A stretch of DNA of 64,000 nt, taken from positions 1 to 64,000 of IMG/VR virus record IMGVR_UViG_2930430511_000001. One strand, given 5' to 3'. The notes below the pieces were generated by a model that saw only the letters and a list, made by a program, of their open reading frames with translations, was not told where the DNA came from and did no database searches. Below, in pieces: positions 1 to 64,000 of this stretch. How positions within the stretch are numbered: the stretch's first letter is position 1; every line of letters begins with the position of its first letter. Source of the stretch: a virus (Duplodnaviria; Caudoviricetes). The position numbers and the translations under genes were made by a program.

Positions 1-1
1 T

Positions 2-73
2 CCGGGCTACGTACCGGTGCAGCGCGACATGGGCAGCCTCAAGGCCATGATCGCCCGCAAGGCCGGCATCTGA
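2..73 (+). CDS. 3' end of a gene running in from the left edge (...SLKAMIARKAGI*)
   Basis: Open frame with high-GC3 codons ending at TGA 71-73, upstream of dnaB. Confidence 0.5.
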   Translation, partial: PGYVPVQRDMGSLKAMIARKAGI

Positions 74-149
74 CCCCGATCGTGCCGCGGCGCCCGGAGA
101 TCCTCGCCAGGACCGGGCGCCGCCAGACCTCACCACAGGAGATCTACAC

Positions 150-1568
150 ATGACTGTAGTGCCTGAGCAGCAGAAGAGCGCCCGCGCCAAGGACCGCAAC
201 GAAATGTGGGCAGTCGAAGGGGACGACGCCCAAGACCGTGGCTTCGAGCGCGTCCCCCCGCAGGACCTGAACGCCGAGCAGTCCGCGCTGGGCGGCATGC
301 TGCTGTCCAAGGACGTCATCCCCGACGTCTCCGCCCTGATCAAGGGGCAGGACTTCTATCGCCCGGCCCATGAGCTCGTCTTCCAGGCGATCATCGATCT
401 GTACTCCAAGGGGGAGCCGGCCGACCCGATCACCGTCGCAGCCGAGCTGACCAAGCGCGGAGAGATCGGTCGCGTCGGCGGTGCCTCGTACCTGCACACC
501 CTCGTTCAGTCCGTACCGACGGCCGCCAACGCCGAGTACTACGCCGAGATCGTTCACGAGCGCGCAGTGCTGCGGCGCCTGGTCGAGGCTGGCACCGCCA
601 TTACGCAGATGGGCTATTCCGCGGAGGGCGACGTCGACGACGTCCTTGCCTCGGCCCGCGGCCAGTTGGAGGCGGTAGCCGAGGCAGGTACCGACGCCCA
701 TGGCTTCCGCACGGTCGCGGAGACCATGGAAGAGACGCTCGACGCCATCGACCAGGCCCAGAAGGGTTCCAGCGGCCTCACCGGCATCGGTACGGGCTTC
801 ACGGATCTCGACAGCCTCACCTCCGGGCTTCAGCCCGGTCAGGTCATCGTCGTGGCAGGACGCCCCGCCATGGGCAAGTCGACTCTCGGCCTGGACCTCG
901 CCCGCGCCTGCGCCTACAAGCACGGCAAGAGCGCCGCGTTCGTCTCGCTGGAGATGGACTTCGTCAAAGAGATCAACATGCGGCTCATCTCGGCCGAGGC
1001 GGGCGTGGCGCTCCACCACATCCGATCAGGTGGCCTCACCGACGAAGACTGGGCGAAGATCGCCCGCCACCTGCCTCGGATCACGGAAGGCCCGCTGCTG
1101 GTGGACGATTGCCCGACGAACTGGCAGCAGATCCAGGCCAAGCTGCGGCGCCTCAAGACCAAGCGCCCCGACCTCAGCCTGATCGTCCTGGACTACATGC
1201 AGCTGATCGAACTGGGCGGCCGCCGCCCCGACAGCCGGGAACGGGAGGTCTCCGAGGTCAGCCGAAGCATCAAGCTGCTCGCCAAGGAACTCAACGTCCC
1301 CATCGTGGCCCTCGCCCAGCTCAACCGCGGACCGGAGCAACGGACCGACAAGAAACCGGTGATGTCGGACCTCCGCGAATCCGGGTCGCAGGAGCAGGAC
1401 GCAGACATCATCATCCTGCTGCACCGTGAGGACGCCTACGAGAAGGAGTCGCCGCGCGCCGGCGAGGCCGACTTCATCGTGGCCAAGCATCGCAACGGGC
1501 CGACCGCCATCGTCACGACCGCGTTCCAGGGCCATTACAGCCGGTTCGTGGACATGGCGCAGACCTGA
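150..1568 (+). CDS. dnaB: Replicative DNA helicase DnaB
   Basis: PPQDLNAEQSALG N-domain, Walker A GRPAMGKS, LDYMQL, AQLNR, SDLRESGSQEQDAD, KHRNGPT; AGGAG RBS. Confidence 0.97.
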   Translation: MTVVPEQQKSARAKDRNEMWAVEGDDAQDRGFERVPPQDLNAEQSALGGMLLSKDVIPDVSALIKGQDFYRPAHELVFQAIIDLYSKGEPADPITVAAELTKRGEIGRVGGASYLHTLVQSVPTAANAEYYAEIVHERAVLRRLVEAGTAITQMGYSAEGDVDDVLASARGQLEAVAEAGTDAHGFRTVAETMEETLDAIDQAQKGSSGLTGIGTGFTDLDSLTSGLQPGQVIVVAGRPAMGKSTLGLDLARACAYKHGKSAAFVSLEMDFVKEINMRLISAEAGVALHHIRSGGLTDEDWAKIARHLPRITEGPLLVDDCPTNWQQIQAKLRRLKTKRPDLSLIVLDYMQLIELGGRRPDSREREVSEVSRSIKLLAKELNVPIVALAQLNRGPEQRTDKKPVMSDLRESGSQEQDADIIILLHREDAYEKESPRAGEADFIVAKHRNGPTAIVTTAFQGHYSRFVDMAQT

Positions 1569-1651
1569 CCGTCCGCCAGCACGCCCATTAGCAAGTAGAA
1601 CCACCGGGCCCGGGGAATTCCCTGGGCCCGGCCAACCGGAGGGGACCTGGA

Positions 1652-2350
1652 ATGACGGAAGACCTCGAGCGTGTGAAGCGTGAGGCACTGGAACAAAGCC
1701 GCGAGCTGATCGCGATGGTGGACGCCGAGCAGGAAAAGGACCGGGCTGCCGGGGCCTCGGGCAGCACGCCTGTACCCGCACCCGACCTCGGCCCCAACCC
1801 CACTGGCGTGCAGATCCTGCGTGCTGCTGCTGAGGTCTGCCGGGCCGAAGCCACCGCCCAGGACGAACCCAAGATGATCGACCAAGCCAACTGGTTCGAT
1901 CAGGTCGCCGACCAGGCAGAGGCGATCGAAGCCGACGGCCACGCATACGCGGGGATCGGGCTGAGCACGGCGCGGGAGATCCTCGGCCTGGACCCCGACT
2001 CCAGCCAGCCGACGGCTGAGGAACTAACCGGGGCGCAGTACGCCCTCAACGTCCGCTTCATCCTTCGCGATGCCGCAGCGGCCGCCGCGTTCGACGCGTT
2101 GGTGGACCAGCTGATGCACGGTATCCGCGCCGAGCCTGGCACCTGGATCTACAACACCTGGACACCAGAAGGTGAGCCCCTGGTCAGGATGTTTTACGAG
2201 GTGTATGCCGATCGTGTCGCGTTCGAGGAGCACGAGGCGCAGCCCCACACCCAGCATTTCCTCGCCGAACGGGAGCAGCATCTGGAGCGGTTCGAGGTGA
2301 CGTACCTGAACACGGATCGGGCACCGAAGCCGGAAGGGGCAGCAGAGTGA
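1652..2350 (+). CDS. Protein with C-terminal antibiotic biosynthesis monooxygenase (ABM)-like domain
   Basis: AEPGTWIY...FYEVYADRVAFEEHEAQPHTQHF matches the ABM/quinol monooxygenase pattern. Confidence 0.7.
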   Translation: MTEDLERVKREALEQSRELIAMVDAEQEKDRAAGASGSTPVPAPDLGPNPTGVQILRAAAEVCRAEATAQDEPKMIDQANWFDQVADQAEAIEADGHAYAGIGLSTAREILGLDPDSSQPTAEELTGAQYALNVRFILRDAAAAAAFDALVDQLMHGIRAEPGTWIYNTWTPEGEPLVRMFYEVYADRVAFEEHEAQPHTQHFLAEREQHLERFEVTYLNTDRAPKPEGAAE

Positions 2351-2649
2351 CGACAGGCGTGATCCCGTACACGCACTGGTCGTACTTCCCGGACGAGGCC
2401 AGCGCCCAGCGGTGTGCTGAGGAGCTGGCGGACTACGTCACCCGGATTCGGGAGTCGGCGGCAGACGATGGGGCGTGGCTGCTGCTTGCCGGCCGGGACG
2501 TTGAGATCGAGCGCCTGGTCGAGCGGCATGACGAGGTTGAGGCGATCGTGACCCGGCACGGAGGCGATTACGACGGTGGCGAGACCACCTACCTGGCCGG
2601 GGAGCCAGTAGCTGATCCGATGCTGACCGGGGAGTGGGGTGCCGGCTGA
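2347..2649 (+). CDS. RraB-like (RNase E inhibitor family) small acidic protein
   Basis: HWSYFPDEASAQRCAEEL...W...HGGDYDGGE resembles the RraB-family pattern; GTGA overlap with upstream stop. Confidence 0.6.
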   Translation: MTTGVIPYTHWSYFPDEASAQRCAEELADYVTRIRESAADDGAWLLLAGRDVEIERLVERHDEVEAIVTRHGGDYDGGETTYLAGEPVADPMLTGEWGAG

Positions 2650-2706
2650 CCGTTCCAATTGGAACGGTGCGGGGTGGTGGCCTTCGGGACGCCCCGCAGC
2701 CCGTTC

Positions 2707-2994
2707 TCAGTCCAGCGCGGCGCGGCCGGCGTCCGTGGCCTCGACGAGGTCCGGGCGCTCGCCGTTCGCCGGATGCACCACCCGCACCAGGCCCTTCTCC
2801 CAGATCCCCAGCGACGCCCCGTACAGCGCCAGCTGCCCCTCCATCCAGGCCACCCGTACCAGGTCGTCCTCCGGCGCATGAATGTCGGGCTTGGGGTTGG
2901 AGTTGACGTCGTCGAACAGGCTGGACATGGCGACCGGTTCGGGGGCCTGGGAGATCAGGCGCAGCAGTTCGTATTCCTCGCGGCTCAGGTCCAT
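2707..2994 (-). CDS. Hypothetical winged-helix-like protein, probably leaderless
   Basis: ORF ending EATDAGRAALD; TACGCT -10 six nt before ATG. Confidence 0.6.
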   Translation of the reverse strand: MDLSREEYELLRLISQAPEPVAMSSLFDDVNSNPKPDIHAPEDDLVRVAWMEGQLALYGASLGIWEKGLVRVVHPANGERPDLVEATDAGRAALD

Positions 2995-3098
2995 GCCGGA
3001 AGCGTAGAGCGCGCCAGGGTTCGTCCGGGCCGGATTGTGCGTGAGCCCATCCCGGGGGGCTTCGGTCGCCCCCCGCCACCCTCAGAGCCTCACTTACA

Positions 3099-3129
3099 TA
3101 TTGCACATGCACTATTCATGTGTCATGCT
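3099..3129 (+). promoter_or_regulatory. Class A promoter TTGCAC-N17-CATGCT with overlapping palindromic operator
   Basis: TATTGCACATGCACTA; similar copies at 10.5, 23.6, 29.8 and 42.1 kb. Confidence 0.8.
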
Positions 3130-3202
3130 CTGGGAATCCGCCCAGCCGATACGAACGGCGAGGGCGGGGGTGGCAAGGAACCCGTGAGCAGGGGAGACCG
3201 AA

Positions 3203-3463
3203 ATGGACGTCAAGGCACGCGAGCAGGCAACCACCGAGGTCCTGGCCATGGCCAGCCGACTGAGCGACGAGGCGCTGTGCCTCGCATGGATGGCCACCGA
3301 GGGAAAGCCCGTCACCCAAGAGCTCGCCCTCGTGCGCGGCTGGATCATGGACGAGCTGAACGAGCGCCTCGGAGACGACCTGTTCGACGAGTGGCTGATG
3401 GCTTTCGATGAGAACGGCGACGCCCTCAACCCGCTGTCTTTCTTCGCACGCAAGGGCAACTGA
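3203..3463 (+). CDS. Hypothetical small acidic protein
   Basis: GGGAG RBS, first gene after class A promoter, GC hairpin after stop. Confidence 0.75.
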   Translation: MDVKAREQATTEVLAMASRLSDEALCLAWMATEGKPVTQELALVRGWIMDELNERLGDDLFDEWLMAFDENGDALNPLSFFARKGN

Positions 3464-3534
3464 CCAGGAGGCGGCCTTCGGGCCGCCCCTCGGGGCCGGT
3501 GCCATCAGCCGCCTAATCCTGGAGGTCCCACGCT

Positions 3535-3981
3535 ATGTGGCAGTCCGTCATCGCGATCCTCGGCACCCTCGCCGGAGCCTCCATGACCGCCTGGTTCCAG
3601 CAACGCGGACAACGAGCCGAACGTGCCGCCGCAACCGCCACCGCGCACCGCAGGGACGCCCTCGACGCCGTCACCGACCTCGTCACCGCGCTCGCCGACC
3701 ACCGCAAGGCCATGTGGCTCCGCGAGGAAGCACGCCTCGCCGGCGCCGACTGGACCGAGCTCCGCACCGCCTCGCACACCACCCGGGCCGCGATCACCGC
3801 CCCCGCAGTCCGCGTCGCCATCCTCCTGCCCGCCCTCGCCACCACCGCCCAGGCCGCAGCCACCGCCACCTACGCGATGCGCGGCGCCACCGACCACACC
3901 GCGCTGAACGCCGCCCGCGAGGACGCCGTCGCCGCTGCCGACCGGCTCATCGACACTGCCGGGCAACTCCTCACCGCATAA
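3535..3981 (+). CDS. kilB: KilB-like protein (Streptomyces plasmid kil/spread family)
   Basis: N-terminal TM SVIAILGTLAG followed by Ala-rich helices, recalled similarity to pIJ101 KilB; GGAGG RBS. Confidence 0.6.
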   Translation: MWQSVIAILGTLAGASMTAWFQQRGQRAERAAATATAHRRDALDAVTDLVTALADHRKAMWLREEARLAGADWTELRTASHTTRAAITAPAVRVAILLPALATTAQAAATATYAMRGATDHTALNAAREDAVAAADRLIDTAGQLLTA

Positions 3982-4056
3982 CCCCAGCGCCCTACCTGCG
4001 GTACCTGATGCCGCCGCGATAGCCCTCACCCCTTCCCCGCAGGCCAAGGAGACACT

Positions 4057-4299
4057 GTGTCCCGCTTCTCCCGAGCACGCCTCAACCAGGAAGCCGATCA
4101 CTTCGAGGCCCAGGCCCGCCGCTCCGATGCAGCCGCCCGCAGCGGAGACCGCGACGCCAAGGACCCGAACCTCGGCCCCGGTACCCAGGGCGCCGCCTCC
4201 CGCGCCGCCAACATCGCCCGCGGCAAAGCCCAGGAGTACCGCGACATCGCCGCCACTCTCCGCGACGGCGAAATCCCCGACAACGTCCGGCTCGACTAA
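4057..4299 (+). CDS. Hypothetical protein
   Basis: AAGGAG RBS, GTG start, typical codon usage. Confidence 0.7.
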   Translation: MSRFSRARLNQEADHFEAQARRSDAAARSGDRDAKDPNLGPGTQGAASRAANIARGKAQEYRDIAATLRDGEIPDNVRLD

Positions 4300-4552
4300 C
4301 CCCGCCCACTAGCGCCCATGGCTTCTGCCGGTGGCGTGTTGTGGTGTGGCTGCTCCCGGACGTCGCTACCATGGGAGCGCGGCCATCGGGCCGCGGGCCC
4401 GGCTCGAGGCCCGGTTCGTCTGGCCCAGACCAGGCGAGCAACACCGAAGGTGCCCCGCGCCGAGCCGCCCACCACCCCGCATCACCCTTGCTGGCCTCGC
4501 TCTTGGCGGCCGGTGAGTCTGGGATCACCGCAGCCGTGGAAGAGAGCTTGAG

Positions 4553-5074
4553 ATGCCGAAGGACCACGCACGCAAGAAGGCCCTTGCCACCATCAAGGAC
4601 GAGCTGGGCATCAAACACGCCTGCGCTATCGCGCTCCTGGACCACCCTGACGCCGACGAACGGGAAACCCTGGAGCAGTACCTGGCGGAGTACGTCGACA
4701 TCAACACGTACCGCGAGGCGGTCGACTACCTGCACAACGACCCGCGCCGCCAGGTTCTGTGCGAGACATGCGGCTGGTCGGTCGCGATGGTCTGCCCCGA
4801 GTGCCCCGGGTGCGGCTGCTACAACGGCCAGTGCTCCGGCTGGCGGCACAGCGAGTACGCGCACGAGGACGACGACTACGACGACCCGGACCGCAACGTG
4901 TACTGCCAGGACTGCGGCGCCGGATCCTCCAGCCCCTACGACGAGTGCACCTGCTGGGAAGACGACGAGGAACAGGACGAGGCGGCCCCGGACCCCAGTC
5001 CAGAACTCATCGCGCTGCCCTCCCACGGCGGGTGGGGATCCAGCTCCGTCCCCCTGCCCGCATCGGGCTCGTGA
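4553..5074 (+). CDS. Cys-rich acidic hypothetical protein (possible Zn-binding)
   Basis: Multiple CxxC motifs; coupled to the next gene by GTGA. Confidence 0.7.
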   Translation: MPKDHARKKALATIKDELGIKHACAIALLDHPDADERETLEQYLAEYVDINTYREAVDYLHNDPRRQVLCETCGWSVAMVCPECPGCGCYNGQCSGWRHSEYAHEDDDYDDPDRNVYCQDCGAGSSSPYDECTCWEDDEEQDEAAPDPSPELIALPSHGGWGSSSVPLPASGS

Positions 5075-5607
5075 CCACCGCCGCCGCCGCGGCCGACCTC
5101 GCCGCCCGCGGCCTGGCCGTGTTCCCGCTCTTGCCCGGCGGTAGGAAGCCCGGCGCCGGCGCCCGACTGTCGCGGTGCCTGACCGACCCGGTCCGCGTCC
5201 GGGAGGTCTGGCGCGACGGCGACAATATCGGCGTCGGCTGCCGGGCCTCCGGCATCGTCGGCCTGGACCTGGACCTAGACGACGAGGCCGACGGACAGGC
5301 CGTTCTCGTTTCTCTCGCCGCCCGCCTTGGGGAACCCTGGCCAGACACGCTGACCGTACGGACGCCGAGCGGCGGCCGGCACCTGTACTTCGCCGCGCCG
5401 GACGGCTGCACCATCGGCAGCTTCTCGGGCGGCCGGACTCTCCTTGGGCCGGGCATCGATGTACGCGGTCCTGGCCGCCGCTGCGGCGGCTACCTCATCG
5501 GCCCCGGCTCGGTCGTCGGCGGCACCCCGTACGTCATCGAGCGCGATGCGCCCCTCCGCCCACTCCCCGGCTGGATCTCCGACCGGCTCACGGAGGTCAA
5601 GGTCTGA
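5071..5607 (+). CDS. Bifunctional DNA primase/polymerase N-terminal (Prim-Pol) domain, stand-alone
   Basis: GLAVFPL..GRKP, NIGV, GLDLD, TVRTPSGGRHLYF, GIDVRG, GGYLIGPGS. Confidence 0.88.
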   Translation: MTTAAAAADLAARGLAVFPLLPGGRKPGAGARLSRCLTDPVRVREVWRDGDNIGVGCRASGIVGLDLDLDDEADGQAVLVSLAARLGEPWPDTLTVRTPSGGRHLYFAAPDGCTIGSFSGGRTLLGPGIDVRGPGRRCGGYLIGPGSVVGGTPYVIERDAPLRPLPGWISDRLTEVKV

Positions 5608-5627
5608 CCCCGGCGTACTGTGAAGGT

Positions 5628-5993
5628 ATGGCCGGGCACGCCCGCCGGTGCGGGCACTGCTACAAGCCGCTGCGGGCCACCGCCCGCGCGGACGCGGTCT
5701 ACTGCGGCCCGGCCTGCCGAGCCGCTGCTGCTCGGTTCCGCCGGCACTACGAGGAGGCCGTCCGGATTGGCTGCGCCATCGTCTCCGGCGACAAGGCCAG
5801 CGTCTCCCGATGCTGCCCCGCGTGCGGCCACTGGTTCATCCCAGGTCACGGACACCGGCGCGATGCTGTCTACGACGAGCCGGCGTGCCGGACCGCCGCG
5901 TGGCGTGCCCGGCGCAGGGCAACGGAGCCGCTACGCGAAGCCGTCACAACCACCGCGAGTGTGACGGATCTGGGTACGGCCACAAGATGCTGA
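5628..5993 (+). CDS. Double Zn-finger protein (CxxC...YCxxxCR repeated)
   Basis: CGHC..RADAVYCGPACR and CPAC..RRDAVYDEPACR; TACTGT six nt before ATG. Confidence 0.65.
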   Translation: MAGHARRCGHCYKPLRATARADAVYCGPACRAAAARFRRHYEEAVRIGCAIVSGDKASVSRCCPACGHWFIPGHGHRRDAVYDEPACRTAAWRARRRATEPLREAVTTTASVTDLGTATRC

Positions 5994-6106
5994 CCTGCGC
6001 AGACAGCGATGGACTCCACACGCGGGCCGGGAGCGCCCCTGGCTTCGGCTGGGGGCGTTGCCGTACGGGAATTGACGCATGCGGAAATGGGTTGCAGGGT
6101 GGCCAC

Positions 6107-6628
6107 ATGACACCCGCCGGACGCCCCGAAGTCGGCCCCAAGGTCGAAGTGCGACTCCACGAAGACACCCTCACCGAAGTCGATGCACTCGCCGAACGCA
6201 CCCGCTCCAGCCGAGCCGACACCCTCCGATACCTCATCACCCACGGCCTCGAATCACCCCACGAAGACCCCACCACCGACCCCACCGCACTCGAAATCGA
6301 GCAGACCCTCGACACCGACAACTCATGCGGAATCGAGGTCTACAGCAACGGCCGCACCTACTGGGTCCGAAATTTCGAGACCGGTCAGGTCTACGGCAAC
6401 ACCACCGACCCGGTCAGTGCCGCCGCCATGCAGGGCGCAGCCCTCGTCGCCTACGAAGCGATCCGCCTCGGAGACACCCTCGGCGGCCAGTCTTACGGCG
6501 ACTCCGGCGACCTGGACTACGACCCCAGCGAAATCGCCTACCCGGACCTAGTTCAGGTCGGCCGCGACATCCTCGCCGACCTTCCCAAGCAGGCAGAAGC
6601 GCTGAAGAGCGCCGCCAAGGGCGTCTGA
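6107..6628 (+). CDS. Ribbon-helix-helix (CopG-like) domain protein
   Basis: GRPEVGPKVEVRLHEDTLTEVDALAERTRSSRADTLRYLI; TTGACG...CAGGGT leaderless promoter. Confidence 0.75.
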   Translation: MTPAGRPEVGPKVEVRLHEDTLTEVDALAERTRSSRADTLRYLITHGLESPHEDPTTDPTALEIEQTLDTDNSCGIEVYSNGRTYWVRNFETGQVYGNTTDPVSAAAMQGAALVAYEAIRLGDTLGGQSYGDSGDLDYDPSEIAYPDLVQVGRDILADLPKQAEALKSAAKGV

Positions 6629-6715
6629 CAGGCCGGGGCACGTCGTTGGCTCCGACTGGGGGCGTTGGCGTGTCCGTCCCCATGCACCCGAAGACGCCAT
6701 GCCTACCATCCGGAC

Positions 6716-6895
6716 ATGACGGACACTGCCAACCCTTTCCCTCACGGCCCCCTCTACCGTCTAACCGACCTCTGGCCCAAGAGCGAAGACGAACTCGACC
6801 AGGCCCTGGAGACGATGGGCGACCTGTACGCCCAGCAGGGCGGCCAAGCCGCCGGCCCCGCAGAGCCTCAAGAGGGAGAGGTGACCAGCGACTGA
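6716..6895 (+). CDS. Small hypothetical protein, leaderless
   Basis: TACCAT six nt before ATG. Confidence 0.5.
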   Translation: MTDTANPFPHGPLYRLTDLWPKSEDELDQALETMGDLYAQQGGQAAGPAEPQEGEVTSD

Positions 6896-6944
6896 CCGCG
6901 TGCCGCCGCGCCCCCAATCGCCGGTCGGGGGGGCGCAGCGTGCA

Positions 6945-6976
6945 GGGGCAACGGTTCCCCGAAACGCGGCCACGCT
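6945..6976 (+). promoter_or_regulatory. Class B promoter GGGGCAA-N19-CACGCT
   Basis: Same spacing at 9197, 16082 and 53012(-). Confidence 0.65.
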
Positions 6977-6982
6977 GGAGGC

Positions 6983-7489
6983 ATGACCTCCTCACGCGAC
7001 AGCCGGCACCGCGCCCACGCCATCAGTGCCTACGCCTACAAGTTCGCCGCATCCCTCATCCTCGGCACCGTCGTAGGCCTCATCCTCAACTTGCTGGTCC
7101 AGAACCCTCGGCATTCGATGTGGGTGGACGCGCTCCTGTTCGGCGGCATCGTGCTGGCCGTAGACGTCTTCGGCACGACGGTCGTCATGGCGTGGCGCAG
7201 GCTCCGCGGCCGCGGGCAGCTCCCCACGAACGTCCACGTCATCCAGAACGATCTCCTCGCCGAACTTCACCGGCGCGGCACCCGCTACGACAGCGGCGCC
7301 ATCACGAACCCGGACACCCTTCAGAACGTCGCCGGTGAACTGGTGGGGCTGCGGACCGCAATCGGAGTCGCGCACGGCTACCAGGCCGACACCCCGGAGT
7401 GCCACCACGCCGCCCGGCGCCTGTACGCCGCGTGGGCAGCCCGCAAGGGCCACACCGACACTCGGGCCAAGGAACCGTCCGCCGAGTAG
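6983..7489 (+). CDS. Two-TM membrane protein
   Basis: Two hydrophobic segments in the N-terminal half. Confidence 0.7.
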   Translation: MTSSRDSRHRAHAISAYAYKFAASLILGTVVGLILNLLVQNPRHSMWVDALLFGGIVLAVDVFGTTVVMAWRRLRGRGQLPTNVHVIQNDLLAELHRRGTRYDSGAITNPDTLQNVAGELVGLRTAIGVAHGYQADTPECHHAARRLYAAWAARKGHTDTRAKEPSAE

Positions 7490-7556
7490 CCCACCGACTG
7501 TGTGCGCCCCGTTCACGCCCTCCCGCCCCGGCCAGCGCCCCGCGAAGATGCTGCCC

Positions 7557-7718
7557 ATGCCCGATCCGCACTGCTCCAGCTGCTGCCCCATCGAACCGCC
7601 CAAGCCCGAGACGCCCGCGCCGTGGCCGCTCGGGGCGCTGCTGTGGCTCGGCATCATCCTCGGCGTCGGCGGCGGCGCGTACGTGCTGGTGATGTGGGCA
7701 GTGTCCAGCGCGTTCTGA
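7557..7718 (+). CDS. Small membrane protein
   Basis: C-terminal TM helix; start uncertain. Confidence 0.45.
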   Translation: MPDPHCSSCCPIEPPKPETPAPWPLGALLWLGIILGVGGGAYVLVMWAVSSAF

Positions 7719-7731
7719 ATTCCGCGCCCAC

Positions 7732-7753
7732 TGTCGGCACCTGCTGCAAGACT
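7732..7753 (+). promoter_or_regulatory. RecA-NDp/PafBC-like promoter TGTCGG-N10-AAGACT
   Basis: Fits TGTCRG-N10-TAnnnT with one -10 mismatch; leaderless ATG six nt downstream. Confidence 0.6.
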
Positions 7754-7759
7754 CGGCGC

Positions 7760-8146
7760 ATGACCGACACCAACCCCGTCGAGAACCTGTCCAGCGCCGC
7801 CGAGCAGATCCGCGCGTTCAACCACGCCAGTTGGGACACCGACAACGACGACTGGACCTACCCCATCCACACCTACAAGGCCGCCGGCAACCTGTCCCAC
7901 CTCGCGCACATGCTGGGGCAGGCCATCGGGCAGGCCACCCGGCCCGCGATGCGCACTTACGATGACGGCCGCCTGCTCATCGACGGCCAGGGCGATCCGG
8001 ACGCCGCCGTCGTACAGATGCTGGCCGCCAGCGAGGATGCCGTCCAGCACGCGCAGGACCTCGCGGCCGCGCTTGACCGGCTGCACTCCGCCACGTCCGC
8101 CATGGGCGTGGACACCGATGGACTGCCGGGATTCGACGAGGGGTGA
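7760..8146 (+). CDS. Helical hypothetical protein (probable paralog of 10078-10431)
   Basis: AEQIRAFNHAS...YP motif; good codon usage. Confidence 0.75.
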   Translation: MTDTNPVENLSSAAEQIRAFNHASWDTDNDDWTYPIHTYKAAGNLSHLAHMLGQAIGQATRPAMRTYDDGRLLIDGQGDPDAAVVQMLAASEDAVQHAQDLAAALDRLHSATSAMGVDTDGLPGFDEG

Positions 8147-8266
8147 CCTTCCGCGGCCGGCTGCACTCGCCCCTGGCCGCCAGCCGGGATCCCGGAGCCG
8201 TTCGGCCTTGAGCTGGACACCGGCAGCCTCTGACCGACGCCGCGATCAGCGTCACGGGGAATCCCC

Positions 8267-8295
8267 TTGCGCTTCCTAACTTAGGAAGCTACTGT
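8267..8295 (+). promoter_or_regulatory. Promoter TTGCGC-N17-TACTGT with operator palindrome GCTTCCTAA-C-TTAGGAAGC
   Basis: Perfect 9-bp arms at 8271-8289 spanning the spacer. Confidence 0.8.
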
Positions 8296-8348
8296 TGTCG
8301 CCATGAGGTCAGGGGAAAGCCCCAGACCCGGACCGGAAGGACCCGGCC

Positions 8349-8660
8349 ATGACCGTCCGCCACTTCACCGCCTGGCTCGTCAACGACCCGTCGGCTCTCG
8401 ACCAGCCCTGCATGGACATCGCCATCCTCGAAGACGAGCTGATCGCGGGCGACCCCGAGGATGACGGCAGCTGGGGCACCGACTCCAGCAAGCCCACCGC
8501 CTTCTACGCCGTCACCAAGGTCGACGCCCGGGACGGCGACGCCCAGGACGGCATCGACGAGGCCGAGGACCTGATGAGCGCGGCCGGATGGCGGACCGTC
8601 GGCAACTGGGACACCGTCGACAACGCGTACATCGTGACCGTCGAGCGCGACGACAACTGA
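8349..8660 (+). CDS. Small highly acidic protein, candidate anti-CRISPR/anti-defence protein
   Basis: 103 aa, very D/E-rich, directly upstream of an Aca2-like HTH; function inferred from context only. Confidence 0.6.
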   Translation: MTVRHFTAWLVNDPSALDQPCMDIAILEDELIAGDPEDDGSWGTDSSKPTAFYAVTKVDARDGDAQDGIDEAEDLMSAAGWRTVGNWDTVDNAYIVTVERDDN

Positions 8661-8699
8661 CCCTCCCCGCGCCCCCGGTCCCCCACCGGGGGCGTCCCC

Positions 8700-9137
8700 A
8701 TGCCTGGAGTTCAAATGGCAGAGCAGACCTACACCGACCCGCCCGGCATGCCCGAGGACGAACGGATGACCCCGGCCGAGTTCAAGGTCGTGCGCGAGTT
8801 CCTCGGCCTGACCGGGGACTGGCTCGCCCAGCATCTCGGCGTCTCATCGCGCACCGTGCGCCACTGGGAGCAGGGCAAGTACCCCATCCCCGACGGCGTG
8901 CGCCTGGAGATGGAGGACCTCGAGCGGCGCACCGGCGAGTTCATCAGCGGCATCGTCAACAAGCTCATGGACCTGCCCGACCCCGGCGCGATCACCTATC
9001 GGGACGACGCCGAGTACCGCGCGGCGCACCCGAACGAGGACTGGCCCGCCTCCTGGCACCGTGCCGTCGTTGCGCGCGTCGCCCAGGAGGTACCTACTCT
9101 GTCCATCGCCTTCGCCAGTGACCTGCCTGCCAGCTGA
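8700..9137 (+). CDS. Aca2/YdiL (DUF1870)-like HTH regulator
   Basis: MTPAEFKVVREFLGLT..WLA..GVSSRTVRHWEQGKYPIPDGV, plus C-terminal TYRDDAEY...WHRAVVARV. Confidence 0.75.
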   Translation: MPGVQMAEQTYTDPPGMPEDERMTPAEFKVVREFLGLTGDWLAQHLGVSSRTVRHWEQGKYPIPDGVRLEMEDLERRTGEFISGIVNKLMDLPDPGAITYRDDAEYRAAHPNEDWPASWHRAVVARVAQEVPTLSIAFASDLPAS

Positions 9138-9234
9138 TCAGCACCACGCCCCGCCCGACCCCTCCGGCGCGGGGCGTCCCGCCGCCTACCCGGGGAGGGG
9201 CAATGCCTGCCCGGATCCGCGCCAGCATGGACGG

Positions 9235-9990
9235 ATGCCAACTCTCCCCGTGCAGCACTGCACCCTCGACACCCGCGGCCTCCCCGCCGACGACCCCGCA
9301 ACCGCCGCCGCGGGCGTTCCCGCGCCGCGCACCGCGACCACCGACACCGCCACCGGCGGCCTCACCTCCAAGGGCCCCGTCTTCATGGGCACCGGGTGGA
9401 GGATCACCGCCCAGTTCCGCACCTACTGCCTATCCCCGTCCCAGCAGTACCTGATCACGTTCCCGTCACAGGCCCTCAAGGACAGGTACATCCCCTTCCT
9501 CACCGCCGCCGTCAACCAGCTCAAGGCCATAGGCCTGAACATCGACTTCGGCGACATCGAGACGTTCGACTACAGCGTCATCCCGCCCCGCGGCCACATC
9601 CAGTACGGCGACGTATACCGCCCCCTCGGAACCGCCGGCACCTCCCAAGGCCTCCCCTGCTACAACCGGGCTGACAACAGCGTGTGGGGCGGGTACGCGC
9701 GCATCGACTCCGAGTACTGGGACGGCAGCTGGTACCTGACCGACACCGTCAGGAAGAACCTCCTGATCCACGAGTTGGGCCACACCCTCGGCCTCGACCA
9801 CCCCAACAGCGACATGAACAGCGACGGGATCATCGACCGGTTCGAGGTCGTCAAGGACGCCGGCGTCTCCCCGACCATGACCAGCCCCAACGGCGGCTAC
9901 CAGGACAGCCGTGCCGGCACGTACACCACGTACGACCTGGCCGGCTTCAAGCAGCTCCTCGCCAACGCCCCCATCCTCGGCGTCAGCTGA
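9235..9990 (+). CDS. Metzincin (matrixin-like) zinc metalloprotease
   Basis: HELGHTLGLDH zinc motif, Met-turn SPTMT; class B leaderless promoter at 9197-9228. Confidence 0.85.
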   Translation: MPTLPVQHCTLDTRGLPADDPATAAAGVPAPRTATTDTATGGLTSKGPVFMGTGWRITAQFRTYCLSPSQQYLITFPSQALKDRYIPFLTAAVNQLKAIGLNIDFGDIETFDYSVIPPRGHIQYGDVYRPLGTAGTSQGLPCYNRADNSVWGGYARIDSEYWDGSWYLTDTVRKNLLIHELGHTLGLDHPNSDMNSDGIIDRFEVVKDAGVSPTMTSPNGGYQDSRAGTYTTYDLAGFKQLLANAPILGVS

Positions 9991-10025
9991 ACCACCCGGC
10001 CCCGAGCCGCCTGAGCCCCTCCCGC

Positions 10026-10047
10026 TGTCAGTGCCTGCTGGCACACT
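10026..10047 (+). promoter_or_regulatory. RecA-NDp/PafBC-like promoter TGTCAG-N10-CACACT
   Basis: TGTCAGTG core with correct spacing to a -10-like hexamer. Confidence 0.6.
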
Positions 10048-10077
10048 CCCGGCAAACGCCCTGTCCCGGGAGGAACT

Positions 10078-10431
10078 ATGCCCATCGACCGCGACCCCGC
10101 CGTCATCGCCTACCAGCTCGCGGACGAGACCCGCGCCCTCGCCGCTGCCACCGCCAAGCCGGACGACGCCTACCCGGACGTGGCCGCGCTACTGGCCGTG
10201 GCGGAAGGGGTGCACCTGACCGTGCACCAGCTGCCCGAGGTGGCGGAGAAGTTCTCTGCGGGCCTGCGGGCGCTGGAGGAGCGGGGCGCCCTCAAGGACC
10301 CGGCGGACGAGGTTTCTGGGGCCCTCAGGGCACTCCTGGATGCCGGGCGGTACTTGGTGTTGGCCAGGCAGGAGTTGCGGGCTGTGGAGGCTGCTGTGGC
10401 CGGCCTGGAGGGTGAAGGGGTGTCGGCGTAG
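10078..10431 (+). CDS. Helical hypothetical protein (probable paralog of 7760-8146)
   Basis: GGAGG RBS; ADETRALAAAT...YPD. Confidence 0.75.
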   Translation: MPIDRDPAVIAYQLADETRALAAATAKPDDAYPDVAALLAVAEGVHLTVHQLPEVAEKFSAGLRALEERGALKDPADEVSGALRALLDAGRYLVLARQELRAVEAAVAGLEGEGVSA

Positions 10432-10492
10432 CGGGTGGTCGACGCTGGGGCGCCCCTGGGGATGACGGGGAGCCCATTCCATGACACTTAGA

Positions 10493-10523
10493 TATTGCAT
10501 GTGCACCATGAGAGTGTTACGGT
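10493..10523 (+). promoter_or_regulatory. Class A promoter TTGCAT-N17-TACGGT with operator
   Basis: TATTGCATGTGCACCA variant of the repeated palindrome. Confidence 0.75.
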
Positions 10524-10699
10524 GGAACCACACCGCCCCACCAGGAGGGAGCAGTCCACCGAGGTCCGTGGCAACGCCCCAGCCACCCGACCTCCACCCC
10601 GCGGCCCGCGCCACACCCCCATGGCGCGGGCCGCCCCATTCCCAGGCAACAACCCCACCCAAACCACGCCAGCATGGACACACGCCCAAGGAGCCCCGC

Positions 10700-10960
10700 A
10701 TGGCCACCTCCGCTGCACCCCAGCCCGCCCGTAGCGCCAAGTTCTTCCAGCCCGGCCACACCTACGCGAGCCTGCGCTTCCGGTTCCACTGTGGGGCGGT
10801 TGCCCCGAACCCGGCCACCGGAGAGACGCGAGCAATCGGATGGCACGGCAGGCTCCGGACCGGCGACGGCGAATGGCTGTGGACCGCAAGTGAGCGGACC
10901 CTCGCCGACTGGTCCGATGGTCACTGGACGGACATCACCGAGAACGGCGACGGCCGATGA
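10700..10960 (+). CDS. Hypothetical phage protein
   Basis: AAGGAG RBS; ATGA coupling to the next gene. Confidence 0.7.
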   Translation: MATSAAPQPARSAKFFQPGHTYASLRFRFHCGAVAPNPATGETRAIGWHGRLRTGDGEWLWTASERTLADWSDGHWTDITENGDGR

Positions 10961-11205
10961 CCGCCACGCCGGCCCTCACCAAAATCCTCGGCCCCGCCCT
11001 CGTCGACTGGCTCGACACCGACGAGCACCGCGACCAGGCCTACGCCCTCCACCAGCTCATCGCCGACCAGGACGGCCCGTACGTAGCGTCCGCGTGGCTC
11101 ATCGGCATGAACCCGCACCTCGGAAATGACTCGCCCCTCAACGCCATCCGCAACGGGCGCGGCGTCGACGCCCGCGAAGCCTCACGCACCTACCTCGACG
11201 GCTGA
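10957..11205 (+). CDS. Stand-alone Xre/MbcA/ParS antitoxin C-terminal-like domain protein
   Basis: ASAWLIGMNPHLGNDSPLNAIRNG matches the W-L-x-x-x-N-x-x-L-G-x-x-x-P pattern. Confidence 0.6.
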   Translation: MTATPALTKILGPALVDWLDTDEHRDQAYALHQLIADQDGPYVASAWLIGMNPHLGNDSPLNAIRNGRGVDAREASRTYLDG

Positions 11206-11212
11206 GGACCCC

Positions 11213-11680
11213 ATGAGCACCGAACCCCTCCACCGATTCCGCTGCGACAGCCCCCACTGCCACACCACCGCCTACAGCGAGAAGGTCACCGACGCCCCGG
11301 ACGGGTGGCGCACCATCCGAAGCAACGACCACATCCCCATCGAGAAGACCAGCCGCTACCCCGCACGCCGGCCCCGGAACACGCTGACCTACAGCGAACG
11401 CAGCCGCGGGTCCTTCGCCCTGCACCTGTGCCCGGCCCACCCCACCGCCTTCGACGCGCATCTTCCGCGCACCGACGGCATCCGTACCCGCCCCGGCCGC
11501 GACGGCATGGCCAACGTGTCCTGCTCCTGCGGCGTCCACCTCGGATACACCAGCACCAGCTACCGAATCGCCTCGGCCGACATGAGCGGCCCCTCCGCGT
11601 ACACCGAGAAGACGTGGTGGCAGCACCTGCCGGAGGACCTCCGCTGGTACGCCGCCCGCACCACCGAGGAGCAGCAGTGA
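11213..11680 (+). CDS. Cys/His-containing hypothetical protein
   Basis: CDSPHC, LHLCPAH, CSCG; operon coupling. Confidence 0.7.
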   Translation: MSTEPLHRFRCDSPHCHTTAYSEKVTDAPDGWRTIRSNDHIPIEKTSRYPARRPRNTLTYSERSRGSFALHLCPAHPTAFDAHLPRTDGIRTRPGRDGMANVSCSCGVHLGYTSTSYRIASADMSGPSAYTEKTWWQHLPEDLRWYAARTTEEQQ

Positions 11681-12270
11681 CCGACGATCTGTGGCAGCGC
11701 ATCGCCGACGCGGTCGGCAGCACGCAGACAACCGACGTTGTGATGACCATCGTCCAGCCCGAACTGATCAGTCTCCGCTCTGCGCTTCGCAACTCCGAGC
11801 GCATCCGTGAGAACGCCGACTTCCACCTCGGACAAGAGATGGCGCGGCGGCAACTGGCGGAGAAAGAGAACGCCCGCCTCCGCGCTGAGCTTGACCATTG
11901 GCGCCCAGACGGCAACGACGGATACGGGCACCCGGTCCATTGGACCGTCTACAACGACATGCACCACCGAGCCCTGAAGGCAGAAGGCGCCATCGAGCGC
12001 GTACGGGCTCTGCATGAGCGCCGGGAAGCCGACGACGGCTCCACGTACTGCGACGTGTGCTCCAACCACGGCGACATCGCCTGGCCCTGTGCCACCATCC
12101 GCGCCCTGGACGGGAAGGCGGCCAGGCCTTCCCGGTGCGCCGAGTGCGGGCACCCCAAGGCGCAGCACCAGGCCCCGGAGGAGCCCGTATCCGGCGGCCT
12201 GTGCACCGCGTGCGACGAGGAAGGCAGCGACGACGCCCAGCACGACTACGAGCCCGCCGAGGAGGCGTGA
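11677..12270 (+). CDS. Hypothetical phage protein (C..C..WPCATIRAL motif)
   Basis: GTGA coupling; motif common in actinophage early genes. Confidence 0.7.
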   Translation: MTDDLWQRIADAVGSTQTTDVVMTIVQPELISLRSALRNSERIRENADFHLGQEMARRQLAEKENARLRAELDHWRPDGNDGYGHPVHWTVYNDMHHRALKAEGAIERVRALHERREADDGSTYCDVCSNHGDIAWPCATIRALDGKAARPSRCAECGHPKAQHQAPEEPVSGGLCTACDEEGSDDAQHDYEPAEEA

Positions 12271-13106
12271 TGCGCCGCCTCGCCGCGGTCCCCGAGACGC
12301 CTGAGCCGCCGAAGCGGACGCTCGAAGAGATGCTCACCGCGATCTACAACGACTGCCGTCCCGACCACGAGGCCCGGGAGCTGCTCCTCGCCGTCACCTA
12401 CGCCGTCAAGCTCGGCCCCCAGGAAGGCGACGCGTCCCCGCTGCGGGAGGCGCGCCGCGTCCTCGGCAGGGACAAGAGCACCGGCAAGGCCCGCTACGAC
12501 CGCCTGGTGGCCGCCGACGCGCCCCGCTACGAGCCGCCGCGTGAGGCCGGCGACTGGTACCCGTCGGGCGCGCCGCACTGCAAGGCTCCCCGGCTCCGCC
12601 CGTTCAAGCCCCGGCCGTACACTCCGCGCGCTAAGTCTGACCCGGTGCTGCCCGAGCCGACACCCATCCGGCAGCCCAGCATCCCGCCGGACATTGCCGC
12701 CTTCGTGGCCGCCTATACGGTCTACGCCTCCGCCAACTCCGCCCCTCCACGGGACTGGCGCACCGAGGACGGCGTGTGCGGAGCTGACTCCCACCACCGC
12801 GTGCTGGAGAAGGACCCGCGCACCGGCTGGATCACCGCCCACTGGTTCTGCAAGCGGCACAAGGAGCACGCCGACCGGGTTGCCGAGCAGGTCCGGGAGC
12901 AGAACGAGCAGGCCCCGGAGCCGATCCCCAACAAGGGTGGGCTGCTGCCGTGCTACTTCAAGGCGGACTGGGCGACGGTCTACGCCCACTACCGCAAGGG
13001 CTGGACGGCTCCGTCGTACGGACTGTGCGCGGATGACTGGCCGTCTGCTGCGTCGGCGGTGCCGCGGGGGCGGCTGCGGGTCATGGTCGGTTCGACGGGC
13101 GCGTGA
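12270..13106 (+). CDS. Hypothetical protein
   Basis: GGAGG RBS, TGATG coupling. Confidence 0.7.
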   Translation: MRRLAAVPETPEPPKRTLEEMLTAIYNDCRPDHEARELLLAVTYAVKLGPQEGDASPLREARRVLGRDKSTGKARYDRLVAADAPRYEPPREAGDWYPSGAPHCKAPRLRPFKPRPYTPRAKSDPVLPEPTPIRQPSIPPDIAAFVAAYTVYASANSAPPRDWRTEDGVCGADSHHRVLEKDPRTGWITAHWFCKRHKEHADRVAEQVREQNEQAPEPIPNKGGLLPCYFKADWATVYAHYRKGWTAPSYGLCADDWPSAASAVPRGRLRVMVGSTGA

Positions 13107-13484
13107 ACGCGTATTGACGGCCGTGTCAACAACGTGTGGGTGGCGTAGGCGCGGGGTGAGGGTGTGGTGACCGGGGGTGAATCGACCTGGTCAGAAGGTC
13201 GCCCCGCCGAATGCCGGGCTGATACACGTAGCCATGGCATATGCCAAACGCAGTGCGGCGGGCCTCCCCCGGGCTGCGATTACCGGTAGAGACCCGCCAC
13301 GCACACACGACCCGAGCCAGCCCCACACTGAACCCGCGTCAGGTGACCATCCGCGGTGGCCTGATCACAGAAGCCATCATGCGTGAAGCTTCAACCGAAT
13401 ACCTCCGCCAACTTTTCACCGAAAAAACTCCACAACAAACACCACTAGCACCACACGCCACCGACGTGATAACGGGGAGACAGA

Positions 13485-14312
13485 TTGAACAAGGACGCGC
13501 TCAAAGGCCTACTCGAGAGCCGACGCGCCCGCATCGACCCCACCAGCGTCGGCCTCGAACGCACCCAACGCCAAGGCCGCCGCGCCGCCGGCCTCGGCCT
13601 CTCCCAGGAGCAAGTCGACAAAATCGCCGGCTACGGCACCCGTACCTACAGCCGCCTCGTCAACGGCAAAATCCACGACCCCAGCTACCCACTCCTCCGC
13701 GCCTACGCCAACGCCCTCCGTCTCACCGAGCAGGAGTGGGTAGCAATGTGCCGCTACGCCCGCGGCGACGACCGGGACCGTGCCCTCAACCCCCGCTCCG
13801 GCAAAAAGGTCCCCGGCATGTGGGCCGACGCCGTCGAAGGCTTCCGGCACATGGCCTACATCACCGACCAGTCCTACAACCTCCTCGCCCACAACGAGCC
13901 GTTCTCGGACCTGTTCGCCAACCGGCAGCCCCCGCCCAACATGATGGAGTGGATGCTGCTGTCCGAGGCGGCACGCACCACCCTCACCGACTGGCCAACC
14001 GTCTGGGCCCCCTACGTCCTGCCGCAACTGCGCGGAGCCCGCGCCATCCTCCCCGACGACTGCATCCTCGCCGCCATCGAACAGGCCGTCATAGCCGACC
14101 CCGAATGCGGCCCGATGTACGAGGAGCGCACCACCGCCCAAGTCCACCCCGACGGCCAGGAACGCCCCGTTCTCCACCCCCTCCTGGGCCCGGGGTGGGC
14201 GAACATCTGCGCCGCGGAACCCCTCTCGAGCCCCAACGCCCGCCTGATGATCGTGATGTTCTATCCGGGTGTCGGCCCCTCCCACGTCCGCCGGCCACAC
14301 CTCCACGCCTGA
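13485..14312 (+). CDS. XRE-family HTH plus MmyB-type (MLTR) PAS-like ligand-binding regulator
   Basis: LLESRRARIDPTSVGL..GRRAAGLGLSQEQV...YSRL; AYITDQSYNLLAHNEPF..LF, PNMMEWMLL, W..WAP. Confidence 0.9.
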   Translation: MNKDALKGLLESRRARIDPTSVGLERTQRQGRRAAGLGLSQEQVDKIAGYGTRTYSRLVNGKIHDPSYPLLRAYANALRLTEQEWVAMCRYARGDDRDRALNPRSGKKVPGMWADAVEGFRHMAYITDQSYNLLAHNEPFSDLFANRQPPPNMMEWMLLSEAARTTLTDWPTVWAPYVLPQLRGARAILPDDCILAAIEQAVIADPECGPMYEERTTAQVHPDGQERPVLHPLLGPGWANICAAEPLSSPNARLMIVMFYPGVGPSHVRRPHLHA

Positions 14313-14396
14313 CCACCTGGCCCCTGGCACGTCATCGCGGGAAAGCGGCGGAGAGTCGGACCGTAAAGTTGAGGGCCTCACCAGGGGGAGGCCCTC

Positions 14397-15443
14397 ATGC
14401 CTGCACACGTCACCGGCCCCACCGTCGAACACCCAGACAACTGGGTCACGACGGATGAAATCTGCGACAACATCACCCAGCACCACCCCAACCACCCCAA
14501 ACTCGGGACCGTGCTGCGCGTCGTCCGCAACACCGGCGTCCAGACCCGCGCCTTCCACCACCCCCTGGACTCCGACCAGATATCCGGCAGCCTCAGCATC
14601 GCCGACCGCAACCAGCAGGCATGGGTCGACGCCTCCAGCCTCGCCGAAGAAGCCGCGGAGAAGGCCCTCGAGGAGGCCGGCCTCCAGCCTGGCGATATCA
14701 CCGCCATCGTCACCAGCAACACGACCAGCTGGGCCGCGCCGGGCTTGGACGTCCACCTCGTCGAGCAGCTCGGCCTCCGCCCCGACGTACGCCGCGTGGC
14801 GCTGGCCACCGTCGGCTGTATCGGCGGTGCCCAAGCCCTCACCCGCGCCGCGGACCTCGTCACCGCACACGGCTCCCGCGTTCTCGTCGTCGTGTCCGAG
14901 GCGCTCTCCACCATCTACCACCACGCGGACACGTCCCTGGAGTCGATGATCTACAAGGCCTTGTTCGGGGACGCCGCCACTGCCTGCATCGTCACCGCCG
15001 AGCCCCTCCAGCCGGGTGTGCGCATCGACGACACCTGGGAGTACCTGCTGCCCAACTCCCGCGACCGCTTCTGGGGAAGCCTGCTGGAAACCCACATCCG
15101 CTTCGACTCCACCAAGGCCGCCACCAGGGCACCCGCGGACGCCATGCCCGCACTCGTCGACTGGCTCAAGCAGCGCGACGCCGTCACCCCGGACTGGGCA
15201 GTCGTCCACGCCGGCAGTCCCGCGATCCTCACCGCGGCGCAGCAAGGCCTCAGCCTCACCGGCGCCCAGCTCCAGCACTCCCACGCCAGCCTCGCCCAGG
15301 TCGGAAACCTCGGCGGCAGCTCCGTCCTGGATGTCCTGCGCCGCACCCACGACACCCCGCCCGCCGACGGCGCGACAGGCCTGATGCTCGCCTACGGGCC
15401 CGGGTTCACCACCACCGCACTCACGGGCACCTGGGTCAGCTGA
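14397..15443 (+). CDS. Type III polyketide synthase (chalcone synthase superfamily)
   Basis: Cys-His-Asn triad (TVGCIGG, VVHAGS, GNLGG), ALFGDAA, AYGPGF. Confidence 0.93.
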   Translation: MPAHVTGPTVEHPDNWVTTDEICDNITQHHPNHPKLGTVLRVVRNTGVQTRAFHHPLDSDQISGSLSIADRNQQAWVDASSLAEEAAEKALEEAGLQPGDITAIVTSNTTSWAAPGLDVHLVEQLGLRPDVRRVALATVGCIGGAQALTRAADLVTAHGSRVLVVVSEALSTIYHHADTSLESMIYKALFGDAATACIVTAEPLQPGVRIDDTWEYLLPNSRDRFWGSLLETHIRFDSTKAATRAPADAMPALVDWLKQRDAVTPDWAVVHAGSPAILTAAQQGLSLTGAQLQHSHASLAQVGNLGGSSVLDVLRRTHDTPPADGATGLMLAYGPGFTTTALTGTWVS

Positions 15444-15473
15444 CTGTCCTCTCCGTTCAAGGCGGGGAACCCG

Positions 15474-15502
15474 TAGACATGTCTAGACTGTACATGTATC
15501 AT
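15474..15502 (+). promoter_or_regulatory. Promoter TAGACA-N17-TATCAT with palindromes TAGACATGTCTA and TACATGTA
   Basis: Leaderless ATG six nt downstream; likely autoregulation by the following HTH. Confidence 0.7.
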
Positions 15503-15508
15503 CTAGTC

Positions 15509-15733
15509 ATGCAGGAAACGCAACGCGCGGAACTCACCCGTCGCGCCGAAGAAGTAGCCGCCCGCCGTGCAGGCGCCACCGCCGAACTCAAGACCATCGC
15601 CGTCGAACTCTGGCGCGATGGCCTCCACAACGTCCGGCAAATCGCCACCACCACGACCCTCTCCCGCGCCACCGTGTACGCAGCACTCCGCGCCGAGGGC
15701 ATCGAACCCACCCAACGCACCACCGAGCAGTGA
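15509..15733 (+). CDS. Small HTH DNA-binding protein
   Basis: NVRQIATTTTLSRATVYAAL. Confidence 0.75.
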   Translation: MQETQRAELTRRAEEVAARRAGATAELKTIAVELWRDGLHNVRQIATTTTLSRATVYAALRAEGIEPTQRTTEQ

Positions 15734-15743
15734 GGACACCGAC

Positions 15744-15992
15744 ATGGCACTCGTGGACGACATCGAGTTCTACGGCAACGCCGTCGACACCGGCAAGATG
15801 ACCCGTCAGGACGCCGTCAAGGCCCTGGCGGAGGCCAGCAACGGCGGCCTCACCGAACACGGCGCCGCCGAGTCCATCCGCAACTGGAAGACACGCCGAC
15901 GCGATTACCAGGCTGCGGCCCAAGCCGCGCGAAGGACACTGACCAACTGCCTGAACACGCTGTACGAGCTTCCGAGCCATCCCTCGGAGTGA
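15744..15992 (+). CDS. Hypothetical protein
   Basis: GAGGA RBS within a GAGCAGTGAGGAC junction. Confidence 0.7.
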   Translation: MALVDDIEFYGNAVDTGKMTRQDAVKALAEASNGGLTEHGAAESIRNWKTRRRDYQAAAQAARRTLTNCLNTLYELPSHPSE

Positions 15993-16119
15993 GCGCATCC
16001 GGCAAGAGCAAGGGCCCGGCCTACGGCAATTAGGCCGGGCCTCGCCGCGTCAGCGTACCCACACCGGCCCGCATCTCGGCAGGGGCAACGAATCCGGCGA
16101 ACCGCGCCAGCATGGAGAC

Positions 16120-16440
16120 ATGGCCCCTTCCCCTGAACCACAGCCCGAGCGCATCGTCCTCAACGACGCCGACATCTGGCCCACCATCGCCGGGACTCCC
16201 CGACAGCAGCAGCTCTGCGACTGGCTCGCCGCCAACGGCATCGACTACAACGAGGTCCCCGTCCAGGCCCCGCTGACCGTCGAGACCCTCCCGGGCGGGC
16301 AGCGCATCATCCGGTACACCGTCTACCTGCGCACCGCCGACGGAGACCGGTACGCCGACCCCAACGATCCCGACCAGGCCGCCCGCGAAGAACGCACCGC
16401 GACCCTCCTCACCGAGCCGCCCGCCACGGAGGAGCCATGA
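16120..16440 (+). CDS. Hypothetical phage protein
   Basis: Class B leaderless promoter at 16082-16113; ATGA coupling. Confidence 0.7.
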   Translation: MAPSPEPQPERIVLNDADIWPTIAGTPRQQQLCDWLAANGIDYNEVPVQAPLTVETLPGGQRIIRYTVYLRTADGDRYADPNDPDQAAREERTATLLTEPPATEEP

Positions 16441-16727
16441 GCAGCAGCGAGGCCGGCTACCAGCCCGGCGACTGGCACGAGACGCTGGTCGACCTCCTCG
16501 TCATGGACCGCGGTATACCCGAGGACCGTGCCCGACGGTTCCTCGCACGCCACGCCGAAGAAGCCCGCGCCACCACCCCGCCACCGGGTGAGCAGCGCTC
16601 CGATGCGCTGGCTGCCATCGACCGGGTACAGGCCGTCGCCCGCGAGTGGGAGTTCATGAGCGGACGCACCGCAGCCCGCAGCGAACTCCTCGCCGCCCTC
16701 AACGGACCCACCGAGGAGCAGCGGTGA
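16437..16727 (+). CDS. Hypothetical protein
   Basis: GGAGG RBS, coupled. Confidence 0.7.
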   Translation: MSSSEAGYQPGDWHETLVDLLVMDRGIPEDRARRFLARHAEEARATTPPPGEQRSDALAAIDRVQAVAREWEFMSGRTAARSELLAALNGPTEEQR

Positions 16728-16990
16728 GCGACAGTCCCGAGCTGAAGGCCGCCTACCAGCGCCTCGAAGACGCCATCAACGAGGTCACCCGCCTCGAGGG
16801 CTTCGAAGGCGTCCTCGTCGAATGGGTCATCGTGGCCGCGTCACAGCGATACGACGATGACGGTGACGGCATCACCCAGGTCGGCATCGTCGTCCCGGAC
16901 AGCGGCCACGTGCCGTACCACCGCACCATGGGGCTCCTCGACTACGCCCTGACCCGGCAGCGCGCCGAGGTTGCGCGTGATGACGAGTAG
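16724..16990 (+). CDS. Hypothetical protein
   Basis: GTGA coupling, GAGGAG RBS. Confidence 0.7.
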   Translation: MSDSPELKAAYQRLEDAINEVTRLEGFEGVLVEWVIVAASQRYDDDGDGITQVGIVVPDSGHVPYHRTMGLLDYALTRQRAEVARDDE

Positions 16991-17123
16991 GCGGTCTGCG
17001 GTCGACGTGGCCAGCAGCATCGTCGGCGTAGTCCTGGGCGTGGCGGTCGGCGGCATCCTCACCCTGTACGGGGTGCGCGTCGCCGTCGACTGGGCCATCG
17101 CACGCGCCGTGCAGGCCAGCTGA
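16980..17123 (+). CDS. Small membrane protein (47 aa)
   Basis: MTSRRSAVDVASSIVGVVLGVAVGGILTLYG...; too short for the ORF track. Confidence 0.5.
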   Translation: MTSRRSAVDVASSIVGVVLGVAVGGILTLYGVRVAVDWAIARAVQAS

Positions 17124-17132
17124 GACACTGCC

Positions 17133-17435
17133 GTGGTGTCGACCCCACCCGAACCCCGCGAGGCTGTCGAAGTCCCGCCCTGGAATGCCGCGCAGGGCCC
17201 GCCGCCTGCCGTGCAGACGTGGCCGCGTACGAGCCGGCCCGCCCTGCGCATCTGGATCCGCGGCCAGTGGCGACGCTGCCCCGTCATCGCCCTGCACCAC
17301 TACGCCGACGGCCGCCGCGCCGTCCAGGTCGACGTGCACCTCGACTCCGACACCAGCTACCAGGCCCGCACCTACCGCTGGGACCCCGCTGCCATGCGCA
17401 TCGTCGCTCGCGGCGAGCCGCCGCTCGAACCGTAG
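17133..17435 (+). CDS. Hypothetical protein
   Basis: ORF with typical codon bias, ending before a terminator. Confidence 0.6.
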   Translation: MVSTPPEPREAVEVPPWNAAQGPPPAVQTWPRTSRPALRIWIRGQWRRCPVIALHHYADGRRAVQVDVHLDSDTSYQARTYRWDPAAMRIVARGEPPLEP

Positions 17436-17442
17436 ACGCACG

Positions 17443-17478
17443 AAGAGCCCCACCATCCCGCAGGACAGTGGGGCTCTT
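17443..17478. terminator. Hairpin between convergent gene blocks
   Basis: AAGAGCCCCAC...GTGGGGCTCTT. Confidence 0.7.
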
Positions 17479-17494
17479 GAAGGCGGCACCTTCT

Positions 17495-18106
17495 TTACTG
17501 CACGTACGACGGTAATCGGGCCTCGGCCAGCTGCGCCAGACGCCGCGCCTCTCGAGGGTTCAGCCGGCCGCCGACGTTGTGGCGCAGCAGCTCCAGCATC
17601 CGATTCGCAGGGAACACGGCGACGCCCCGCACATGGAACCCGCCGCCATCGACCGGCGCGTTGTGCACCACGATCAACGGCGTCACCGGCACACCCAGAG
17701 CCTTCGACACCTCACCGGTCTCCCACAGGGCGGTGTCGACCTGCCGGTCCCGGTCGTGGTCACCGTGCGCAAGCCGGCCACCGACCAGCCGAACCCGCCA
17801 CTTCCTCGACCACAGCTTCGTGTCCAGCGTGAACACCTGCCCGTCCGGACCAACCAGCAAAGCGTCCACGTTCGCCCGCTTCCCCACAGCCAGGTCGTAC
17901 AGCACGTACCAGCCCTCCCGGAGCAGCGGCGCCAGGAGCTGGGCAGTGCGCCGCTCCCCCTCCGCGCCCGCCGACCAGTTCCCCGCCTGACGCCGGGCCT
18001 TGGCCATGCCGGGCGTGGTGACGCCCACGGCGGCCGCGATGTGCTGCCACCACCGCAGACGGCCCACCTGCCGGGCCCGCGCGGCCGCCGACGCACCCGC
18101 GTTCAC
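17495..18106 (-). CDS. NERD-domain nuclease-related protein
   Basis: WSAGAEGERRT, YDL, ANVDALLVGPDGQVFTLDTK. Confidence 0.85.
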   Translation of the reverse strand: MNAGASAAARARQVGRLRWWQHIAAAVGVTTPGMAKARRQAGNWSAGAEGERRTAQLLAPLLREGWYVLYDLAVGKRANVDALLVGPDGQVFTLDTKLWSRKWRVRLVGGRLAHGDHDRDRQVDTALWETGEVSKALGVPVTPLIVVHNAPVDGGGFHVRGVAVFPANRMLELLRHNVGGRLNPREARRLAQLAEARLPSYVQ

Positions 18107-18345
18107 GACGCCACCCCCTCGATGCTCCGCCCCGGCCCGGACGCCAGACGCTCCCGGAACGCGCGCGCAGCCTGCGGCCCGTCCAGCAGCGCCACCAGGT
18201 CTCCGGCGGCCTCCTCCAAGCCGGCCGCCCACCCGTCATTCGTGAGCGCCACCTCCAGGTGCGCACAGTTCCTCGAGGCGTCCTGACGCCGGGCGACTTG
18301 AGCCGCCCACCTGGCGACGAGGGCTCGTGCCTGCTGCTCGTTCAT
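18103..18345 (-). CDS. Hypothetical protein
   Basis: GGAGG RBS, coupled on both sides. Confidence 0.6.
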   Translation of the reverse strand: MNEQQARALVARWAAQVARRQDASRNCAHLEVALTNDGWAAGLEEAAGDLVALLDGPQAARAFRERLASGPGRSIEGVAS

Positions 18346-18542
18346 CGGCGGGCCTCCGGTCGGTCCATGCCGTACGTGGCCAGGGCGGTGAGACCGCCCG
18401 CGACACCGAGCACCACGACGAGGGCGATCGGGAACGGCCACTGGTCGGCGATGAGGTAGGCGCCGGTCATGACGACGACGGCTATCGCGATGGCGACGGT
18501 GAACTCGGCGCGCTTGGCTCGGCGGCGCTTGGTTTCGGGCAT
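18342..18542 (-). CDS. Small two-TM membrane protein
   Basis: Two hydrophobic helices. Confidence 0.65.
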   Translation of the reverse strand: MPETKRRRAKRAEFTVAIAIAVVVMTGAYLIADQWPFPIALVVVLGVAGGLTALATYGMDRPEARR

Positions 18543-18616
18543 GACGAGTAGACCCCTTCCAGGGCTGGTGTGACAGTGGGTAGTTGCCCGCGCGTGGAAA
18601 GAAACGGGCGGCGGTG

Positions 18617-19117
18617 CTAGTCGAAAGACCGGCCGACCTCTGCGAGGTCTCGGTAGTACGGGAACCGCTTCCGCAGTTCCGCGATGTGATCGATGATCTC
18701 GGAGGTGTATTGGAAGAGTTCCGTGCCGGGCTTCCGCAGGTGCGCGAACTGCCGGTGGCGGGCTGTCTCCTCAGCGTTCCCGCCCGGCTCCGCAACAAGG
18801 AACCGGAGGGTGCCCATGGCAGACAGATCGCGAAAGCGTTCCTTGGCCCGGATGGTGGTGCCGATCTTCGCGAACTCATCGTTCGCCCGCCACGTGACGT
18901 AGTAGACAATGCCGTCACTGTGCTGCGACAAGGTGTCGGCGTATGTCCTCTGAGGCAGGCTGGACTGGCCGGCGGGGCGTCGAGGGCCTCCTCTCCTCAT
19001 GGGGCGTAAAGCAACCGCCATTTCCGCCTTGTGCGTGGCGCAGAGAGGAACGCCGACGACGTACTCGGCCGCCTGCGCCCAGCAAGATGTAGATGCACAA
19101 CGGGTGTAACCCTGCAC
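18617..19117 (-). CDS. GIY-YIG family (T5orf172/Mug113-like) protein
   Basis: VYYV..AKIGTT..R, AEPGG..E..RHRQFAHLR..GTELF. Confidence 0.75.
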   Translation of the reverse strand: MQGYTRCASTSCWAQAAEYVVGVPLCATHKAEMAVALRPMRRGGPRRPAGQSSLPQRTYADTLSQHSDGIVYYVTWRANDEFAKIGTTIRAKERFRDLSAMGTLRFLVAEPGGNAEETARHRQFAHLRKPGTELFQYTSEIIDHIAELRKRFPYYRDLAEVGRSFD

Positions 19118-19141
19118 GAGCTTCCTTTCGAGAGACTTTCG

Positions 19142-19531
19142 CTACGCTGCGTTGAGCTTGGCGCGCTTCCGGGCGTACTTGGCGGACTGGTACGCCTTCT
19201 CGCCCGCCACGCAGTCATCGCACGGGGTCTCGCCCCGGTACTTGTGCGCTGCGAACCCGGCGTGGTCACCGTGCCGGCGCTTCGGCGGCGCCTCCAACGC
19301 GCCAGCCTGGTACGCCAGGTGCACCAGATGCGCGTTGTTGAACGCCCCGAAGGCTTCCCGGATCTTCTTGAGCTGGAAGCAGACGGTCTTCGGGCTGTGC
19401 CGGACTATGTACGCGATCTGCTCTTGGTCATGCCCTTCGGTGACCAGGTGCAGGATGCGCGTCTGGATCGCGGTGAGGGTGGGGGCGGGCCCGCCGCTGG
19501 TCGACGGGCCCACCTGTACAGGAGCAGTCAT
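19142..19531 (-). CDS. LuxR-type HTH with C-terminal HG..H..C..C Zn motif
   Basis: LTAIQTRILHLVTEGHDQEQIA..SPKTV..LKKI..FGA.NNAHLV. Confidence 0.8.
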   Translation of the reverse strand: MTAPVQVGPSTSGGPAPTLTAIQTRILHLVTEGHDQEQIAYIVRHSPKTVCFQLKKIREAFGAFNNAHLVHLAYQAGALEAPPKRRHGDHAGFAAHKYRGETPCDDCVAGEKAYQSAKYARKRAKLNAA

Positions 19532-20067
19532 GCCGACCGCGCCGCGTTCATCAGGCACGACGCCGGGTCGACGCCCTCGCAGTTGTCGCACCGGTGCAGC
19601 TGCGGCTCGACGTACGTCCGACCGCGGTTGTAGTGCGGCACCGGGTCGAGAGTCGGGATGGTGACGCGCTCGTTCGCGTCCAGCTCAATGCCGTGCTGGC
19701 CGGTGTAGGTCGGTTCCGCAGCCTCGTTCTGCTCCTCCCACTCCAGCAGAGCCTCGCCAGCGAGCTTGCTCGGCGGACGCTCCCCTCCGAACCGGTCCAC
19801 GGTGACCTGAGCCATCTTCAGCTCGATGTCCGTCATCTCGCTGACGATGTGCTCAGTGCCGGCCTGGACCTTGTACACCTCTGCCTGCTCCACGTGCTGG
19901 AACGCGGCATCCAGCTCGTCGAGGCAGGCCACCATGCGCTCCTGCCACTCGATGGGCATGGACTGCATGAGGGTGCGGGGCAGCACCAGGTAGTTGGCGT
20001 ATGAGAGACCGAAGTGCATGTGAACGGGGCCGTTGGTGACGTTCGTGGCGATCGGGGCGTCGGTCAT
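19528..20067 (-). CDS. Conserved phage hypothetical protein
   Basis: HFGLSYANYLVLPRTLMQSMP..WQ...DPVPHYNRGR; AAGGAG RBS. Confidence 0.75.
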   Translation of the reverse strand: MTDAPIATNVTNGPVHMHFGLSYANYLVLPRTLMQSMPIEWQERMVACLDELDAAFQHVEQAEVYKVQAGTEHIVSEMTDIELKMAQVTVDRFGGERPPSKLAGEALLEWEEQNEAAEPTYTGQHGIELDANERVTIPTLDPVPHYNRGRTYVEPQLHRCDNCEGVDPASCLMNAARSA

Positions 20068-20200
20068 GGCGTTCTCCTTCATCAGGTTCGGGGTCGGTTG
20101 GTCCAGCGGCGGAGGCAGGCGCCGCGCACAGTGCACGCGGCGGAGCGTCCGCGGATCGTGAAACCGGTGCGGCCAGTACGGCCGCACCACAAGCAGCGAG

Positions 20201-20602
20201 TCACTCGGCGGCCGCCTGGTCGAATGCTTCGGTGACCGCCTTGGCCTGAAGAGCCATCTCCCTGGCCTCATCCAGCCACTTGTGAAACACGCCCAGGTCA
20301 CCCGCGACGCGCTCCCCGACCCAGTAAGTGTGTTCCTCCAGATCGGGCCCGTCGCCGAACGGTCCGGCGAACCACTCGGCGATCTGCGCAGCCTCCGCCG
20401 GTGCGGTGCGCTCGACGACTTCCAGGAGCCGGCTGGAGAGTGCGGAGAGGGTGGCGGCGGTCATCTGCCAGCCGAGGGCCGCGGGGTGCCTCGGGGTGGG
20501 CGTTGCAGTGGTGCGCACGTACAGCTGGGCAAGGTCGGTGCGCAGGGTCTCCGGCGTCGCGTCGATGTCCTCGTCGATGTCCTGGGCGGTGGTGTCGGTC
20601 AT
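20201..20602 (-). CDS. Hypothetical protein
   Basis: AAGGAG RBS. Confidence 0.7.
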   Translation of the reverse strand: MTDTTAQDIDEDIDATPETLRTDLAQLYVRTTATPTPRHPAALGWQMTAATLSALSSRLLEVVERTAPAEAAQIAEWFAGPFGDGPDLEEHTYWVGERVAGDLGVFHKWLDEAREMALQAKAVTEAFDQAAAE

Positions 20603-20603
20603 G

Positions 20604-21050
20604 TCAGTTCTCCTTCGTTGTGGTGTTGCGGCGGTACGGGAGGCGGCCGGACGGCAGGGGCGCCATACGGGCCGGCATGCTCAGCGGAGTCGGGGCAGGC
20701 GGGGCAGCGGTGTCCGTGGCCCACAGGCGCACCCACACACCCGCACGGCGCCGCGCGAGCGCCACGACGCCCGGCATCGAGTAGTCGAGCTGCGGGCACC
20801 GCTCCACCGGACCCAGCGGATCCAGGCCGTTCGCGAACAGTCGCATGGCCTCCTCGGCATGCGGGCCAAGGACCCGGGCGGACACCAGCGGCGCACCGTC
20901 AGCGGCCGTACCGTTGGTCCACGGGGTCAGGTGCGCGCCGAGTCGCTTCGTGGCGTCGCGGCCTGCCCATACGCGGGCGGTCTCGCTCTTGATGTCGCCG
21001 ACGGTGGGCTGCACCAGGTCCGGGGGTTGAGGCGTGGCGGACAGGAACAT
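20604..21050 (-). CDS. Hypothetical protein
   Basis: AGGAGG RBS; operon position. Confidence 0.65.
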   Translation of the reverse strand: MFLSATPQPPDLVQPTVGDIKSETARVWAGRDATKRLGAHLTPWTNGTAADGAPLVSARVLGPHAEEAMRLFANGLDPLGPVERCPQLDYSMPGVVALARRRAGVWVRLWATDTAAPPAPTPLSMPARMAPLPSGRLPYRRNTTTKEN

Positions 21051-21059
21051 CAGGGCCTC

Positions 21060-21356
21060 CTAAAGGCAGAGCCAGGTAGCGGGGAACGCATCAGGGCTGT
21101 CGGGCCGGTCAACGGCGCAGTGCAGCCAGTTGCCGTCGGCGCGCGGCTCCAGCCACCCCCAGCCCTTCTGGAAATCCCGGGTGGGGTCGATGCCCCACTC
21201 GCTGAGGAGGTCGCCCCCGGTGATGCGGTAGTGGGCGTGGATGGCGGCGAGGGCCAATCCGGGGTCGTGAGTGGCGGCGACGGCGCCGCCCTCTTGGTCG
21301 AGGACGCCGATGCCGTAGTAGGTGCCGGACAAGTCGTCGGGGGTCAGGGCAGTCAC
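21060..21356 (-). CDS. Hypothetical protein
   Basis: GAGGAG RBS. Confidence 0.7.
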   Translation of the reverse strand: MTALTPDDLSGTYYGIGVLDQEGGAVAATHDPGLALAAIHAHYRITGGDLLSEWGIDPTRDFQKGWGWLEPRADGNWLHCAVDRPDSPDAFPATWLCL

Positions 21357-21370
21357 TGGGGTCTCCTCGG

Positions 21371-21688
21371 TCAGGCGGCTTGCTGGCGGGTCTTGGCGCG
21401 CCAGCGATGCACGGTGCGGGGCGCGACGGCGACGATGTCGGCAACGCGTTCAGCGGACAGGCCCCGCTCGCTCAGCCCCACGGCGATGAGCCGGCGCTCA
21501 AGGCGGGTGGCGCCTTCGGGTACGCGCTGCTGCTCGATGAGGAGCTGGACGTCCATGTCGTCGGCGACAGTCCACTGCGTGAAGTCGGGGTCGCCCCAGT
21601 TGCGGATGCGTTCGCGGTGGGTGGAGCAGATGGTGCGGTGGTGGAGTGCGGGGCGTTCGCAGCCGTTGATGCGGCAGGGGCGCTGCAT
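21371..21688 (-). CDS. Zn-finger plus C-terminal HTH protein
   Basis: CRINGC..CSTH..R..GDP; GLSAERVADIVAVAPRTVHRWR. Confidence 0.75.
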   Translation of the reverse strand: MQRPCRINGCERPALHHRTICSTHRERIRNWGDPDFTQWTVADDMDVQLLIEQQRVPEGATRLERRLIAVGLSERGLSAERVADIVAVAPRTVHRWRAKTRQQAA

Positions 21689-21793
21689 GGCGGGCTCCTT
21701 GGGCGGTGTCGGCAGGGCCGGGAGGAGTGAGTGGCCGCCCCGCGCGGGGGCTTGGGGCGGCCGTGGAGCCCCGGGGGGCTCCGGGCTGTGGGG

Positions 21794-22696
21794 TCAGGCG
21801 GCGGCGCCGGAGCGGCAAGACCACGGCGAGCATCCGTCCGGGTCACCCAGCTCCAGCTCCGCGTCAGCGACCTGACCGAACACGTCGGTCTGCCGCGACG
21901 CCCACTCGTGCGAACTCACGCGGTCAATCGGAGCCTGGTCCAACGGCAGGCGTGATGCGTGGAGGAACTCCCGGATGCCGTCCTCGCGCGGCGCGGCGCG
22001 CAGCTTGTAGTCGAAGTCGACGGCGTCCGCCCACTCGGCAGGGTGGTTGTCGCGCATGTCGCGCCACTGCTTGTTGCCGTGGAACGGGCACCCGACGCAC
22101 GCAGACTTCGGTACATGACGGAACCCGCGCGAGCGCAGGTAGCGGATGCAGTCCGCGACCGTCCATCCAGGCCGGCCGTCAGCCGCATCGTCGAGGTCCA
22201 ACAGTGGAAACGTAGACCGCAGGTACCGGAGGCCGGTGTCCTTGACCCGCCCGATCTCGTCGCGGCTGATCCCGATCTGCTGCTCGGCGTACACGCCGCG
22301 GGGAATGTTCAGCGGGTGCGGATAACCGAGGAGCTCGCGGACCTTCTCCTTGATGGGACGGAGCTTGTACTCGTTGGTGCACTGACGGCGGCCCATGCCC
22401 CACGAACCATCGGCGTTGATTGTGAACGTCGGCATGGAAACGAACCGGTGGGCTGGGTCGAGGGCGTCGGCGCGAATGTCGCCGACTGATACGCGAAGGA
22501 TCGGGATGCCCGCCGGCTTGGCCACTTCCTCTTCCAGCCGGTTCAGGTGCCGATAGACACCAGCGGGCTCCCAGCCGGTGTCAGCGAATATGGCCACCTC
22601 CGGCTTGGAGATGCGGCCCTCGGCGGCCAGGAGGAGGAGGGTGGAGGACTGGCGCCCGGCACCCAGGGACAGAGCGTTCAACATCGGGTCGCTCAT
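21794..22696 (-). CDS. PAPS-reductase-like (PP-loop/HUP) protein
   Basis: SLGAGRQSS, IFADTGWE, RQCT..YK..PI, KSACVGCPF. Confidence 0.8.
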   Translation of the reverse strand: MSDPMLNALSLGAGRQSSTLLLLAAEGRISKPEVAIFADTGWEPAGVYRHLNRLEEEVAKPAGIPILRVSVGDIRADALDPAHRFVSMPTFTINADGSWGMGRRQCTNEYKLRPIKEKVRELLGYPHPLNIPRGVYAEQQIGISRDEIGRVKDTGLRYLRSTFPLLDLDDAADGRPGWTVADCIRYLRSRGFRHVPKSACVGCPFHGNKQWRDMRDNHPAEWADAVDFDYKLRAAPREDGIREFLHASRLPLDQAPIDRVSSHEWASRQTDVFGQVADAELELGDPDGCSPWSCRSGAAA

Positions 22697-22763
22697 GGGG
22701 GTCTCTCTTTCTTGTGGCGTTGACTGTGGGGCGGCCAGATGTGTTGCGCGGCTCGGGAATGGG

Positions 22764-23015
22764 TCAGGCGGCGGCCGGGAGGTCTGGAGTGGCGAGCAGG
22801 TCGAGGAACGTCCCGCGGCTGCCCGTGGTGGGCTCGGCGGGCTCGATGCGGTAGTCCTCGGCTCGGTAGCCGAAGTCGGCCCACTGGTCGGCCTCGCGCT
22901 CGGCGACGGTGCGGAGGTGGGCCCGCAGCTCCCCTTCCATCGCGGCGGGGAAGCCGGTGTGGACGGTGCCGGGGACGACGTAGCCGTCGGGGTCGATGAG
23001 TCGCAGCTCGTTCAT
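22764..23015 (-). CDS. Hypothetical protein
   Basis: MNELRLIDPDGYVV..., good codon bias. Confidence 0.6.
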   Translation of the reverse strand: MNELRLIDPDGYVVPGTVHTGFPAAMEGELRAHLRTVAEREADQWADFGYRAEDYRIEPAEPTTGSRGTFLDLLATPDLPAAA

Positions 23016-23026
23016 GGCCGGCTGGA

Positions 23027-23512
23027 TCAGACCCAGTACCGGGTGACACCGGCGGCGGTGTACATGCGCTCGATGACCTGTCCGGTGGTCAGTCCGGTGA
23101 CGTCCCCGAGCGCGGCGTGCGCAGCGGCTACGTCCTCGGCAGCGGCCTGCTTCGCCAGGTCGAGCAGCTCGTAGGCCTCGCGGCAGGAGATGGACAGCGG
23201 GTCGAGACGCTCCAGGGCGCGGCGGGTGTTGTCGGCGTTGGTCCGGGTCGGCCGGCGGCGTTCCTGAAGGGCGCGGCCGTCGGTGATGGTCTCCAGGCGA
23301 CGGAAGGCGCGGGCGGCCTCGTTGTGGCGGTTGGTCAGCTGGCTGATCTCGTAGGTCCGGTGGGCGGTCATGCCGATGGCGACGCGGATGGTGCTGGCGT
23401 CGACGGTCGTGTCGAGGTTGAGTCCGCGGAAGGAGAGCTTGTTGGCGGTGTCGATGAGGAGGCGCTGGGCGCTGCGGGAGAGGTTGGGGCTGGTGATGGT
23501 CTGCTCGGTCAT
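23027..23512 (-). CDS. Hypothetical protein
   Basis: GGAGG RBS; first gene after class A promoter. Confidence 0.7.
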   Translation of the reverse strand: MTEQTITSPNLSRSAQRLLIDTANKLSFRGLNLDTTVDASTIRVAIGMTAHRTYEISQLTNRHNEAARAFRRLETITDGRALQERRRPTRTNADNTRRALERLDPLSISCREAYELLDLAKQAAAEDVAAAHAALGDVTGLTTGQVIERMYTAAGVTRYWV

Positions 23513-23546
23513 GAGCCACCTCCGCGGTGTGGGCTGGTGCCCTGGG

Positions 23547-23591
23547 TTGCTGACTCTTCGAGCATGACACATAGATAGTGCACATGCAATA
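23547..23591 (-). promoter_or_regulatory. Class A promoter/operator (TTGCAT-N17-CATGCT)
   Basis: 45 bp, 44/45 identical to 29761-29805. Confidence 0.85.
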
Positions 23592-23655
23592 TAGAAGTGT
23601 GAGGGAAAGTAGAAAGGGCCGACCACGAAGGCCGGCCCTGTCACAAACCCGCAGG

Positions 23656-24168
23656 CTAAAAGGGTGGCTCGTCGCCGTACCCCTGCGACTGCTGACCCCA
23701 ACCACCCTGCGCCTGCCCCGGAGTCGAAGACCACGGATCATCCGCCGACGCCGCACCCTGCGCCCGACGCGCGTCCTGCGCCTGCTGCCGGCCCTGCCCA
23801 CTCCCCCCGGCCTTCGTCACCTTCGCCGTGGCGTTACGCAGCGACGGCGCAACCTCGTCGACGTCCAGCTCGAAGACGGTGCGCTTCTCGCCCTCCTTCG
23901 TCTCGAACGACCGCTGCTTCAAACGGCCCTGCACGATCACGCGGGTTCCACGGGCCAGCGACTCGGCAGCATGCTCAGCCTGCTGACGCCACACCGAGCA
24001 GTTCAGGAAGAGGCTCTCGCCGTCCTTCCACTCCTTGGCCTGCTTGTCGAACGTCCGCGGGGTCGACGCCACGGTGAAGCGGCATACCGCCGCACCGGCC
24101 GGAGTGAATCTGAGCTCAGGATCCGCCGTCAGATTCCCAACAACGGTGATCACGGTCTCGCCTGCCAT
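23656..24168 (-). CDS. ssb: Single-stranded DNA-binding protein
   Basis: [23 protein letters not shown]...; acidic C-terminus DEPPF. Confidence 0.96.
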
Positions 24169-24202
24169 GCTGTTCTCCTTCAGTAGTTGATCTGCTTCTT
24201 GT

Positions 24203-25336
24203 TCAGCTGGCCTTGGCGAACGCCGCCTGGCCCCGGTTGAACAGCCGCCGGCTCGACACGCTCGGCTGCGTAGTGGTCCTCTTCGAGATGGGCCCGCCGT
24301 AGTCCGCGTACCGCTCGCCGCGCACCACCCGGGCCACCGTGGACGTCGCCACACCGAACGCAAGCGCCAGCTGCACCTGCGTCTCACCGGCAGCAGCCCG
24401 CTCCCGCATCGAGACCACCTCACCCTTGGTCAGGTGCCGGGACTCGCCCGCGCGCACCAGCACAGGGAACTCGAGGCCATGGCGCTTGGCATGCAGCCTG
24501 CGGGCGTCCACCCACTTCTGCGTCGCGCCCTTCTCCAGGTTGTGGAGGGCATCGAAGTCGATGTACGCCATGCCGCGGCGGAGGCCTTCGACGATCGCGG
24601 CGAGTCGATCGGCATCAGTGACCTGAGCGCCCGGGGTATTCAGGTAGCGGAGGACCGCGGCCTCATCTACGTAGGCGTCCCCGTCTGCCGTCTCCGGCTC
24701 AGAGTCAGTCACGGGCTCTGCGTTCGGGTCGTCGATGGCCTCGTCTTCCCAGCCCAGAGGGCCAATGAAACCGTCACGGGCTGCCGCACGGCGGCATCGA
24801 TCAGCCACCCAAGACGCCACACCGTGGTCCTCCGGCCGCTGCTTCCACAACTCGTCATAGAGAAGCGCAACCGCCTTCGCCAGGCCAGCGGACACCCGCG
24901 CGGCGTGGCACGAAGCCCCGAACGCCCTCTTGCCCCTACCCAGGCGCTCAGCCACAACCGCCTGGGGCCAGCCCACAACGGCCAGGGCCTGCACACGGCG
25001 ACGCGTCCCAGTGCCATCAACGCTCGCGTGGTCAGGGAAGTCCGACAGCTTCGGCCAGTAGCCCAGCAGCGCCTCCCCCAGTTCCCGGGTCACCTTGTCG
25101 CCCATCTGCCCCCTGGTGCCATACAGGAGGTGGCGCAGGGAGCCGACACCGACGCCGACGTTCTCCGCCAGAGCGGACTGCGGCAACCCCGCATCCAAGA
25201 CGGCGTGGACGTGCGCTCGAACTGGGCCGGCGGGAAGAAACGGGTCCCACTGGCCGTAGGCGATGAGCCGACGCCTCCGGCGCGCCCACGCCGTCTTCGC
25301 GGCCCGCTGCGCGGGAGTCGTAGCACCCATGGTCAC
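24203..25336 (-). CDS. Multi-HTH phage DNA-binding protein
   Basis: [15 protein letters not shown] motif; C-terminal [24 protein letters not shown]. Confidence 0.7.
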
Positions 25337-25797
25337 GCCACCTCCAGCTCTACCGCAGCAGCGTCCAGGGCGGCCTGCTCGTCCAGCTCACGCATAGCGC
25401 GGTTCACGGCCTGCGTCGGGAACCCCAAAAGCTTCCCGATCCCCGCCCCCGACAGCCCAAGGCTCTGAAACCTCAGCAGCTCCTGACGATGCTCCTGGAG
25501 AACCCTCTGCCACTGCGGCTCGCGATCCGACACATACCGAGGCCGGCACCCGCGAAGCCGAAGTCGCTCATTCGGGCCCAGCCCGCCGAACACCCCAAAG
25601 TCGGCCTTCTCATCCAGAGCGAACTGAAGGCAGAACGGGCGTGCAGGGCACACGGCGCAGATCTGCTTGGCCTCGTCGTGATCAGCCGGGTCGTCGCTCA
25701 TGAACAGATCGAAGTCGTTCTCGGTGCAGACCTTGTGGTGCTGCCAGTTGCTGGCGTCTACGCGGGGCCGCGCGGTAGACGAAGCGGGGGCGCTCAT
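25333..25797 (-). CDS. whiB: WhiB-family transcription factor with C-terminal HTH
   Basis: WQ...C, AKQICAVCPARPFCLQFAL, GVFGG. Confidence 0.88.
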   Translation of the reverse strand: MSAPASSTARPRVDASNWQHHKVCTENDFDLFMSDDPADHDEAKQICAVCPARPFCLQFALDEKADFGVFGGLGPNERLRLRGCRPRYVSDREPQWQRVLQEHRQELLRFQSLGLSGAGIGKLLGFPTQAVNRAMRELDEQAALDAAAVELEVA

Positions 25798-26606
25798 GAC
25801 TTGGCCTCCTTAGTGATTGGTTCGGGGTTCTCAATGGCCTCGGCCTGGCGCTGGAAGCCCCGCACCCGCTCCCATTCGGCTGCGGTAAGTGCCCGCGCTC
25901 CGCGGCTGCCATTGCAGAAGCCGTGGGTCCACCAAAGATTGGACGGCACATCAGGCCCGCCAAGGCTGACGGGAAGCAGGTGATCGGCTTGCGCGTCTTG
26001 GCTACTCGCGATCACGTTCAGGCACAGGTAACAGACCTGCCCGGCAGGAGCGCCGTACGCCTCACGGCATATGCGACGGGCGTCGCGCCCGGCACAGTCC
26101 CGACAACGAGTGCGCAGCCCATCCGGCTGACCACGGTCAAGCCGGAACTCCGTTTCGGGTAGAAGCTGACCGCACTGGCCAGCACAGCGCTTGAGAACGT
26201 TGGGATCCTGAACCCGCCCGGAGTTCTTAGCCAAGTTGATCTGCCGAATCACGGCATGCCGATCTGCCGAATACTGACGACGGGCTGCTGCATTGGCCCA
26301 GTAGAAGGCCACCGAACTGCGCCGCCGCGTCTCTAGGTACGCCAGATCGCCAGACTTCCGTGTGTGATAGTCGGCGTGGCAGCTCCGACAGTAGGAACTG
26401 CGGCCATCGGAGGAGCTGCTGTACCGGTTGAATGCCGGCAACGCCTTCACCGTCAGACAGCGAGAGCAGATCTTTACGGGGAGCCCTTTGGCCCTCAGCG
26501 CGTAGTTCATCACGGTCCTCTTCTCCCGAACCGCGTACGGGTGGTTACTCGGCAATTCGGGGGTCAGCGCGGCCTCTCTCGTAGGGCGGCCGGTGAGGGT
26601 GCTCAT
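25794..26606 (-). CDS. HNH endonuclease with repeated Zn-ribbons
   Basis: CYLC..DHLLPVSLGGPD..SNL..HGFCNGSRG; lower GC, likely mobile. Confidence 0.85.
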   Translation of the reverse strand: MSTLTGRPTREAALTPELPSNHPYAVREKRTVMNYALRAKGLPVKICSRCLTVKALPAFNRYSSSSDGRSSYCRSCHADYHTRKSGDLAYLETRRRSSVAFYWANAAARRQYSADRHAVIRQINLAKNSGRVQDPNVLKRCAGQCGQLLPETEFRLDRGQPDGLRTRCRDCAGRDARRICREAYGAPAGQVCYLCLNVIASSQDAQADHLLPVSLGGPDVPSNLWWTHGFCNGSRGARALTAAEWERVRGFQRQAEAIENPEPITKEAKS

Positions 26607-27145
26607 TCGGGGGCTCCTGCAAGGGTGTAGAGGCGGATGAGGGCTCCGGGCGTGGGGAGGGCTTCGGGGTGTTCGCCGGGGTAGACCTTGCGGATGGCGA
26701 GTTCGGTGATCTGGGAGTCGTCGCGGATGACGCCGGACAGCGAGAGGGCGTCGAGGCATGCGCGGGCGTGGTGGTCGATGTCTGAGCTGGCTCGGGTGAT
26801 GGGCCAGGTGCGGCGGCGCTTGGGTGCGCTCTTCGGCTTGGGGACGGTGATGGTGATGTCGACGGCGGTGGGGATGTTGGCATAGAGGCCGTGGTCGGGC
26901 TTGGGGGTTCGGCAGGTGAGGCAGATGCCGTTGAAGTCGGTGTAGCCGTGGCAGCCGGTGGTGTCGCGGGTGGCGAGGACGATGGCTTGGCGCCAGGGCT
27001 TGAGGGTTTTGTCGTTGGTGTGGCGGGCTCCGCGGCCTTTGCCGAGGAAGCTGATGGCTCCTTGGCCGGCGGGGGTGCCGTAGACGGCGATGGCAGCGCG
27101 GTGGTCCCAGGTGGGCGCTGCGGGTTCGGGGGCGGTGAGGGTCAT
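26603..27145 (-). CDS. rusA: RusA-family Holliday junction resolvase
   Basis: GTPAGQG, LKPWR, DIDHHARACLDAL..GVIRDDSQI..K.Y. Confidence 0.85.
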   Translation of the reverse strand: MTLTAPEPAAPTWDHRAAIAVYGTPAGQGAISFLGKGRGARHTNDKTLKPWRQAIVLATRDTTGCHGYTDFNGICLTCRTPKPDHGLYANIPTAVDITITVPKPKSAPKRRRTWPITRASSDIDHHARACLDALSLSGVIRDDSQITELAIRKVYPGEHPEALPTPGALIRLYTLAGAPE

Positions 27146-27375
27146 GCTGCGTATTCCTTGGCGAGGTGGTGGACGGGGGTGGGGCCGTTGGGGCCGGCGC
27201 GGAGGTGTGTGGCGTGGCCGCGTTGGTGGCCTATGTGGACGGCGCCGCAGAAGGTGCAGCGGTATTCGTCGAGAGGGCCGGCGCCTTCTCCGCGGAGTTG
27301 GCGTGCGCGGCGGCGGCCTGCTCGCCTGCTGGGGAATTCGGTCTTGAGGTAGCAGGCCGCCAGGTAGGTGTTCAT
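27142..27375 (-). CDS. Small Zn-ribbon protein
   Basis: K..F..R..A...YRCTFCGAVHIGH. Confidence 0.65.
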   Translation of the reverse strand: MNTYLAACYLKTEFPSRRAGRRRARQLRGEGAGPLDEYRCTFCGAVHIGHQRGHATHLRAGPNGPTPVHHLAKEYAA

Positions 27376-27521
27376 GGGTTGTCGTTGAGGCCGAGGGCCC
27401 GGACGAGTTCGCCGTATTCGTCGGTGAGCTGGTCGATGAGGCCGAGGAGGTAGGTGATGTCGTCGTCGGTCTGGAGGTGTTGGGCGGCTTCGTTGCGGAT
27501 GCGGGTGAGGCGCTGGTCCAT
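27372..27521 (-). CDS. Small hypothetical protein (49 aa)
   Basis: AGGAG RBS, ATGA coupling. Confidence 0.55.
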   Translation of the reverse strand: MDQRLTRIRNEAAQHLQTDDDITYLLGLIDQLTDEYGELVRALGLNDNP

Positions 27522-27584
27522 TGCTGCTCCTGAAGGTTGGGGCGGGTGCCGGGCGGTGGGGTCGCCCGGCGGGTGGGGCTCGGG

Positions 27585-27992
27585 TCACGCGGCCGTCTTC
27601 GGCAGGGCGACGCAGATGCAGCCGGGGATGGTGTAGGCGGAGTCCAGGTCGAGGTCGAAGAGCTGGTGGCGCTGCTCGGCGAGGAGGGAGTCCTTCTTGC
27701 GGAAGGCCGCGGCCTGCTCGCGGGTGGCGGGGCGGACGGAGTAGGTGCCGTCCGTGGAACGGGTGATGAAGTCGCCGAAGCGGGCAACAATCCGGGGCTG
27801 CCGGGTCTCTCCGGTGCCGATTCGGAGGCCGGTGACGGTCAGGTAGCCGTCGACGTCCTCCCAGTAGCCCTTGGCGTAGATCCCGTCGCGGTCGATCTGG
27901 TCGTCGATCTGGCTGAGGTTGTACCGGCTGAGCTGCCATTCGGTGGTGGTCTGGGTGGGGCGGTCGAGGGTGGTCATCACAGTCATCTCCAA
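27585..27992 (-). CDS. Hypothetical protein
   Basis: ORF with typical codon bias. Confidence 0.65.
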   Translation of the reverse strand: MEMTVMTTLDRPTQTTTEWQLSRYNLSQIDDQIDRDGIYAKGYWEDVDGYLTVTGLRIGTGETRQPRIVARFGDFITRSTDGTYSVRPATREQAAAFRKKDSLLAEQRHQLFDLDLDSAYTIPGCICVALPKTAA

Positions 27993-28020
27993 TTGCGAGG
28001 GTGGGTGTGGTGGTGAGGTG

Positions 28021-28524
28021 TCAGGCGGCCGGGGCGGCGTGCTCGTCGGTCCAGAACTGGCGCTTCTCGGGGTCCTGGTGTTCGCCGCGGTGTCGGACCG
28101 GGAGGGTGCAGCGGGTGCCGTAGAGCTTGGCGACGGACGGGCAGATGGCTGCGTCCTCCAGTGCGGCGATGCGCTGCTTCAGCTCGTCGCGCTCGCGGTT
28201 GGCCGTCTGAAGGTCGGCGTACATCGCCTGGACGTGCCGCTTGTTGCTCTTGGCGACGGCGGTGAGGGTGTCGACGCGGTCGGCGAAGGCGTCCCGCTCG
28301 GAACGGACCCGGTCCAGCTCGGCCAGTACCAGCGGTAGCGCGCGGGCAAGCTGTGCTCCGGCGTCCGCGGTGCTTCCAACCTCGTCTTCGGGCTCCGCGG
28401 ACCGGTCGCCCCAGGTGCGGACGATGGCGTCCGCCATGGCGATCAGCTCGCTCGGGGTGGGGGCCACGTCCAGGCCGGCGGCGTGGGCGGCCTCCTGCGT
28501 GCAGATGAGGGCGTCGTGGTTCAT
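28021..28524 (-). CDS. Coiled-coil hypothetical protein
   Basis: ATGA coupling. Confidence 0.7.
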   Translation of the reverse strand: MNHDALICTQEAAHAAGLDVAPTPSELIAMADAIVRTWGDRSAEPEDEVGSTADAGAQLARALPLVLAELDRVRSERDAFADRVDTLTAVAKSNKRHVQAMYADLQTANRERDELKQRIAALEDAAICPSVAKLYGTRCTLPVRHRGEHQDPEKRQFWTDEHAAPAA

Positions 28525-28799
28525 CGGGCGTCCTCGCTGAGGATCTGGCCGAAGATCTCGGCGGTGCGGAGGTTGCGGATCTGGGAGAGGTAGCCGGCGG
28601 AGTAGGCGGCGCTGAAGTCGCTGTAGCGGGGGTCTTCGATGAAGCCGTATCGGTCTGTCAGCCGGTCGACGCTGACGCCCTCCTCGTCGTAGGCCTTCCA
28701 GACGTCAGTGCAGGCCTGGAGGTAGTCCTTCTCCTCGGCGAGGGTCTGGGGCTCGTAGGGGTCGAAGTCTTCGTCGTTGATGAAGTCGATGGAGTCCAT
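28521..28799 (-). CDS. Small acidic hypothetical protein
   Basis: AGGAG RBS. Confidence 0.7.
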   Translation of the reverse strand: MDSIDFINDEDFDPYEPQTLAEEKDYLQACTDVWKAYDEEGVSVDRLTDRYGFIEDPRYSDFSAAYSAGYLSQIRNLRTAEIFGQILSEDAR

Positions 28800-28821
28800 G
28801 GCGGGTTCTCCTGGCGGGTGG

Positions 28822-29253
28822 TCAGGCGGCGAGGCGCGGGGTGGGGATGTCGGTGAGGTTGTCGGCGGTCTCCTGGGCGCGGATCAGGAGGCCGATGACG
28901 TCGCTGACGTTGGGGCGTCGGCCGGTGAAGAAGTCCTCTTCGTCGAGCCACCGGTCGAGGTGCACCAGGTGGTCGTCGGCGCCGGTTTCCATGTCCGTCG
29001 GGGGCTCGGTGGGGAGCACTGCGGAGATCCAGCGCACGGTTTCCATGACGGTCTCGTTGCTCTCGATGAGCAGCAGTGCCATTTGCGGGTGCTTGTAGAA
29101 GCTCTCCGGGGTGGTGCCGGTGACGGCGCGGTAGACGGCTGCCGCGAGGTGGAGGCGGCCGTCGCGGTGGGCGAAGTGCCAGCTGCTGGTGGCGAGGCCG
29201 TGGTAGTTGACGATGTCTCGGGTGGTTTCGAGGACGAGTCCGGTGCTGGACAT
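28822..29253 (-). CDS. Hypothetical protein (DUF6197-like)
   Basis: VLETTRDIVNYHGL...RWLD...VIGLLIRA; AGGAG RBS. Confidence 0.65.
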   Translation of the reverse strand: MSSTGLVLETTRDIVNYHGLATSSWHFAHRDGRLHLAAAVYRAVTGTTPESFYKHPQMALLLIESNETVMETVRWISAVLPTEPPTDMETGADDHLVHLDRWLDEEDFFTGRRPNVSDVIGLLIRAQETADNLTDIPTPRLAA

Positions 29254-29384
29254 GGCTGTCTCCTGCGGGGTGCGCGGTGGTGGTGTCCGGCCCGGCCGGG
29301 GGAGCTACTGCCGGCGGGGTTGTGGTGGTGGGGCCGTCGGGTGTTCGACCGGGGCCGGGCCGGAGCGGGTGGGGCGACTGTCGG

Positions 29385-29720
29385 CTAGTCGCTGGTGATG
29401 CGGTGGTGCTTTGCGCAAGCGGGGCACTGCGGGCGCTGGGTCTCGCCGTCGAGGTACACAGCGCAGAGGCTGAGCGGGGCGATGCGGTCGCAGGCGTCGG
29501 GGCACATCTCGCAGCTGCATTCGACGAGTTCGTCACCGTCGGGGAGCTGGATGCCGAGCCAGGTGGCGGCTGCGCGGTGGAGGGCCTTGATGGTGAAGGC
29601 GTCCGTGGCGTCGTAGGTGTCGGTGAGGAGCTGGTCCCAGCCGGCTTTCTGCTGGGGGGTGAGGTCTCGGTAGGAGATGGCGGTCCGGGTGGTCACGGGC
29701 CTGTCCAGGGTCAGAGTCAT
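29385..29720 (-). CDS. Cys-rich hypothetical protein
   Basis: First gene after class A promoter; AGGAG RBS. Confidence 0.7.
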   Translation of the reverse strand: MTLTLDRPVTTRTAISYRDLTPQQKAGWDQLLTDTYDATDAFTIKALHRAAATWLGIQLPDGDELVECSCEMCPDACDRIAPLSLCAVYLDGETQRPQCPACAKHHRITSD

Positions 29721-29760
29721 GTGAGAGCTCCTGTAGCTGGAGGGCTGTTGGGCCCGTCCC

Positions 29761-29805
29761 TTGCTGACTCTTCGAGCATGACACATTGATAGTGCACATG
29801 CAATA
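29761..29805 (-). promoter_or_regulatory. Class A promoter/operator
   Basis: Near-identical to 23547-23591. Confidence 0.85.
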
Positions 29806-29881
29806 GGAATGTGTGAGGTCATGAAGAAGACCCCGCCCCCTGGGGGTTGGGGCGGGGCCAGCTATGAGGTTGAGCCGCAGG

Positions 29882-30112
29882 TCAGGAGCCGAGACGGTCC
29901 AGCTCGTCGCGCTGCGCCCTAAGCGCTGCCGACATGCTGATCAGGTTCTTGCGGCCGCGCCTGACGACCGTCAGCCACTCGTACCGGTCGATCCAGCGGT
30001 ACAACGTCGACACCGACACGCTGTGGCCGGACTGAGAGAGGAACGCCGACGCGTCCTTCAGGGGGACGAGATCGTCGACTGCGGGGGCGGGGCTCGGTAT
30101 CGCGATGGCCAC
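29882..30112 (-). CDS. Excisionase/MerR-like small HTH protein
   Basis: LVPLKDASAFL..VSVSTLYRWI. Confidence 0.6.
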   Translation of the reverse strand: MAIAIPSPAPAVDDLVPLKDASAFLSQSGHSVSVSTLYRWIDRYEWLTVVRRGRKNLISMSAALRAQRDELDRLGS

Positions 30113-30249
30113 GCGGCACACTCCAGGGCTATGGCCGTGGCGGTCGCAGCTCCGGCAGGCCTGGATGGTGTTGGTCGTGCGTGCCGGGTGGAGGCCGGCG
30201 GTGATGCGCGGATGCTGGGGACACCCGGTGAAGCGGTGGTGCGGTGGTG

Positions 30250-30795
30250 CTAGTTGGCGGCCCGCTGGGGACGGGACGTCACGTGGTGGTGGGCGATCTG
30301 ACGCAATTCCCACTGGGATGCCCGGCCGAGCTCGTCGCGACACTCGTCCTGAATGCATACGGCGCGTTCGATCGGTGCGCGCCACATCAGTGAGTAGCAG
30401 CGGCAGGCGGGGCAGCGGTGCGTGCGGATGACGCGGCGGTCCCCGGTGAGGATCTTCTGCTCGAGGACCTTGCCGTAGGCGATGGCCTCCCGTACCTGCC
30501 GTTTCTCTTCAGCGAGGTGCGCGGTGGCGTCCGCGGCCCACTGGAAAATACCTTCGTCCGCGGGCGGCGGCGGCACGTTCCTGCACGGCTCCCCGGCGAG
30601 GAGGATCCGGGTCGTCTCGATCAGTTCGCTTCGGGTGGACCGCAGGTGGTCGAGGATTTCGATGTCGCAGGGTGGCTGCCCGTGGACTCGTGTGGCCCGG
30701 GGCCTGTTTCCGATAGCACGCGGCCGCATGGCGGTGAGTTCCTCGCGGAGGTACCGCATGCCGGCTGCTGCTGTGGCGCTTTCCTGGTCGCCCAT
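30250..30795 (-). CDS. Hypothetical protein with C-terminal Zn-ribbon
   Basis: CPACRCYSL..AVC..C. Confidence 0.7.
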   Translation of the reverse strand: MGDQESATAAAGMRYLREELTAMRPRAIGNRPRATRVHGQPPCDIEILDHLRSTRSELIETTRILLAGEPCRNVPPPPADEGIFQWAADATAHLAEEKRQVREAIAYGKVLEQKILTGDRRVIRTHRCPACRCYSLMWRAPIERAVCIQDECRDELGRASQWELRQIAHHHVTSRPQRAAN

Positions 30796-31023
30796 GTGGT
30801 CCCCGTCCGTTCTGGGCCCTGGGGGCGCGTGGCGGGGGCAGGTGGGGCTGCGGGTCGCGCGCCGGGGCCGGAATGCGTTACTCCCGGTTGTTCCGGACGC
30901 CCCATTCTGGCACTAGTTGTCGCGCGTTCAACAGCATTCGGACGCATCCGCTGAGCGGCGCGGATGGTTGTGGTCGAACGGTCATAATCGCCGCTGCTGG
31001 TAGACAGATTGCCTACTCGTCAG

Positions 31024-31398
31024 TCACAGAGCGTCGGGGGCGCGTTGCGCTGCCAGGAGGGTGCCGCGGAGCCGGGTGTGGGCGTCGGTGGTGATGTAGC
31101 CGCGGTCGAGGGCCCCGTCGATGGCGTTGAGGGCGAGGGCGAGGGCGATGCGGTGCGCGGCCGCGGTGGCTGGCGTGGTGAGGGTCATGCCCTGGCTGAT
31201 GTACAGGGCCTCCGCCTCGACCGCGTACTGCTCGCCGACGGGGTCGGCGGGTGGTTCGGGTGCTGCTGCCATGGTCGCGTCCTGCCTGCTCGAGGTTCGG
31301 GCGAGGGCGCGTGCGTGTAGGTCGATGACATCCGCCTCGGGCGCTGAGGTGGGTGTGGGGGGCGGTGGGGTGGAGCCGGCCGCCTCGGGTCCGGGCAT
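31024..31398 (-). CDS. Hypothetical protein
   Basis: GGAG RBS, codon bias. Confidence 0.55.
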   Translation of the reverse strand: MPGPEAAGSTPPPPTPTSAPEADVIDLHARALARTSSRQDATMAAAPEPPADPVGEQYAVEAEALYISQGMTLTTPATAAAHRIALALALNAIDGALDRGYITTDAHTRLRGTLLAAQRAPDAL

Positions 31399-31960
31399 GG
31401 GGTCTCCGCTCGCTGTCCGGCGCTGGGAAGGGTGGCGGAGGGGTGCCGGTGTCCCCGTCCGCGGGGCGCTGTGTGCACTGTCCCATCCAGCAACGGGCTG
31501 TGGAACTTAGGGGCGCCTTTTTGATGCGAATTTGCGCATTCGGTGCCGCTGCGCGACGAGTCTCAGCCACACAGTCACCGTGAGCGCCCGTCTGGGGGTG
31601 GATATGAGTGCGCCCCCGCCTTGGCCGAGGGAAGTGCCGACAACCCTTGGTGGCCCTGGCGGGGGCGCGGAGACCTCATGTGAGCGGCCCCGGAGGGCGC
31701 GTCCGTGAGAACACGGCCAGTGTAGCGGCGGAACTGTCCATGCTGGTAGTGGATGCACCCCGTGGTTTCGGTGGGGTTGTCGGGGCCCGGGTCGGCTGCT
31801 CCACAGCGGCCACGTCTGCGAGCCGCCAGCCGCCCAGACCCCGTCGCCGCTCCCACAGCGGCACACCCCAGGCAAGAACCGCCGCACCTGCGGGGCAAGA
31901 GCGCCGGGGCGGTGTACTCGGACAGGTGACGGAGAACCCCCGGCAATCCGCGCCCAACGC

Positions 31961-32001
31961 ACAAAACGGCCCCGCTCCCCCACCGCGGGGAATCGGGGCC
32001 G
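31961..32001 (-). terminator. Intrinsic terminator after parB
   Basis: CGGCCCCG...CGGGGCCG stem followed by TTTT on the minus strand. Confidence 0.65.
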
Positions 32002-32007
32002 CCCGCC

Positions 32008-33063
32008 TCAGATCAGGGTCTGGGCCACCTTCACCATCTGCTCAAAGTTCGACGGCGTCATTCGTTCCTGAAGCGCGCGCGCCAGCACCTCAGGCTTCTG
32101 AAGGGGTAGCCAATTCTCGTGCACGCTTTCCAGGCTATCCCGAAGGTCTCGGGTGCCCTCACCATCCTTGGCGACCTGATCGTGGCGATCTGGCTGACCG
32201 TCCTCTCCCAGCGTCCTCGGGGCCGGGGGCTTCAAAACCGGGTTTTGAACACTCGCCGGTTGCTCCGGAACCGCCGCTTCTTCGGCGGGCTTCAAAACCG
32301 GGTTTTGAGCCTGAGCCTGCTTCGGCTGCCGCTTAGCCTTCGGTTTGGAGGCCTCTTCCTGCATCTTGGTGACCGCAGCACGCTGCGCCTCAGGATCCTG
32401 AGTTCTTCCCGCCAACGCCCGAGCTTCCTTGATCTTGAAGCCCGGGGTGCCGACCTGCTCTTGCACGTCGGGAGCCAACTTCAGCAACGCCAGTCGGTGA
32501 GAGACGTACATCTGCGACTTGCCGATCCGCGCGGCTACGTTGTCCTGAGAACCGTGCTTCTCCACCATGCGCTGCAAGAACTCGGCCTCTTTGATCGGGT
32601 CGATGTTCTTGCGGTGGATGTTCTCGATGATGACGGCCTCGTCGATCTGCCCGTCGTCGTCACCGAGATGGTCCTGCACCCGGATATCGACGCGAGTCCA
32701 CCCCAGTTGCCGGGCGGCGGCAAGCCGACGGTTTCCAGTGACGACGACCCAGTCGACAGCCTCGAGGGATTTCGCGTGCTGTGGCTTGAGACGCAGGTAC
32801 ACGTCTCGCGAAACGACGGACAGTCCCTGAAGCTGGCCGATCTCCCGCATGGAGGCTTTGAGCTCACGGAACTCGTCGTCCTCGTCGGAGTAGTCCGCGT
32901 CGGTACGCGGGTTCTCCGGGTTACGGGCGATGGTGTGCATCAGCACCGTAACGGGCGGCTCTTGAGGTTCCGTTGGGCCGCTGCCTGTGTCCTCGCCGTC
33001 ACCCGCAGCTTTGGGGTTGTTGGTGCCGAGGAGGGAGGTCCAGCTGTCCTTCTTCTTCGCCAT
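32008..33063 (-). CDS. parB: ParB partition protein
   Basis: NPENPR, L.ASMREIGQLQ, VVTGNRRLAAA, ENIHR, HTH IGKSQMYVSHRL. Confidence 0.93.
   Translation of the reverse strand: MAKKKDSWTSLLGTNNPKAAGDGEDTGSGPTEPQEPPVTVLMHTIARNPENPRTDADYSDEDDEFRELKASMREIGQLQGLSVVSRDVYLRLKPQHAKSLEAVDWVVVTGNRRLAAARQLGWTRVDIRVQDHLGDDDGQIDEAVIIENIHRKNIDPIKEAEFLQRMVEKHGSQDNVAARIGKSQMYVSHRLALLKLAPDVQEQVGTPGFKIKEARALAGRTQDPEAQRAAVTKMQEEASKPKAKRQPKQAQAQNPVLKPAEEAAVPEQPASVQNPVLKPPAPRTLGEDGQPDRHDQVAKDGEGTRDLRDSLESVHENWLPLQKPEVLARALQERMTPSNFEQMVKVAQTLI
32231..32308. repeat. Two parS-like palindromes TCAAAACCGGGTTTTGA inside parB
   Basis: 32231-32249 and 32291-32308, 60 bp apart. Confidence 0.8.
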
Positions 33064-33797
33064 CAGCGCCGGTCCTTCTTGCCGGCGCCGATCTCGACCG
33101 CGAGCTGGTAGAAGTCCTCACGGGCTTCCATGGCAACCCGGTTCTTGCGGTACTGGGTGACCACAGTCCCTTCGAGGGCTGCACGCGTGTGGACCTTGTA
33201 GTGGCGGATCACGGTGTTGGCGAGCTTCCAGCCCTGCGCCTCTACGAACGCCTGGGTCTGCTCGAGGTCGGCTGTTCCGTCGCGGGGGTCCCAGTTGTTG
33301 ATGACAACGAGGTAGGGCAGCCCGAGAGGCTTGACGACCTCTTCGATGGTGTCCTTCGTCGGCATGAAGCCGAGGGGTTCCGGCTCGATGGGGACGATGA
33401 TGTCGTCGGCGTTGGCCAGGACCGCGCGCATGGCGTCGGCTGCGGCGCTGTTACCGAAGGGGTCGCCGGCCTTCTGCTTCTCGTCGTCGGGGAGGTCCAT
33501 CCAGCCGGGGGTGTCGATGAAGGCGTGCTTGACCTTGCGGGACTTCTTCAGCTCGGGGAAGTACTCGAGGTCCGAGCGTGACTTGGTCTGGATGAAGGAG
33601 AAGGGCAGGTCGTCTCCGACGCGTTCGGACCACCAGGTGGCTGAGCCTTGGGGGTCGGCGGAGACTGCGGCGACGTAGTTGGGTTCGCCTTCTGGGGCTG
33701 TTCCGAGGACGTGGGCTGTGATGGCCGCTGTGTTCACGGTGAGGGTGGACTTGCCGACCCCGCCCTTGCGGTTGATGAGCGCGGTGATCCGTGCCAT
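33063..33797 (-). CDS. parA: ParA partition ATPase
   Basis: NRKGGVGKST deviant Walker A, ADPQGS, IDTPG. Confidence 0.95.
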   Translation of the reverse strand: MARITALINRKGGVGKSTLTVNTAAITAHVLGTAPEGEPNYVAAVSADPQGSATWWSERVGDDLPFSFIQTKSRSDLEYFPELKKSRKVKHAFIDTPGWMDLPDDEKQKAGDPFGNSAAADAMRAVLANADDIIVPIEPEPLGFMPTKDTIEEVVKPLGLPYLVVINNWDPRDGTADLEQTQAFVEAQGWKLANTVIRHYKVHTRAALEGTVVTQYRKNRVAMEAREDFYQLAVEIGAGKKDRR

Positions 33798-33919
33798 GTG
33801 TTGCTCCGTAGCTTCCGTATGCTTCCCGGCCCCGTGGGGCCAGTACTGGCGGACCGGGACAGCATGCCACGGCCTGTGGAGGGGGCTGGGCGTCGGGCGC
33901 GGCGAGTCGCTGCGGGGCT

Positions 33920-33985
33920 TTCAAAACCCGGTTTTGAACCCTCCCGCAGCGCAGGGCAGGCCGTGGTGTCAAAACCGGGTTTTGA
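33920..33985. repeat. Two parS-like palindromes upstream of parA
   Basis: TTCAAAACCCGGTTTTGAA at 33920-33938; TCAAAACCGGGTTTTGA at 33969-33985. Confidence 0.8.
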
Positions 33986-34005
33986 AACCATGTGCCTCTC
34001 TCTTC

Positions 34006-34815
34006 TCAGGCAGTGCGTTGGAAGACGGTGGTAGGGAGGGCGGGGCCACGGTCGGCTCGTTCGGCGCGGGCTCGCCGGATGGCGACCTGCCGGGCCTGTT
34101 CCCGCGCGGCGGCGGCCTTCTCCTCGAGGTCCGAGGTGAACCACACGGCGTCGCGATGACCCGCCGGGTCCTCCCGCTTGGCGCGGAGTGCTTCCGTCTG
34201 GGCGTGGGCGGCGGCCTGGATGCGCTGCTGTATCTCGGTGACGGGCCGTTCGGCAGCGTGTGCCTGATGCGCGGCGAGCGCGGCCCGGTAACCGGGAGAC
34301 GCGGTCTCCCTCCTTTTCACGGGCAGCTCCGGCGCTGGAGCGAGCTCCTCCTCCTGCTGGACCGGGTCGGTTATGGGACCGACGTTGGTGACTCGGATGG
34401 CCCGCACGGCAGCACCCTGCTCCTGTAGGTGCTTCACGAGCGTCGGCCCGTACATGGTGCGTAGGTAGGCGGCCACTGTCGGGTTAGCCGGCTTCAGCAG
34501 CAGACAGGCGCGGGCCTTGGCGTAGCCGACGGGCTCGATCTTGCCGCGCAAGCCCTCGGGGCAGAGCTGGTTCCAGCGGTCGCGGATGCTGCCGCCTTGG
34601 GTGCCGGCCTTCAGGTCGCCGTCCTCAGCGAGTTGGTCGATGACGGCGCTGAGAGGCTTGGGATCGCGGCCGTCGCCGTACCGGGCGCCAACCCGCTTAC
34701 TCTGGTTCCGGCCGTGAGCCGCTTTGGTCGCTGGCACCTGCTTGGCGAGGGCCTTGTACTGGGCCAGGGCCTGCCGGGCGAGATCCTTGCCGGATGACTC
34801 ACGGGTGGCAGTCAT
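34006..34815 (-). CDS. DciA (DUF721)-like helicase-loader protein
   Basis: DLARQALAQYK...DGRDPKPLSAVIDQL..G..RW...LR...IRV, the actinobacterial DciA layout. Confidence 0.7.
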   Translation of the reverse strand: MTATRESSGKDLARQALAQYKALAKQVPATKAAHGRNQSKRVGARYGDGRDPKPLSAVIDQLAEDGDLKAGTQGGSIRDRWNQLCPEGLRGKIEPVGYAKARACLLLKPANPTVAAYLRTMYGPTLVKHLQEQGAAVRAIRVTNVGPITDPVQQEEELAPAPELPVKRRETASPGYRAALAAHQAHAAERPVTEIQQRIQAAAHAQTEALRAKREDPAGHRDAVWFTSDLEEKAAAAREQARQVAIRRARAERADRGPALPTTVFQRTA

Positions 34816-35183
34816 GACGCCGCCGTCGATGAGGCTGAATAATCGACGACGCTGTCCCATAGGCCGTCGGAGCGCAGCCTCAGGGCTCCGATGCGGAGGT
34901 CTTCCTCGAGGAACGCCGCGAACTCTTCCGTAGTGACCGGCTCTTCTCCGTCGGCCGCCAGCCCAGCGTTGATGTGCTCGCGGATCTGCGTGATGGTTAC
35001 GTCGCGGGCCTCCCCGTCATCGCACATCATCCGCAGGGATCCGGTGGCCATGGCCTGAGTGAAGGCCGCGAGGGTGGAGTCCCAGTCGGTGCTGACGTGG
35101 TTCTGCTGGCGGGCCGCACGGGCTTGGGCTTGGCGTCGAACCTTGGCGGCGCGGCTGCTGGTGTTGCGCTTCTTACGGCTCAT
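34812..35183 (-). CDS. Hypothetical protein
   Basis: ATGA coupling on both sides. Confidence 0.65.
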   Translation of the reverse strand: MSRKKRNTSSRAAKVRRQAQARAARQQNHVSTDWDSTLAAFTQAMATGSLRMMCDDGEARDVTITQIREHINAGLAADGEEPVTTEEFAAFLEEDLRIGALRLRSDGLWDSVVDYSASSTAAS

Positions 35184-36757
35184 GCGTAGATCTCCTGGTT
35201 GGCGAGGTAGCGGTCGACGGCGGCGTTCGTGTACAGGCGGCGGGCCTTGTCCTCGCCCATGAGGTCGACGGCCATGCAGATCAGGTCGGGGTCCTTAGCG
35301 GCCGCCGCGCGCATGTCGATGACCTCGTCGCGGGTCAGGTCCTCGAGGACCATGGCGGGGCTGTCGGCTGTGATCTCGTCCATGACGTGGGTCTCCTCGA
35401 TCTGCTGGGTGGGGATGCGGCGGAAGGCTTCCTGGACGAGGCGCTGGACGCTGGCGCTGGACGGGCCGGGCCCGAACGTCTCGTACTGCGCGCGGTCGTG
35501 CTCGCTGCGGGCGGCTTGCTGGGAGTCGCGCCACGCTTGGACGCACTCCTGCCGGGCCTGTGGGGTGCGGAGGATGCGGGTTGCACCGCGGAGGCGGCGG
35601 GCGAGGACCCCGGAGGGACGGCGGATGCCGTCGGCCGGACCGAGGGCGAACTGGTCGAGGTAGGCGGCGACTTCGGTGCTGCTCCAGCCGGCGTCGGCGA
35701 CTTCGCGGGCTACCCAGGCGATGCGGTCGGGGTTGGCGTTGCCGAGCCACGGCACCTGGCCGATGAGTTCACGGGCGAGCTGGTGGCGGCGGCCGACACG
35801 GTTGAGGGTACGGCGGGCCCTCTGCTTGGGGATCTTCGGGGTGGGGCAATTGCTGGTCCCGCTGGCGAGCTTGCTCTCAGAGGGATAGGTAGATGTACCC
35901 GCAGTGGAAGACGCTGAGGTACCACCCTGCATTAGGGTGCAACGGCCCTCGGCGCTGGAGGCCTTCTTGGAGCGGGGGCGGCGGACCTTCCGGGCGGCCT
36001 TCTTCGACAGCTTCCCGAGCACGTTCCGGGACTCCGGTGCGGCGCCGACCTGACGCCGTTGCACCCCTTCGCCGGTGGTGCGGATGCCGTGGTGCTCGTC
36101 GTAGGCGACGGGGATGACGCGCTCGAAGACGGACGCCTGCCCGCCGATGCCGGTGACGTTGGTGCCCTTGGTGCGGTACACGAGTAGCCCGGCCTCGCGC
36201 AGCATGCCGAGGTGGTATTCGACGGACCGCTCGCTCAGCTTCAGCTTCCGCATGAGGTAGGCGACGCCGGGCCGGCAGACCTTGAGGTTGGCGATCTCCT
36301 GGCAGATGCGGAGGGTGGTGTGGTTCATGCCGCGGGGGCCGTGGCTGCTGCTGGGGGTGTAGCGCTTGGCTTTGGTGTCGGCGGCCCAGTGGACGGCCAT
36401 CATCCAGGGCTGCCCTTTGGCGATGCGGCCGGTGGTGGTGCTGAGCCACTGGTGGCTGGGGGCGACACGGAGTGCCGGCCTGGCGCCGTGGTTGCGCTGT
36501 CCGGGGAGGGAAATCCGGGACGAATCGCCCGTTCCGGCATCGCTGAGCTGACAAGTGGTGTGAACGTCGTGCACTATGTACCCGTCCTGTTCTTGGAAGA
36601 GGGCATGAAAAAGCCCCTCGTGTTCGTGGGGTGCTTCTCGGCAGAAGCGGATTGCTCGGAGCGCAACCGGGGTGGTACTCGGGGCGGTCCGAACGCTGGA
36701 GGGCTGGTAACCCGTCCAGCAGCAGAGGGGCCGTAGTCCGGCCGGTGCTGGTAACAC
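35180..36757 (-). CDS. Putative plasmid replication initiator (wHTH); true start uncertain
   Basis: RPGVAYLMRKLKLSERSVEYHLGMLREAGLL HTH; heads the rep-dciA-parAB block. Confidence 0.6.
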   Translation of the reverse strand: MLPAPAGLRPLCCWTGYQPSSVRTAPSTTPVALRAIRFCREAPHEHEGLFHALFQEQDGYIVHDVHTTCQLSDAGTGDSSRISLPGQRNHGARPALRVAPSHQWLSTTTGRIAKGQPWMMAVHWAADTKAKRYTPSSSHGPRGMNHTTLRICQEIANLKVCRPGVAYLMRKLKLSERSVEYHLGMLREAGLLVYRTKGTNVTGIGGQASVFERVIPVAYDEHHGIRTTGEGVQRRQVGAAPESRNVLGKLSKKAARKVRRPRSKKASSAEGRCTLMQGGTSASSTAGTSTYPSESKLASGTSNCPTPKIPKQRARRTLNRVGRRHQLARELIGQVPWLGNANPDRIAWVAREVADAGWSSTEVAAYLDQFALGPADGIRRPSGVLARRLRGATRILRTPQARQECVQAWRDSQQAARSEHDRAQYETFGPGPSSASVQRLVQEAFRRIPTQQIEETHVMDEITADSPAMVLEDLTRDEVIDMRAAAAKDPDLICMAVDLMGEDKARRLYTNAAVDRYLANQEIYA

Positions 36758-36808
36758 CGGTTGGCGGAGGCGGCCCGGGGCGGTCGAGGAATCTCCCGCC
36801 GGTTAGCG

Positions 36809-37174
36809 CTACGTCATCTGATCTCCATCACTCGGTGGGGCCTGTCCCGGTGCGGTGCGCACGACCATGTAGCTGGTCGTCTCAGCGACGATCCGCATCG
36901 GAGTCTCGGGGAATCGGGCCTTCAGCTGTCCCATGCGCAGCTCGGCCTCGGCGATGGTGTCCTTGGCGCCGGACATCATGGTCCAGGCGTCGTACTCCCA
37001 GCCCTCAACTCGGTAGACCTGGGTTGCTCGGTGCTCAAGCCATCCTGGGCAGCGCTGCGCGTCCTCGCCTTCGAGCACCCCGCAGTACTCGCACATGCCG
37101 CTAGTCGCGGACGCGCGGGAAGGTCGGTGCAGGGTGGGGTCGATGGCCGGCGTGCTTCCGGCCGGGGCGCTCAC
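36809..37174 (-). CDS. Hypothetical protein
   Basis: ORF only. Confidence 0.45.
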   Translation of the reverse strand: MSAPAGSTPAIDPTLHRPSRASATSGMCEYCGVLEGEDAQRCPGWLEHRATQVYRVEGWEYDAWTMMSGAKDTIAEAELRMGQLKARFPETPMRIVAETTSYMVVRTAPGQAPPSDGDQMT

Positions 37175-37549
37175 AGTGAGCCGTTGGTAGTGGTGACAGG
37201 GTCCGCGCTGTCCAGCACCGGTGTGATCTTCACGGTGATGGCTGGGGTCCCACTGCCGTTAGGCCCGGATGTCCGGGTACTCTGAGCCATGTCGTCGGCC
37301 TTTCCTGTATGTGGTTGGCGATGGCCGGGTTGGCGCCCGGCAACGGCCTCGCTTTGATCCCGGTTACCAGCCGGGGGAGCGGGGCCGCTCCATTTGCAGT
37401 TTGAGTGGCCGTCAGTACCTGAATGGTCGTCTGGCGCAGGCCCCAGCCTACCGGTTTTGCTCTCCACCCCTCCACCCTTCCGGGGGTCGTGTCGATTAAT
37501 GGTGGTCTGGCCGTATGACCAGCTCATCGGCTCGTCTCACGTGCCCGCG

Positions 37550-37610
37550 CCCCTGTCCTATAGTTTTGGGAAAGAAATAACGGGATCTTGCGCAGGTCAG
37601 CAGCCTGCGG
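37550..37610 (+). repeat. Left copy of long inverted repeat
   Basis: CCCCTGTCCTATAGTTTTGGGAAAGAAATAACGGGATCTTGC is 40/42 identical to the reverse complement of 47392-47433. Confidence 0.92.
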
Positions 37611-37617
37611 CTTTGCA

Positions 37618-38016
37618 CTACGAGACATCGGCTAGCACCGAGAACTTGGTTGTTGCGGTGCGTGGTTGGACCACCGGCAGTGGGTGAACCTGTGCGGTTC
37701 TGTCGTCTCGGGTGGTGTCGCGGTGTGCGGCGCGGGCTGCGGTGGCTTCGGCTCGGCAGCAAGGGCGGCGGCAGCCGTGGTTGTTGTAGCCGCCGGGTGT
37801 GCCGTGCGGGATGCGGGCGACGCTGCCCGCGGTCTTGGCGGCGGCAAGACGCTCAGCGAAGCCCCGGTCCCGGGTCTTGAGTTGCGTCGGGGTGCGGCGG
37901 CTGACGCCCAGCTTGTCGGCGGCCTCCCCGATGCGGACGCCGGAGGCGACGAGGCGCAGGAACTCCGCCTGGGCGGGCTCGTCGAACGTGACGGGGCGCC
38001 CGCGGCCGGCGGTCAC
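37618..38016 (-). CDS. HTH protein with HGT..GY..GCR..C Zn motif
   Basis: GRPVTFD..FLRLVASGVRIGEAADKLGVSRRT. Confidence 0.7.
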   Translation of the reverse strand: MTAGRGRPVTFDEPAQAEFLRLVASGVRIGEAADKLGVSRRTPTQLKTRDRGFAERLAAAKTAGSVARIPHGTPGGYNNHGCRRPCCRAEATAARAAHRDTTRDDRTAQVHPLPVVQPRTATTKFSVLADVS

Positions 38017-38420
38017 TCGTGGTCTCCCCACAGCAGCAGGTCCTCGTCGGCGGGGTGCGTACGGCGGCCGCACTGCGCGGCGACGGCCACCCCGCCTGCC
38101 ATGGCGCGGTGCCCGGCCTCGTCGAGGGCCCGCTGGAACCCGTCCAGCTCTTCGGGTCGCCACTGTGGGCGCAGCATCGCCTTGCCGGCCCAGATGCCGA
38201 CGGTGAGCGCCATGTTCCATATCGCCTGCACGGCGTCCTCCGGCACGTCGGGGAACATCGCGGTGGGGAGCTTGTCGGGGCGCCCGGCGTGGTTGAGGAG
38301 GCCCGCGTCGAGGATGCCCGCGATGACCGCGGCGGAGCGCAGGTTGCGGCCGTGCAGGGCCTCGTCGATGGCGGCCACGTCGAGCGGGGTGGTGGTGGGG
38401 AGTTGGGGTCCGGTGGTCAT
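38013..38420 (-). CDS. Hypothetical protein
   Basis: Coupled on both sides. Confidence 0.65.
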   Translation of the reverse strand: MTTGPQLPTTTPLDVAAIDEALHGRNLRSAAVIAGILDAGLLNHAGRPDKLPTAMFPDVPEDAVQAIWNMALTVGIWAGKAMLRPQWRPEELDGFQRALDEAGHRAMAGGVAVAAQCGRRTHPADEDLLLWGDHE

Positions 38421-39289
38421 GCGGCAGGCTCCAGCGTGGTGGTGGCGGGAAGGAGGATGTCGAACGTGAGCGGCTCGGCGACGATGCGGACGACGCGCAG
38501 CCGGGGACCGGCCGGCCGGGTGGTGCGGCGGGGGCGGGGTACGCGGAGCAGCTGCTCGTAGCCGGGGAGGATCAGCTGCACCGAGCTGGTGGGCAGGCGT
38601 CGGCCGCGAGCGAGACGCCGCTGTCGGGAGCCGTCCGTATTCGGCGCGGCGGCGATCGGCACGTCCCCGTCTGGAACGACCCGCACGCCGGCCGGGAGCA
38701 CGCCGAGGGTGCGGGCGGTGTCGAGAAGCTGCTGGCGGGTGGCGCGTTCCTTGTCCAGGCCGAGCAGCCCGCACAGCAAGCTCCGGTGCCAGTTGGCGGT
38801 GCGCACGTCCATGCCGGCCCCGTACGCCACCAGCTCCTCGTCCACGTTGGTGGCCAGCGACCGGAGGACGGCCTGCTTCTGGTCGGTGCGGGCCTCGTCC
38901 AGCCGCTTGGCGTCGATCGTGGCCGCGGCTGCCGCAGGGGTCTTGGCGGTGCGGCGGGCGACGAGGTCACGGTGGCGGGCCAGGGGCAGCATGCCGCCCC
39001 ACACCCCCTCCGGCTCGCTGAGCTTGCCGTCGCCGGTCTCCGACAGGGCATACGCCTCGCACTCAGCGCGCACCGGGCAGGAGCCGCACACACGCTGGGC
39101 GGCGGCTTGGCGGGCGTTGCGGGCCGACGGGGTCTCCTGCTCGTCCTCCGTGTACGGCAACCACGCATTCACGCTCACCGCAGTGTCGCCCTGCGCGCGG
39201 TCGGGCTGGTCGGGGTCCGGTGCGCAGCCGCGGTAGGCGTAGAACCGGTGATCTATCAGCGTGTAGTAGGCGCGGTTACGGCTGCTCAT
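38417..39289 (-). CDS. Extended WhiB-family protein with LuxR-like HTH region
   Basis: AQRVCGSCPVRAECEAYAL...GVWGG. Confidence 0.8.
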   Translation of the reverse strand: MSSRNRAYYTLIDHRFYAYRGCAPDPDQPDRAQGDTAVSVNAWLPYTEDEQETPSARNARQAAAQRVCGSCPVRAECEAYALSETGDGKLSEPEGVWGGMLPLARHRDLVARRTAKTPAAAAATIDAKRLDEARTDQKQAVLRSLATNVDEELVAYGAGMDVRTANWHRSLLCGLLGLDKERATRQQLLDTARTLGVLPAGVRVVPDGDVPIAAAPNTDGSRQRRLARGRRLPTSSVQLILPGYEQLLRVPRPRRTTRPAGPRLRVVRIVAEPLTFDILLPATTTLEPAA

Positions 39290-39569
39290 CGCCGTCTCCC
39301 TTCCGGTCGGGGTGTGTGGGGTGGTGGCCGTACATGGCGAGCGCCTGGTCGAGAACCCGGTGGGCGTCGTCCAAAACGCGGACCGCGGCCGCCCTGTAGA
39401 GGGCGCCCGCGGTGAGGGCTTCGTTGTCTCGTTGTAGCTGCGCCAAGAGGAGGCGCTGGGCGGTGCGTTCGGCGGCGAGGCGACGGCGCCATCCCCGCAC
39501 GGCCCGGTACAGGCCGGTCAGGAGGAGGAGCGCCACGACCGCCGTAGGGGCTATGAGCATGGCGCTCAC
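39276..39569 (-). CDS. Membrane-anchored hypothetical protein
   Basis: N-terminal TM. Confidence 0.6.
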   Translation of the reverse strand: MSAMLIAPTAVVALLLLTGLYRAVRGWRRRLAAERTAQRLLLAQLQRDNEALTAGALYRAAAVRVLDDAHRVLDQALAMYGHHPTHPDRKGDGDEQP

Positions 39570-39576
39570 TCCGTCT

Positions 39577-39783
39577 CTATGCGGTTGGGTGCGGTGTCGA
39601 TTCGTAGAAGGCCTTGTAGGCGGCGGCCAGGATCTGTTCGGTGACGGCCTGCGGGTCCTCGGCGGCGGTGACGTCGCGGGCCACCTGGCGGGTCAGCTTC
39701 TGGTGCAGGCTGCGGTCGCGGCGCTGATGCCAGGCGTAGATGGTCCGGTCGGTGAGGCGGACGAGGGTTTCGAGGGGCCACAT
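39577..39783 (-). CDS. Hypothetical protein
   Basis: TGATG coupling. Confidence 0.5.
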   Translation of the reverse strand: MWPLETLVRLTDRTIYAWHQRRDRSLHQKLTRQVARDVTAAEDPQAVTEQILAAAYKAFYESTPHPTA

Positions 39784-39989
39784 CACCACAGCAGTAGCGG
39801 CGGCGTGGAGTCGGTGGAGTCGCACAGCAGGACCTCCCTCGGGAGCGGTACGGGTATCTGGCCGGGGCAGGGTTCCGGCGGCGGTGGTGCGGGCTTCTTC
39901 TTCGGCGCGGGGGCCGATGGAGGGGCGGGTGGGCCGACCGTGGTGGCCGGCACCTCCCGCCCCTCCACATCCAGTTGGGCGGCCGCCAT
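39783..39989 (-). CDS. Pro-rich hypothetical protein
   Basis: TGATG coupling at both ends. Confidence 0.5.
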   Translation of the reverse strand: MAAAQLDVEGREVPATTVGPPAPPSAPAPKKKPAPPPPEPCPGQIPVPLPREVLLCDSTDSTPPLLLW

Positions 39990-40327
39990 CAGGCGCCTTC
40001 GGGTTGCTTGTGCTCGAAGGCGCGCTCCTGATCCTCTGGGGTGAGCGTGCGGTAGCAGGCTGCGCACAACTGATCGTCGCTGAACCGGTCGGTACCCTGG
40101 TGGTCCTTCTCGGCCTGCGGGAACGTCCGCCTTCCGCAGCGGGTGACCGTGGGGTGAAGGGCTAGCGCAATGAACGCCGATCCTCCAGAAGAGACGGCGC
40201 TGACCTGCGGACTGCGAGCGATGTCGTACGTCCCGTATTTGACAGCGATGTGTACTGTCCCGCTGCTCACGGCCTCGATGAATCGCAGTTCGGCGTCGGA
40301 GGGGATTGGTTCCTTCCCGGCTGCCAT
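39989..40327 (-). CDS. Hypothetical protein
   Basis: TGATG coupling to the annealase gene. Confidence 0.55.
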   Translation of the reverse strand: MAAGKEPIPSDAELRFIEAVSSGTVHIAVKYGTYDIARSPQVSAVSSGGSAFIALALHPTVTRCGRRTFPQAEKDHQGTDRFSDDQLCAACYRTLTPEDQERAFEHKQPEGA

Positions 40328-41316
40328 CAGGCGGCGTTCCTCTCCTGCCGGGCGGCCTTCAGCTCCGCCAGTCGGTTCTTGAGCAGGTCCTCGATACGCG
40401 TCGGGATCTTGTCGGGGCCAGCCGGAATAACCTCGTTCAGCAGGGACTTCGCTGTGGCCTCCAGAAGGTTCTGTTGAGTGGCGCCGGCGTTGTTCCACCC
40501 GTTGAGGACCTTCGGCTTGAACTCCTCCAGGGCCATCGCCTGAGACTGCTCCGGAGTCATGGCCGGCCGATCCGACGCGGTCTCGGACTGCTGGGCGGGC
40601 GCCGAACGCGATTGCCGCTGCGGTTGCGCTGGCGGGGTGGCCTCAGGTCCCTTGGCCGGGGCGGGCGTCGGCTGGGGCGCAGGGCCTGGGCTGGTCCCCA
40701 GTTCGGCGGCCAGTTCTGGCGTCAGTTCCACGCCCGGCTCAATGATCTCCAGATCAGAGGAGGTCCACAGGTTCAGTGCCATGCCGAAGCGCATGCCGGC
40801 GTTGCGGATGGCGTCGCCGATGATCTCCTTGATGGCATTCGCGCCGGCTTTGCCGGTGGCGTCTCCGTATCCGATGCGGGTCATGCCGCATACCGTGAGA
40901 CGAATCCACAGGCCAGGCACGTTGTCGAACTGCGGCAGGCCCCGCTCGTCGTAGGACAGCGGCTCCCAGTCCCAGAACGGGTCGGCATTAAGCAGCCGGT
41001 TCGTTGCCTCGGCGTGCCCGATGTACTTCAGGCAGATGTGCGCTTCGGTGATCTTCTGGCCGTTGCAGCGGTGGCACTTGATCTCGGTGTGCCGTTCACA
41101 GACCTTGGGCCAGCCCGTAGCGTTGCTGCACTTCTTGCAATAGGGCTGGGGCCGGTAGCGGACCTCGGACTGCACGAACGGCTCGCGAAGCTTGTGGAGG
41201 GCGAGAATCTGCTGTTCGCGGGTGTATCCGTAGGTGCCGGCGGGGCGGTCGCTCTGGTTTTGGGTGTGCTGAGTGGGGCCCTCCGCAGTTGCGGGGGCCT
41301 GGGTGCCGTTCGGCAT
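40327..41316 (-). CDS. Rad52/Rad22 (Sak)-like single-strand annealing protein
   Basis: YIGHAEATNRL..ADPFWDW..LWIRLTVCG.TR.GYG..KE.IGDAIRNAGMRFG.AL.LW. Confidence 0.8.
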   Translation of the reverse strand: MPNGTQAPATAEGPTQHTQNQSDRPAGTYGYTREQQILALHKLREPFVQSEVRYRPQPYCKKCSNATGWPKVCERHTEIKCHRCNGQKITEAHICLKYIGHAEATNRLLNADPFWDWEPLSYDERGLPQFDNVPGLWIRLTVCGMTRIGYGDATGKAGANAIKEIIGDAIRNAGMRFGMALNLWTSSDLEIIEPGVELTPELAAELGTSPGPAPQPTPAPAKGPEATPPAQPQRQSRSAPAQQSETASDRPAMTPEQSQAMALEEFKPKVLNGWNNAGATQQNLLEATAKSLLNEVIPAGPDKIPTRIEDLLKNRLAELKAARQERNAA

Positions 41317-41392
41317 GAGGTCTCCAGATATTCGTGATGTGTGGTGCTGCGGGGCGCGGTGGGTGTCGGCTCCCGACGCGCCCCGCCAGGGG

Positions 41393-41974
41393 CTACTCGC
41401 CGGCGTCAGCCTCGGGTGCCGGGTACTTCTTCAGCAGGTACTGCTTGGCGACGACCCCCGGCGTCGGCGTCCAGCCCAGCTCCTCCGCCAGGGCCTTGCC
41501 GTGTGCCTTTGCCGCGTCGTGGAGGCCCTTGTCCGGGCGGACGTTGATGTTCTTCTGCGACTCACCGCCCGTCCCCCACGCCTTGCGTCCAGGCTGCTTC
41601 GGCGTGAACGTCCCGTCGACGAACGCCCGGAATGCCTCCTCGGCGTCGGCGGTGAGGGTGCTGCCGGCGGCCTTGGCGGCCTGGTGCAGGCGGGCCCGCT
41701 CCGTCTCGGTGGAGGCGATGGGCAGGTTGGGGTTTTTGACGTTGTGCTGCCGGTAGACGGCGGCGGCGATGTAGTCGTCGGTGAGGGTGTAGGCGACGGC
41801 GTCCGCGAGGTGTTCGGTGGTCTTGTTCTTACGGAGTCGTTCGGCTGCCTGGTTGACCAGGTCGCGGGTGGCTTCGTAGTCGCGGCGCTTTTTCGGGGGC
41901 ACTCGGGGTCCTCTCGGCGGTGTGCGCCGTTCGGACCGGGGGCGGTTCGGCGGGCGCGTGGGGGTCGTCGCCAT
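41393..41974 (-). CDS. Putative DNA-binding regulator (possible tandem RHH); alternative GTG start at 41902
   Basis: NLPIAST..ERARL and KNINVRPDKGLHDAA resemble beta-alpha-alpha units; AGGAGG RBS; first gene of the leftward switch operon. Confidence 0.55.
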   Translation of the reverse strand: MATTPTRPPNRPRSERRTPPRGPRVPPKKRRDYEATRDLVNQAAERLRKNKTTEHLADAVAYTLTDDYIAAAVYRQHNVKNPNLPIASTETERARLHQAAKAAGSTLTADAEEAFRAFVDGTFTPKQPGRKAWGTGGESQKNINVRPDKGLHDAAKAHGKALAEELGWTPTPGVVAKQYLLKKYPAPEADAGE

Positions 41975-42047
41975 CCAGTGTCCTCCTTTTGTCTATTGCA
42001 CTGGCAAGCGGTGTGCCCGCCGTCGGGACTGTCCCGGTGTGGTGCCC

Positions 42048-42093
42048 ACCTTACGGCATGCCTATTGCACGCGCAATAGAGAACCGCTATTGT
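42048..42093. promoter_or_regulatory. Back-to-back divergent promoters sharing palindrome CTATTGC-ACGC-GCAATAG
   Basis: Rightward TTGCAC-N17-TATTGT; leftward TTGCGC-N17-TAAGGT. Confidence 0.8.
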
Positions 42094-42120
42094 GGGGCAC
42101 ACGCCACCAAGGGGGACCCG

Positions 42121-42408
42121 ATGCGACACACCCGCCGAGCCATTCACGCCGCACTCACCACCACCCGGGCCTTCGCCTACACCACCCTCGGCCCCCGCGC
42201 CTTCCTCCGCTTCACCCTTGAGACCGCCCGTCGTGTCCGCATCGCCTACGTCAAGGCTGACGGCGAAGCCTCCGTTCGGGACATCGAGCCGCACTTCGTG
42301 AAGCCCAACAAGAAGACCGGCCGCCTCTACGTCCACGCCTACGACCACCTGCGGGGCGAATCCCGGAACTTCACCCTCGACTGCATCGCCAACCTGGAGA
42401 TCGCCTGA
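42121..42408 (+). CDS. Stand-alone WYL-domain protein
   Basis: VRIAYVKADGEASVRDIEP..YVHAYDHLRGESRNFTLDCI. Confidence 0.88.
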   Translation: MRHTRRAIHAALTTTRAFAYTTLGPRAFLRFTLETARRVRIAYVKADGEASVRDIEPHFVKPNKKTGRLYVHAYDHLRGESRNFTLDCIANLEIA

Positions 42409-42467
42409 CCGGGCAACACCAGCTGCCCTACCGCGACACCATGAACCACGAGACAGAGGAGCCCCAT

Positions 42468-42734
42468 ATGGCCACCAGCCGCGTCACTAGCACGTCGGTC
42501 ATTCACGTCATCGAGTGCGCCGTCTCCGACGCGCACCTGAAGAGCGACTTCGTCTACTGGGACGTCATCAAAGCCCAGATCACCTACAAGAACCGTGAGG
42601 TGTCCGAACTTCGACTGACAGCCATCGCCGAGGACACCCGCGAGCAGGGAGAGTTCACGATGCCGGTCGATGTACCCGACTGCTGGCACCCATGGCAGTT
42701 GGAGCTGGTCGACCTCCACCGCCCGGCGGTCTGA
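42468..42734 (+). CDS. Hypothetical protein
   Basis: GAGGAG RBS; hairpin after stop. Confidence 0.65.
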   Translation: MATSRVTSTSVIHVIECAVSDAHLKSDFVYWDVIKAQITYKNREVSELRLTAIAEDTREQGEFTMPVDVPDCWHPWQLELVDLHRPAV

Positions 42735-42856
42735 GCCCAGGCATGACGAAGGCCACCGCCCCGAACCGGGTGGTGGCCTGAACACACGAAACGCGCAACA
42801 CGCAGTGTACTCGCGGAACTCACCACCCCGCCACTACTTCGCAGAAGGGGCACCAC

Positions 42857-43000
42857 ATGAACCGCGCAGACATCCTCCGAGAAGCCATCGAAGCCGTACG
42901 AGCGGAGCGCCTCACCGACGAAACTGACACCCCCGAAGACGAGGCTTACAACCAGGCCATCGACGACGCGATCAGCGCGATCGAAGCCATCGGCCAGTGA
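42857..43000 (+). CDS. Small acidic protein (47 aa)
   Basis: MNRADILREAIEAV...YNQAIDDAI; GTGA coupling. Confidence 0.6.
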   Translation: MNRADILREAIEAVRAERLTDETDTPEDEAYNQAIDDAISAIEAIGQ

Positions 43001-43197
43001 CCTCGCGTCCCGCACAGCAGCCGTCCCTGCCCATCCCCGAGCAGGGACGCCGCCGCGTCTGGTGCCGAGCCTGCGGACGCGAACTCCACGACCCCGACGC
43101 ACGCTTCCGGGGATACGGAGCCGACTGCGATCCCGCCAACCGCACCCGCTGCCGCCGACCGGACGACATCGACCAGGACACCATTCCCGGCACCTAG
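42997..43197 (+). CDS. DUF6011-like Zn-finger protein
   Basis: CRACGRELHDPDARFRGYGADC. Confidence 0.7.
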   Translation: MTSRPAQQPSLPIPEQGRRRVWCRACGRELHDPDARFRGYGADCDPANRTRCRRPDDIDQDTIPGT

Positions 43198-44162
43198 CGC
43201 GCGGCGGCCTGTTCCTGTGCCCACTCCACCCCGCGCCGCCACTGCTCCACCCGGGCCGGCAACGGCACCCACGGACCCGGCCCCTCCCACCGGCCCGCCA
43301 ACGCCTCATTCAGACGCGCCATGCCCTTCGCGAAGCCCATCCGCAGACCCTGCGCCCGCAGCGGCAGGCCCGCCTCATACGTCTGATACACGCCCCCCAC
43401 CGGGCGGGCACGGGCATGCACCGTCACCCACAACGCCCCATGATCCGCACCCTCAAGCCCCCCAACCAGCCGCTCACGCACCCGCAGCCATCGCCGCAAC
43501 GCCACCACCGTCCCCGGACGCAACGGCACACGCTCCTCACGCCGCCGCCCCGACCCCTGGCGATGCCACACCGCATCCACCCACGGATCGCCCTCATCCA
43601 GACTCACGTCCTCCACCCGGCGCGTCACCAAATCCCCCGACCGCATCCGCGAATCCAACACCAGCCCCGCACACGCCAACGACCGCGCCATCAGCGCACT
43701 CCCCGCCGCATCCGCGTCCACCAGCCGCCTGTACAGCAACTCCAACTGCTCCTGCCCGGCCACAGGCGCGAGGTCGAGGCGCTCCCGGTACACCTGCGGC
43801 ACCGTCACCTCCACCCCCACCTCCTCCCCGAGGATCACCAGGCAGTCCCGCAGCATCCCCAGCGACGACCACGACAGCGGCGTACCCACCGCCGCCGGAT
43901 TCCGCCTGTCCCGGAACGTCCCCTGACTGGCAAGCTCGAGGAACGCGTCCACGCTCTCCGGCGCCAGCAGGGCCTGCACCGACCGGCCGCACCGCTCCGG
44001 CATCCCGCTATCCCCCGTGGCCAGCTCCAGCTGCCGCAGAGTTGCCCGCAGCTGCCTGGCCCGCGACCGTGACACCAGCCGGCCCCGCCGCAGCGGCGGC
44101 CGCACCTCCCACAGCCCCGGGTCCCGCGGCGCCACCCGCTCCACGACGTTCTCCAGCCGCAC
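43194..44162 (-). CDS. Tyrosine-recombinase-fold protein lacking the C-terminal catalytic Tyr region
   Basis: Box I LVLDSRMRSGDL..L/VEDV, VPL..T..ALRRWL, LWV; ends EQWRRGVE with no H/W or Y box. Confidence 0.7.
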   Translation of the reverse strand: MRLENVVERVAPRDPGLWEVRPPLRRGRLVSRSRARQLRATLRQLELATGDSGMPERCGRSVQALLAPESVDAFLELASQGTFRDRRNPAAVGTPLSWSSLGMLRDCLVILGEEVGVEVTVPQVYRERLDLAPVAGQEQLELLYRRLVDADAAGSALMARSLACAGLVLDSRMRSGDLVTRRVEDVSLDEGDPWVDAVWHRQGSGRRREERVPLRPGTVVALRRWLRVRERLVGGLEGADHGALWVTVHARARPVGGVYQTYEAGLPLRAQGLRMGFAKGMARLNEALAGRWEGPGPWVPLPARVEQWRRGVEWAQEQAAAR

Positions 44163-44188
44163 AATGCCCCGCGGACTCCGCTCAGCGC

Positions 44189-45280
44189 TCACAGCCCGAT
44201 CCCGATCAGCGCGTTGTCCTGCTCGTCCCACTGGTCCACGATCTGCATGTACCCGTCCAGCACCTTCGACCCTTCCTTGTGCCCCGTGATCGCGGCGATG
44301 GCCTTCCGGTCCTTGCCGGCCCGCCGCGCCTCCGTCGCCAGCCCGGAGCGCACTGAGTGGCCAGTGAACAGCACCTCGATGTCCGCGCGCAGCCCAGCCG
44401 CGGTGATGAGGTCCCCGGCGCGCTGCGGGGTGAGGCCCTGCGGCTGCACGGCGCCGGTGTGGTGGATGCGGCGGAACGCGTGCCGGTCCGGGTCGGCGAT
44501 CTGCGCGGCCTCCTGCCACGCCTTCCAGGCCCGCACTGGGCAGGTGGCCGGGTTGGTGCCGTACGGGACAGGTACGGTCCGCGGGTCGGTCTTCGATACG
44601 CGAACGTCGACCAGGAGACCGTTGTCGTCATCGCGGATGTTCCGCAGGCGCAGCCCAGCGAGCTCGGCGCGGCGTGCGGCGATGGAGAACCCGAGGAGCA
44701 GCATGGCCTGGTCGCGGAGGCCGAAGATGTCGGTGTCGCACTTCGACACGATCAGCCGCAGTGAGTCCAGGCGCATCGCCGGGGCCTTCCCGCGGCCCCG
44801 GGCGGGTTCCTCCGCTTCCTCGGCCTTCTTGCGGTAGTCCTTCAGCAACTCGCGGGCGGCCTTGGTCGCTTCGGGGTCCACCACGACGCTGTACTGCTGC
44901 CGCAGGGTCACGGTGACGCCGGCGAGCTTGCGGTCGATGGTGGAGTAGGCGCGCTTCTCCCGGTTCCACAGGTAGTCGACGAAGGCGCGGAGGGTGCCGC
45001 GGGTGGCGGCGGTGGTGGGGATCTGGAGCTGGGTGCAGAACGCGGTCCAGGTCTTCCAGTCCGCGGCGTAGGAGCGGGTGGTGTTGTCGGGGCGCTGGTT
45101 CTGGGCATGCTCGTCGGACGCGGCATCGAGTGCGGCGAGGCGTGCGCGAAGGTCCTCGTCGAACTCGGCGGGCAGTAGCGAGCGTACGGTGGGCAGGTGG
45201 TCGACGTCGATCAGTCTGGCGTCGACCACCTGCCCGTCAGCCTCCGAGTTCATCACGGAACGCACGGGTGCGCTCTTCAC
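44189..45280 (-). CDS. Cre-like tyrosine recombinase (probable start 45253)
   Basis: NTTRSYAADW, RDQAMLLLGF..ARRAEL, SKTD, GHSVRSG, TGH, Y. Confidence 0.93.
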   Translation of the reverse strand: MKSAPVRSVMNSEADGQVVDARLIDVDHLPTVRSLLPAEFDEDLRARLAALDAASDEHAQNQRPDNTTRSYAADWKTWTAFCTQLQIPTTAATRGTLRAFVDYLWNREKRAYSTIDRKLAGVTVTLRQQYSVVVDPEATKAARELLKDYRKKAEEAEEPARGRGKAPAMRLDSLRLIVSKCDTDIFGLRDQAMLLLGFSIAARRAELAGLRLRNIRDDDNGLLVDVRVSKTDPRTVPVPYGTNPATCPVRAWKAWQEAAQIADPDRHAFRRIHHTGAVQPQGLTPQRAGDLITAAGLRADIEVLFTGHSVRSGLATEARRAGKDRKAIAAITGHKEGSKVLDGYMQIVDQWDEQDNALIGIGL

Positions 45281-45693
45281 GGGCCTGAACCTCGGCCTTC
45301 ACCGCTTCGTCCTTCAACTGGTCAATGGGGTGCAGCAGTTTCCCGGCTCGGTACTGTTGGGCGAATGCCACGGCAGCGGTGGCGACCTTCTGGCCGTCCA
45401 AGTCGCTTCCGGTGAACCGCGTGAACGGCTCGCCGCCGTCGGGGTCGTCCTCGGTCTCTTGGAGACGCCGCTCAAGTCGCTCCAGGTACCGGCGGACATC
45501 AGCAGCCTTCTCCCACGCGTACAAGTCGCTCCAGGTACCGGCGGACATCAGCAGCCTTCTCCCACGCGTAGCGGATGTTGCCATCCTCCATGGCGCTCGC
45601 GAGACGCCCAAAGAGGTCGAGTGCTCCGACGTACTCCTCGGCCAGGTTGTTCTCCGGAGTGCTGCCACCCAGCAGTTCGTACAGGTCCGCCAT
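45237..45693 (-). pseudogene. 135-aa gene upstream of the recombinase, frameshifted by a 49-bp tandem duplication
   Basis: ORFs 45499-45693 and 45237-45668 join in frame when one copy is removed; GAGGAG RBS. Confidence 0.85.
45473..45570. repeat. Perfect 49-bp tandem duplication
   Basis: 45473-45521 equals 45522-45570. Confidence 0.95.
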
Positions 45694-45889
45694 GATCGCT
45701 CCTCAAGTCATGATCCTTGATATGTGAGCTTATCCCGCATCAGACGCAAGATCAGGAGACCGTTGCCCCAGCCGAGTGGGGCCCACCCTCGGCCAACCGG
45801 AGGCGTACTGCCATTTGTTCGCCCAGATCGATCCTAAGCGTGGGCCCCTTTAACGGCGGATCGGCACCTCACCTCCCAAGTCAACCCGA

Positions 45890-45934
45890 ATCCTTGGATT
45901 ACACCCTTGCCTTGCATCCAAGGATCGCTATCAT
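45890..45934 (+). promoter_or_regulatory. Promoter TTGCCT-N16-TATCAT with ATCCTTGGAT/ATCCAAGGAT inverted repeats
   Basis: Leaderless ATG at 45941. Confidence 0.65.
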
Positions 45935-45940
45935 GGGTGC

Positions 45941-46183
45941 ATGGAGACCAATCAGACCCACGCCGAACCCGCCGTACAGGGCAGTCACTTCTGGTTCGCG
46001 ACCATCACGGTCCCGAACGCCCAGGGCTACTGGATGAACGGATACCAGGGCACCCTCACCCCGCCGCCGGGGGCTACGCGGCTCGACATGTTCAATGCCA
46101 TTCGCGCGGAGATCGACGAACGGGACCCCCGCGCTCGGGGTGGCCTCATGACGACCTTCGACATCCAGCCCAACCAGTTCTGA
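45941..46183 (+). CDS. Cassette-array gene 1, hypothetical
   Basis: Leaderless ORF. Confidence 0.7.
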   Translation: METNQTHAEPAVQGSHFWFATITVPNAQGYWMNGYQGTLTPPPGATRLDMFNAIRAEIDERDPRARGGLMTTFDIQPNQF

Positions 46184-46195
46184 GGATCGCGCACC

Positions 46196-46501
46196 ATGAC
46201 GGACAGCACGAAGAAGCCCCGCCTCCTCCCCACCGGCAACTGCTGGTGCGGCTGCGGCAAAGAAGTCGGCCTCGGCAAGTTCTTCGCCGCCGGCCACGAC
46301 AAAGCCGCCGAAGCAGCCCTCATCGCCGTCAAGTACGGCGGCTCCGTACCCGAATTCCTCCACGCCCACGGCTACGGCCCCCAGCACTCCGTCAGCCACG
46401 CCGCCGTCGACGCGGGAGTCTGGACGAAGTGCCAGCACTGCGACTACATGGGCGCCGAGGCCAGCGTCCGCAACCACACCCGCAAGTACCACGAGCAGTG
46501 A
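46196..46501 (+). CDS. Cassette-array gene 2, Zn-binding (CWCGCG..F..GHD, C2H2 end)
   Basis: Motifs and RBS. Confidence 0.75.
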   Translation: MTDSTKKPRLLPTGNCWCGCGKEVGLGKFFAAGHDKAAEAALIAVKYGGSVPEFLHAHGYGPQHSVSHAAVDAGVWTKCQHCDYMGAEASVRNHTRKYHEQ

Positions 46502-46512
46502 GGAGCACGACC

Positions 46513-46839
46513 ATGCCCGAGCAGATGGCGCGCCTGAGCATCGACCACGTCGAGTACCTGCTGGCCGAAGAGATCGGCGCCGACGAAGTCACCTGGAACG
46601 CCGAGTTGATCGGCCTCTCCGGCTGGGACGGCAGCGACTTCGCGATGCTCGCCGTAGTCCGGGACGGGGAGCCGTGGACGTACCTGTCCGACGACATCGA
46701 CTACGTGCGGATGCTTGACCAGGCTGGCACCGACGGTATCCCCGTCGAGCTGACGCACGACATCGCTGCCGCGAAGCTGCCCATCAACCGACCCGGCTGG
46801 CCGAGCGAGTGGATGCTCCAGGCCGCCACCCAACAGTGA
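46513..46839 (+). CDS. Cassette-array gene 3, acidic hypothetical
   Basis: Start and stop both lie in junction repeats. Confidence 0.75.
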   Translation: MPEQMARLSIDHVEYLLAEEIGADEVTWNAELIGLSGWDGSDFAMLAVVRDGEPWTYLSDDIDYVRMLDQAGTDGIPVELTHDIAAAKLPINRPGWPSEWMLQAATQQ

Positions 46840-46850
46840 GGAGCACGACC

Positions 46851-47075
46851 ATGCCCACCAAGCCCCGCAAGCCGTGGCGCGTCATCCTGACGCAGGGCGG
46901 GATTCAGCTCGTCGAAATCGAGCACACCAGTAAGGCCAAGGCATACGACCACGTCCGCATGGGACTCCGGTCCGGCGCCGACACCGCGCAGGTCATGCAG
47001 TGGGAGGGTGGCCGCTGGTGGCACTTCGAGACCGTCCGCTCCGACGAACTCCCCGACCAGCACGCCGAGCAGTGA
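46851..47075 (+). CDS. Cassette-array gene 4, hypothetical
   Basis: Start and stop both lie in junction repeats. Confidence 0.75.
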   Translation: MPTKPRKPWRVILTQGGIQLVEIEHTSKAKAYDHVRMGLRSGADTAQVMQWEGGRWWHFETVRSDELPDQHAEQ

Positions 47076-47086
47076 GGAGCACGACC

Positions 47087-47275
47087 ATGGCACGCGAGGA
47101 GATCGAAAAGAAGCAGCGACGCATCGAAGGGGCGGTGTACAGCGCGCTGAACACGTTCCAGCAGACTGCCGACTGGCCCCAGCTGCGGCTTGCTCAGATG
47201 CGGCAACACCTTGCTGAACACATCGCACGAGAGCTAGCGTTTGCGCCTGCTGCTGACGAGGCGGACAAGCAGTGA
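47087..47275 (+). CDS. Cassette-array gene 5, hypothetical
   Basis: Start in junction repeat, stop in the partial repeat. Confidence 0.7.
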   Translation: MAREEIEKKQRRIEGAVYSALNTFQQTADWPQLRLAQMRQHLAEHIARELAFAPAADEADKQ

Positions 47276-47300
47276 GGACGCCTACGTACAGGGTAGATCA

Positions 47301-47337
47301 CGAAGGCCCCCGCGCCACCGAGGCGTTGGGGCCTTCC
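47301..47337 (+). terminator. Hairpin after the cassette array
   Basis: GAAGGCCCC..CGCC....GGCG..GGGGCCTTC. Confidence 0.7.
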
Positions 47338-47372
47338 GTGTTGCTTGCGGGCCGCGAAGCGGCAGGTCGAAA

Positions 47373-47433
47373 CCGCAGGTTAGTGGCTTGTGCAAGATCC
47401 CGTTATTTAATTCCCAAAACTATAGGACAGGGG
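47373..47433 (-). repeat. Right copy of long inverted repeat
   Basis: Reverse complement of 37550-37610 (core 40/42). Confidence 0.92.
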
Positions 47434-47434
47434 T

Positions 47435-49300
47435 TTAGGCGGGGAGCGCCTCACGCCACGCCGCCACAATCCGCCGCGACAGATACACATGACCCGCATC
47501 CGTCGGATGCACGTTGTCCCCGCCCACATAGCTCGCCGCGTTGCCCGACGTGATGAACGCCCCGTGCGTCGCCAGCAGCGTCCCCGACCCGTCGTACACC
47601 GCGCCCGTCAAAGGCGACACGAACGGGAGCCCCGCCGCGGCAGCCTGTGTGCGCAGCGTTGTGTCCGTGTTCGTGATCGACCCGGCCGGGCTCGCTGTCG
47701 GCGCCCAACAACCGAGCACCAGTACCTGACATGAGGGCAACCCGGTCTTCACCGCGGAGAACAGCGACGCCGCAGCCGAACCGATCGACGACTGGCTGCC
47801 CGTGTTGTCGTTGTACCCGCCCCAGATCACCAACCTGGTCGGCGCCCACCCGACCACGTCCGCGGCCACCCGGTCCCCGAACGTCGCGTACGCGCCCGGC
47901 GTGATGTACCCCGTACCGCCCCGGCCCTCATCCCACGCATCCGTGCACCCCAGCAGCCGCGCTGCGCGATGGAACCAGGTGCCAGCGCCCCCACCCGTGT
48001 TCATGGCGGAGCCGTCCGAGATGCTGTCGCCAAGGACCATCAGCCGGCCGCCCCGCGGCGGGACGCGCCACATCGTCGCAGACGGCGGCAGGTACACCCC
48101 GCCGAACGGGACCGTGTAGAAGTCCAACCGGATCGCCCGCGGAGCGGCGCTGCCCAGGTCAATCGTCATCAGGTGGGTGCTGCCCGCGGTGGTGCCTCCC
48201 ACCGAAGTCATCAGGTCAGCGACCTTGCGGCCGTCGATGTTCAGCCGGTACAGCCCCGCCGTCTGGTAGTTAAAGCGGAGCTGGAACGTCTGCGCATCGG
48301 TTCCGAACTCCACCGACCAGACAGCTTGAGAGCTGGTCAGCGTGCCGCGAGTGTTGGGGTAACGGGACGTCGGCAAGATGTAGGTGGAGTCCGGCGTGCC
48401 CGTGCCGACCTGGAAGGCTCCGGCGCCGAGGTAACTGAACGGTCCGGTCACGTCGGATCCGCTGAGGGTGACGCCGGCTGGCGCGTACTTGATGTAGCCG
48501 GACGTGGGCGTGCTGGTCTGCGCCACACTGATGGCCGGTGCGGAGCCCGCGTACACAGCGTCAGCGACGACCGGGTCAGGCAGGTCGCGGCGTCGCCATG
48601 CGGTGGCTACCGGGCCCTGAGGTCCGGTAGCGCCAGTCGCTCCCGTGGCACCAGCCGGCCCCTGTGGGCCCGTTGCGCCAGTAGCGCCGGTAGCTCCGGT
48701 TGGACCTTGGGGCCCTGTGTCTCCAGTGTCGCCCTTCGGCCCTTGCGGCCCCTGGTCGCCTGGCTCGCCCTGCGGCCCCTGTGCGCCGTCCGCGCCCGCA
48801 GGCCCAGCCGGCCCGGTCGGTCCGGTCGCGCCCTGAGGTCCGGCATCGCCCGTGTCGCCCTTCGGGCCAGCCGGCCCCGTCGCCCCAGTGGCGCCCGGTT
48901 CGCCCTGGGGCCCCACAGGCCCAGCCGCGTAGACGATCGTGGACGTGCCCGTCGGCGTGCCCGGGATGTCGACGCGCAGATCCCCCAGCCAGTACGGGCC
49001 ACCAGTCTCCGGCACCACGATGTACGTGACGATCGGCGTGCCATCAAGAGCACGCCCCTCCATCACCGCCCACGCCGTATCCCCCGCGGCCGCAGAGACG
49101 CCCACGTTCGGCGTCAGGTCCATCTCCCACACGCCCGTGCCGTCCGGTGTGACGCTGACCGGGCCGACGATCTCCCCCGGCTCGGCCGCCACATAGCCGA
49201 CAGCCCGCTCCCCCGCCATGTCCACCAGCGTCGCCGTCACCTGCACCCGCTGCGGGTCGGACAGGCCGAGCAGCTTGCCCTGCACCGTGGTCATCGCCAT
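47435..49300 (-). CDS. Collagen-repeat fibre protein with C-terminal SGNH/GDSL hydrolase
   Basis: Long G-X-Y run; GDSIS, GGTGY, GGYND, DNVHP. Confidence 0.88.
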
Positions 49301-49306
49301 CTCCTG

Positions 49307-49984
49307 TCAGTACCTTCTGCGGTCCGGCGCCAAGCCGAGCAGCCTGTCGCCCTGCTTGTTGTCCGTGGGCGTGGGGGTTGGCTTTGGGTCAGGCGCGCCA
49401 TCGCGGCGGCATACCAACGCGTCCGGGTCATAGCTGGGGGCCTGCGGTGAGTAGCCGTCCGGGCATGTCGCCCCCGCCTCGCCAGGCTCACCCCGCTCCC
49501 CCTTGTCGCCCTTCTCCCCGCGCTCCCCCTGCGGGCCCTGCGGTCCCGGAGGTCCTGCGGCGCCATCCCTGCCGTCCGAACCCCTCGCCCCATCGGAGCC
49601 GTTCAAGCCCGCGGGCCCCGGGGAGCCGTCGGTGCCGTCAGTGCCGTCTTTGCCGGGCGGGCCCGAAGGGCCGCTCTTCCCGTCCTTGCCGTCCGATCCG
49701 TCATCGCCTGCCGAACCGTTTCTGCCGTCCTTGCCTGGAGGGCCCGACGGGCCGATGTCGCCCGGCCCGCCGCGCGATCCCGGCGGGCCGGCCACGGGTG
49801 TCGCGCCCAGGCCCTGTACCTGCGCAGCGAGCTGGTCGCGCGCCTCGTTCGCGTCGGACAACTGTCGCGACAGGAGCAGAAACCCCGTCACAACGGCGGC
49901 CAGCGCCATGGCGGCGACGATCGCGCCGGCCGCAGCCAGGTAATCGCCCCTCCGCCGCTCCTTGCGAATTTGTGCCCGGCTCAT
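49307..49984 (-). CDS. Membrane-anchored collagen-like protein
   Basis: TM, coiled coil, G-X-Y repeats, CPDGY..VC; typical actinophage post-holin gene. Confidence 0.8.
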   Translation of the reverse strand: MSRAQIRKERRRGDYLAAAGAIVAAMALAAVVTGFLLLSRQLSDANEARDQLAAQVQGLGATPVAGPPGSRGGPGDIGPSGPPGKDGRNGSAGDDGSDGKDGKSGPSGPPGKDGTDGTDGSPGPAGLNGSDGARGSDGRDGAAGPPGPQGPQGERGEKGDKGERGEPGEAGATCPDGYSPQAPSYDPDALVCRRDGAPDPKPTPTPTDNKQGDRLLGLAPDRRRY

Positions 49985-50295
49985 GCTCCCGCTCCTCGCA
50001 GCATCACAATCAGGGGGAGCACGATGCCGATGAGCGGGACGATGACCGAGGCGACCATCCAGCGGCGGGTCTGCGTGACGCGCTCGGCGTCCCGCTCCCG
50101 CTGCGCCTGAAGGGCTTCGACCACCTTGGCCACATCCGCTATCTCCTTGACCAGCCCGGCCTTCTCTACCGTGTACACGTCGTTGGAGACCATGCGATCC
50201 AGCCGGGCGTTAATCCCCGCCATGTCGTCGCGGATATCGCCCCGAAGGGCCTGGATGAGCCGCCCCAGCTCTCCCAGAGACGGCTCATCGGCCAT
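49981..50295 (-). CDS. Coiled-coil protein with C-terminal TM (lysis cassette)
   Basis: MADEPSLGEL...WMVASVIVPLIGIVL. Confidence 0.75.
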   Translation of the reverse strand: MADEPSLGELGRLIQALRGDIRDDMAGINARLDRMVSNDVYTVEKAGLVKEIADVAKVVEALQAQRERDAERVTQTRRWMVASVIVPLIGIVLPLIVMLRGAGA

Positions 50296-50324
50296 GTCGT
50301 GCTCCGAAGTGGGGTGTAAGCCGG

Positions 50325-50690
50325 TCAAGACACCGGATTGACGGGACGCTTCACAGCGGACGCCGGAACCGGTGCGGTGACCCGGTCGCGGACCAGCCAG
50401 AAGTGAGCGAGGACCGTCACGAGCGCCATGGCAGCGGCCTGCTTGTCCGCGGACCAGCCGAGTCCAAGGTTCATGCCAAGTGCGATTCCGGCCTGCGCAA
50501 ACCCGGTCAGGGCGGCGATGACGCCGTCTCCCACCTGGAAGGCAAGGATGAGGCCTATTGCAGCGGCTGCCACGGCGTTGACGGCGGTCTGCGTGTCCGC
50601 ATCGACCTTTAGGCCGAAAGCAGACACGAACTGGACGATCACGGCCACCAGGCCGAGGATTGCGGACGGCTCGCGGCCGAGGATCTTCAC
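50325..50690 (-). CDS. Holin
   Basis: MKILGREP, about four TMs, RDRVTAPVP; directly after endolysin. Confidence 0.8.
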   Translation of the reverse strand: MKILGREPSAILGLVAVIVQFVSAFGLKVDADTQTAVNAVAAAAIGLILAFQVGDGVIAALTGFAQAGIALGMNLGLGWSADKQAAAMALVTVLAHFWLVRDRVTAPVPASAVKRPVNPVS

Positions 50691-50714
50691 GATGTTCTCC
50701 GATGGGTTGAGTGG

Positions 50715-52028
50715 TTAGACCTTGGGAACCTTGAGAGCTGCCCACGACTTCGCGCCGGGGATGCCGTCAGCTGCCGATCCGGAGTACCCGAGCTTGCGTT
50801 GAAAAGCCGCGTAACTGGCCTTGTCAGCGTTGGTCCAGTTCGGGCCGGGGCCGTTTCGGTACCTTCCGCATCCCTCGGCGACGAGCCGGCGGCCCATGGC
50901 CGTAATCACGGGACTGTGTCGTCCGCCGTGGAAGAAGCCGCTGCCGGGGAACGGCTCGTAGGTCGGGGAGCTGGGCTTGCTGGTCGCACCCGGCATCTTC
51001 AGCTTCTGTCCCACGGACAGCTTGTCGGCGTCCTTCAGTCCGTTGAGGGATACGAGCTTGGCGACGGTCGTCTTGTACCGGGAGGCGATCGAGGAGAGCG
51101 TGTCGCCCTTCTTCACCGTGTACGTCGTGGTGCTGGTACCGCTGTCCGTCGACCCTGTGTCGCCACCGCCGGGCGCCTTGCCGGGGACCTTGGCGATGTC
51201 GATCGCTCCCGGATCTCCGTGATCATTGCCAGGGACTTGCGAGTGGCCGTAGTGCCCGGCCTTCTCCTGCCAGATCGACCGGGAACGGGAGGAGCTGCCG
51301 CTCGGGTAGGCCGGCGGCTTGCCCGCGGGCCAGGTGTCGGGGATACCCCAGGCGCGGCCGGCGGCGAGGAGCTTGCGGAAGTTCGGCTTCTTCGCCGGGT
51401 CGAAGCCATTCGTCCACGGCGTGGCGGCGCGACCGAGTACCTCGACCTGGATGTTGACCTTGCCCTCGCGGTTCGTACGGCGGGCACCGTCGTTGCGCAA
51501 CGCCCGGCCGGACTGGATGAGCGGGCCGAACTGCCCGAGCCTGTCGTTCGTGGGGTCGTAGATGACCTGCGGTTCCGCGCCGACCCGCACCAGGTAGGAG
51601 CCGATCGACGTCAGGTAGCTGCCGCCGGCCGGGGACTCCGTGGTGTGCCAGGTGAACCGCGGGCCGGATTCGGGGTGGTCCATGGCGCCGCCGATGGACT
51701 GGTCGCCGATCCGGACCGCGCCGGATATGTACGCCGGGCCGGACGCCTGCCGAGGCATGCTCTCCTCGGCCGGGCCAGGGTCGGGCTGACGGACCTCGAA
51801 CGGCTCGGCGTCGACCGGCACGTACACGTCCAGGTCACCGTCATCCCGCAGGACGCAGAACGATCCGGCCTGCCGCGGGTGCTCCTTGACGAAGCGGGGG
51901 CTGTCGTCGAGGGCTGCGATGGCACGGACCTCATCCACGTGCGCCTGGTCGACGGTGCCGAGGTAGGTGGTCGTAGTCTCGCCGGTCTCGGCATCGAGGC
52001 TGTCGACGGCGACGTGGTACTCGGTCAT
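50715..52028 (-). CDS. Endolysin: amidase-like plus LysM plus peptidoglycan-binding domain
   Basis: [23 protein letters not shown]; [13 protein letters not shown]; FQRKLG..ADGIPG..SW. Confidence 0.9.
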
Positions 52029-52858
52029 GAGAGCGTCCTGGAGGAGTCGAGGCGGGGCTGGATAAGGTCCACCTGAGCCCTGAGGGCCTGGTAGAGGGCT
52101 AGGGACATCCGAAAGCTTCCGCCGTCCGCCCATGAGGCTGACCAGCTATTACGGCATCGGATGACGGTGTGCTCGTAAGAGAAATCGCCCTCGACCTCAG
52201 CGACGGACTCCAGCGCGGTGATGAGTACCTCGTGGCCGCCGACGACCGGCGACTGCTGCCAGTTGGGGATCTCGTCGAGGAGTGCAGTGCTGGACGCAGG
52301 GCTGCTGAACGCGTCATGCCAGGGCATTCCCATCAGGACAGGCCCGGTCTGGAGGAGGACGCAGAGCTCCTCCGCGGTGGTGGCGTGCCCGTACTGGTCG
52401 ATGAGGGCGCGGCGCCGGAGGGCCTTGGTGACACCGAGGCCGGAGGAGCCGCAGTCGTCGCTGGGCCACGTGTAGTCGAGCCACTCATCGGCGGTGGTGG
52501 CGTCGGCGTACAGGCTGATGGCGAACCGCTCGGCGGCCGCGGCATCGGTGGTGTCCAGGCCGGCTGCGGCGCAGGCATCTGCCGTGAGGAGGACGGACAG
52601 GGCCGCGGTGGCGGCGTTGGCGGTGCAGGACCCGAGGGCGTCGACGTCCTGGACGCCGTCGAACAGCTCGGACGTCTTGATGCCCTGGGCGAGGAGGTTC
52701 TGCTGGTCCAGGACCGGTACCCGGGGCGCCCATTCGACGGTGCGGATGGTCTCGCCGCTGTAGTGCCGGCGGTAGGCGAGGCTGCGCGGGTCCAGCACCT
52801 TGTGACGCCCGAGTTGGGGCGTTACGTCGTACTGGGTGATGTCGAGGTCGGGCGGCAA
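52025..52858 (-). CDS. Papain-like (C1) cysteine peptidase
   Basis: [24 protein letters not shown]. Confidence 0.85.
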
Positions 52859-52980
52859 CCCCTAGCTCCTGCACTCCCCGCGCCTGAGCTGATGCTGATC
52901 TGGTGTCTGCGCGTCGCCCAGCGGTGACGCCTGGGGCGCGGCAGTCCCTCGGGGATGCGGCGGAGGGTCGCCTGAGACCC

Positions 52981-53012
52981 AGAGTACGGACAATCGGCCC
53001 GTATGTTGCCCC
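52981..53012 (-). promoter_or_regulatory. Class B promoter GGGGCAA-N19-TACTCT ahead of the lysis cassette
   Basis: Same motif and spacing as 6945, 9197 and 16082. Confidence 0.65.
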
Positions 53013-53019
53013 GGCTGTG

Positions 53020-54915
53020 TCACGGGCTGAGCCGGGTGAACCGAACCCAGGAACCGACGCCCATGCGGGTAGCGGTTGCCGACGAGGCGGACTGCGTCCA
53101 CTGAAGGGCGAAAGTTCCCGTGGTCGCGCCCATGGTGACGATGCCGGTCTCGATGGCGTAGAGCAGGTTGCTGTTGGCGTTCCGACGGCCGTACGTAACG
53201 GTCGTGGTGAAAGCATGCGAGCCGAAGCGCCCGGTGATGTTGTCGCCCGCGTTGGTGAGGGTGTCGGTGCCTGCGGCGACGGAGGACGGGCCGTGCACAG
53301 CCTTGAGTCCGGTAGCGCCGGAGGGGACTTTCCAGGCGGTGGTCATCAGGCCCGTGGTTCCGGCCCCGACGAGCAGATGGAGTTCGACGAGGTAGGTCTC
53401 GCCCGCGATGAACGTTCCAACGAGGTCGGGGTCGTCGGCAAGCGTCGTGGTGGAGGCCCGGTCCGTGGACGTCGTCTTGTAGACGAAGGAGGGGGTGTTG
53501 CGTGCGGAGATGGCTCCGGCGACGGATAGGCCAGACGAGCTGAAAACGTGCCCCGAGCCGTTGGCGGTGATCGTCACGTGGTCGCCAGTGGTGTAGACGG
53601 TGCTCTGCTTGCCGGTGTCGCTGCCGTCCTTGGCAGTGAGACTGATGAAGGAGGTGTCGCTGGTTGTGGCGGCGGAGGTGGCAGTGAGCCTGGCGTATCC
53701 GGTGTCGCTGGTCCCGGGGTTGTTGCTCGTGCCCAGCACGGTGCTAGCCCCGAACGTGCCGGGCTTGGCGGAAAGCATCGTGAGTTGCGATGTCTGGGTG
53801 GCGCCGGTCGAGTCGACACCCGTCATAGGTGCGGTGAGGACTGTCACTGCCTGGTTGGGGGTGATCGTGGACTCGCCACTGTTGAAGACCGCGGGCCAGT
53901 TCTCGCCAGTGACGCCTGAGTACATGAGGACCGAGGGTCGCTGAATGATGCCGACCGGAGGGGTGGGCGTGATGACGGTTCGGGCGCCAGTGCTACCTGT
54001 TCGAAGGGTTCCGCCGGTGACGGTGGAGCCGATGATGTCCGTACCCGTGATGGTGCCGCCGGTGATGGCCTTGCCGGTGATCGCGTCCGCCTTGATGGCG
54101 GTGGCGTCCACGGAGCCCGCGGCGAGCTTGCTGGTGGTGACCGCGTTCGCGTCGAGCTTGTCGGTGGTGATGGCGAGGGCCGCGATTTTTGCCGCTGTCA
54201 CGGCCTCTGCGGCGAGCTTGTCGGTGAGGACTGCGCCGGCGGCTATCTGACCGGCGAGGATCGCCCCGGCCACGATCTTCTGCGTGGTGACGGCGTCATC
54301 GGAGATCTCGGTCGTGCCGACAGCTCCCGCGGCGATTTTCGCTGCGGTGACCGCGTCGGCAGCCAGCTTCACCTCGGTGATGATGCCGTCGAGGACGTCG
54401 GAGGCCACCACGGGCGCCGGCCCGTAGGGGCCCGCCTCGACGCTGGGGGGTGAGGCGGCACCGGACGTGTTGCGGGCCAGCAGTTGTACGTACACCGGGT
54501 CGTCCGTCATTACGGCGAAGGTGGCGCCCTGCGCCGTCTCGATCGTGGACTGTAGCGTCGCCGAGGTCGGCGTGAACCCGGAGCTGGTGGAGGCGTGGAC
54601 CTCTACTCGGGCCCAGTCCAGGGGAATGACGGCACCGTCGGCGAACTGGCCGTCCCACGAAACGGTGACCCCGCCCAGCACGGACGCGACGATCGGCGTG
54701 GAGGGGGCTGGCGGGGGCGGGCCGTTGACGACCTGGATGCCGGATGTGCCGTCGGCCTGTTGCCCGTAGATGGCGCGCAGGCTGCCGGAGTCGTCGCGGA
54801 CCTCGAGGGCCGCATTCTCGATGCTGGCGCCGTGAGCGAGGCGCTGGCCCTTGGCGATCTGATCCATGCGCCGCTTGAGACGGTTGAGCTCGCCGGGTAC
54901 TGACCGGTCGTACAT
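53020..54915 (-). CDS. Minor tail / tail fibre protein
   Basis: FN3-like region, 10-aa repeats (AVTAAKIAAG), Thr/Ser-rich C-terminus. Confidence 0.8.
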   Translation of the reverse strand: MYDRSVPGELNRLKRRMDQIAKGQRLAHGASIENAALEVRDDSGSLRAIYGQQADGTSGIQVVNGPPPPAPSTPIVASVLGGVTVSWDGQFADGAVIPLDWARVEVHASTSSGFTPTSATLQSTIETAQGATFAVMTDDPVYVQLLARNTSGAASPPSVEAGPYGPAPVVASDVLDGIITEVKLAADAVTAAKIAAGAVGTTEISDDAVTTQKIVAGAILAGQIAAGAVLTDKLAAEAVTAAKIAALAITTDKLDANAVTTSKLAAGSVDATAIKADAITGKAITGGTITGTDIIGSTVTGGTLRTGSTGARTVITPTPPVGIIQRPSVLMYSGVTGENWPAVFNSGESTITPNQAVTVLTAPMTGVDSTGATQTSQLTMLSAKPGTFGASTVLGTSNNPGTSDTGYARLTATSAATTSDTSFISLTAKDGSDTGKQSTVYTTGDHVTITANGSGHVFSSSGLSVAGAISARNTPSFVYKTTSTDRASTTTLADDPDLVGTFIAGETYLVELHLLVGAGTTGLMTTAWKVPSGATGLKAVHGPSSVAAGTDTLTNAGDNITGRFGSHAFTTTVTYGRRNANSNLLYAIETGIVTMGATTGTFALQWTQSASSATATRMGVGSWVRFTRLSP

Positions 54916-54917
54916 GG

Positions 54918-56015
54918 CTAGGCCACCTCCGGGGCGCCGTAGTGGAAGCTGTCGGCTCGGGCCAGGGTGAGGACGGCCTGGTCGGCGGCGTCCCTGGGGC
55001 GGTACGACTCGGCGGTGATACGGCACCAGCCCGCAAAGTCCGCCCAGTCGTTGTGGACGGTGACGTACACGTCGTCACCGATCTGCCAGCTACCGAAAGG
55101 CGCGTTGGGGTGGTCCCGCACGGTGATGGAGTCGATCTCGCCCATGGTGCGGCGCCGCTTGCGTTCGGCGGCGATGCGCCGGCCGAGGACGTCGGTGCCG
55201 TTGACGGTCGGTAGCTGCATGACGGCTTCCATGCGCAGGCGGCCGTCGCGGACGGAGTCGACGGCGAAGCGGGTGGCGGTGCCTTCGCCGCTGCCGGTGC
55301 CGATGACGGTGTTCGCGAATACGTCGCCGTCGTAGGTGGGCTTCGGCGGCTCGACGATGTTCACGCCAGTGGCGAAACTGATGTCCGTGCGCCTCGCCCC
55401 GAGGCGGGGGTAGCCCAGGACGATGCGGCGTCGCACGGTCCCGTTGGACTGGTACTCGGTGGCGTTGGTGTACTGCGGGGCGCCGTCCTCCCCCACCAGG
55501 TCGTCGATGTGGTCGCCGAGGGACGGGGTCTCGTACCAGTACGAGTGCCAGGGTTCCGCGGTTGTGCCGGTCTTCGCGCTCGAGCTCGTCGCGTCCACGA
55601 CGACGTCCAGGTCGCCGTCGGGCTGCTCCTGGGCGTAGGCCCAGATGTCGCGGATGATTTTGCAGGGGTCGGCGTTGACGTACGGGCCGCGGCCGCGGAG
55701 CTCCCCGTGGTGGTCGTGGCGACGGTTGAGGTACGAGGACCAGCCGGCGGCTTCGACGCGCAGCTCGCGGTCCTCGGCCTCCAGGCTCCAGACGAGGCCG
55801 CCCCAACGGATGAAGCCGTCGGCTTCCGCGTAGATCAGCGCGATGCTCGGCAGGAGGAAGTTGCCGCTGGACTTCAGCCAGCGCGGGGACAGGGTGCCGG
55901 AGAACGACCCGGGCCCATTGAGCTCCCGGCCGAACTCCACATCGTGCATCGGCAGCGCAGGGTGCAGCACGGCGCCGGTCAGCGCGTGCTGCGCCCAGTA
56001 CCGCCACCGGCCCAT
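54918..56015 (-). CDS. Minor tail protein (baseplate hub-like)
   Basis: ELNGPGSF, IRWGG, GYPRLG, GDDV; synteny. Confidence 0.8.
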   Translation of the reverse strand: MGRWRYWAQHALTGAVLHPALPMHDVEFGRELNGPGSFSGTLSPRWLKSSGNFLLPSIALIYAEADGFIRWGGLVWSLEAEDRELRVEAAGWSSYLNRRHDHHGELRGRGPYVNADPCKIIRDIWAYAQEQPDGDLDVVVDATSSSAKTGTTAEPWHSYWYETPSLGDHIDDLVGEDGAPQYTNATEYQSNGTVRRRIVLGYPRLGARRTDISFATGVNIVEPPKPTYDGDVFANTVIGTGSGEGTATRFAVDSVRDGRLRMEAVMQLPTVNGTDVLGRRIAAERKRRRTMGEIDSITVRDHPNAPFGSWQIGDDVYVTVHNDWADFAGWCRITAESYRPRDAADQAVLTLARADSFHYGAPEVA

Positions 56016-56959
56016 CAGAGACGGCCCTCGGTGAACTCGATGTCGATTTTGAACGTGGTGGTGGCGTCGACGCCGATGCTGCCGGCGTTGGCGGAGCGGG
56101 TGCGCATGCGGGAGATGAACGCGGCGTTGGTGCCGCGCAGGGCTGCGCCGGCGGTGGTGGTCAGGTCGATGGTCTCGACCATCTCGCAGTAGGTGCGGCG
56201 CGGTGCGCTGCCTTGGTTGTCGTCGATGTTGACCCACTGGGCGGCTTCGATGCCGCCGAGCATGAACCGGAAGCCTCCCCAGACGTTGCCGTCATCCAGG
56301 CGGATGTTCGACCCCGAGAAGATCACCTTCGCAGAGGCGGCCCACACCGGGATAGCGATCGTGGCCATCGTCAGGTTGGGGAAGGACTTCCACGTCTCCG
56401 AGGTGCCGGAGATCTCCACCAGCGGGTCTTGGGCGTAGTACGGGTAGAGGATCCGCTCCCGGCGCGGGTTGGCCACCCGCCGCAGGTCCACGATCATCGC
56501 GCTGGTGATCGTGGCCGTGGATGACGGTATGTCGATCCGGGCCAGCGGGATCGCCGAGTAGCCAGCCGGCACCGTCGTCGCCGAGCTGGAAACGTTAGAG
56601 ATCACGTCGAAGTAGGCGCAGTTCGACGGGTCGCGGGAGCCCTCGTATTCAGGGTCTTCGACTCGCAGCACCAGCATGTCGGAGCGGGTCGTGCCGCCGG
56701 TCGCGGAGATACTGACCGTGGCAGCGCCGATGTTGTACGTGTTGTAGCTGCCCTGTACCGGGCTGACCCGGCCGATGATCGTGGCCGAGCCGTCCGCGAC
56801 CTGCACACCCGCGCCGGGCGTGGACAGAGCCGTCACCTTCAGGTGGTCGCCTTCGGTGATGCCCTCATTTGCCCTGGACAAGTCGCGGACCATCATCCTG
56901 AACATCTGCGCGGTGTGCTCGCCGCCAGTGACCGCGATCGGGGTGGGCTCGAGTGCCAT
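56015..56959 (-). CDS. Minor tail protein
   Basis: RSDMLVLRVEDPEY, IPLARIDIP, IVDLR; synteny. Confidence 0.78.
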   Translation of the reverse strand: MALEPTPIAVTGGEHTAQMFRMMVRDLSRANEGITEGDHLKVTALSTPGAGVQVADGSATIIGRVSPVQGSYNTYNIGAATVSISATGGTTRSDMLVLRVEDPEYEGSRDPSNCAYFDVISNVSSSATTVPAGYSAIPLARIDIPSSTATITSAMIVDLRRVANPRRERILYPYYAQDPLVEISGTSETWKSFPNLTMATIAIPVWAASAKVIFSGSNIRLDDGNVWGGFRFMLGGIEAAQWVNIDDNQGSAPRRTYCEMVETIDLTTTAGAALRGTNAAFISRMRTRSANAGSIGVDATTTFKIDIEFTEGRL

Positions 56960-56967
56960 CTGTGCTC

Positions 56968-57864
56968 CTAGAGGGCCTTGTAGGCGGGCCACCAGGTGAC
57001 GGCCAGCGTGGACGTGAGGGTCAGGTCAACAGCCGTCCACTGGATCTCGTTCAGGCCCGGTGTCAGGACGAACTGGTCGATGCGCGAGGTGGGCGTCAGT
57101 GAGGCGCCGCCGCCGTTGTTGCGCAGGACGGTGCGCCAACCTGGGCGGGTGTCGATCTGCACCCACTCCCCCGCGGCGATCGACGCCTGAACCTCGAGGA
57201 CCCGCCCGGAGGCAACGTGCGTGATGCGGGGGTTCGCGCACGGCCCGTTGATCTGGATGACCGGCCAGGTATCCGCGGTCCCCTCCACCTCGAGGAACCC
57301 GGGCCGGCCGACGGCGGCGGGGTCGCCCGCGATCTCGAAGGGGAACGCCAAGGGGAAGCTCATGCCGCCTTCGGTGAGCCCGCCGAGCGGCATGGACGTG
57401 GTGCCGGGCTCGTCGGCGTAGTAGAGGTAGTCGCCGGCCTGGAACTCGATGTCCAGCGGGACCCAGCCATGCCGGTAGCGGGCCACGTCCGGCTCCAGCT
57501 TGCGGAGGCGCCCGCGGACCGTGCGGGCCGGGCGGCCGGGGAACTTGAGGCGGAGGTCCATGGTGGTGCCGCCCGCGCCACGCACCGCCGGAGTGTCCGC
57601 GTCGGCCTGGAGGTCGGCGAGAACGTCCCACACGGTGGTGGCGTCGCCGGGGACTTTGACAGCGGCGTCGAGGCGGAGGGTGCGGCCGGCGTAGTAGTCG
57701 ACGCCGAGCCACGTGCCGTCCTCCCCCGCCGGTTCGACGTCGCCGGTGCGCAGGGGCGGCTGACCTAGGCCCTCGATCGCGGCGATCGTGACCGGGGTGC
57801 CCTTGCCGATGAGGAGGCCGCCGAGCTGATGCTGGCCGTCCTCGAGCTCTACGGGTGTGGTCAT
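56968..57864 (-). CDS. Distal tail protein (Dit)
   Basis: Directly after TMP; WPVIQINGPCANP, LTPGLNEI. Confidence 0.82.
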   Translation of the reverse strand: MTTPVELEDGQHQLGGLLIGKGTPVTIAAIEGLGQPPLRTGDVEPAGEDGTWLGVDYYAGRTLRLDAAVKVPGDATTVWDVLADLQADADTPAVRGAGGTTMDLRLKFPGRPARTVRGRLRKLEPDVARYRHGWVPLDIEFQAGDYLYYADEPGTTSMPLGGLTEGGMSFPLAFPFEIAGDPAAVGRPGFLEVEGTADTWPVIQINGPCANPRITHVASGRVLEVQASIAAGEWVQIDTRPGWRTVLRNNGGGASLTPTSRIDQFVLTPGLNEIQWTAVDLTLTSTLAVTWWPAYKAL

Positions 57865-60800
57865 CGGGCTGCCGCCCCTCCTCGGGCCAGGCGCCGCAGC
57901 TGGTAGGCGTTGCGGGCGTCGATGTCGCGGGCCAGGTCCTTGGAGCGGCCGTGGTCGGCGACGTGGAAGTGGGTCTCGCCGACGAGGGGGCCCTGTTCGC
58001 GGATGACGACGATGCGGCCGGCGTTGGCGTCGGTGAGGCCGACGCCGAACCTGTTGGCAACTTCGGACAGGACGTTGGTGGCGCTCGCGCGCTTGTTGGC
58101 GCCGAGGGGGATGTACGCCTCGCCGCCGGTGGCCGGCTCCGCAAAGGTGACGGCGCCGGCGCGGGTGCCGTAGATGCCGGGCCGGATGCCGCCGTTGGCG
58201 TAGGCCAGCCCCTTCTGCGCCTTGGTCAGATCGGAGAGGAAGCGGGTGGAGCGGGACCCGAGGCTGCTCTTGATCTGGGTGGCGGCCTTGGTGGCGACGG
58301 CGACGATGTCCTCCTCGCCGAGGCCGGTGGTGGCGGCGACGTCGTGGATGCCGGTCTTGCTGGACTTGACTGCGGCGATGATCTGCACCAGCTGGGACAG
58401 CTCGTCGCCGGTCAGGGTCTTGCTGGCGTTCTTCGCCGATGTGTTCGCTTCCTTGGCCTTGGAGCTGGACTTGGCTGCCTGCGCGGCGATCTTCTGCGCG
58501 GCCTCGTCACCCTGCCCTGCCAGCTGCATGGCGAGGTCGCCGTAGCCCATGCCGGCGAGCTTCGCGAGGTTCGCCTGGAACGCGCTGGACGTCTTCGTCG
58601 AGGCGTTGAGCTGCTTGGTGTAGTCCGCGAGGGTCGCCTTGGCAAGCGGGGCGAGCTTGCGGAGGTTGGCGACGATGTCCGCGAACTGCTTCTTGCTGGC
58701 CCGCGCGAGGGCGGAGACCATTGCGGCGCCGTCGTTGCCCATGTCGCGGAGCTGGTCGATGACGTCAGCTCCCGCGCCTCGGGCTGCGATCTTTGTGAGG
58801 TTCGATTCCCAGCTCGAGTTCGCCGACACCGCGCTCTTCAGCGTCTTCTGCCAGTCGGAGAGGGAGAACGTCTTCTTGTACCGGCTCTCGGCGTTGCGGG
58901 CTTTGTCGGTGGCGGTGGCCAGGGAGCGGCGGGCCTTGGCCACCGAGTTCTCGGCGGACACCAGCTGGGCGTGGGTGTGCTTGTGACGGCGGACCTGACG
59001 CAGGCGGGCCTCCGCCGCGCGCAGCGTGTCCACGGCGTTGGCGCGGCCGCGGATCGCTTTGTTGTAGTCGTCCTTGCTGATCGACTGGTGGGCGTCGCTG
59101 TAGGTGGACTGGACGTCGGAGACGGTCTTGCGCATCCCGGTCGGGGTGTAGGAGAAGCCGCCGGAGTCGAACTGCTGGGCGTGCACAGCGCCGTCGGCGT
59201 TCCAGGCGATGCCTTTGCCGCCGAGCCGGCGCACGGTCTCTTCGGCGATGGCGCGGGAGCGGCTGCGCTTGGTCGCGGCCAGGGGGATGTATGCCTCGCC
59301 GCCGGTCTCGTCCTCGGCCCACACGCGCCATTCGCCTGGCCGTGCAATCTGCGCTACGTGCTGCTCGCGCATGCCGCCGCCGGCGAAGTGGCTGACCTGG
59401 ACGGAGCCGTCGGCATCGAACCTGTACCCGCCCGCGTATGGGCCCGGGTTCGACTTGCGGACGATGGTGTCGATGAACGTCTTCTTGTAGATGCTGATGG
59501 TCGCCGAGCTGCCCCGCACGCTGTTGATCGCGGATTGGATTGCAGCAACCTGTGCCCTGGGGCCTCCGGTCGGCACGCTGACGGTGACGGTTTTCCCGTT
59601 CGTCGACTTGATTTTGAAGCCGAGGAGTTCCAGTTGACGGCGGCCCTCCGCGGTGGGCACGTTCATCGTGATGGTCTTGCCGTGCTGCTGTTGTACCGCT
59701 GCCTTGAGGTTCTCGAGGTCGCGGAGTGCACCCGCGGTCTTCGCTGACATGCTGAGGGCCTTGCCGCCCGGTATCGCCTGCATCTGCTTGAGGAGGTTGG
59801 CGAGGTCGGCTTTCGCGGCCGCGGTTTTGGCGGTGACCTTGTATTCGCGGGTGCCGGGGATGAGCTTTACGGTGTAGCCGAGCTCCTCGAGCTTCTTCTT
59901 CGCGTCGTCGGAGAGCGTGTCGACCTTGACGGTCTTCGACTTGGGGACCTTCGCGAACTCGGCTTGGACGGCGAGGAGCTCGGCGAGGGTGGAGTCGACG
60001 CCCTTGGTCTGGAGGAGGATCGACACCTGGCCGGGGATGAGGCCCATGGCGTCGGCGACACCCTGGGCCTGCTTCGTCGACAGGCCGTAGCCCTCACCCA
60101 GCTTGATGGCGGCGTCGCGCGCCCGCTGCATCTCCGCCTGCGACGCCTTGAGTGACTCGGGCAGGCTTTTGTTCTGTGACTGGGCGAACTCGAACGCCTT
60201 GATCGCGGCGTCGCTGGATCCGTCGGCGATGTTGTTGAGGGTGTTGAAGAGGGACTGTCCGTTCTTCGTGGTCGTGTCGATCGTGCCGTTGGTCTTGACG
60301 AGGGCTTTTCCCCAGCCGTCGGCCTTGTTGACGCCGGCGGACATCGCTTCGTTGGCCTGCGTGATGGCTTCGTTGACGCGGGCCTGGGCGGCTTGGAGGC
60401 TGATGCTGCCGCCGGACAGTAGGTCGAGGGAGGCGCGCAGGGCGCGGGTGCGGGAGTCGGCGTCGCCGGTCTTGTCGGCGAGCTCAGCAACGGAGTCCTT
60501 GAGCCGCTGGTAGGCGGAGACGCCGTCATCCGATCCCTTCTGCGCTGCCGCCAGCTCCTTGGCGGCCTGGGCGGAGTCCTTCATCTCCCCCTTCATGCCG
60601 GCGAGGGCCTGGGCGGCGTCCTTGGCGGACTTGCCCACGGGGTCGATGTCGGTGACCACGCCGCCGCCGGAGGCGACGGAGACTTTGGTGTGGGCCTCGG
60701 CGACCGCTTCCAACTGCTTCTGGAGGGTGCCCAGGCTCTTACCTTCGCCGAGGTAGGAGTCGGTGAGGCTCTTGAGGGAGACGCCGGAGCGACGCATGAC

Positions 60801-63278
60801 GTCGACGAGTTTCTGGCGGCCGTCGCCGACCTTCATGTCCTGGATCTGCTGCGCGGCCACCGCGCGGACGTTCTCGTCGATGGCGCCCTTGGACTCGCGC
60901 AGCGCCTGGGCAAGGCTGGCGATGCGGTGGTCGTGCTCGGCGGCGGCCTGGGCTGCCTTTTGCTGGGCGCTGGCGAGCAGGCCGAGACCGACGGTCGCGA
61001 CGCCGATGGCTACGCCCCATGGTCCGCCGAGGGCGGAGACCAGTCCTCCCATGGCGGACCGCAGGCCGGTTCCCGCGGCCGCGGCGACGCCCCGGAGGGT
61101 GCCGGTGAACCCGGATCCGGCGGCGGCCGCGGTGCGGAAGCTCCCGGCCATCTGCCCGATGACGGGTACGCGGGCTTGGAGGACGGAGAAGGCGGCGCCG
61201 TAGCGGGAGAGGGACTGGCCGGCGGTTGCGGCGAGGTTGCGCTGGACGGCCATTTGCTGTGCCAGGGACTGGAAGGCTCCGGTGACGCGGCCGCGGACGG
61301 TGCTGGCGATTCCTGACAGTGGCCCCTGGACGGTGCGGAACAGGAGCATCGCGGCAACGGCGGCCTGCACTGGCCCGGGGAGGGAGCCGAAGGCGGAGAC
61401 AATCCCGCCTATGACGTGACCGATGGGGCCGAGGATGCCGGACAGCCAGCCGAGCACGGAGAGGATCGCGTCCAGCGCCATCGTGGCGATGTCGATGGCG
61501 CTGCCCAGGCCAGACGATCCGTGGGCAAGGGAGGAGAAGCCGCTCACGACGGGCTGGATGAAGGAAACGATGTTGTCGAAGACCTCGCCGGCGGTGTCGC
61601 CGATGGACAGCAGCGCGTGCAGGACCTGAGCGAGGGCGTGCTCACCGAAATCTTTGAGGGGGCCGACCATTCCGGAGACGCTCTTGCCGATGGCGGAGAA
61701 CTTGCTGGACAGGGCGGCACCGATCTCCGGGCCGAAGAGCGTGGCCGCGCTGTTGAGGTACTGGAAGAATTTTTCGATCTTCGGGGTGGCGGCGGACAGT
61801 CCCTTAGTGATGCCGCGGGTCAGCCACTCCATCCCCGGGGCCATGCCCTGGTAGATGGCGAGACCGGTCTGGCGCGCCTGAGTTTTGAGGCCGAGCATGG
61901 CGCCGGCGAGGCCCTTGCCCTTGGCGGCGGCAATGTCGGCAGCCGAGCCGCTCTGCTTGACCGCGACCATCAGCGCATCGAAGGAATCGACGCCCTGGTG
62001 GGCCATGGCTATGGCACCGGACATCGCCGGCTTGCCCATGCTCTTCTTTACGGCGGCCGCGAAGTCCTGCTGCGTCATCTCGTGCTGGGCGTGGCTCAAT
62101 CCGTCGATGACGTAGCGCAAGCCCTTGAACTGTCCGGATGCGTCCCACGCTTCGATGCCCATGGCCTTGAGGCCTTCGATCATCTGCGGGGTCGGGGCGG
62201 CCAGGTTGGCCATCATGCCGCGCAGCGTCGTACCGGCGGTCTGGCCGAGGATGCCGGCCTTGCCGAGCATGCCGACCGCGGACGCGGTCTCCTCGATGCT
62301 GACGCCGAGGCCGTGCGCGACCGGCCCGGCGTATTTCATGGCGTAGTAGATGTCCTGGATGTCACCGGAGGCGGCGTTCGCGGTGGAGGCCAGGGTGTCG
62401 GCGGCGCGGGATGCCTGGTCTGCGCCCATGCCGAATTGGTCCATGATGTCGCCGAGGTATTTGGCGCTGTCGGCGGCGTTGACCTGGGCGGCGGACGCCA
62501 GGCGCAGGGATGCGCTGGTCGCGCTGATGGCCTGGTCGGTCCTGAATCCCGCCTTGGCCAGCTCGACCATCGCCTCGGCGGCGTCTCCGGCGGTCGCGCC
62601 CGGCAGGGACAGGTCGTTGCCGAGCTGGTTGGCGGTGGCCGCGGCGCGCTTCATCTGCATCTGCGTCGCGCCGGTCACCGCGCCGAAGCTGTTCATCTGC
62701 TGCTGGTACTCGTTGCCCTCCTTGACCATCTCCCCCAGGCCCATGACCAGCGCTCCGCCGGACAGGAGCGCGGCCATGCTGCGGAGCTGGCCGTGGGCGC
62801 GGCCGGTCTCGCCAGCGAAGCGGCGCATGGAGGCGACGCCGCGGGCGCCGACCCGGTCGGTCTGGGTGGCTGCGGTGCGGGCGGCGACGGCCAGGCGCTG
62901 GAGGTCGTGCACGGCGGTGGTGATCTGGCCACGCATGCGGGAGATGTCCCGGGAAGCGTTGCGGCTGTTGGAGCCGAGGCGGTCCATGTTCCGCTGGGCG
63001 GTGCGGGCGGCGTCGCCGTAGCGGTGCAGGTTGCGGCCAGCGTCGCGGGCGGCGTTACCCAGGCGCTGGATGTCGCGGGCGGCTGCGCGGGCCTCGTTGC
63101 CGAGGGAGCGGAGGTTGCCGCGGGCGGAGCGTGCGGCGGTGTCGAGTTGGCGGACGCCGGTCCGGGCCCGAGTAAGGGACTGGTCGAGGGTGCGGGCGTG
63201 GGTGGCGGACTCGCGGAGGGCACGGGCCAGCGACGTGCCGTTGCCCCGCAGGTCAACGGACAGGTTCCAGTTCGCCAC
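57861..63278 (-). CDS. Tail tape measure protein (TP901/PhageMin_Tail core)
   Basis: 1805 aa, Ala/Gly-rich, AAEAMVELAKAG, KYAGPVA, GQTAGTTLR. Confidence 0.95.
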   Translation of the reverse strand: MANWNLSVDLRGNGTSLARALRESATHARTLDQSLTRARTGVRQLDTAARSARGNLRSLGNEARAAARDIQRLGNAARDAGRNLHRYGDAARTAQRNMDRLGSNSRNASRDISRMRGQITTAVHDLQRLAVAARTAATQTDRVGARGVASMRRFAGETGRAHGQLRSMAALLSGGALVMGLGEMVKEGNEYQQQMNSFGAVTGATQMQMKRAAATANQLGNDLSLPGATAGDAAEAMVELAKAGFRTDQAISATSASLRLASAAQVNAADSAKYLGDIMDQFGMGADQASRAADTLASTANAASGDIQDIYYAMKYAGPVAHGLGVSIEETASAVGMLGKAGILGQTAGTTLRGMMANLAAPTPQMIEGLKAMGIEAWDASGQFKGLRYVIDGLSHAQHEMTQQDFAAAVKKSMGKPAMSGAIAMAHQGVDSFDALMVAVKQSGSAADIAAAKGKGLAGAMLGLKTQARQTGLAIYQGMAPGMEWLTRGITKGLSAATPKIEKFFQYLNSAATLFGPEIGAALSSKFSAIGKSVSGMVGPLKDFGEHALAQVLHALLSIGDTAGEVFDNIVSFIQPVVSGFSSLAHGSSGLGSAIDIATMALDAILSVLGWLSGILGPIGHVIGGIVSAFGSLPGPVQAAVAAMLLFRTVQGPLSGIASTVRGRVTGAFQSLAQQMAVQRNLAATAGQSLSRYGAAFSVLQARVPVIGQMAGSFRTAAAAGSGFTGTLRGVAAAAGTGLRSAMGGLVSALGGPWGVAIGVATVGLGLLASAQQKAAQAAAEHDHRIASLAQALRESKGAIDENVRAVAAQQIQDMKVGDGRQKLVDVMRRSGVSLKSLTDSYLGEGKSLGTLQKQLEAVAEAHTKVSVASGGGVVTDIDPVGKSAKDAAQALAGMKGEMKDSAQAAKELAAAQKGSDDGVSAYQRLKDSVAELADKTGDADSRTRALRASLDLLSGGSISLQAAQARVNEAITQANEAMSAGVNKADGWGKALVKTNGTIDTTTKNGQSLFNTLNNIADGSSDAAIKAFEFAQSQNKSLPESLKASQAEMQRARDAAIKLGEGYGLSTKQAQGVADAMGLIPGQVSILLQTKGVDSTLAELLAVQAEFAKVPKSKTVKVDTLSDDAKKKLEELGYTVKLIPGTREYKVTAKTAAAKADLANLLKQMQAIPGGKALSMSAKTAGALRDLENLKAAVQQQHGKTITMNVPTAEGRRQLELLGFKIKSTNGKTVTVSVPTGGPRAQVAAIQSAINSVRGSSATISIYKKTFIDTIVRKSNPGPYAGGYRFDADGSVQVSHFAGGGMREQHVAQIARPGEWRVWAEDETGGEAYIPLAATKRSRSRAIAEETVRRLGGKGIAWNADGAVHAQQFDSGGFSYTPTGMRKTVSDVQSTYSDAHQSISKDDYNKAIRGRANAVDTLRAAEARLRQVRRHKHTHAQLVSAENSVAKARRSLATATDKARNAESRYKKTFSLSDWQKTLKSAVSANSSWESNLTKIAARGAGADVIDQLRDMGNDGAAMVSALARASKKQFADIVANLRKLAPLAKATLADYTKQLNASTKTSSAFQANLAKLAGMGYGDLAMQLAGQGDEAAQKIAAQAAKSSSKAKEANTSAKNASKTLTGDELSQLVQIIAAVKSSKTGIHDVAATTGLGEEDIVAVATKAATQIKSSLGSRSTRFLSDLTKAQKGLAYANGGIRPGIYGTRAGAVTFAEPATGGEAYIPLGANKRASATNVLSEVANRFGVGLTDANAGRIVVIREQGPLVGETHFHVADHGRSKDLARDIDARNAYQLRRLARGGAAAR

Positions 63279-63293
63279 CGGCCCCGCTCCCTT

Positions 63294-63707
63294 CTATTCG
63301 TCGTCTTCGAACTTGCGTCGCTGCTTGGCTTGCAGCTGCTTCATCGCTTCTGTCGCGGCGTGCACCGCTGCGGGGATGAGCAGGACTTTCTTGCCGTGGC
63401 TGCTGGAGTCGTCGGTCTTGAGTGAGTCCTGTTTGTCGGCGATGACCCGGCAGCCGATGCACAGGTGGGTGACGGCGACGTAGGCGTCCTCGGTGTCGTC
63501 GTCTCCGCCCTGGTCCCAGTCCTCAGCGCGGGTGCCGCACTGCGAGCACACCGAGCGTTGGTAGTCGCGGTAGGCGAGTGCCTTAGCGCGGTCGCGGGAT
63601 GTCCATTCGCCGGTGCCCAGGCCGCGGAACTGTGAGTGGGGGATGCCCCACCGGTCGCACAGTTCGAGTTCGCCGCGTAGTCGGGCATCGGCGATCAGCC
63701 TTTTCCC
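63294..63707 (-). CDS. Tail assembly chaperone, -1 frameshift extension (gpT part)
   Basis: Frame opens across GGGAAAA; lies between chaperone and TMP. Confidence 0.8.
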   Translation of the reverse strand, partial: GKRLIADARLRGELELCDRWGIPHSQFRGLGTGEWTSRDRAKALAYRDYQRSVCSQCGTRAEDWDQGGDDDTEDAYVAVTHLCIGCRVIADKQDSLKTDDSSSHGKKVLLIPAAVHAATEAMKQLQAKQRRKFEDDE

Positions 63708-64000
63708 AGGTCCAGGCGCGACTCCAACTGCACGTTCCATGCGGTGGAGAACAGGGCGCCGGCCTCGGCGTCGGACCAGGTGTCGAGGAACTCGCGGGCC
63801 TGCTCCTCGGTCATCCCGTCGAGGTTGGAGGCGGCGACGAGCGCCGGGCCGAGGGTGTCGGCGTTGATTTCGAAGCCGTCTTCAGCCTGCTCCTCGGTCG
63901 GCGGGTGGGCCTTCTTCAGCTCGTCGAGGGCGGTGCGCTCCAGTGCCCGGAACGTCAGGACGATGGAAGCTTCGTCGACGGCGGTCTGCGCCTTCGCGAC
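63695..64000 (-). CDS. Tail assembly chaperone (gpG part), 5' truncated by the window
   Basis: ...TFRAL..AHPPTEEQ...SRLDLGKG*. Confidence 0.85.
   Translation of the reverse strand, partial: VAKAQTAVDEASIVLTFRALERTALDELKKAHPPTEEQAEDGFEINADTLGPALVAASNLDGMTEEQAREFLDTWSDAEAGALFSTAWNVQLESRLDLGKG
63701..63707 (-). other. Programmed -1 ribosomal frameshift slippery site G GGA AAA
   Basis: XXXYYYZ heptamer, in frame, one codon before the chaperone stop. Confidence 0.85.

Follow-up and report, generated by a model that had tools for sequence, protein, structure and literature searches.

An operon at positions 8267-9177 of a Streptomyces phage-plasmid has the architecture of the published acr-aca2 type, “actino” RNA motif included, and adds a member to that type. 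Comparison of its sequence with related loci argues strongly for autoregulation by an Aca2-family repressor. We consider it on balance probable that this Aca2-autoregulated operon is an accessory one and that its acidic cargo acts as an inhibitor of a host nucleic-acid-binding defense or silencing factor.

The DNA analyzed here (the window, 64,000 nucleotides) comprises positions 1-64,000 of IMG/VR record IMGVR_UViG_2930430511_000001, which is 89,706 bp in full and is rated complete, with terminal repeats present. The source element is a temperate phiZL12-like Streptomyces phage-plasmid of ~90 kb, whose gene content includes a helicase, ParA, an integrase, a tape measure protein and tail genes, and whose closest phage is ZL12. 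We compared the operon with a set of 50 distinct loci encoding this Aca2-family helix-turn-helix (HTH) protein, 42 of which were aligned for covariation analysis; the cargo counts given below leave out two loci in which no cargo was called under the GC3 threshold (L044 and L057) and one with a long gap (L042).

The Aca2-family regulator and its predicted operator

The second gene of the operon occupies the forward-strand open reading frame (ORF) 8700-9137. The earlier note had called its product Aca2/YdiL-like and proposed a profile search, which bears the assignment out: the protein matches PF08965 (Aca2_YdiL, formerly DUF1870) at 31.3 bits, above the curated cut-off of 23.8, with residues 25-112 aligned to positions 3-93 of the 118 in the profile (31.4 bits in the genome-wide search). 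A phmmer search aligned residues 23-114 with residues 5-97 of the solved Aca2 chain 8w35_A (E = 4.3e-9), with similar matches to 7vjo_B and 7b5j_A; the E-values of the solved Aca2 chains run from 4.3e-9 to 2.3e-8, and the matches cover the HTH and the dimerization part. Judged by these alignments, the HTH protein is a true member of the Aca2 family. The ORF given in the earlier note stands, but the likelier start codon within it was missed: translation probably begins at the ATG at 8715 (140 amino acids), which has GGAG upstream at 8706-8709 and is favored because homologues begin at the matching residue.

The operon resembles acrIF8-aca2 of Pectobacterium phage ZF40 (PDB 7B5J, 7VJO-7VJQ, 8W35) in the family of its regulator, in its gene order, with the cargo first and aca2 second, and in having an inverted repeat that overlaps the promoter. 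In PMC8633003, Arg30, Tyr34 and Arg39 of ZF40 Aca2 are described as key DNA-contact residues, and the ZF40 half-site is given as GTTC. The phmmer alignment places R51 of the window protein at Arg30, which is therefore retained, whereas Tyr34 and Arg39 are replaced by His (H55) and Lys (K60), respectively; the half-site here is CTTCC, which has TTC in common with GTTC. The two replacements would fit a different operator, and the operator sequence does differ from that of ZF40. Unlike ZF40 Aca2, the regulators studied here carry a conserved N-terminal extension (consensus YTDPPGMPEDERM) upstream of the Aca2-matching region, and they belong to another setting, with a host phylum of Actinomycetota and an element that is a ~90-kb phage-plasmid.

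Most of the Aca2 homologues in the set of loci are 70-84% identical. Five Aca2-like genes of greater divergence (51-67% identity) lie in other contexts and are not accompanied by the operator-leader module, so the HTH family by itself does not imply an acr operon.

Upstream of the cargo gene, a -35-like hexamer (TTGCGC, 8267-8272) and a -10-like hexamer (TACTGT, 8290-8295, of the form TAnnnT) are spaced by 17 nt on the forward strand. Between them lies a perfect 9+9 inverted repeat, GCTTCCTAA-C-TTAGGAAGC (8271-8289, no strand assigned), the predicted operator of an Aca2 dimer; this 19-bp repeat overlaps the final two bases of the -35 hexamer. The promoter and its palindromic spacer are thus present as the earlier note had reported them. 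Each hexamer has 3 of 6 matches to the E. coli sigma-70 consensus, which is weak by E. coli rules, and a simple promoter scanner run over 7900-9500 called no promoter. Our promoter call is instead based on positional conservation (TTG...TAnnnT) in the aligned loci, nearly all 42 of which retain the TTG, and not on the consensus score. We infer that transcription starts at about 8301-8304; according to PMC13551039, the start in Aca2 operons lies 10-15 nt downstream from the DNA motif.

With up to three mismatches allowed, the 64-kb window still contains a single instance of the operator pattern (0.02 expected), and a looser pattern has one instance in the complete record of 89,706 bp. Of the 50 distinct loci, 43 have the promoter, the repeat and the leader ahead of their HTH gene. 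Over the 42 aligned loci, 85% of the cells in the repeat pair, double-sided changes are found in 6 of its 9 pairs, and the covariation score was exceeded by none of 500 shuffles. At two loci, L006 and L072, an unrelated 80-aa regulator stands in place of Aca2, and there the palindrome differs too. Because of these compensatory changes, and because the palindrome is swapped exactly where the regulator is swapped, we read the repeat as the probable operator of Aca2, in line with the earlier proposal; by these comparisons it behaves as a site that the repressor would bind.

The RNA leader and the other hairpins

Two predicted hairpins occupy the forward-strand leader. The first, GGTC-A-GGGG-loop-CCCC-A-GACC (8307-8328), had been picked out in the earlier note and was also recovered by single-sequence folding; over the 42 loci, 94% of the cells in its helix pair and 2 of its pairs show compensatory changes, and its sequence is also strongly conserved. 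The second (8330-8348), which that note had overlooked, emerged from folding and covariation and has a core in which CCGG at 8333-8336 pairs with CCGG at 8343-8346. Its loop, AAGGAC, contains the ribosome-binding site, and the hairpin adjoins the ATG at 8349. The four inner pairs are retained in 38-40 of the 42 loci, with swaps from CG to UA or GC, whereas conservation does not extend to the outer two pairs. Over the RNA stems of the leader, double changes occur in 6 of 14 pairs; the covariation score was beaten by 0 of 500 shuffles and drops when the pairing partners are slid. The stability of the leader is not markedly greater than that of shuffled sequence (z = -1.76).

This layout fits the Aca2 operons of PMC13551039, in which Aca2 is described as binding two conserved 5′-UTR hairpins, and it agrees with the earlier view of the leader hairpin as an Aca2-type 5′-UTR feature. 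The ZF40 operon likewise has two 5′-UTR hairpins near the ribosome-binding site (PMC13551039). The window leader is likely to be the “actino” motif of acr-aca2 operons, which that text attributes to its reference 11. It also places RNA motifs between genes within operons, and this holds here for 5 of 10 three-gene loci. Rfam holds no family for the “actino” motif; in an Rfam search of the window no family reached its gathering score, and across 8150-9300 a limit as loose as E = 10 let through only noise. The two-hairpin leader is also present in L006 and L072, both of which lack Aca2 (a search of the entire L006 plasmid found no PF08965 gene), and thus the leader hairpins need not be Aca2-specific.

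A GC-rich stem-loop of 11 pairs with a 5-nt loop lies between the two genes on the forward strand (8669-8695) and had also escaped the earlier note. Comparable stem-loops of differing sequence separate cargo from aca2 in 38 of the 40 loci examined, a feature that sets these operons apart from that of ZF40. This element is likely to serve as an attenuator or as a 3′-end stabilizer of the cargo message. Downstream of aca2, the terminator-like hairpin of the earlier note is present at 9146-9177 (forward strand), with perfect 9-nt arms at 9146-9154 and 9169-9177. It has no T-tract, and a scanner for T-tract terminators called none in 7900-9500; its position after the stop codon suggests a terminator function.

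An acidic cargo gene and its exchange behind the regulator

The first gene (8349-8660, forward strand; GC3 = 0.95) encodes the very acidic 103-aa protein to which the earlier note had drawn attention. The protein contains 24 Asp/Glu against 6 Lys/Arg, has a pI of 4.05 and carries a net charge of about -18. It belongs to a group of homologous cargos, family A, with 76 homologues and 161 cluster representatives, and is a candidate defense inhibitor.

Searches of the window cargo against Pfam and PHROGs at E up to 1 returned no family, known toxin families included, and tblastn against 50,697 phage records gave no match. In the ESM Atlas only unnamed Actinomycetota clusters were found (best score 0.87). 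The family A profile, run against PDB sequences, had a designed propeller as its sole hit, and no stretch of it matched. An AlphaFold2 model of the family A cargo (pLDDT 83.6) resembled no solved fold in a Foldseek search of the PDB (best E = 0.22); with VIA-align, 6xyb_A scored best of 48,161 chains (Z = 4.8 over 77 aligned residues, rmsd 4.0), and BFVD yielded two unnamed viral proteins (E about 2e-6) but no hit that carried a function. Pfam, PHROGs, PDB sequence and fold searches linked none of the cargo families to known Acr, Ocr, ArdA or other anti-defense families. The window cargo is unrelated to AcrIF8 and, unlike it, is a candidate inhibitor only.

An invariant upstream gene was what the earlier note had named as speaking against its proposal; the slot ahead of the HTH gene proved to be varied, holding at least seven cargo families that neither BLASTP nor jackhmmer links. 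The 42 acidic cargos divide into family A (23), family B (8 more), families C/E (3), D (2) and F (3), and 3 singletons. Since family A accounts for 23 of the 42, the number of families overstates how far the slot varies where the window's own gene is concerned. Mapped onto the Aca2 tree, cargo type requires 17 changes, against 19.1±0.9 for shuffled labels, and sister Aca2s with differing cargo include L015 and L022 (96% support) and L021 and L026 (91%). A pI below 4.5 was found for 41 of the 42 cargos, versus 12 of 109 small flank ORFs and 5 of 20 small window ORFs. As this last count indicates, acidity is fairly common among the small ORFs of the window.

For family B, the second commonest, we found no Pfam family and no solved fold (best E = 0.39, best Z = 4.2 with a model built from only 8 sequences). 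The resemblance of that model to T4 Arn (Z = 3.9, rmsd 5.3) was within noise. Nine other cargo or regulator representatives gave no Pfam match above cut-off.

Cargo and regulator genes are always neighbors, and an added basic HTH-like first gene is present in 10 of 43 operons. At L003, P0085 and P0106, family A, a linker domain and Aca2 are fused in one chain; of the latter two, only P0085 exceeds the PF08965 cut-off. The cargo is fused to the alternative regulator in P0090, P0102, P0122, L075 and L076. Three further loci of the alternative regulator were found by tblastn on plasmids, and scans with the P0102 and L072 regulators for more such loci returned nothing useful. The Aca2 fusions recall the Acr-HTH fusions AcrIIA1 and AcrIIA13-15 (PMC8633003) and AcrIF24 (PMC9638941); by this analogy, a candidate inhibitor and an autorepressor would share one protein in L003, P0085 and P0106. 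Unlike the published fusions, the window genes are separate, and the putative inhibitor half is unrelated in sequence.

Proposed function and its alternatives

The inferred binding events, transcription start, attenuation and anti-defense role would combine as follows. On entry into the host, the promoter at 8267-8295 would fire, and the ~47-nt leader would fold into its two hairpins, the second presenting the ribosome-binding site beside the start codon, so that the acidic 103-aa cargo would be made in a burst. The GC-rich stem-loop after the cargo gene would pass only part of the transcription or stable message to aca2, a gene with a ribosome-binding site of its own. As Aca2 rises, a dimer would settle on the 19-bp repeat between -35 and -10 and shut the promoter, and, by analogy with published Aca2, it may also bind the leader hairpins and block translation of the cargo. 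The cargo, meanwhile, may act as a stoichiometric inhibitor of a nucleic-acid-binding defense or silencing factor through charge mimicry. Ocr, ArdA, Arn, AcrIF2 and AcrIIA4 are acidic DNA-mimic anti-defense proteins, and the window cargo is like them in being small, strongly acidic, phage-encoded and expected early, whereas we found no sequence or fold similarity to them. It is the charge alone that suggests nucleic-acid mimicry, and by association the cargo is a reasonable candidate for an inhibitor of a bacterial defense; none of the results connects it with CRISPR in particular.

The same Aca2-regulated operon could instead deliver a cargo that serves the phage programme or host takeover rather than the blocking of immunity, for example as an anti-repressor of the phage immunity repressor or as an inhibitor of a nucleoid or silencing protein (Lsr2), RNA polymerase or a nuclease. 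We regard this as possible but doubtful. Lsr2 represses foreign DNA of lower G+C, and the G+C content of the element (68.7%) lies below that of typical Streptomyces chromosomes; the uniform acidity of unrelated cargos would suit any basic DNA-binding target, the basic HTH-like first gene in 10 of 43 operons hints at regulatory traffic, and the cargo has no link to a known anti-defense family. However, the exchange of unrelated cargo behind one regulator is the signature of an arms-race accessory gene, a core component of a lysogeny switch should co-vary with the phage repressor, and published Aca2 operons hold Acr or other anti-defense genes (PMC13551039). The exchange of cargo also bears on whether the acidic protein might be a DNA-mimic partner or antagonist of Aca2 itself, relieving repression in a two-protein switch. 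The constant adjacency of the genes and the single-chain fusions to Aca2 (L003, P0085, P0106) or to the alternative regulator (P0090, P0102, P0122, L075, L076) are what such a switch might produce. Yet one conserved Aca2, mostly 70-84% identical, is unlikely to be bound specifically by cargos from at least seven unlinked families; well-supported sister Aca2s carry different cargo (L015/L022, 96%; L021/L026, 91%), and the known Acr-HTH fusions are regulatory only, according to PMC8633003. We therefore hold this switch to be very unlikely.

Least probable, and in our view scarcely credible, is a toxin-antitoxin or abortive-infection pair in HigB-HigA order, in which the upstream gene would encode a toxin and the HTH protein downstream would be the antitoxin and repressor of the operon. 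The gene order and promoter repeat do resemble type II systems, the HTH weakly matches HigA-2 (5jaa, E = 0.0012), and Xre-type antitoxin HTH models were matched below their cut-offs, but the Aca2 chains outscore HigA-2 by about five orders of magnitude. The upstream protein, with its pI of 4.05, falls in no nuclease or RelE-like family, the slot is filled by unrelated proteins, and the two halves occur as natural fusions. Moreover, the intercistronic stem-loop would be expected to reduce output from the second gene, the opposite of what an antitoxin, needed in excess, requires.

Beyond the favored reading of an autoregulated operon with an inhibitor as cargo, a broader cassette can be envisaged, which we consider unlikely. 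The slot would then take at least seven unrelated, extremely acidic families, often with their own two-hairpin leader, under interchangeable repressors (Aca2, or the 80-aa HTH protein with its own palindrome, in some cases fused to the cargo). Every cargo would be a nucleic-acid mimic acting against Streptomyces defenses or Lsr2, and the leader would be a portable translation-control module independent of the repressor. If true, this would amount to an actinophage anti-defense family with new folds and, to our knowledge, the first such family for Streptomyces. Our literature search found no paper joining Aca2, in the anti-CRISPR sense, with Streptomyces, and we know of no Streptomyces-phage anti-CRISPR or anti-restriction protein characterized so far.

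The operon family provides a ready list of candidates, comprising family A with its 161 cluster representatives and at least six other families, and the conserved operator and leader offer a means of finding more. The operator, the two-hairpin leader and the intercistronic stem-loop together offer a compact case of pulse expression in high-G+C bacteria, and one that is open to testing. If the cargos are inhibitors, they would contribute to an account of actinophage and phage-plasmid host range, and they could ease the transfer of DNA into antibiotic producers that are hard to transform.

An Aca2-type operon on a Streptomyces phage-plasmid

Positions 8267–9177 on the + strand read as a single compact operon. 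A -35-like hexamer, TTGCGC (8267–8272), stands 17 nt before a -10-like TACTGT (8290–8295), and an inverted-repeat search recovered the perfect repeat GCTTCCTAA-C-TTAGGAAGC (8271–8289) filling the spacing between them, as the earlier note had described. The leader contains the previously described hairpin at 8307–8328 (+) and a second, located by folding at 8330–8348 (+), which has a CCGG/CCGG core and a loop, AAGGAC, that is the ribosome-binding site; its final base abuts the ATG of the cargo gene (8349–8660, +). Inverted-repeat search and folding place an 11-pair GC-rich stem-loop at 8669–8695, ahead of the regulator gene on the same strand. The longest frame of this gene runs from 8700, and we favor the ATG at 8715 (140 residues) because a GGAG at 8706–8709 and the N-termini of homologues point there. 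The terminator-like hairpin noted after the HTH gene was found at 9146–9177, without a T-tract. A simple consensus scanner called neither a promoter nor a terminator at the operon, each hexamer matches the E. coli consensus at three of six positions, and the folding stability of the leader does not stand out clearly from that of shuffled sequence (z = -1.76); given these weak scores, the case for the promoter, leader, and terminator signals rests on cross-locus comparison.

The proposal that the HTH gene is Aca2/YdiL-like is borne out by HMM search: its product matches Pfam PF08965 (Aca2_YdiL) at 31.3 bits against a cut-off of 23.8, and residues 23–114, spanning the HTH and the region after it, match the solved Aca2 chains 8w35, 7vjo, and 7b5j (E = 4.3e-9 to 2.3e-8). 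HigA-2 antitoxins match about five orders of magnitude less well (E = 0.0012), and YdiL itself gives E = 0.5. Among the residues named essential for DNA binding by ZF40 Aca2 in PMC8633003, Arg30 is kept here as R51, and Tyr34 and Arg39 are replaced by His55 and Lys60; the half-sites, GTTC for ZF40 and CTTCC here, have TTC in common.

The virus record totals 89,706 bp, has direct terminal repeats, and is rated complete, the window being its first 64 kb. Among the genes it carries are those for a DnaB-like helicase, ParA, an integrase, a WhiB-like factor, and tape measure, minor tail, and Dit-like tail proteins. Its tail region is nearest that of Streptomyces phage ZL12, to which it aligns at 66.9% identity across 43% of 7.9 kb. 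The operon also occurs on circular Streptomyces plasmids of 88–93 kb, one 120 kb linear plasmid, and phage Gilgamesh. Judged by this gene content, the ZL12-like tail, and the presence of the operon on Streptomyces plasmids and phage, the element is a phiZL12-like temperate phage-plasmid.

Directly 3' of the terminator-like hairpin lies a 251-aa ORF (9235–9990, +) with a metzincin-like HELGHTLGLDH motif (HExxHxxGxxH), for which Pfam gives no match at E up to 0.001; on the S. platensis plasmid NZ_CP108975 a near-identical ORF (locus L075, 1832–2590) follows a cargo-regulator fusion in the corresponding position. An 82-aa ORF (10957–11205, +) weakly matches the C-terminal domain of Xre/MbcA/ParS antitoxins, scoring 18.6 bits (E = 0.0019) where the cut-off is 24.5. 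At 13485–15443 (+) an MmyB-type HTH regulator adjoins a type III polyketide synthase, and three related plasmids (L002, L003, and L006) carry this pair too, annotated there as PhlD and an HTH regulator. Several plasmids carry, 3' of the operon, a conserved protein of ∼290 aa (C-terminal ...HRWVVSGHWR...KVNVWRR; L001 7107–7985, L003 7079–8080, L006 4633–5517) that does not follow the operon in the window.

The promoter-operator and leader across loci

In the regulator searches genome contigs yielded 30 loci and viral contigs 23, with 9 contigs common to both; adding the window and five records of plasmids or phages brings the total to 50 distinct loci, from Streptomyces, Streptosporangium, Actinoplanes, Micromonospora, Amycolatopsis, Nocardiopsis, Nocardia, Pseudonocardia, and others. 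In 43 of the 50, a profile built on the sequence from promoter to ATG identified the full module (promoter, operator repeat, and two-hairpin leader) upstream. Two of the remaining seven are cut by contig ends, and five are the most distant regulators (51–67% identity), which lie in different surroundings and have no acidic gene upstream of them. Forty-two modules were aligned: those of the aca loci that bear one, apart from L031 and L058 (41 of 43), and that of L006, a plasmid locus in which the module is present and aca2 is missing. Across this alignment 85% of cells pair in the DNA repeat, and six of its nine pairs are changed on both sides. RNA helix 1 pairs in 94% of cells, and helix 2 keeps its four inner pairs in 38–40 of 42 loci, with swaps from CG to UA or GC, its two outer pairs being confined to a few loci. 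The covariation score exceeded that of all 500 shuffles and dropped when partners were slid; because the shuffles ignore kinship among loci, these numbers support the predicted repeat and hairpin structures, short of proof.

At L006 and L072 an unrelated basic protein of ∼80 residues stands in place of Aca2, and a different perfect palindrome lies between -35 and -10. Because the palindrome differs where the regulator is replaced, the best evidence available here points to the repeat as the predicted operator of whichever regulator stands downstream. Both loci retain a two-hairpin leader whose sequence has changed, and PF08965 genes are missing altogether from the L006 plasmid, so the hairpins may be independent of Aca2. 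This alternative regulator replaces Aca2 or is fused to cargo of family A (the window's own) or family B (L006 4394–4636; L072 1880–2083; L075 1195–1722; L076 130–663; L077 919–1752). Its members share the motif VAEHLGY...SARK.LSR.GV; in their operons the interval from -35 to -10 holds a perfect palindrome of their own, and they look like an undescribed Aca-like family. One viral contig (L058) bears two copies of the operator-leader module, at 766–832 and 2543–2602, ∼1.8 kb apart, so a single regulator may control two operons there.

The regulatory design agrees at every point with the published acr-aca2 scheme. According to PMC13551039, Aca2 binds two conserved 5'-UTR hairpins, the “actino” and “proteo” RNA motifs had been defined before that work, and many of the genes found under Aca2 motifs are anti-defence candidates that lack annotation. 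The leader here probably corresponds to the “actino” motif; Rfam contains no family for an “actino”-type leader motif of Aca2 operons. A literature search on Aca2 in Streptomyces and DUF1870 in phage found no paper on these proteins.

The cargo proteins and their exchange

The window's cargo is the very acidic 103-residue protein that had been noted, with 24 Asp/Glu versus 6 Lys/Arg (pI 4.05), and its third-position G+C of 0.95 is typical of a genuine gene in this DNA. A word-indexed search gave 76 family A relatives, all from Streptomyces or soil metagenomes and several on contigs of 89–97 kb, and an exhaustive profile search gave 161 cluster representatives (E up to 0.001), many with extra domains. 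Two representatives, P0085 and P0106, and the 331-residue protein of L003 are single chains composed of family A with linker and Aca2 domains (PF08965 scores of 30.5 bits for P0085 and 18.5 bits, below cut-off, for P0106); in three others (P0090, P0102, and P0122) the fusion partner of family A is the alternative regulator. The AlphaFold2 model of family A (63 sequences) is confident (pLDDT 83.6, pTM 0.69) and beta-rich with one long helix. Fold searches matched neither it nor a family B model (8 sequences, pLDDT 84.1) to any solved structure, and in BFVD only unnamed or uncharacterised actinophage proteins match the family A model.

The slot between leader and aca2 holds one gene, or two in 10 of 43 operons. 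In two-gene slots (L018 2050–2556 and nine other loci) the first gene encodes a basic protein, ∼170 residues long, whose N-terminal part matches HTH_17 weakly (E = 0.0012, below cut-off). The two-hairpin motif recurs directly 5' of the acidic gene in 5 of these 10 three-gene loci, and RNA motifs between genes of Aca2 operons are reported in PMC13551039. The gene adjoining aca2 is acidic in every case, with pI below 4.5 in 41 of 42 cargo proteins, compared with 12 of 109 for the remaining small ORFs flanking these same loci and 5 of 20 for those of the window, all from the same crude gene caller. A GC-rich stem-loop of 8–17 pairs, different in sequence each time, separates cargo and aca2 in 38 of 40 loci examined; a few Ts, and after them GGAG, often come next.

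Upstream of close regulator homologues, a comparison the earlier note had proposed, cargo is exchanged among unrelated families. Family A accounts for 23 of the 42 proteins (five with an extra N-terminal domain, one fused to family B), family B for 8 further, a short C/E domain alone for 3, family D for 2 (Gilgamesh gp86 among them), Cys-rich family F for 3, and singletons for 3. Possible jackhmmer links among B, C, and E are uncertain because the set is tiny and compositionally biased. On a poorly resolved tree of 34 regulators with only two starred branches, cargo type requires 17 changes versus 19.1±0.9 with shuffled labels (17 of 300 shuffles had 17 or fewer changes), and supported sister regulators bear unrelated cargo. 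At L008 Aca2 is 84% identical and the family A cargo only 55%; regulators 82% (L010) and 81% (L011) identical accompany family D and family B cargo.

Possible roles of the cargo

We consider the regulatory part of the reading highly probable. That the cargo serves anti-defence is an argument by association, which we judge rather likely, and we favor the full reading, an Aca2-regulated operon with anti-defence cargo, to a similar degree; CRISPR-Cas as the target has no specific support. Strong acidity throughout suggests that all cargo shares one type of target, predicted to be a basic nucleic-acid-binding protein. The main rival, a cargo role in host takeover or counter-silencing, is the less probable account. 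The data fit poorly with the cargo being a partner of Aca2, which we find improbable, and with cargo and regulator forming a toxin-antitoxin pair, the least likely of these explanations.

The cargo has the features to be predicted for an accessory gene in an arms race: unrelated families replace one another in front of a regulator that is itself conserved, cargo is found fused to the regulator, and the signals around it suggest that its product would be made in excess over the regulator.

Follow-up and report, generated by a model that had tools for sequence, protein, structure and literature searches.

The closest described relative of the locus analysed here is the vio cluster of Streptomyces somaliensis SCSIO ZH66, which consists of two genes on a circular plasmid of ~85 kb (Huang et al. 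[quoted passage not shown] According to the accessible part of that report, knockout of vioA abolished production of violapyrone B, knockout of vioB increased it about 8-fold, and knockouts of the ORFs flanking the cluster were without effect; pCQ4.19c matches VioB, and pCQ3.110c matches VioA, at 95% identity each (PMC4924298). A later study, whose supplementary tables list 21 vioAB loci, groups VioA in a single clade with the pyrone synthases Cpz6, DpyA and Gcs (Hou et al. 2018, PMC5898002). A second point of reference is the Streptomyces plasmid-phage pZL12 (phage ZL12, GQ919031), whose record already lists pZL12.99 as a transcriptional regulator and pZL12.100 as a type III PKS. On pSLE1, no natural-product genes adjoin the type III PKS (PMC4487206), and type III PKS genes were found confined to plasmid prophages (PMC10023795).

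Here, we analysed a regulator gene and a type III PKS gene lying side by side in a viral stretch of 64,000 nt (the window). The pair adds a further diverged copy of a two-gene pyrone cluster that is already published, on a phage-plasmid of a known kind. We propose that it is probably a biosynthetic cassette of the vioB/vioA type, which a Streptomyces phage-plasmid of the pZL12 type carries as accessory cargo.

The regulator and the synthase

The upstream gene (13485..14312, plus strand) starts with TTG, preceded by GGGGAG, and encodes a vioB-type regulator of 275 aa with an N-terminal XRE helix-turn-helix and an MmyB-like (PAS-like) ligand-binding domain. Both parts match Pfam above cutoff (HTH_3, 33.3 bits, cutoff 23; MLTR_LBD, PF17765, 41.3 bits, cutoff 26.3), a combination that places the protein among the MmyB-like transcription regulators, while its PHROGs profile match was to a generic regulator family only. 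A PDB sequence search with the regulator returned no match at E <= 0.01. For its AlphaFold model (pLDDT 86.4), the top Foldseek match was 3PXP (Caur_2278), another MmyB-like protein (E 6.9e-10), followed by PAS domains; the 3PXP match spans the full length (286 columns), but identity is 17% and the global TM-score only 0.37. This best fold match bears out the PAS-like ligand-binding C-terminal domain that the preliminary description of the locus had assigned to the regulator. The 3PXP structure presumably contains a fatty acid.

The downstream gene (14397..15443, plus strand) encodes a vioA-type type III PKS of 348 aa, which matches Chal_sti_synt_N (PF00195, 97.7 bits, cutoff 27) and Chal_sti_synt_C (PF02797, 33 bits, cutoff 27). 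Its catalytic residues Cys141, His271 and Asn304 do not vary across 18 aligned sequences and line up with the motifs of 3v7i, 1u0m and 4jao. With both domains and the Cys-His-Asn triad in place, the protein is a member of the type III PKSs, and the earlier reading of the locus as an XRE-HTH/MmyB regulator next to an intact type III PKS is confirmed. The best PDB sequence matches, 3v7i (E 3.4e-50) and 1u0m (E 1.3e-45), are Gcs of S. coelicolor, identified as germicidin synthase in the accessible part of PMC13730376, and THNS/RppA. Both are thiolase-fold type III PKSs with the same triad, but they are only distant relatives (E 1e-50 to 1e-45), and the alignment to Gcs is good only across residues 63-347. 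NCBIfam contained no equivalog for the PKS (top match DpgA, whose 90 bits fall short of the cutoff of 425) and PHROGs no family. To our knowledge, Gcs has no paired MmyB-like regulator.

For comparison with the vio proteins, those of pCQ4 were used as stand-ins, at 95% identity for VioB and as near-proxies for VioA (Table 1 of PMC4924298, which was available in part). The regulator is 52% identical to pCQ4.19c and the PKS 51% identical to the pCQ4 PKS, in both cases over the full length. The pair is an adjacent, self-contained two-gene unit and homologous to vioAB in both proteins, which makes it a vioAB-type cassette. The pCQ4 and pZL12 copies belong to another starred clade, and the window pair therefore counts as a homologue of the studied vioB/vioA pair but not as its ortholog. 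Since it falls outside the VioA clade and identity is only ~51%, its product and its regulatory sign may differ from those of the violapyrone pair; moreover, none of the members of its own clade is characterised, so that the compound made could be something other than a violapyrone.

Pfam gave no match for the ORF at 12057-13106 and six other flanking ORFs; the remaining flanking ORFs tested matched only DUF7213, NERD and, weakly and below threshold, HTH_7. The claim that tailoring, export and resistance genes are missing holds for the flanking ORFs tested in this way.

The carrier and the distribution of the cassette

The source record is one contig of 89,706 bp that contains genes for TerL (phrog_38, E 4e-101), a major head protein (phrog_29), DnaB, FtsK/SpoIIIE and an integrase. 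Phage ZL12 was its sole match within the phage collection searched. By replicon size and by these genes, the element is of the pZL12 type, and it is a relative of pZL12 with the same gene order; across the pair, the two are only ~67% identical in nucleotide sequence. The pair sits in a plus-strand gene block starting with DnaB. The preliminary description was correct in taking it for a free-standing unit of regulator and synthase carried by a phage or phage-plasmid.

In PLSDB, among the best 60 of 87 matches for TerL and the best 60 of 89 for the PKS, 34 plasmids carry a TerL 57-85% identical to that of the element; 33 of them measure 85-94 kb and one 152 kb. Among these matches, 26 of the 34 carry the PKS, and its absence from the other eight was checked beside two positive controls. 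The cassette occupies one backbone position in 25 of the 26 carriers, 21.9-31.2 kb from TerL and on the opposite strand, and its proteins are 47-89% identical among the family plasmids. Similarities of TerL and PKS are uncoupled (TerL 85% with PKS 66% versus TerL 61% with PKS 88%), which points to mosaicism. The closest relatives of the vio plasmid, pCQ3 and pCQ4 (named in the accessible part of PMC4924298), share their TerL family with the element. The carrier of the vio cluster belongs to the pZL12 plasmid-phage family, a relation unmentioned in the accessible text of the vio papers, where it is described simply as a plasmid.

A survey of genomes, covering species-representative loci (the best 80 of 151 confirmed), extended the comparison beyond plasmids. 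In 76 of these 80 loci, the regulator gene directly precedes the PKS gene in the same orientation, at a distance of 44-368 nt (84 nt in the window). Phage-plasmid neighbours were found in only 13 of the best 80, and 67 are without phage-plasmid genes within 10 kb. Counted as non-phage-plasmid were also L042 and L070, located on plasmid-sized contigs of genomes without a TerL of this family, and L063, on a plasmid-sized contig of a genome with the family TerL on another contig only. In about 35 of the best 80 loci, the cassette occupies the same syntenic position on the chromosome, flanked by genes for a GFO/IDH/MocA oxidoreductase and a GNAT protein, in agreement with the earlier statement that similar pairs occur on chromosomes; the genes flanking the cassette vary between contexts. 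Regulator and PKS have diverged together, a point raised in the preliminary description: their trees agree (Mantel r 0.74, a value reached in 0/999 permutations). On these trees, the label phage-plasmid or other switches at least 4-5 times. When two distant homologues from plasmids were used to root the PKS tree, support on the root side was weak (29) and the long branches met, so we propose no direction of transfer.

Within the pZL12 family, the cassette comes close to being a core component (26/34, among the matches listed), and it has, in addition, an old syntenic chromosomal home. This combination makes it a clean case for asking what use biosynthetic cargo has for a temperate element.

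DNA around the two genes

Two palindromes had been pointed out 5' of the regulator gene, and both are present: TGGCATATGCCA, a perfect 12-mer (13235-13246), and TTGAC-N6-GTCAA (13114-13129), with arms of merely 5 bp. Two of the three close relatives aligned retain TGGCATATGCCA (L002 and L007, not L008). The element contains 41 perfect 12-bp palindromes compared to 47 +/- 8 by Markov simulation, corresponding to an expectation of ~0.17 per 378 bp, and with up to two mismatches (<=2) TGGCATATGCCA has 3 matches in the window versus 1.2 expected. Hence, we rejected any statistical weight of the upstream palindromes, as they are no commoner than in simulation and TGGCATATGCCA has no significant extra copies.

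The repeat search yielded the inverted repeat GGCGGGCC...GACCCGCC (13257..13298, plus strand), with 16-nt arms that are 81% complementary and conserved in 4/4 aligned relatives. It is followed by a relatively AT-rich, conserved stretch 5' of the regulator gene (13379..13484, plus strand), a putative promoter/operator leader, which is near-invariant in the window, L002 and L007 and partially so in L008. Within the leader, the dyad TTTTC-N3-GAAAA (13413-13425) is a candidate operator suggested by its conservation; it occurs a single time in the 89.7-kb element, and no wider regulon is thus visible. In 63 of 79 loci, the looser pattern TTT-N4-12-AAA occurs ~75 nt before the regulator gene begins, as opposed to 7 of 1580 random 90-nt windows; as the loci are related, this signal reflects conservation and not independent recurrence.

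Between the two genes, 84 nt (14313..14396, plus strand) contain a -10-like element, CCGTAAAGT, and may serve as the PKS promoter. The pattern NRTAnnnTK is present in the final 90 nt 5' of the PKS gene in 58/79 loci versus 28/1580 random windows. A hairpin with 13-nt arms (92% complementary) covers the ribosome-binding site and start codon of the PKS gene (14370-14397, plus strand); it is retained in L002 with changes on both arms. An Rfam scan of 12900-15800 with E up to 1 gave no match, so the conserved leader does not belong to any known family of riboswitches or other RNAs. The promoter/terminator scan found no sigma-70-like site 5' of either gene, its sole match being located 3' of the PKS gene. 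All operator and promoter elements at the pair are candidates, proposed from conservation.

Possible roles of the pair

How might the cassette work? By homology to VioA, Cpz6 and Gcs, the PKS would join a fatty-acid-derived acyl or beta-ketoacyl starter to malonyl or methylmalonyl units and close the chain to a lactone, giving 4-hydroxy-6-alkyl-alpha-pyrones of the violapyrone/germicidin/presulficidin class. In analogy to vioB, the MmyB-like regulator would act on a PKS promoter within the 84 nt between the genes and probably on its own as well; on balance it probably acts negatively, and a hydrophobic ligand bound in the PAS-like domain probably modulates it. A literature search found no paper that names MmyB together with type III polyketide synthases, and the papers found on Streptomyces phage-plasmids and polyketide synthases do not address the function of the cassette.

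Germicidins inhibit Streptomyces spore germination, which favours a role in development: a germicidin-like product might hold back germination of the host's own spores or those of neighbours, to the benefit of host and element. Gcs is the best solved-structure relative of the PKS by sequence (3v7i, E 3.4e-50) and belongs to the same group as VioA, Cpz6 and DpyA (PMC5898002, in part). However, Gcs is distant and aligns well only over residues 63-347, and the violapyrone activities given in the accessible parts of PMC4924298 and PMC5898002 are antibacterial (anti-MRSA) and anti-H1N1. We thus regard such a role as unlikely.

The preliminary description had linked the pair to the sensing of element density and to control of lysis-lysogeny or transfer. 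Nothing was found in favour of this link, and the homologous pair turned out to be the violapyrone cluster, in which vioB acts negatively. In its full form, the proposal is a polyketide analogue of arbitrium: the pyrone would be a diffusible signal of the phage-plasmid, and the MmyB-like receptor would steer the plasmid/lytic decision, transfer or superinfection. We consider this very unlikely. It would fit the PAS-like ligand-binding domain and the persistence of the cassette in 26/34 family plasmids, 25/26 times at a conserved distance from TerL despite the divergence of its proteins. Moreover, as set out in the available excerpt of PMC12113368, violapyrones share their skeleton with the photopyrone signals, a low-output VioA variant activated silent clusters in heterologous hosts, and the idea of a pyrone as signal is already published. 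On the other hand, the same cassette occupies one chromosomal site in ~35 species with phage genes absent nearby, eight of the 34 family plasmids do without it, and the candidate operator dyad is single in the element. Among the flanking ORFs tested, no recognisable repressor, integrase, lysis or lysogeny gene lies beside the pair, and the integrase gene is ~30 kb away. The knockout phenotypes of vioA and vioB given in the accessible part of PMC4924298 concern violapyrone production.

The likeness to arbitrium (AimR-AimP-AimX) is limited to an abstract logic of signal producer and intracellular receptor/regulator. Arbitrium has a peptide signal, a TPR receptor and an adjacent lysogeny regulator, whereas the pair has none of these and also occurs in phage-free chromosomes. 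With no lysis-lysogeny regulator as neighbour and a candidate operator unique in the element, the pair is not a member of arbitrium-type systems.

A broader version, which we deem highly improbable, is that a diffusible pyrone cue read by the regulator biases plasmid maintenance, lytic growth or spread, or alters host development to the advantage of the element. Such a cue would account for the retention of the cassette, at a single place in the backbone, by three quarters of the family. If the pyrone were indeed sensed by the regulator and affected the life cycle of the element, the locus would be of far greater importance, and no phage would before have been known to communicate through a small molecule other than a peptide.

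Returning to the cassette as biosynthetic cargo, the last alternative, a recently captured chromosomal cassette that decays or hitch-hikes neutrally on the element, agrees with the preponderance of pairs outside the phage-plasmid context (67 of the best 80 species-representative loci, as the preliminary description had anticipated for a recent passive capture) and with the repeated label changes on the trees, but is extremely unlikely in view of two intact genes, an invariant catalytic triad and deeply diverged copies in 26/34 plasmids that keep their position in 25/26. The cassette is under purifying selection: pairwise dN/dS values of the phage-plasmid copies range from 0.06 to 0.71 and are thus <1 in all 8 pairs compared.

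The cassette and its characterised relatives

[quoted passage not shown] The regulator (275 aa) starts with a TTG codon 5 nt after GGGGAG, and in-frame stops immediately 5' of the ORF exclude a longer form. Its HTH_3 domain and its MmyB-like ligand-binding domain (PF17765) each exceeded the curated Pfam cutoff, and an AlphaFold model computed from a 20-sequence alignment (mean pLDDT 86.4) yielded as top fold match 3PXP, a PAS-plus-DNA-binding protein of Chloroflexus (286 columns, E 6.9e-10), followed by generic PAS domains. The PKS (348 aa) matched both chalcone/stilbene-synthase domains in Pfam and is closest among PDB sequences to 3v7i (3.4e-50), the germicidin synthase of S. coelicolor (PMC13730376), and to 1u0m (1.3e-45). 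NCBIfam held no equivalog for it: the top match, DpgA, scored 90 bits where 425 are required. Cys141, His271 and Asn304 were invariant in an alignment of 18 homologues. Domains, PDB matches, triad and 3PXP fold thus bear out the preliminary description of an XRE-HTH/MmyB regulator next to an intact type III PKS.

Judged by sequence, the pair is a homologue of the vio cluster for violapyrone, characterised in S. somaliensis SCSIO ZH66 (PMC4924298). According to that study, deletion of the PKS gene vioA abolished violapyrone B production, deletion of the regulator gene vioB increased it ~8-fold and deletions of flanking ORFs made no difference. The same study gives an identity of 95% for VioA with pCQ3.110c, and likewise of 95% for VioB with pCQ4.19c. 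Employing the pCQ4 proteins as proxies, we obtained end-to-end identities to the window pair of 52% (regulator) and 51% (PKS), and the MmyB-like domain is also present in the pCQ4 regulator. As reported in PMC5898002, vioAB loci occur in 21 more genomes, mostly plasmid-borne, and VioA groups with Cpz6, DpyA and Gcs, pyrone synthases using fatty-acid-derived starters. In our trees, however, the window pair and the pCQ4/pZL12-type copies occupy different starred clades, so that its product and the sign of its regulation can only be inferred.

Distribution on phage-plasmids and chromosomes

The source is a single contig of 89,706 bp treated as a virus record (window, 1-64000), with PHROGs matches to a terminase large subunit (TerL), a major head protein, a DnaB-like helicase, an FtsK/SpoIIIE protein, an integrase and a single-strand annealing protein. 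The sole phage-collection match to the cassette region was Streptomyces phage ZL12 (pZL12, 90.4 kb, circular), in which pZL12.99 carries an existing annotation as transcriptional regulator and pZL12.100 one as type III PKS; such PKS genes on pZL12-type elements are found in the existing literature. At the DNA level, 66 PLSDB plasmids matched the region, the best being an S. platensis plasmid of 92,975 bp (86.7% identity, identical gene order).

With a TerL identity of at least 57% as marker, the pZL12-type family comprised 34 PLSDB plasmids among the matches listed (33 of 85-94 kb, one of 152 kb); both pCQ3 (NC_013449) and pCQ4 (NC_019307) belong to it. The PKS is carried by 26 of these 34, while the PKS profile matched nothing in the remaining eight, in searches that recovered the two positive controls. 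PKS and TerL lie on opposite strands in all 26, and their distance is 21.9-31.2 kb in the same relative arrangement in 25 of them and in the window's element, the exception being a Kitasatospora plasmid (2.8 kb). Similarity in TerL does not track similarity in the PKS, a sign of mosaic exchange. In several family plasmids the TerL gene was matched in two pieces (PLSDB hits H83, H84, H89 and H90) or only over residues 98-515 (H111); annotations of HNH or LAGLIDADG endonuclease genes beneath these matches suggest homing-endonuclease or intein-type insertions.

A profile scan of species-representative genomes confirmed 151 loci, the best 80 of which were analysed. At 76 of these 80, the regulator gene immediately precedes the PKS gene in the same orientation. 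About 35 share one syntenic chromosomal site (e.g. L018:7581-11896 and L075) with the order GFO/IDH/MocA oxidoreductase, MmyB-like regulator, PKS and GNAT acetyltransferase, followed by isochorismatase, MarR, acyl-CoA dehydrogenase and TetR genes; the GNAT gene is absent from the window's phage-plasmid. Regulator and PKS trees agree (Mantel r 0.74, 0/999 permutations as high), indicating that both genes travel together, which does not demonstrate ligand-receptor co-evolution. Another gene of the element lay within 10 kb at only 13 of the best 80 of 151 loci and at none of the other 67. In the PKS tree, the phage-plasmid copies split into two or more separate groups (5 label changes, 0/500 shuffles as low). 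Pairwise dN/dS ranged from 0.06 to 0.71 between phage-plasmid copies and from 0.03 to 0.24 in three chromosomal pairs; dS is probably lowered here by codon bias. Taken together, the results agree with a self-contained regulator and synthase cassette that is exchanged among chromosomes, plasmids and phage-plasmids and maintained by purifying selection.

Some loci deviate from this organisation. Chromosomal loci L014, L026 and L029 carry a second MmyB-like regulator gene just 3' of the PKS and in opposite orientation to it, and four PKS homologues have no upstream regulator (L020 of Actinomadura barringtoniae, L043 of Lentzea, L060 and L065). The L020 PKS nests within the window's phage-plasmid clade (support 99-100), a placement that hints at transfer out of Streptomyces. 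More distant PKS homologues (~41% identity) reside on S. anulatus linear plasmids (L088, NZ_CP108641.1 1-9513, <5 kb from the start of its record; H64) beside genes for an ScbR-family autoregulator-binding regulator, a small ATP-binding protein and an MmyB-like HTH protein.

Candidate control elements and the signalling question

The two palindromes named in the preliminary description upstream of the regulator are present at the positions given there, but carry little weight: the element holds 41 perfect 12-bp palindromes compared to 47 ± 8 in first-order Markov simulations, which predict ~0.17 per 378-bp spacer. A search for extra copies of TGGCATATGCCA gave none that was significant, and this palindrome is retained in two close relatives and absent from a third. 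More persuasive are several candidate promoter or operator elements, whose roles we infer. About 110 nt 5' of the regulator start are nearly invariant across close relatives and relatively AT-rich, and contain the dyad TTTTC-N3-GAAAA (13413), which occurs once in the whole element. A TTT-N4-12-AAA dyad ~75 nt 5' of the regulator was found at 63 of 79 homologous loci (7/1580 random windows), and a -10-like NRTAnnnTK element ahead of the PKS at 58 of 79 (28/1580). A hairpin with 13-nt arms (14370-14397) spans the ribosome-binding site and start codon of the PKS, is retained in the S. platensis relative despite changes in both arms, and could possibly control PKS translation or mRNA stability. 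No Rfam family matched in the cassette region.

Could the pair then be a pyrone signalling circuit of the phage-plasmid, as originally proposed by analogy to arbitrium? Three quarters of the family have kept the cassette at a single backbone position, a degree of retention beyond that of a typical moron, and a possible signalling role of violapyrones, drawn from the parallel with photopyrones, is already in print (PMC12113368). However, the flanking ORFs tested have no Pfam match or just DUF7213, NERD or weak HTH matches and thus no recognisable function, the candidate operator dyad is present in a single copy, and the cassette also resides in chromosomes without phage genes. We find no tie of the cassette to the element's life-cycle control, regard the original interpretation as supported in part and consider such a circuit improbable.

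Two further features flank the cassette. All four aligned relatives conserve an inverted repeat (GGCGGGCC...GACCCGCC, 13257-13298) ~190 nt 5' of the regulator start. Directly 3' of the PKS stop, the region's sole sigma-70-like promoter match (TAGACA-17-TATCAT, 15474-15502) encloses the perfect palindrome TAGACATGTCTA and overlaps the start of an ORF (15479-15733, 84 aa, weak HTH_7 match); this may be a separate regulatory module.
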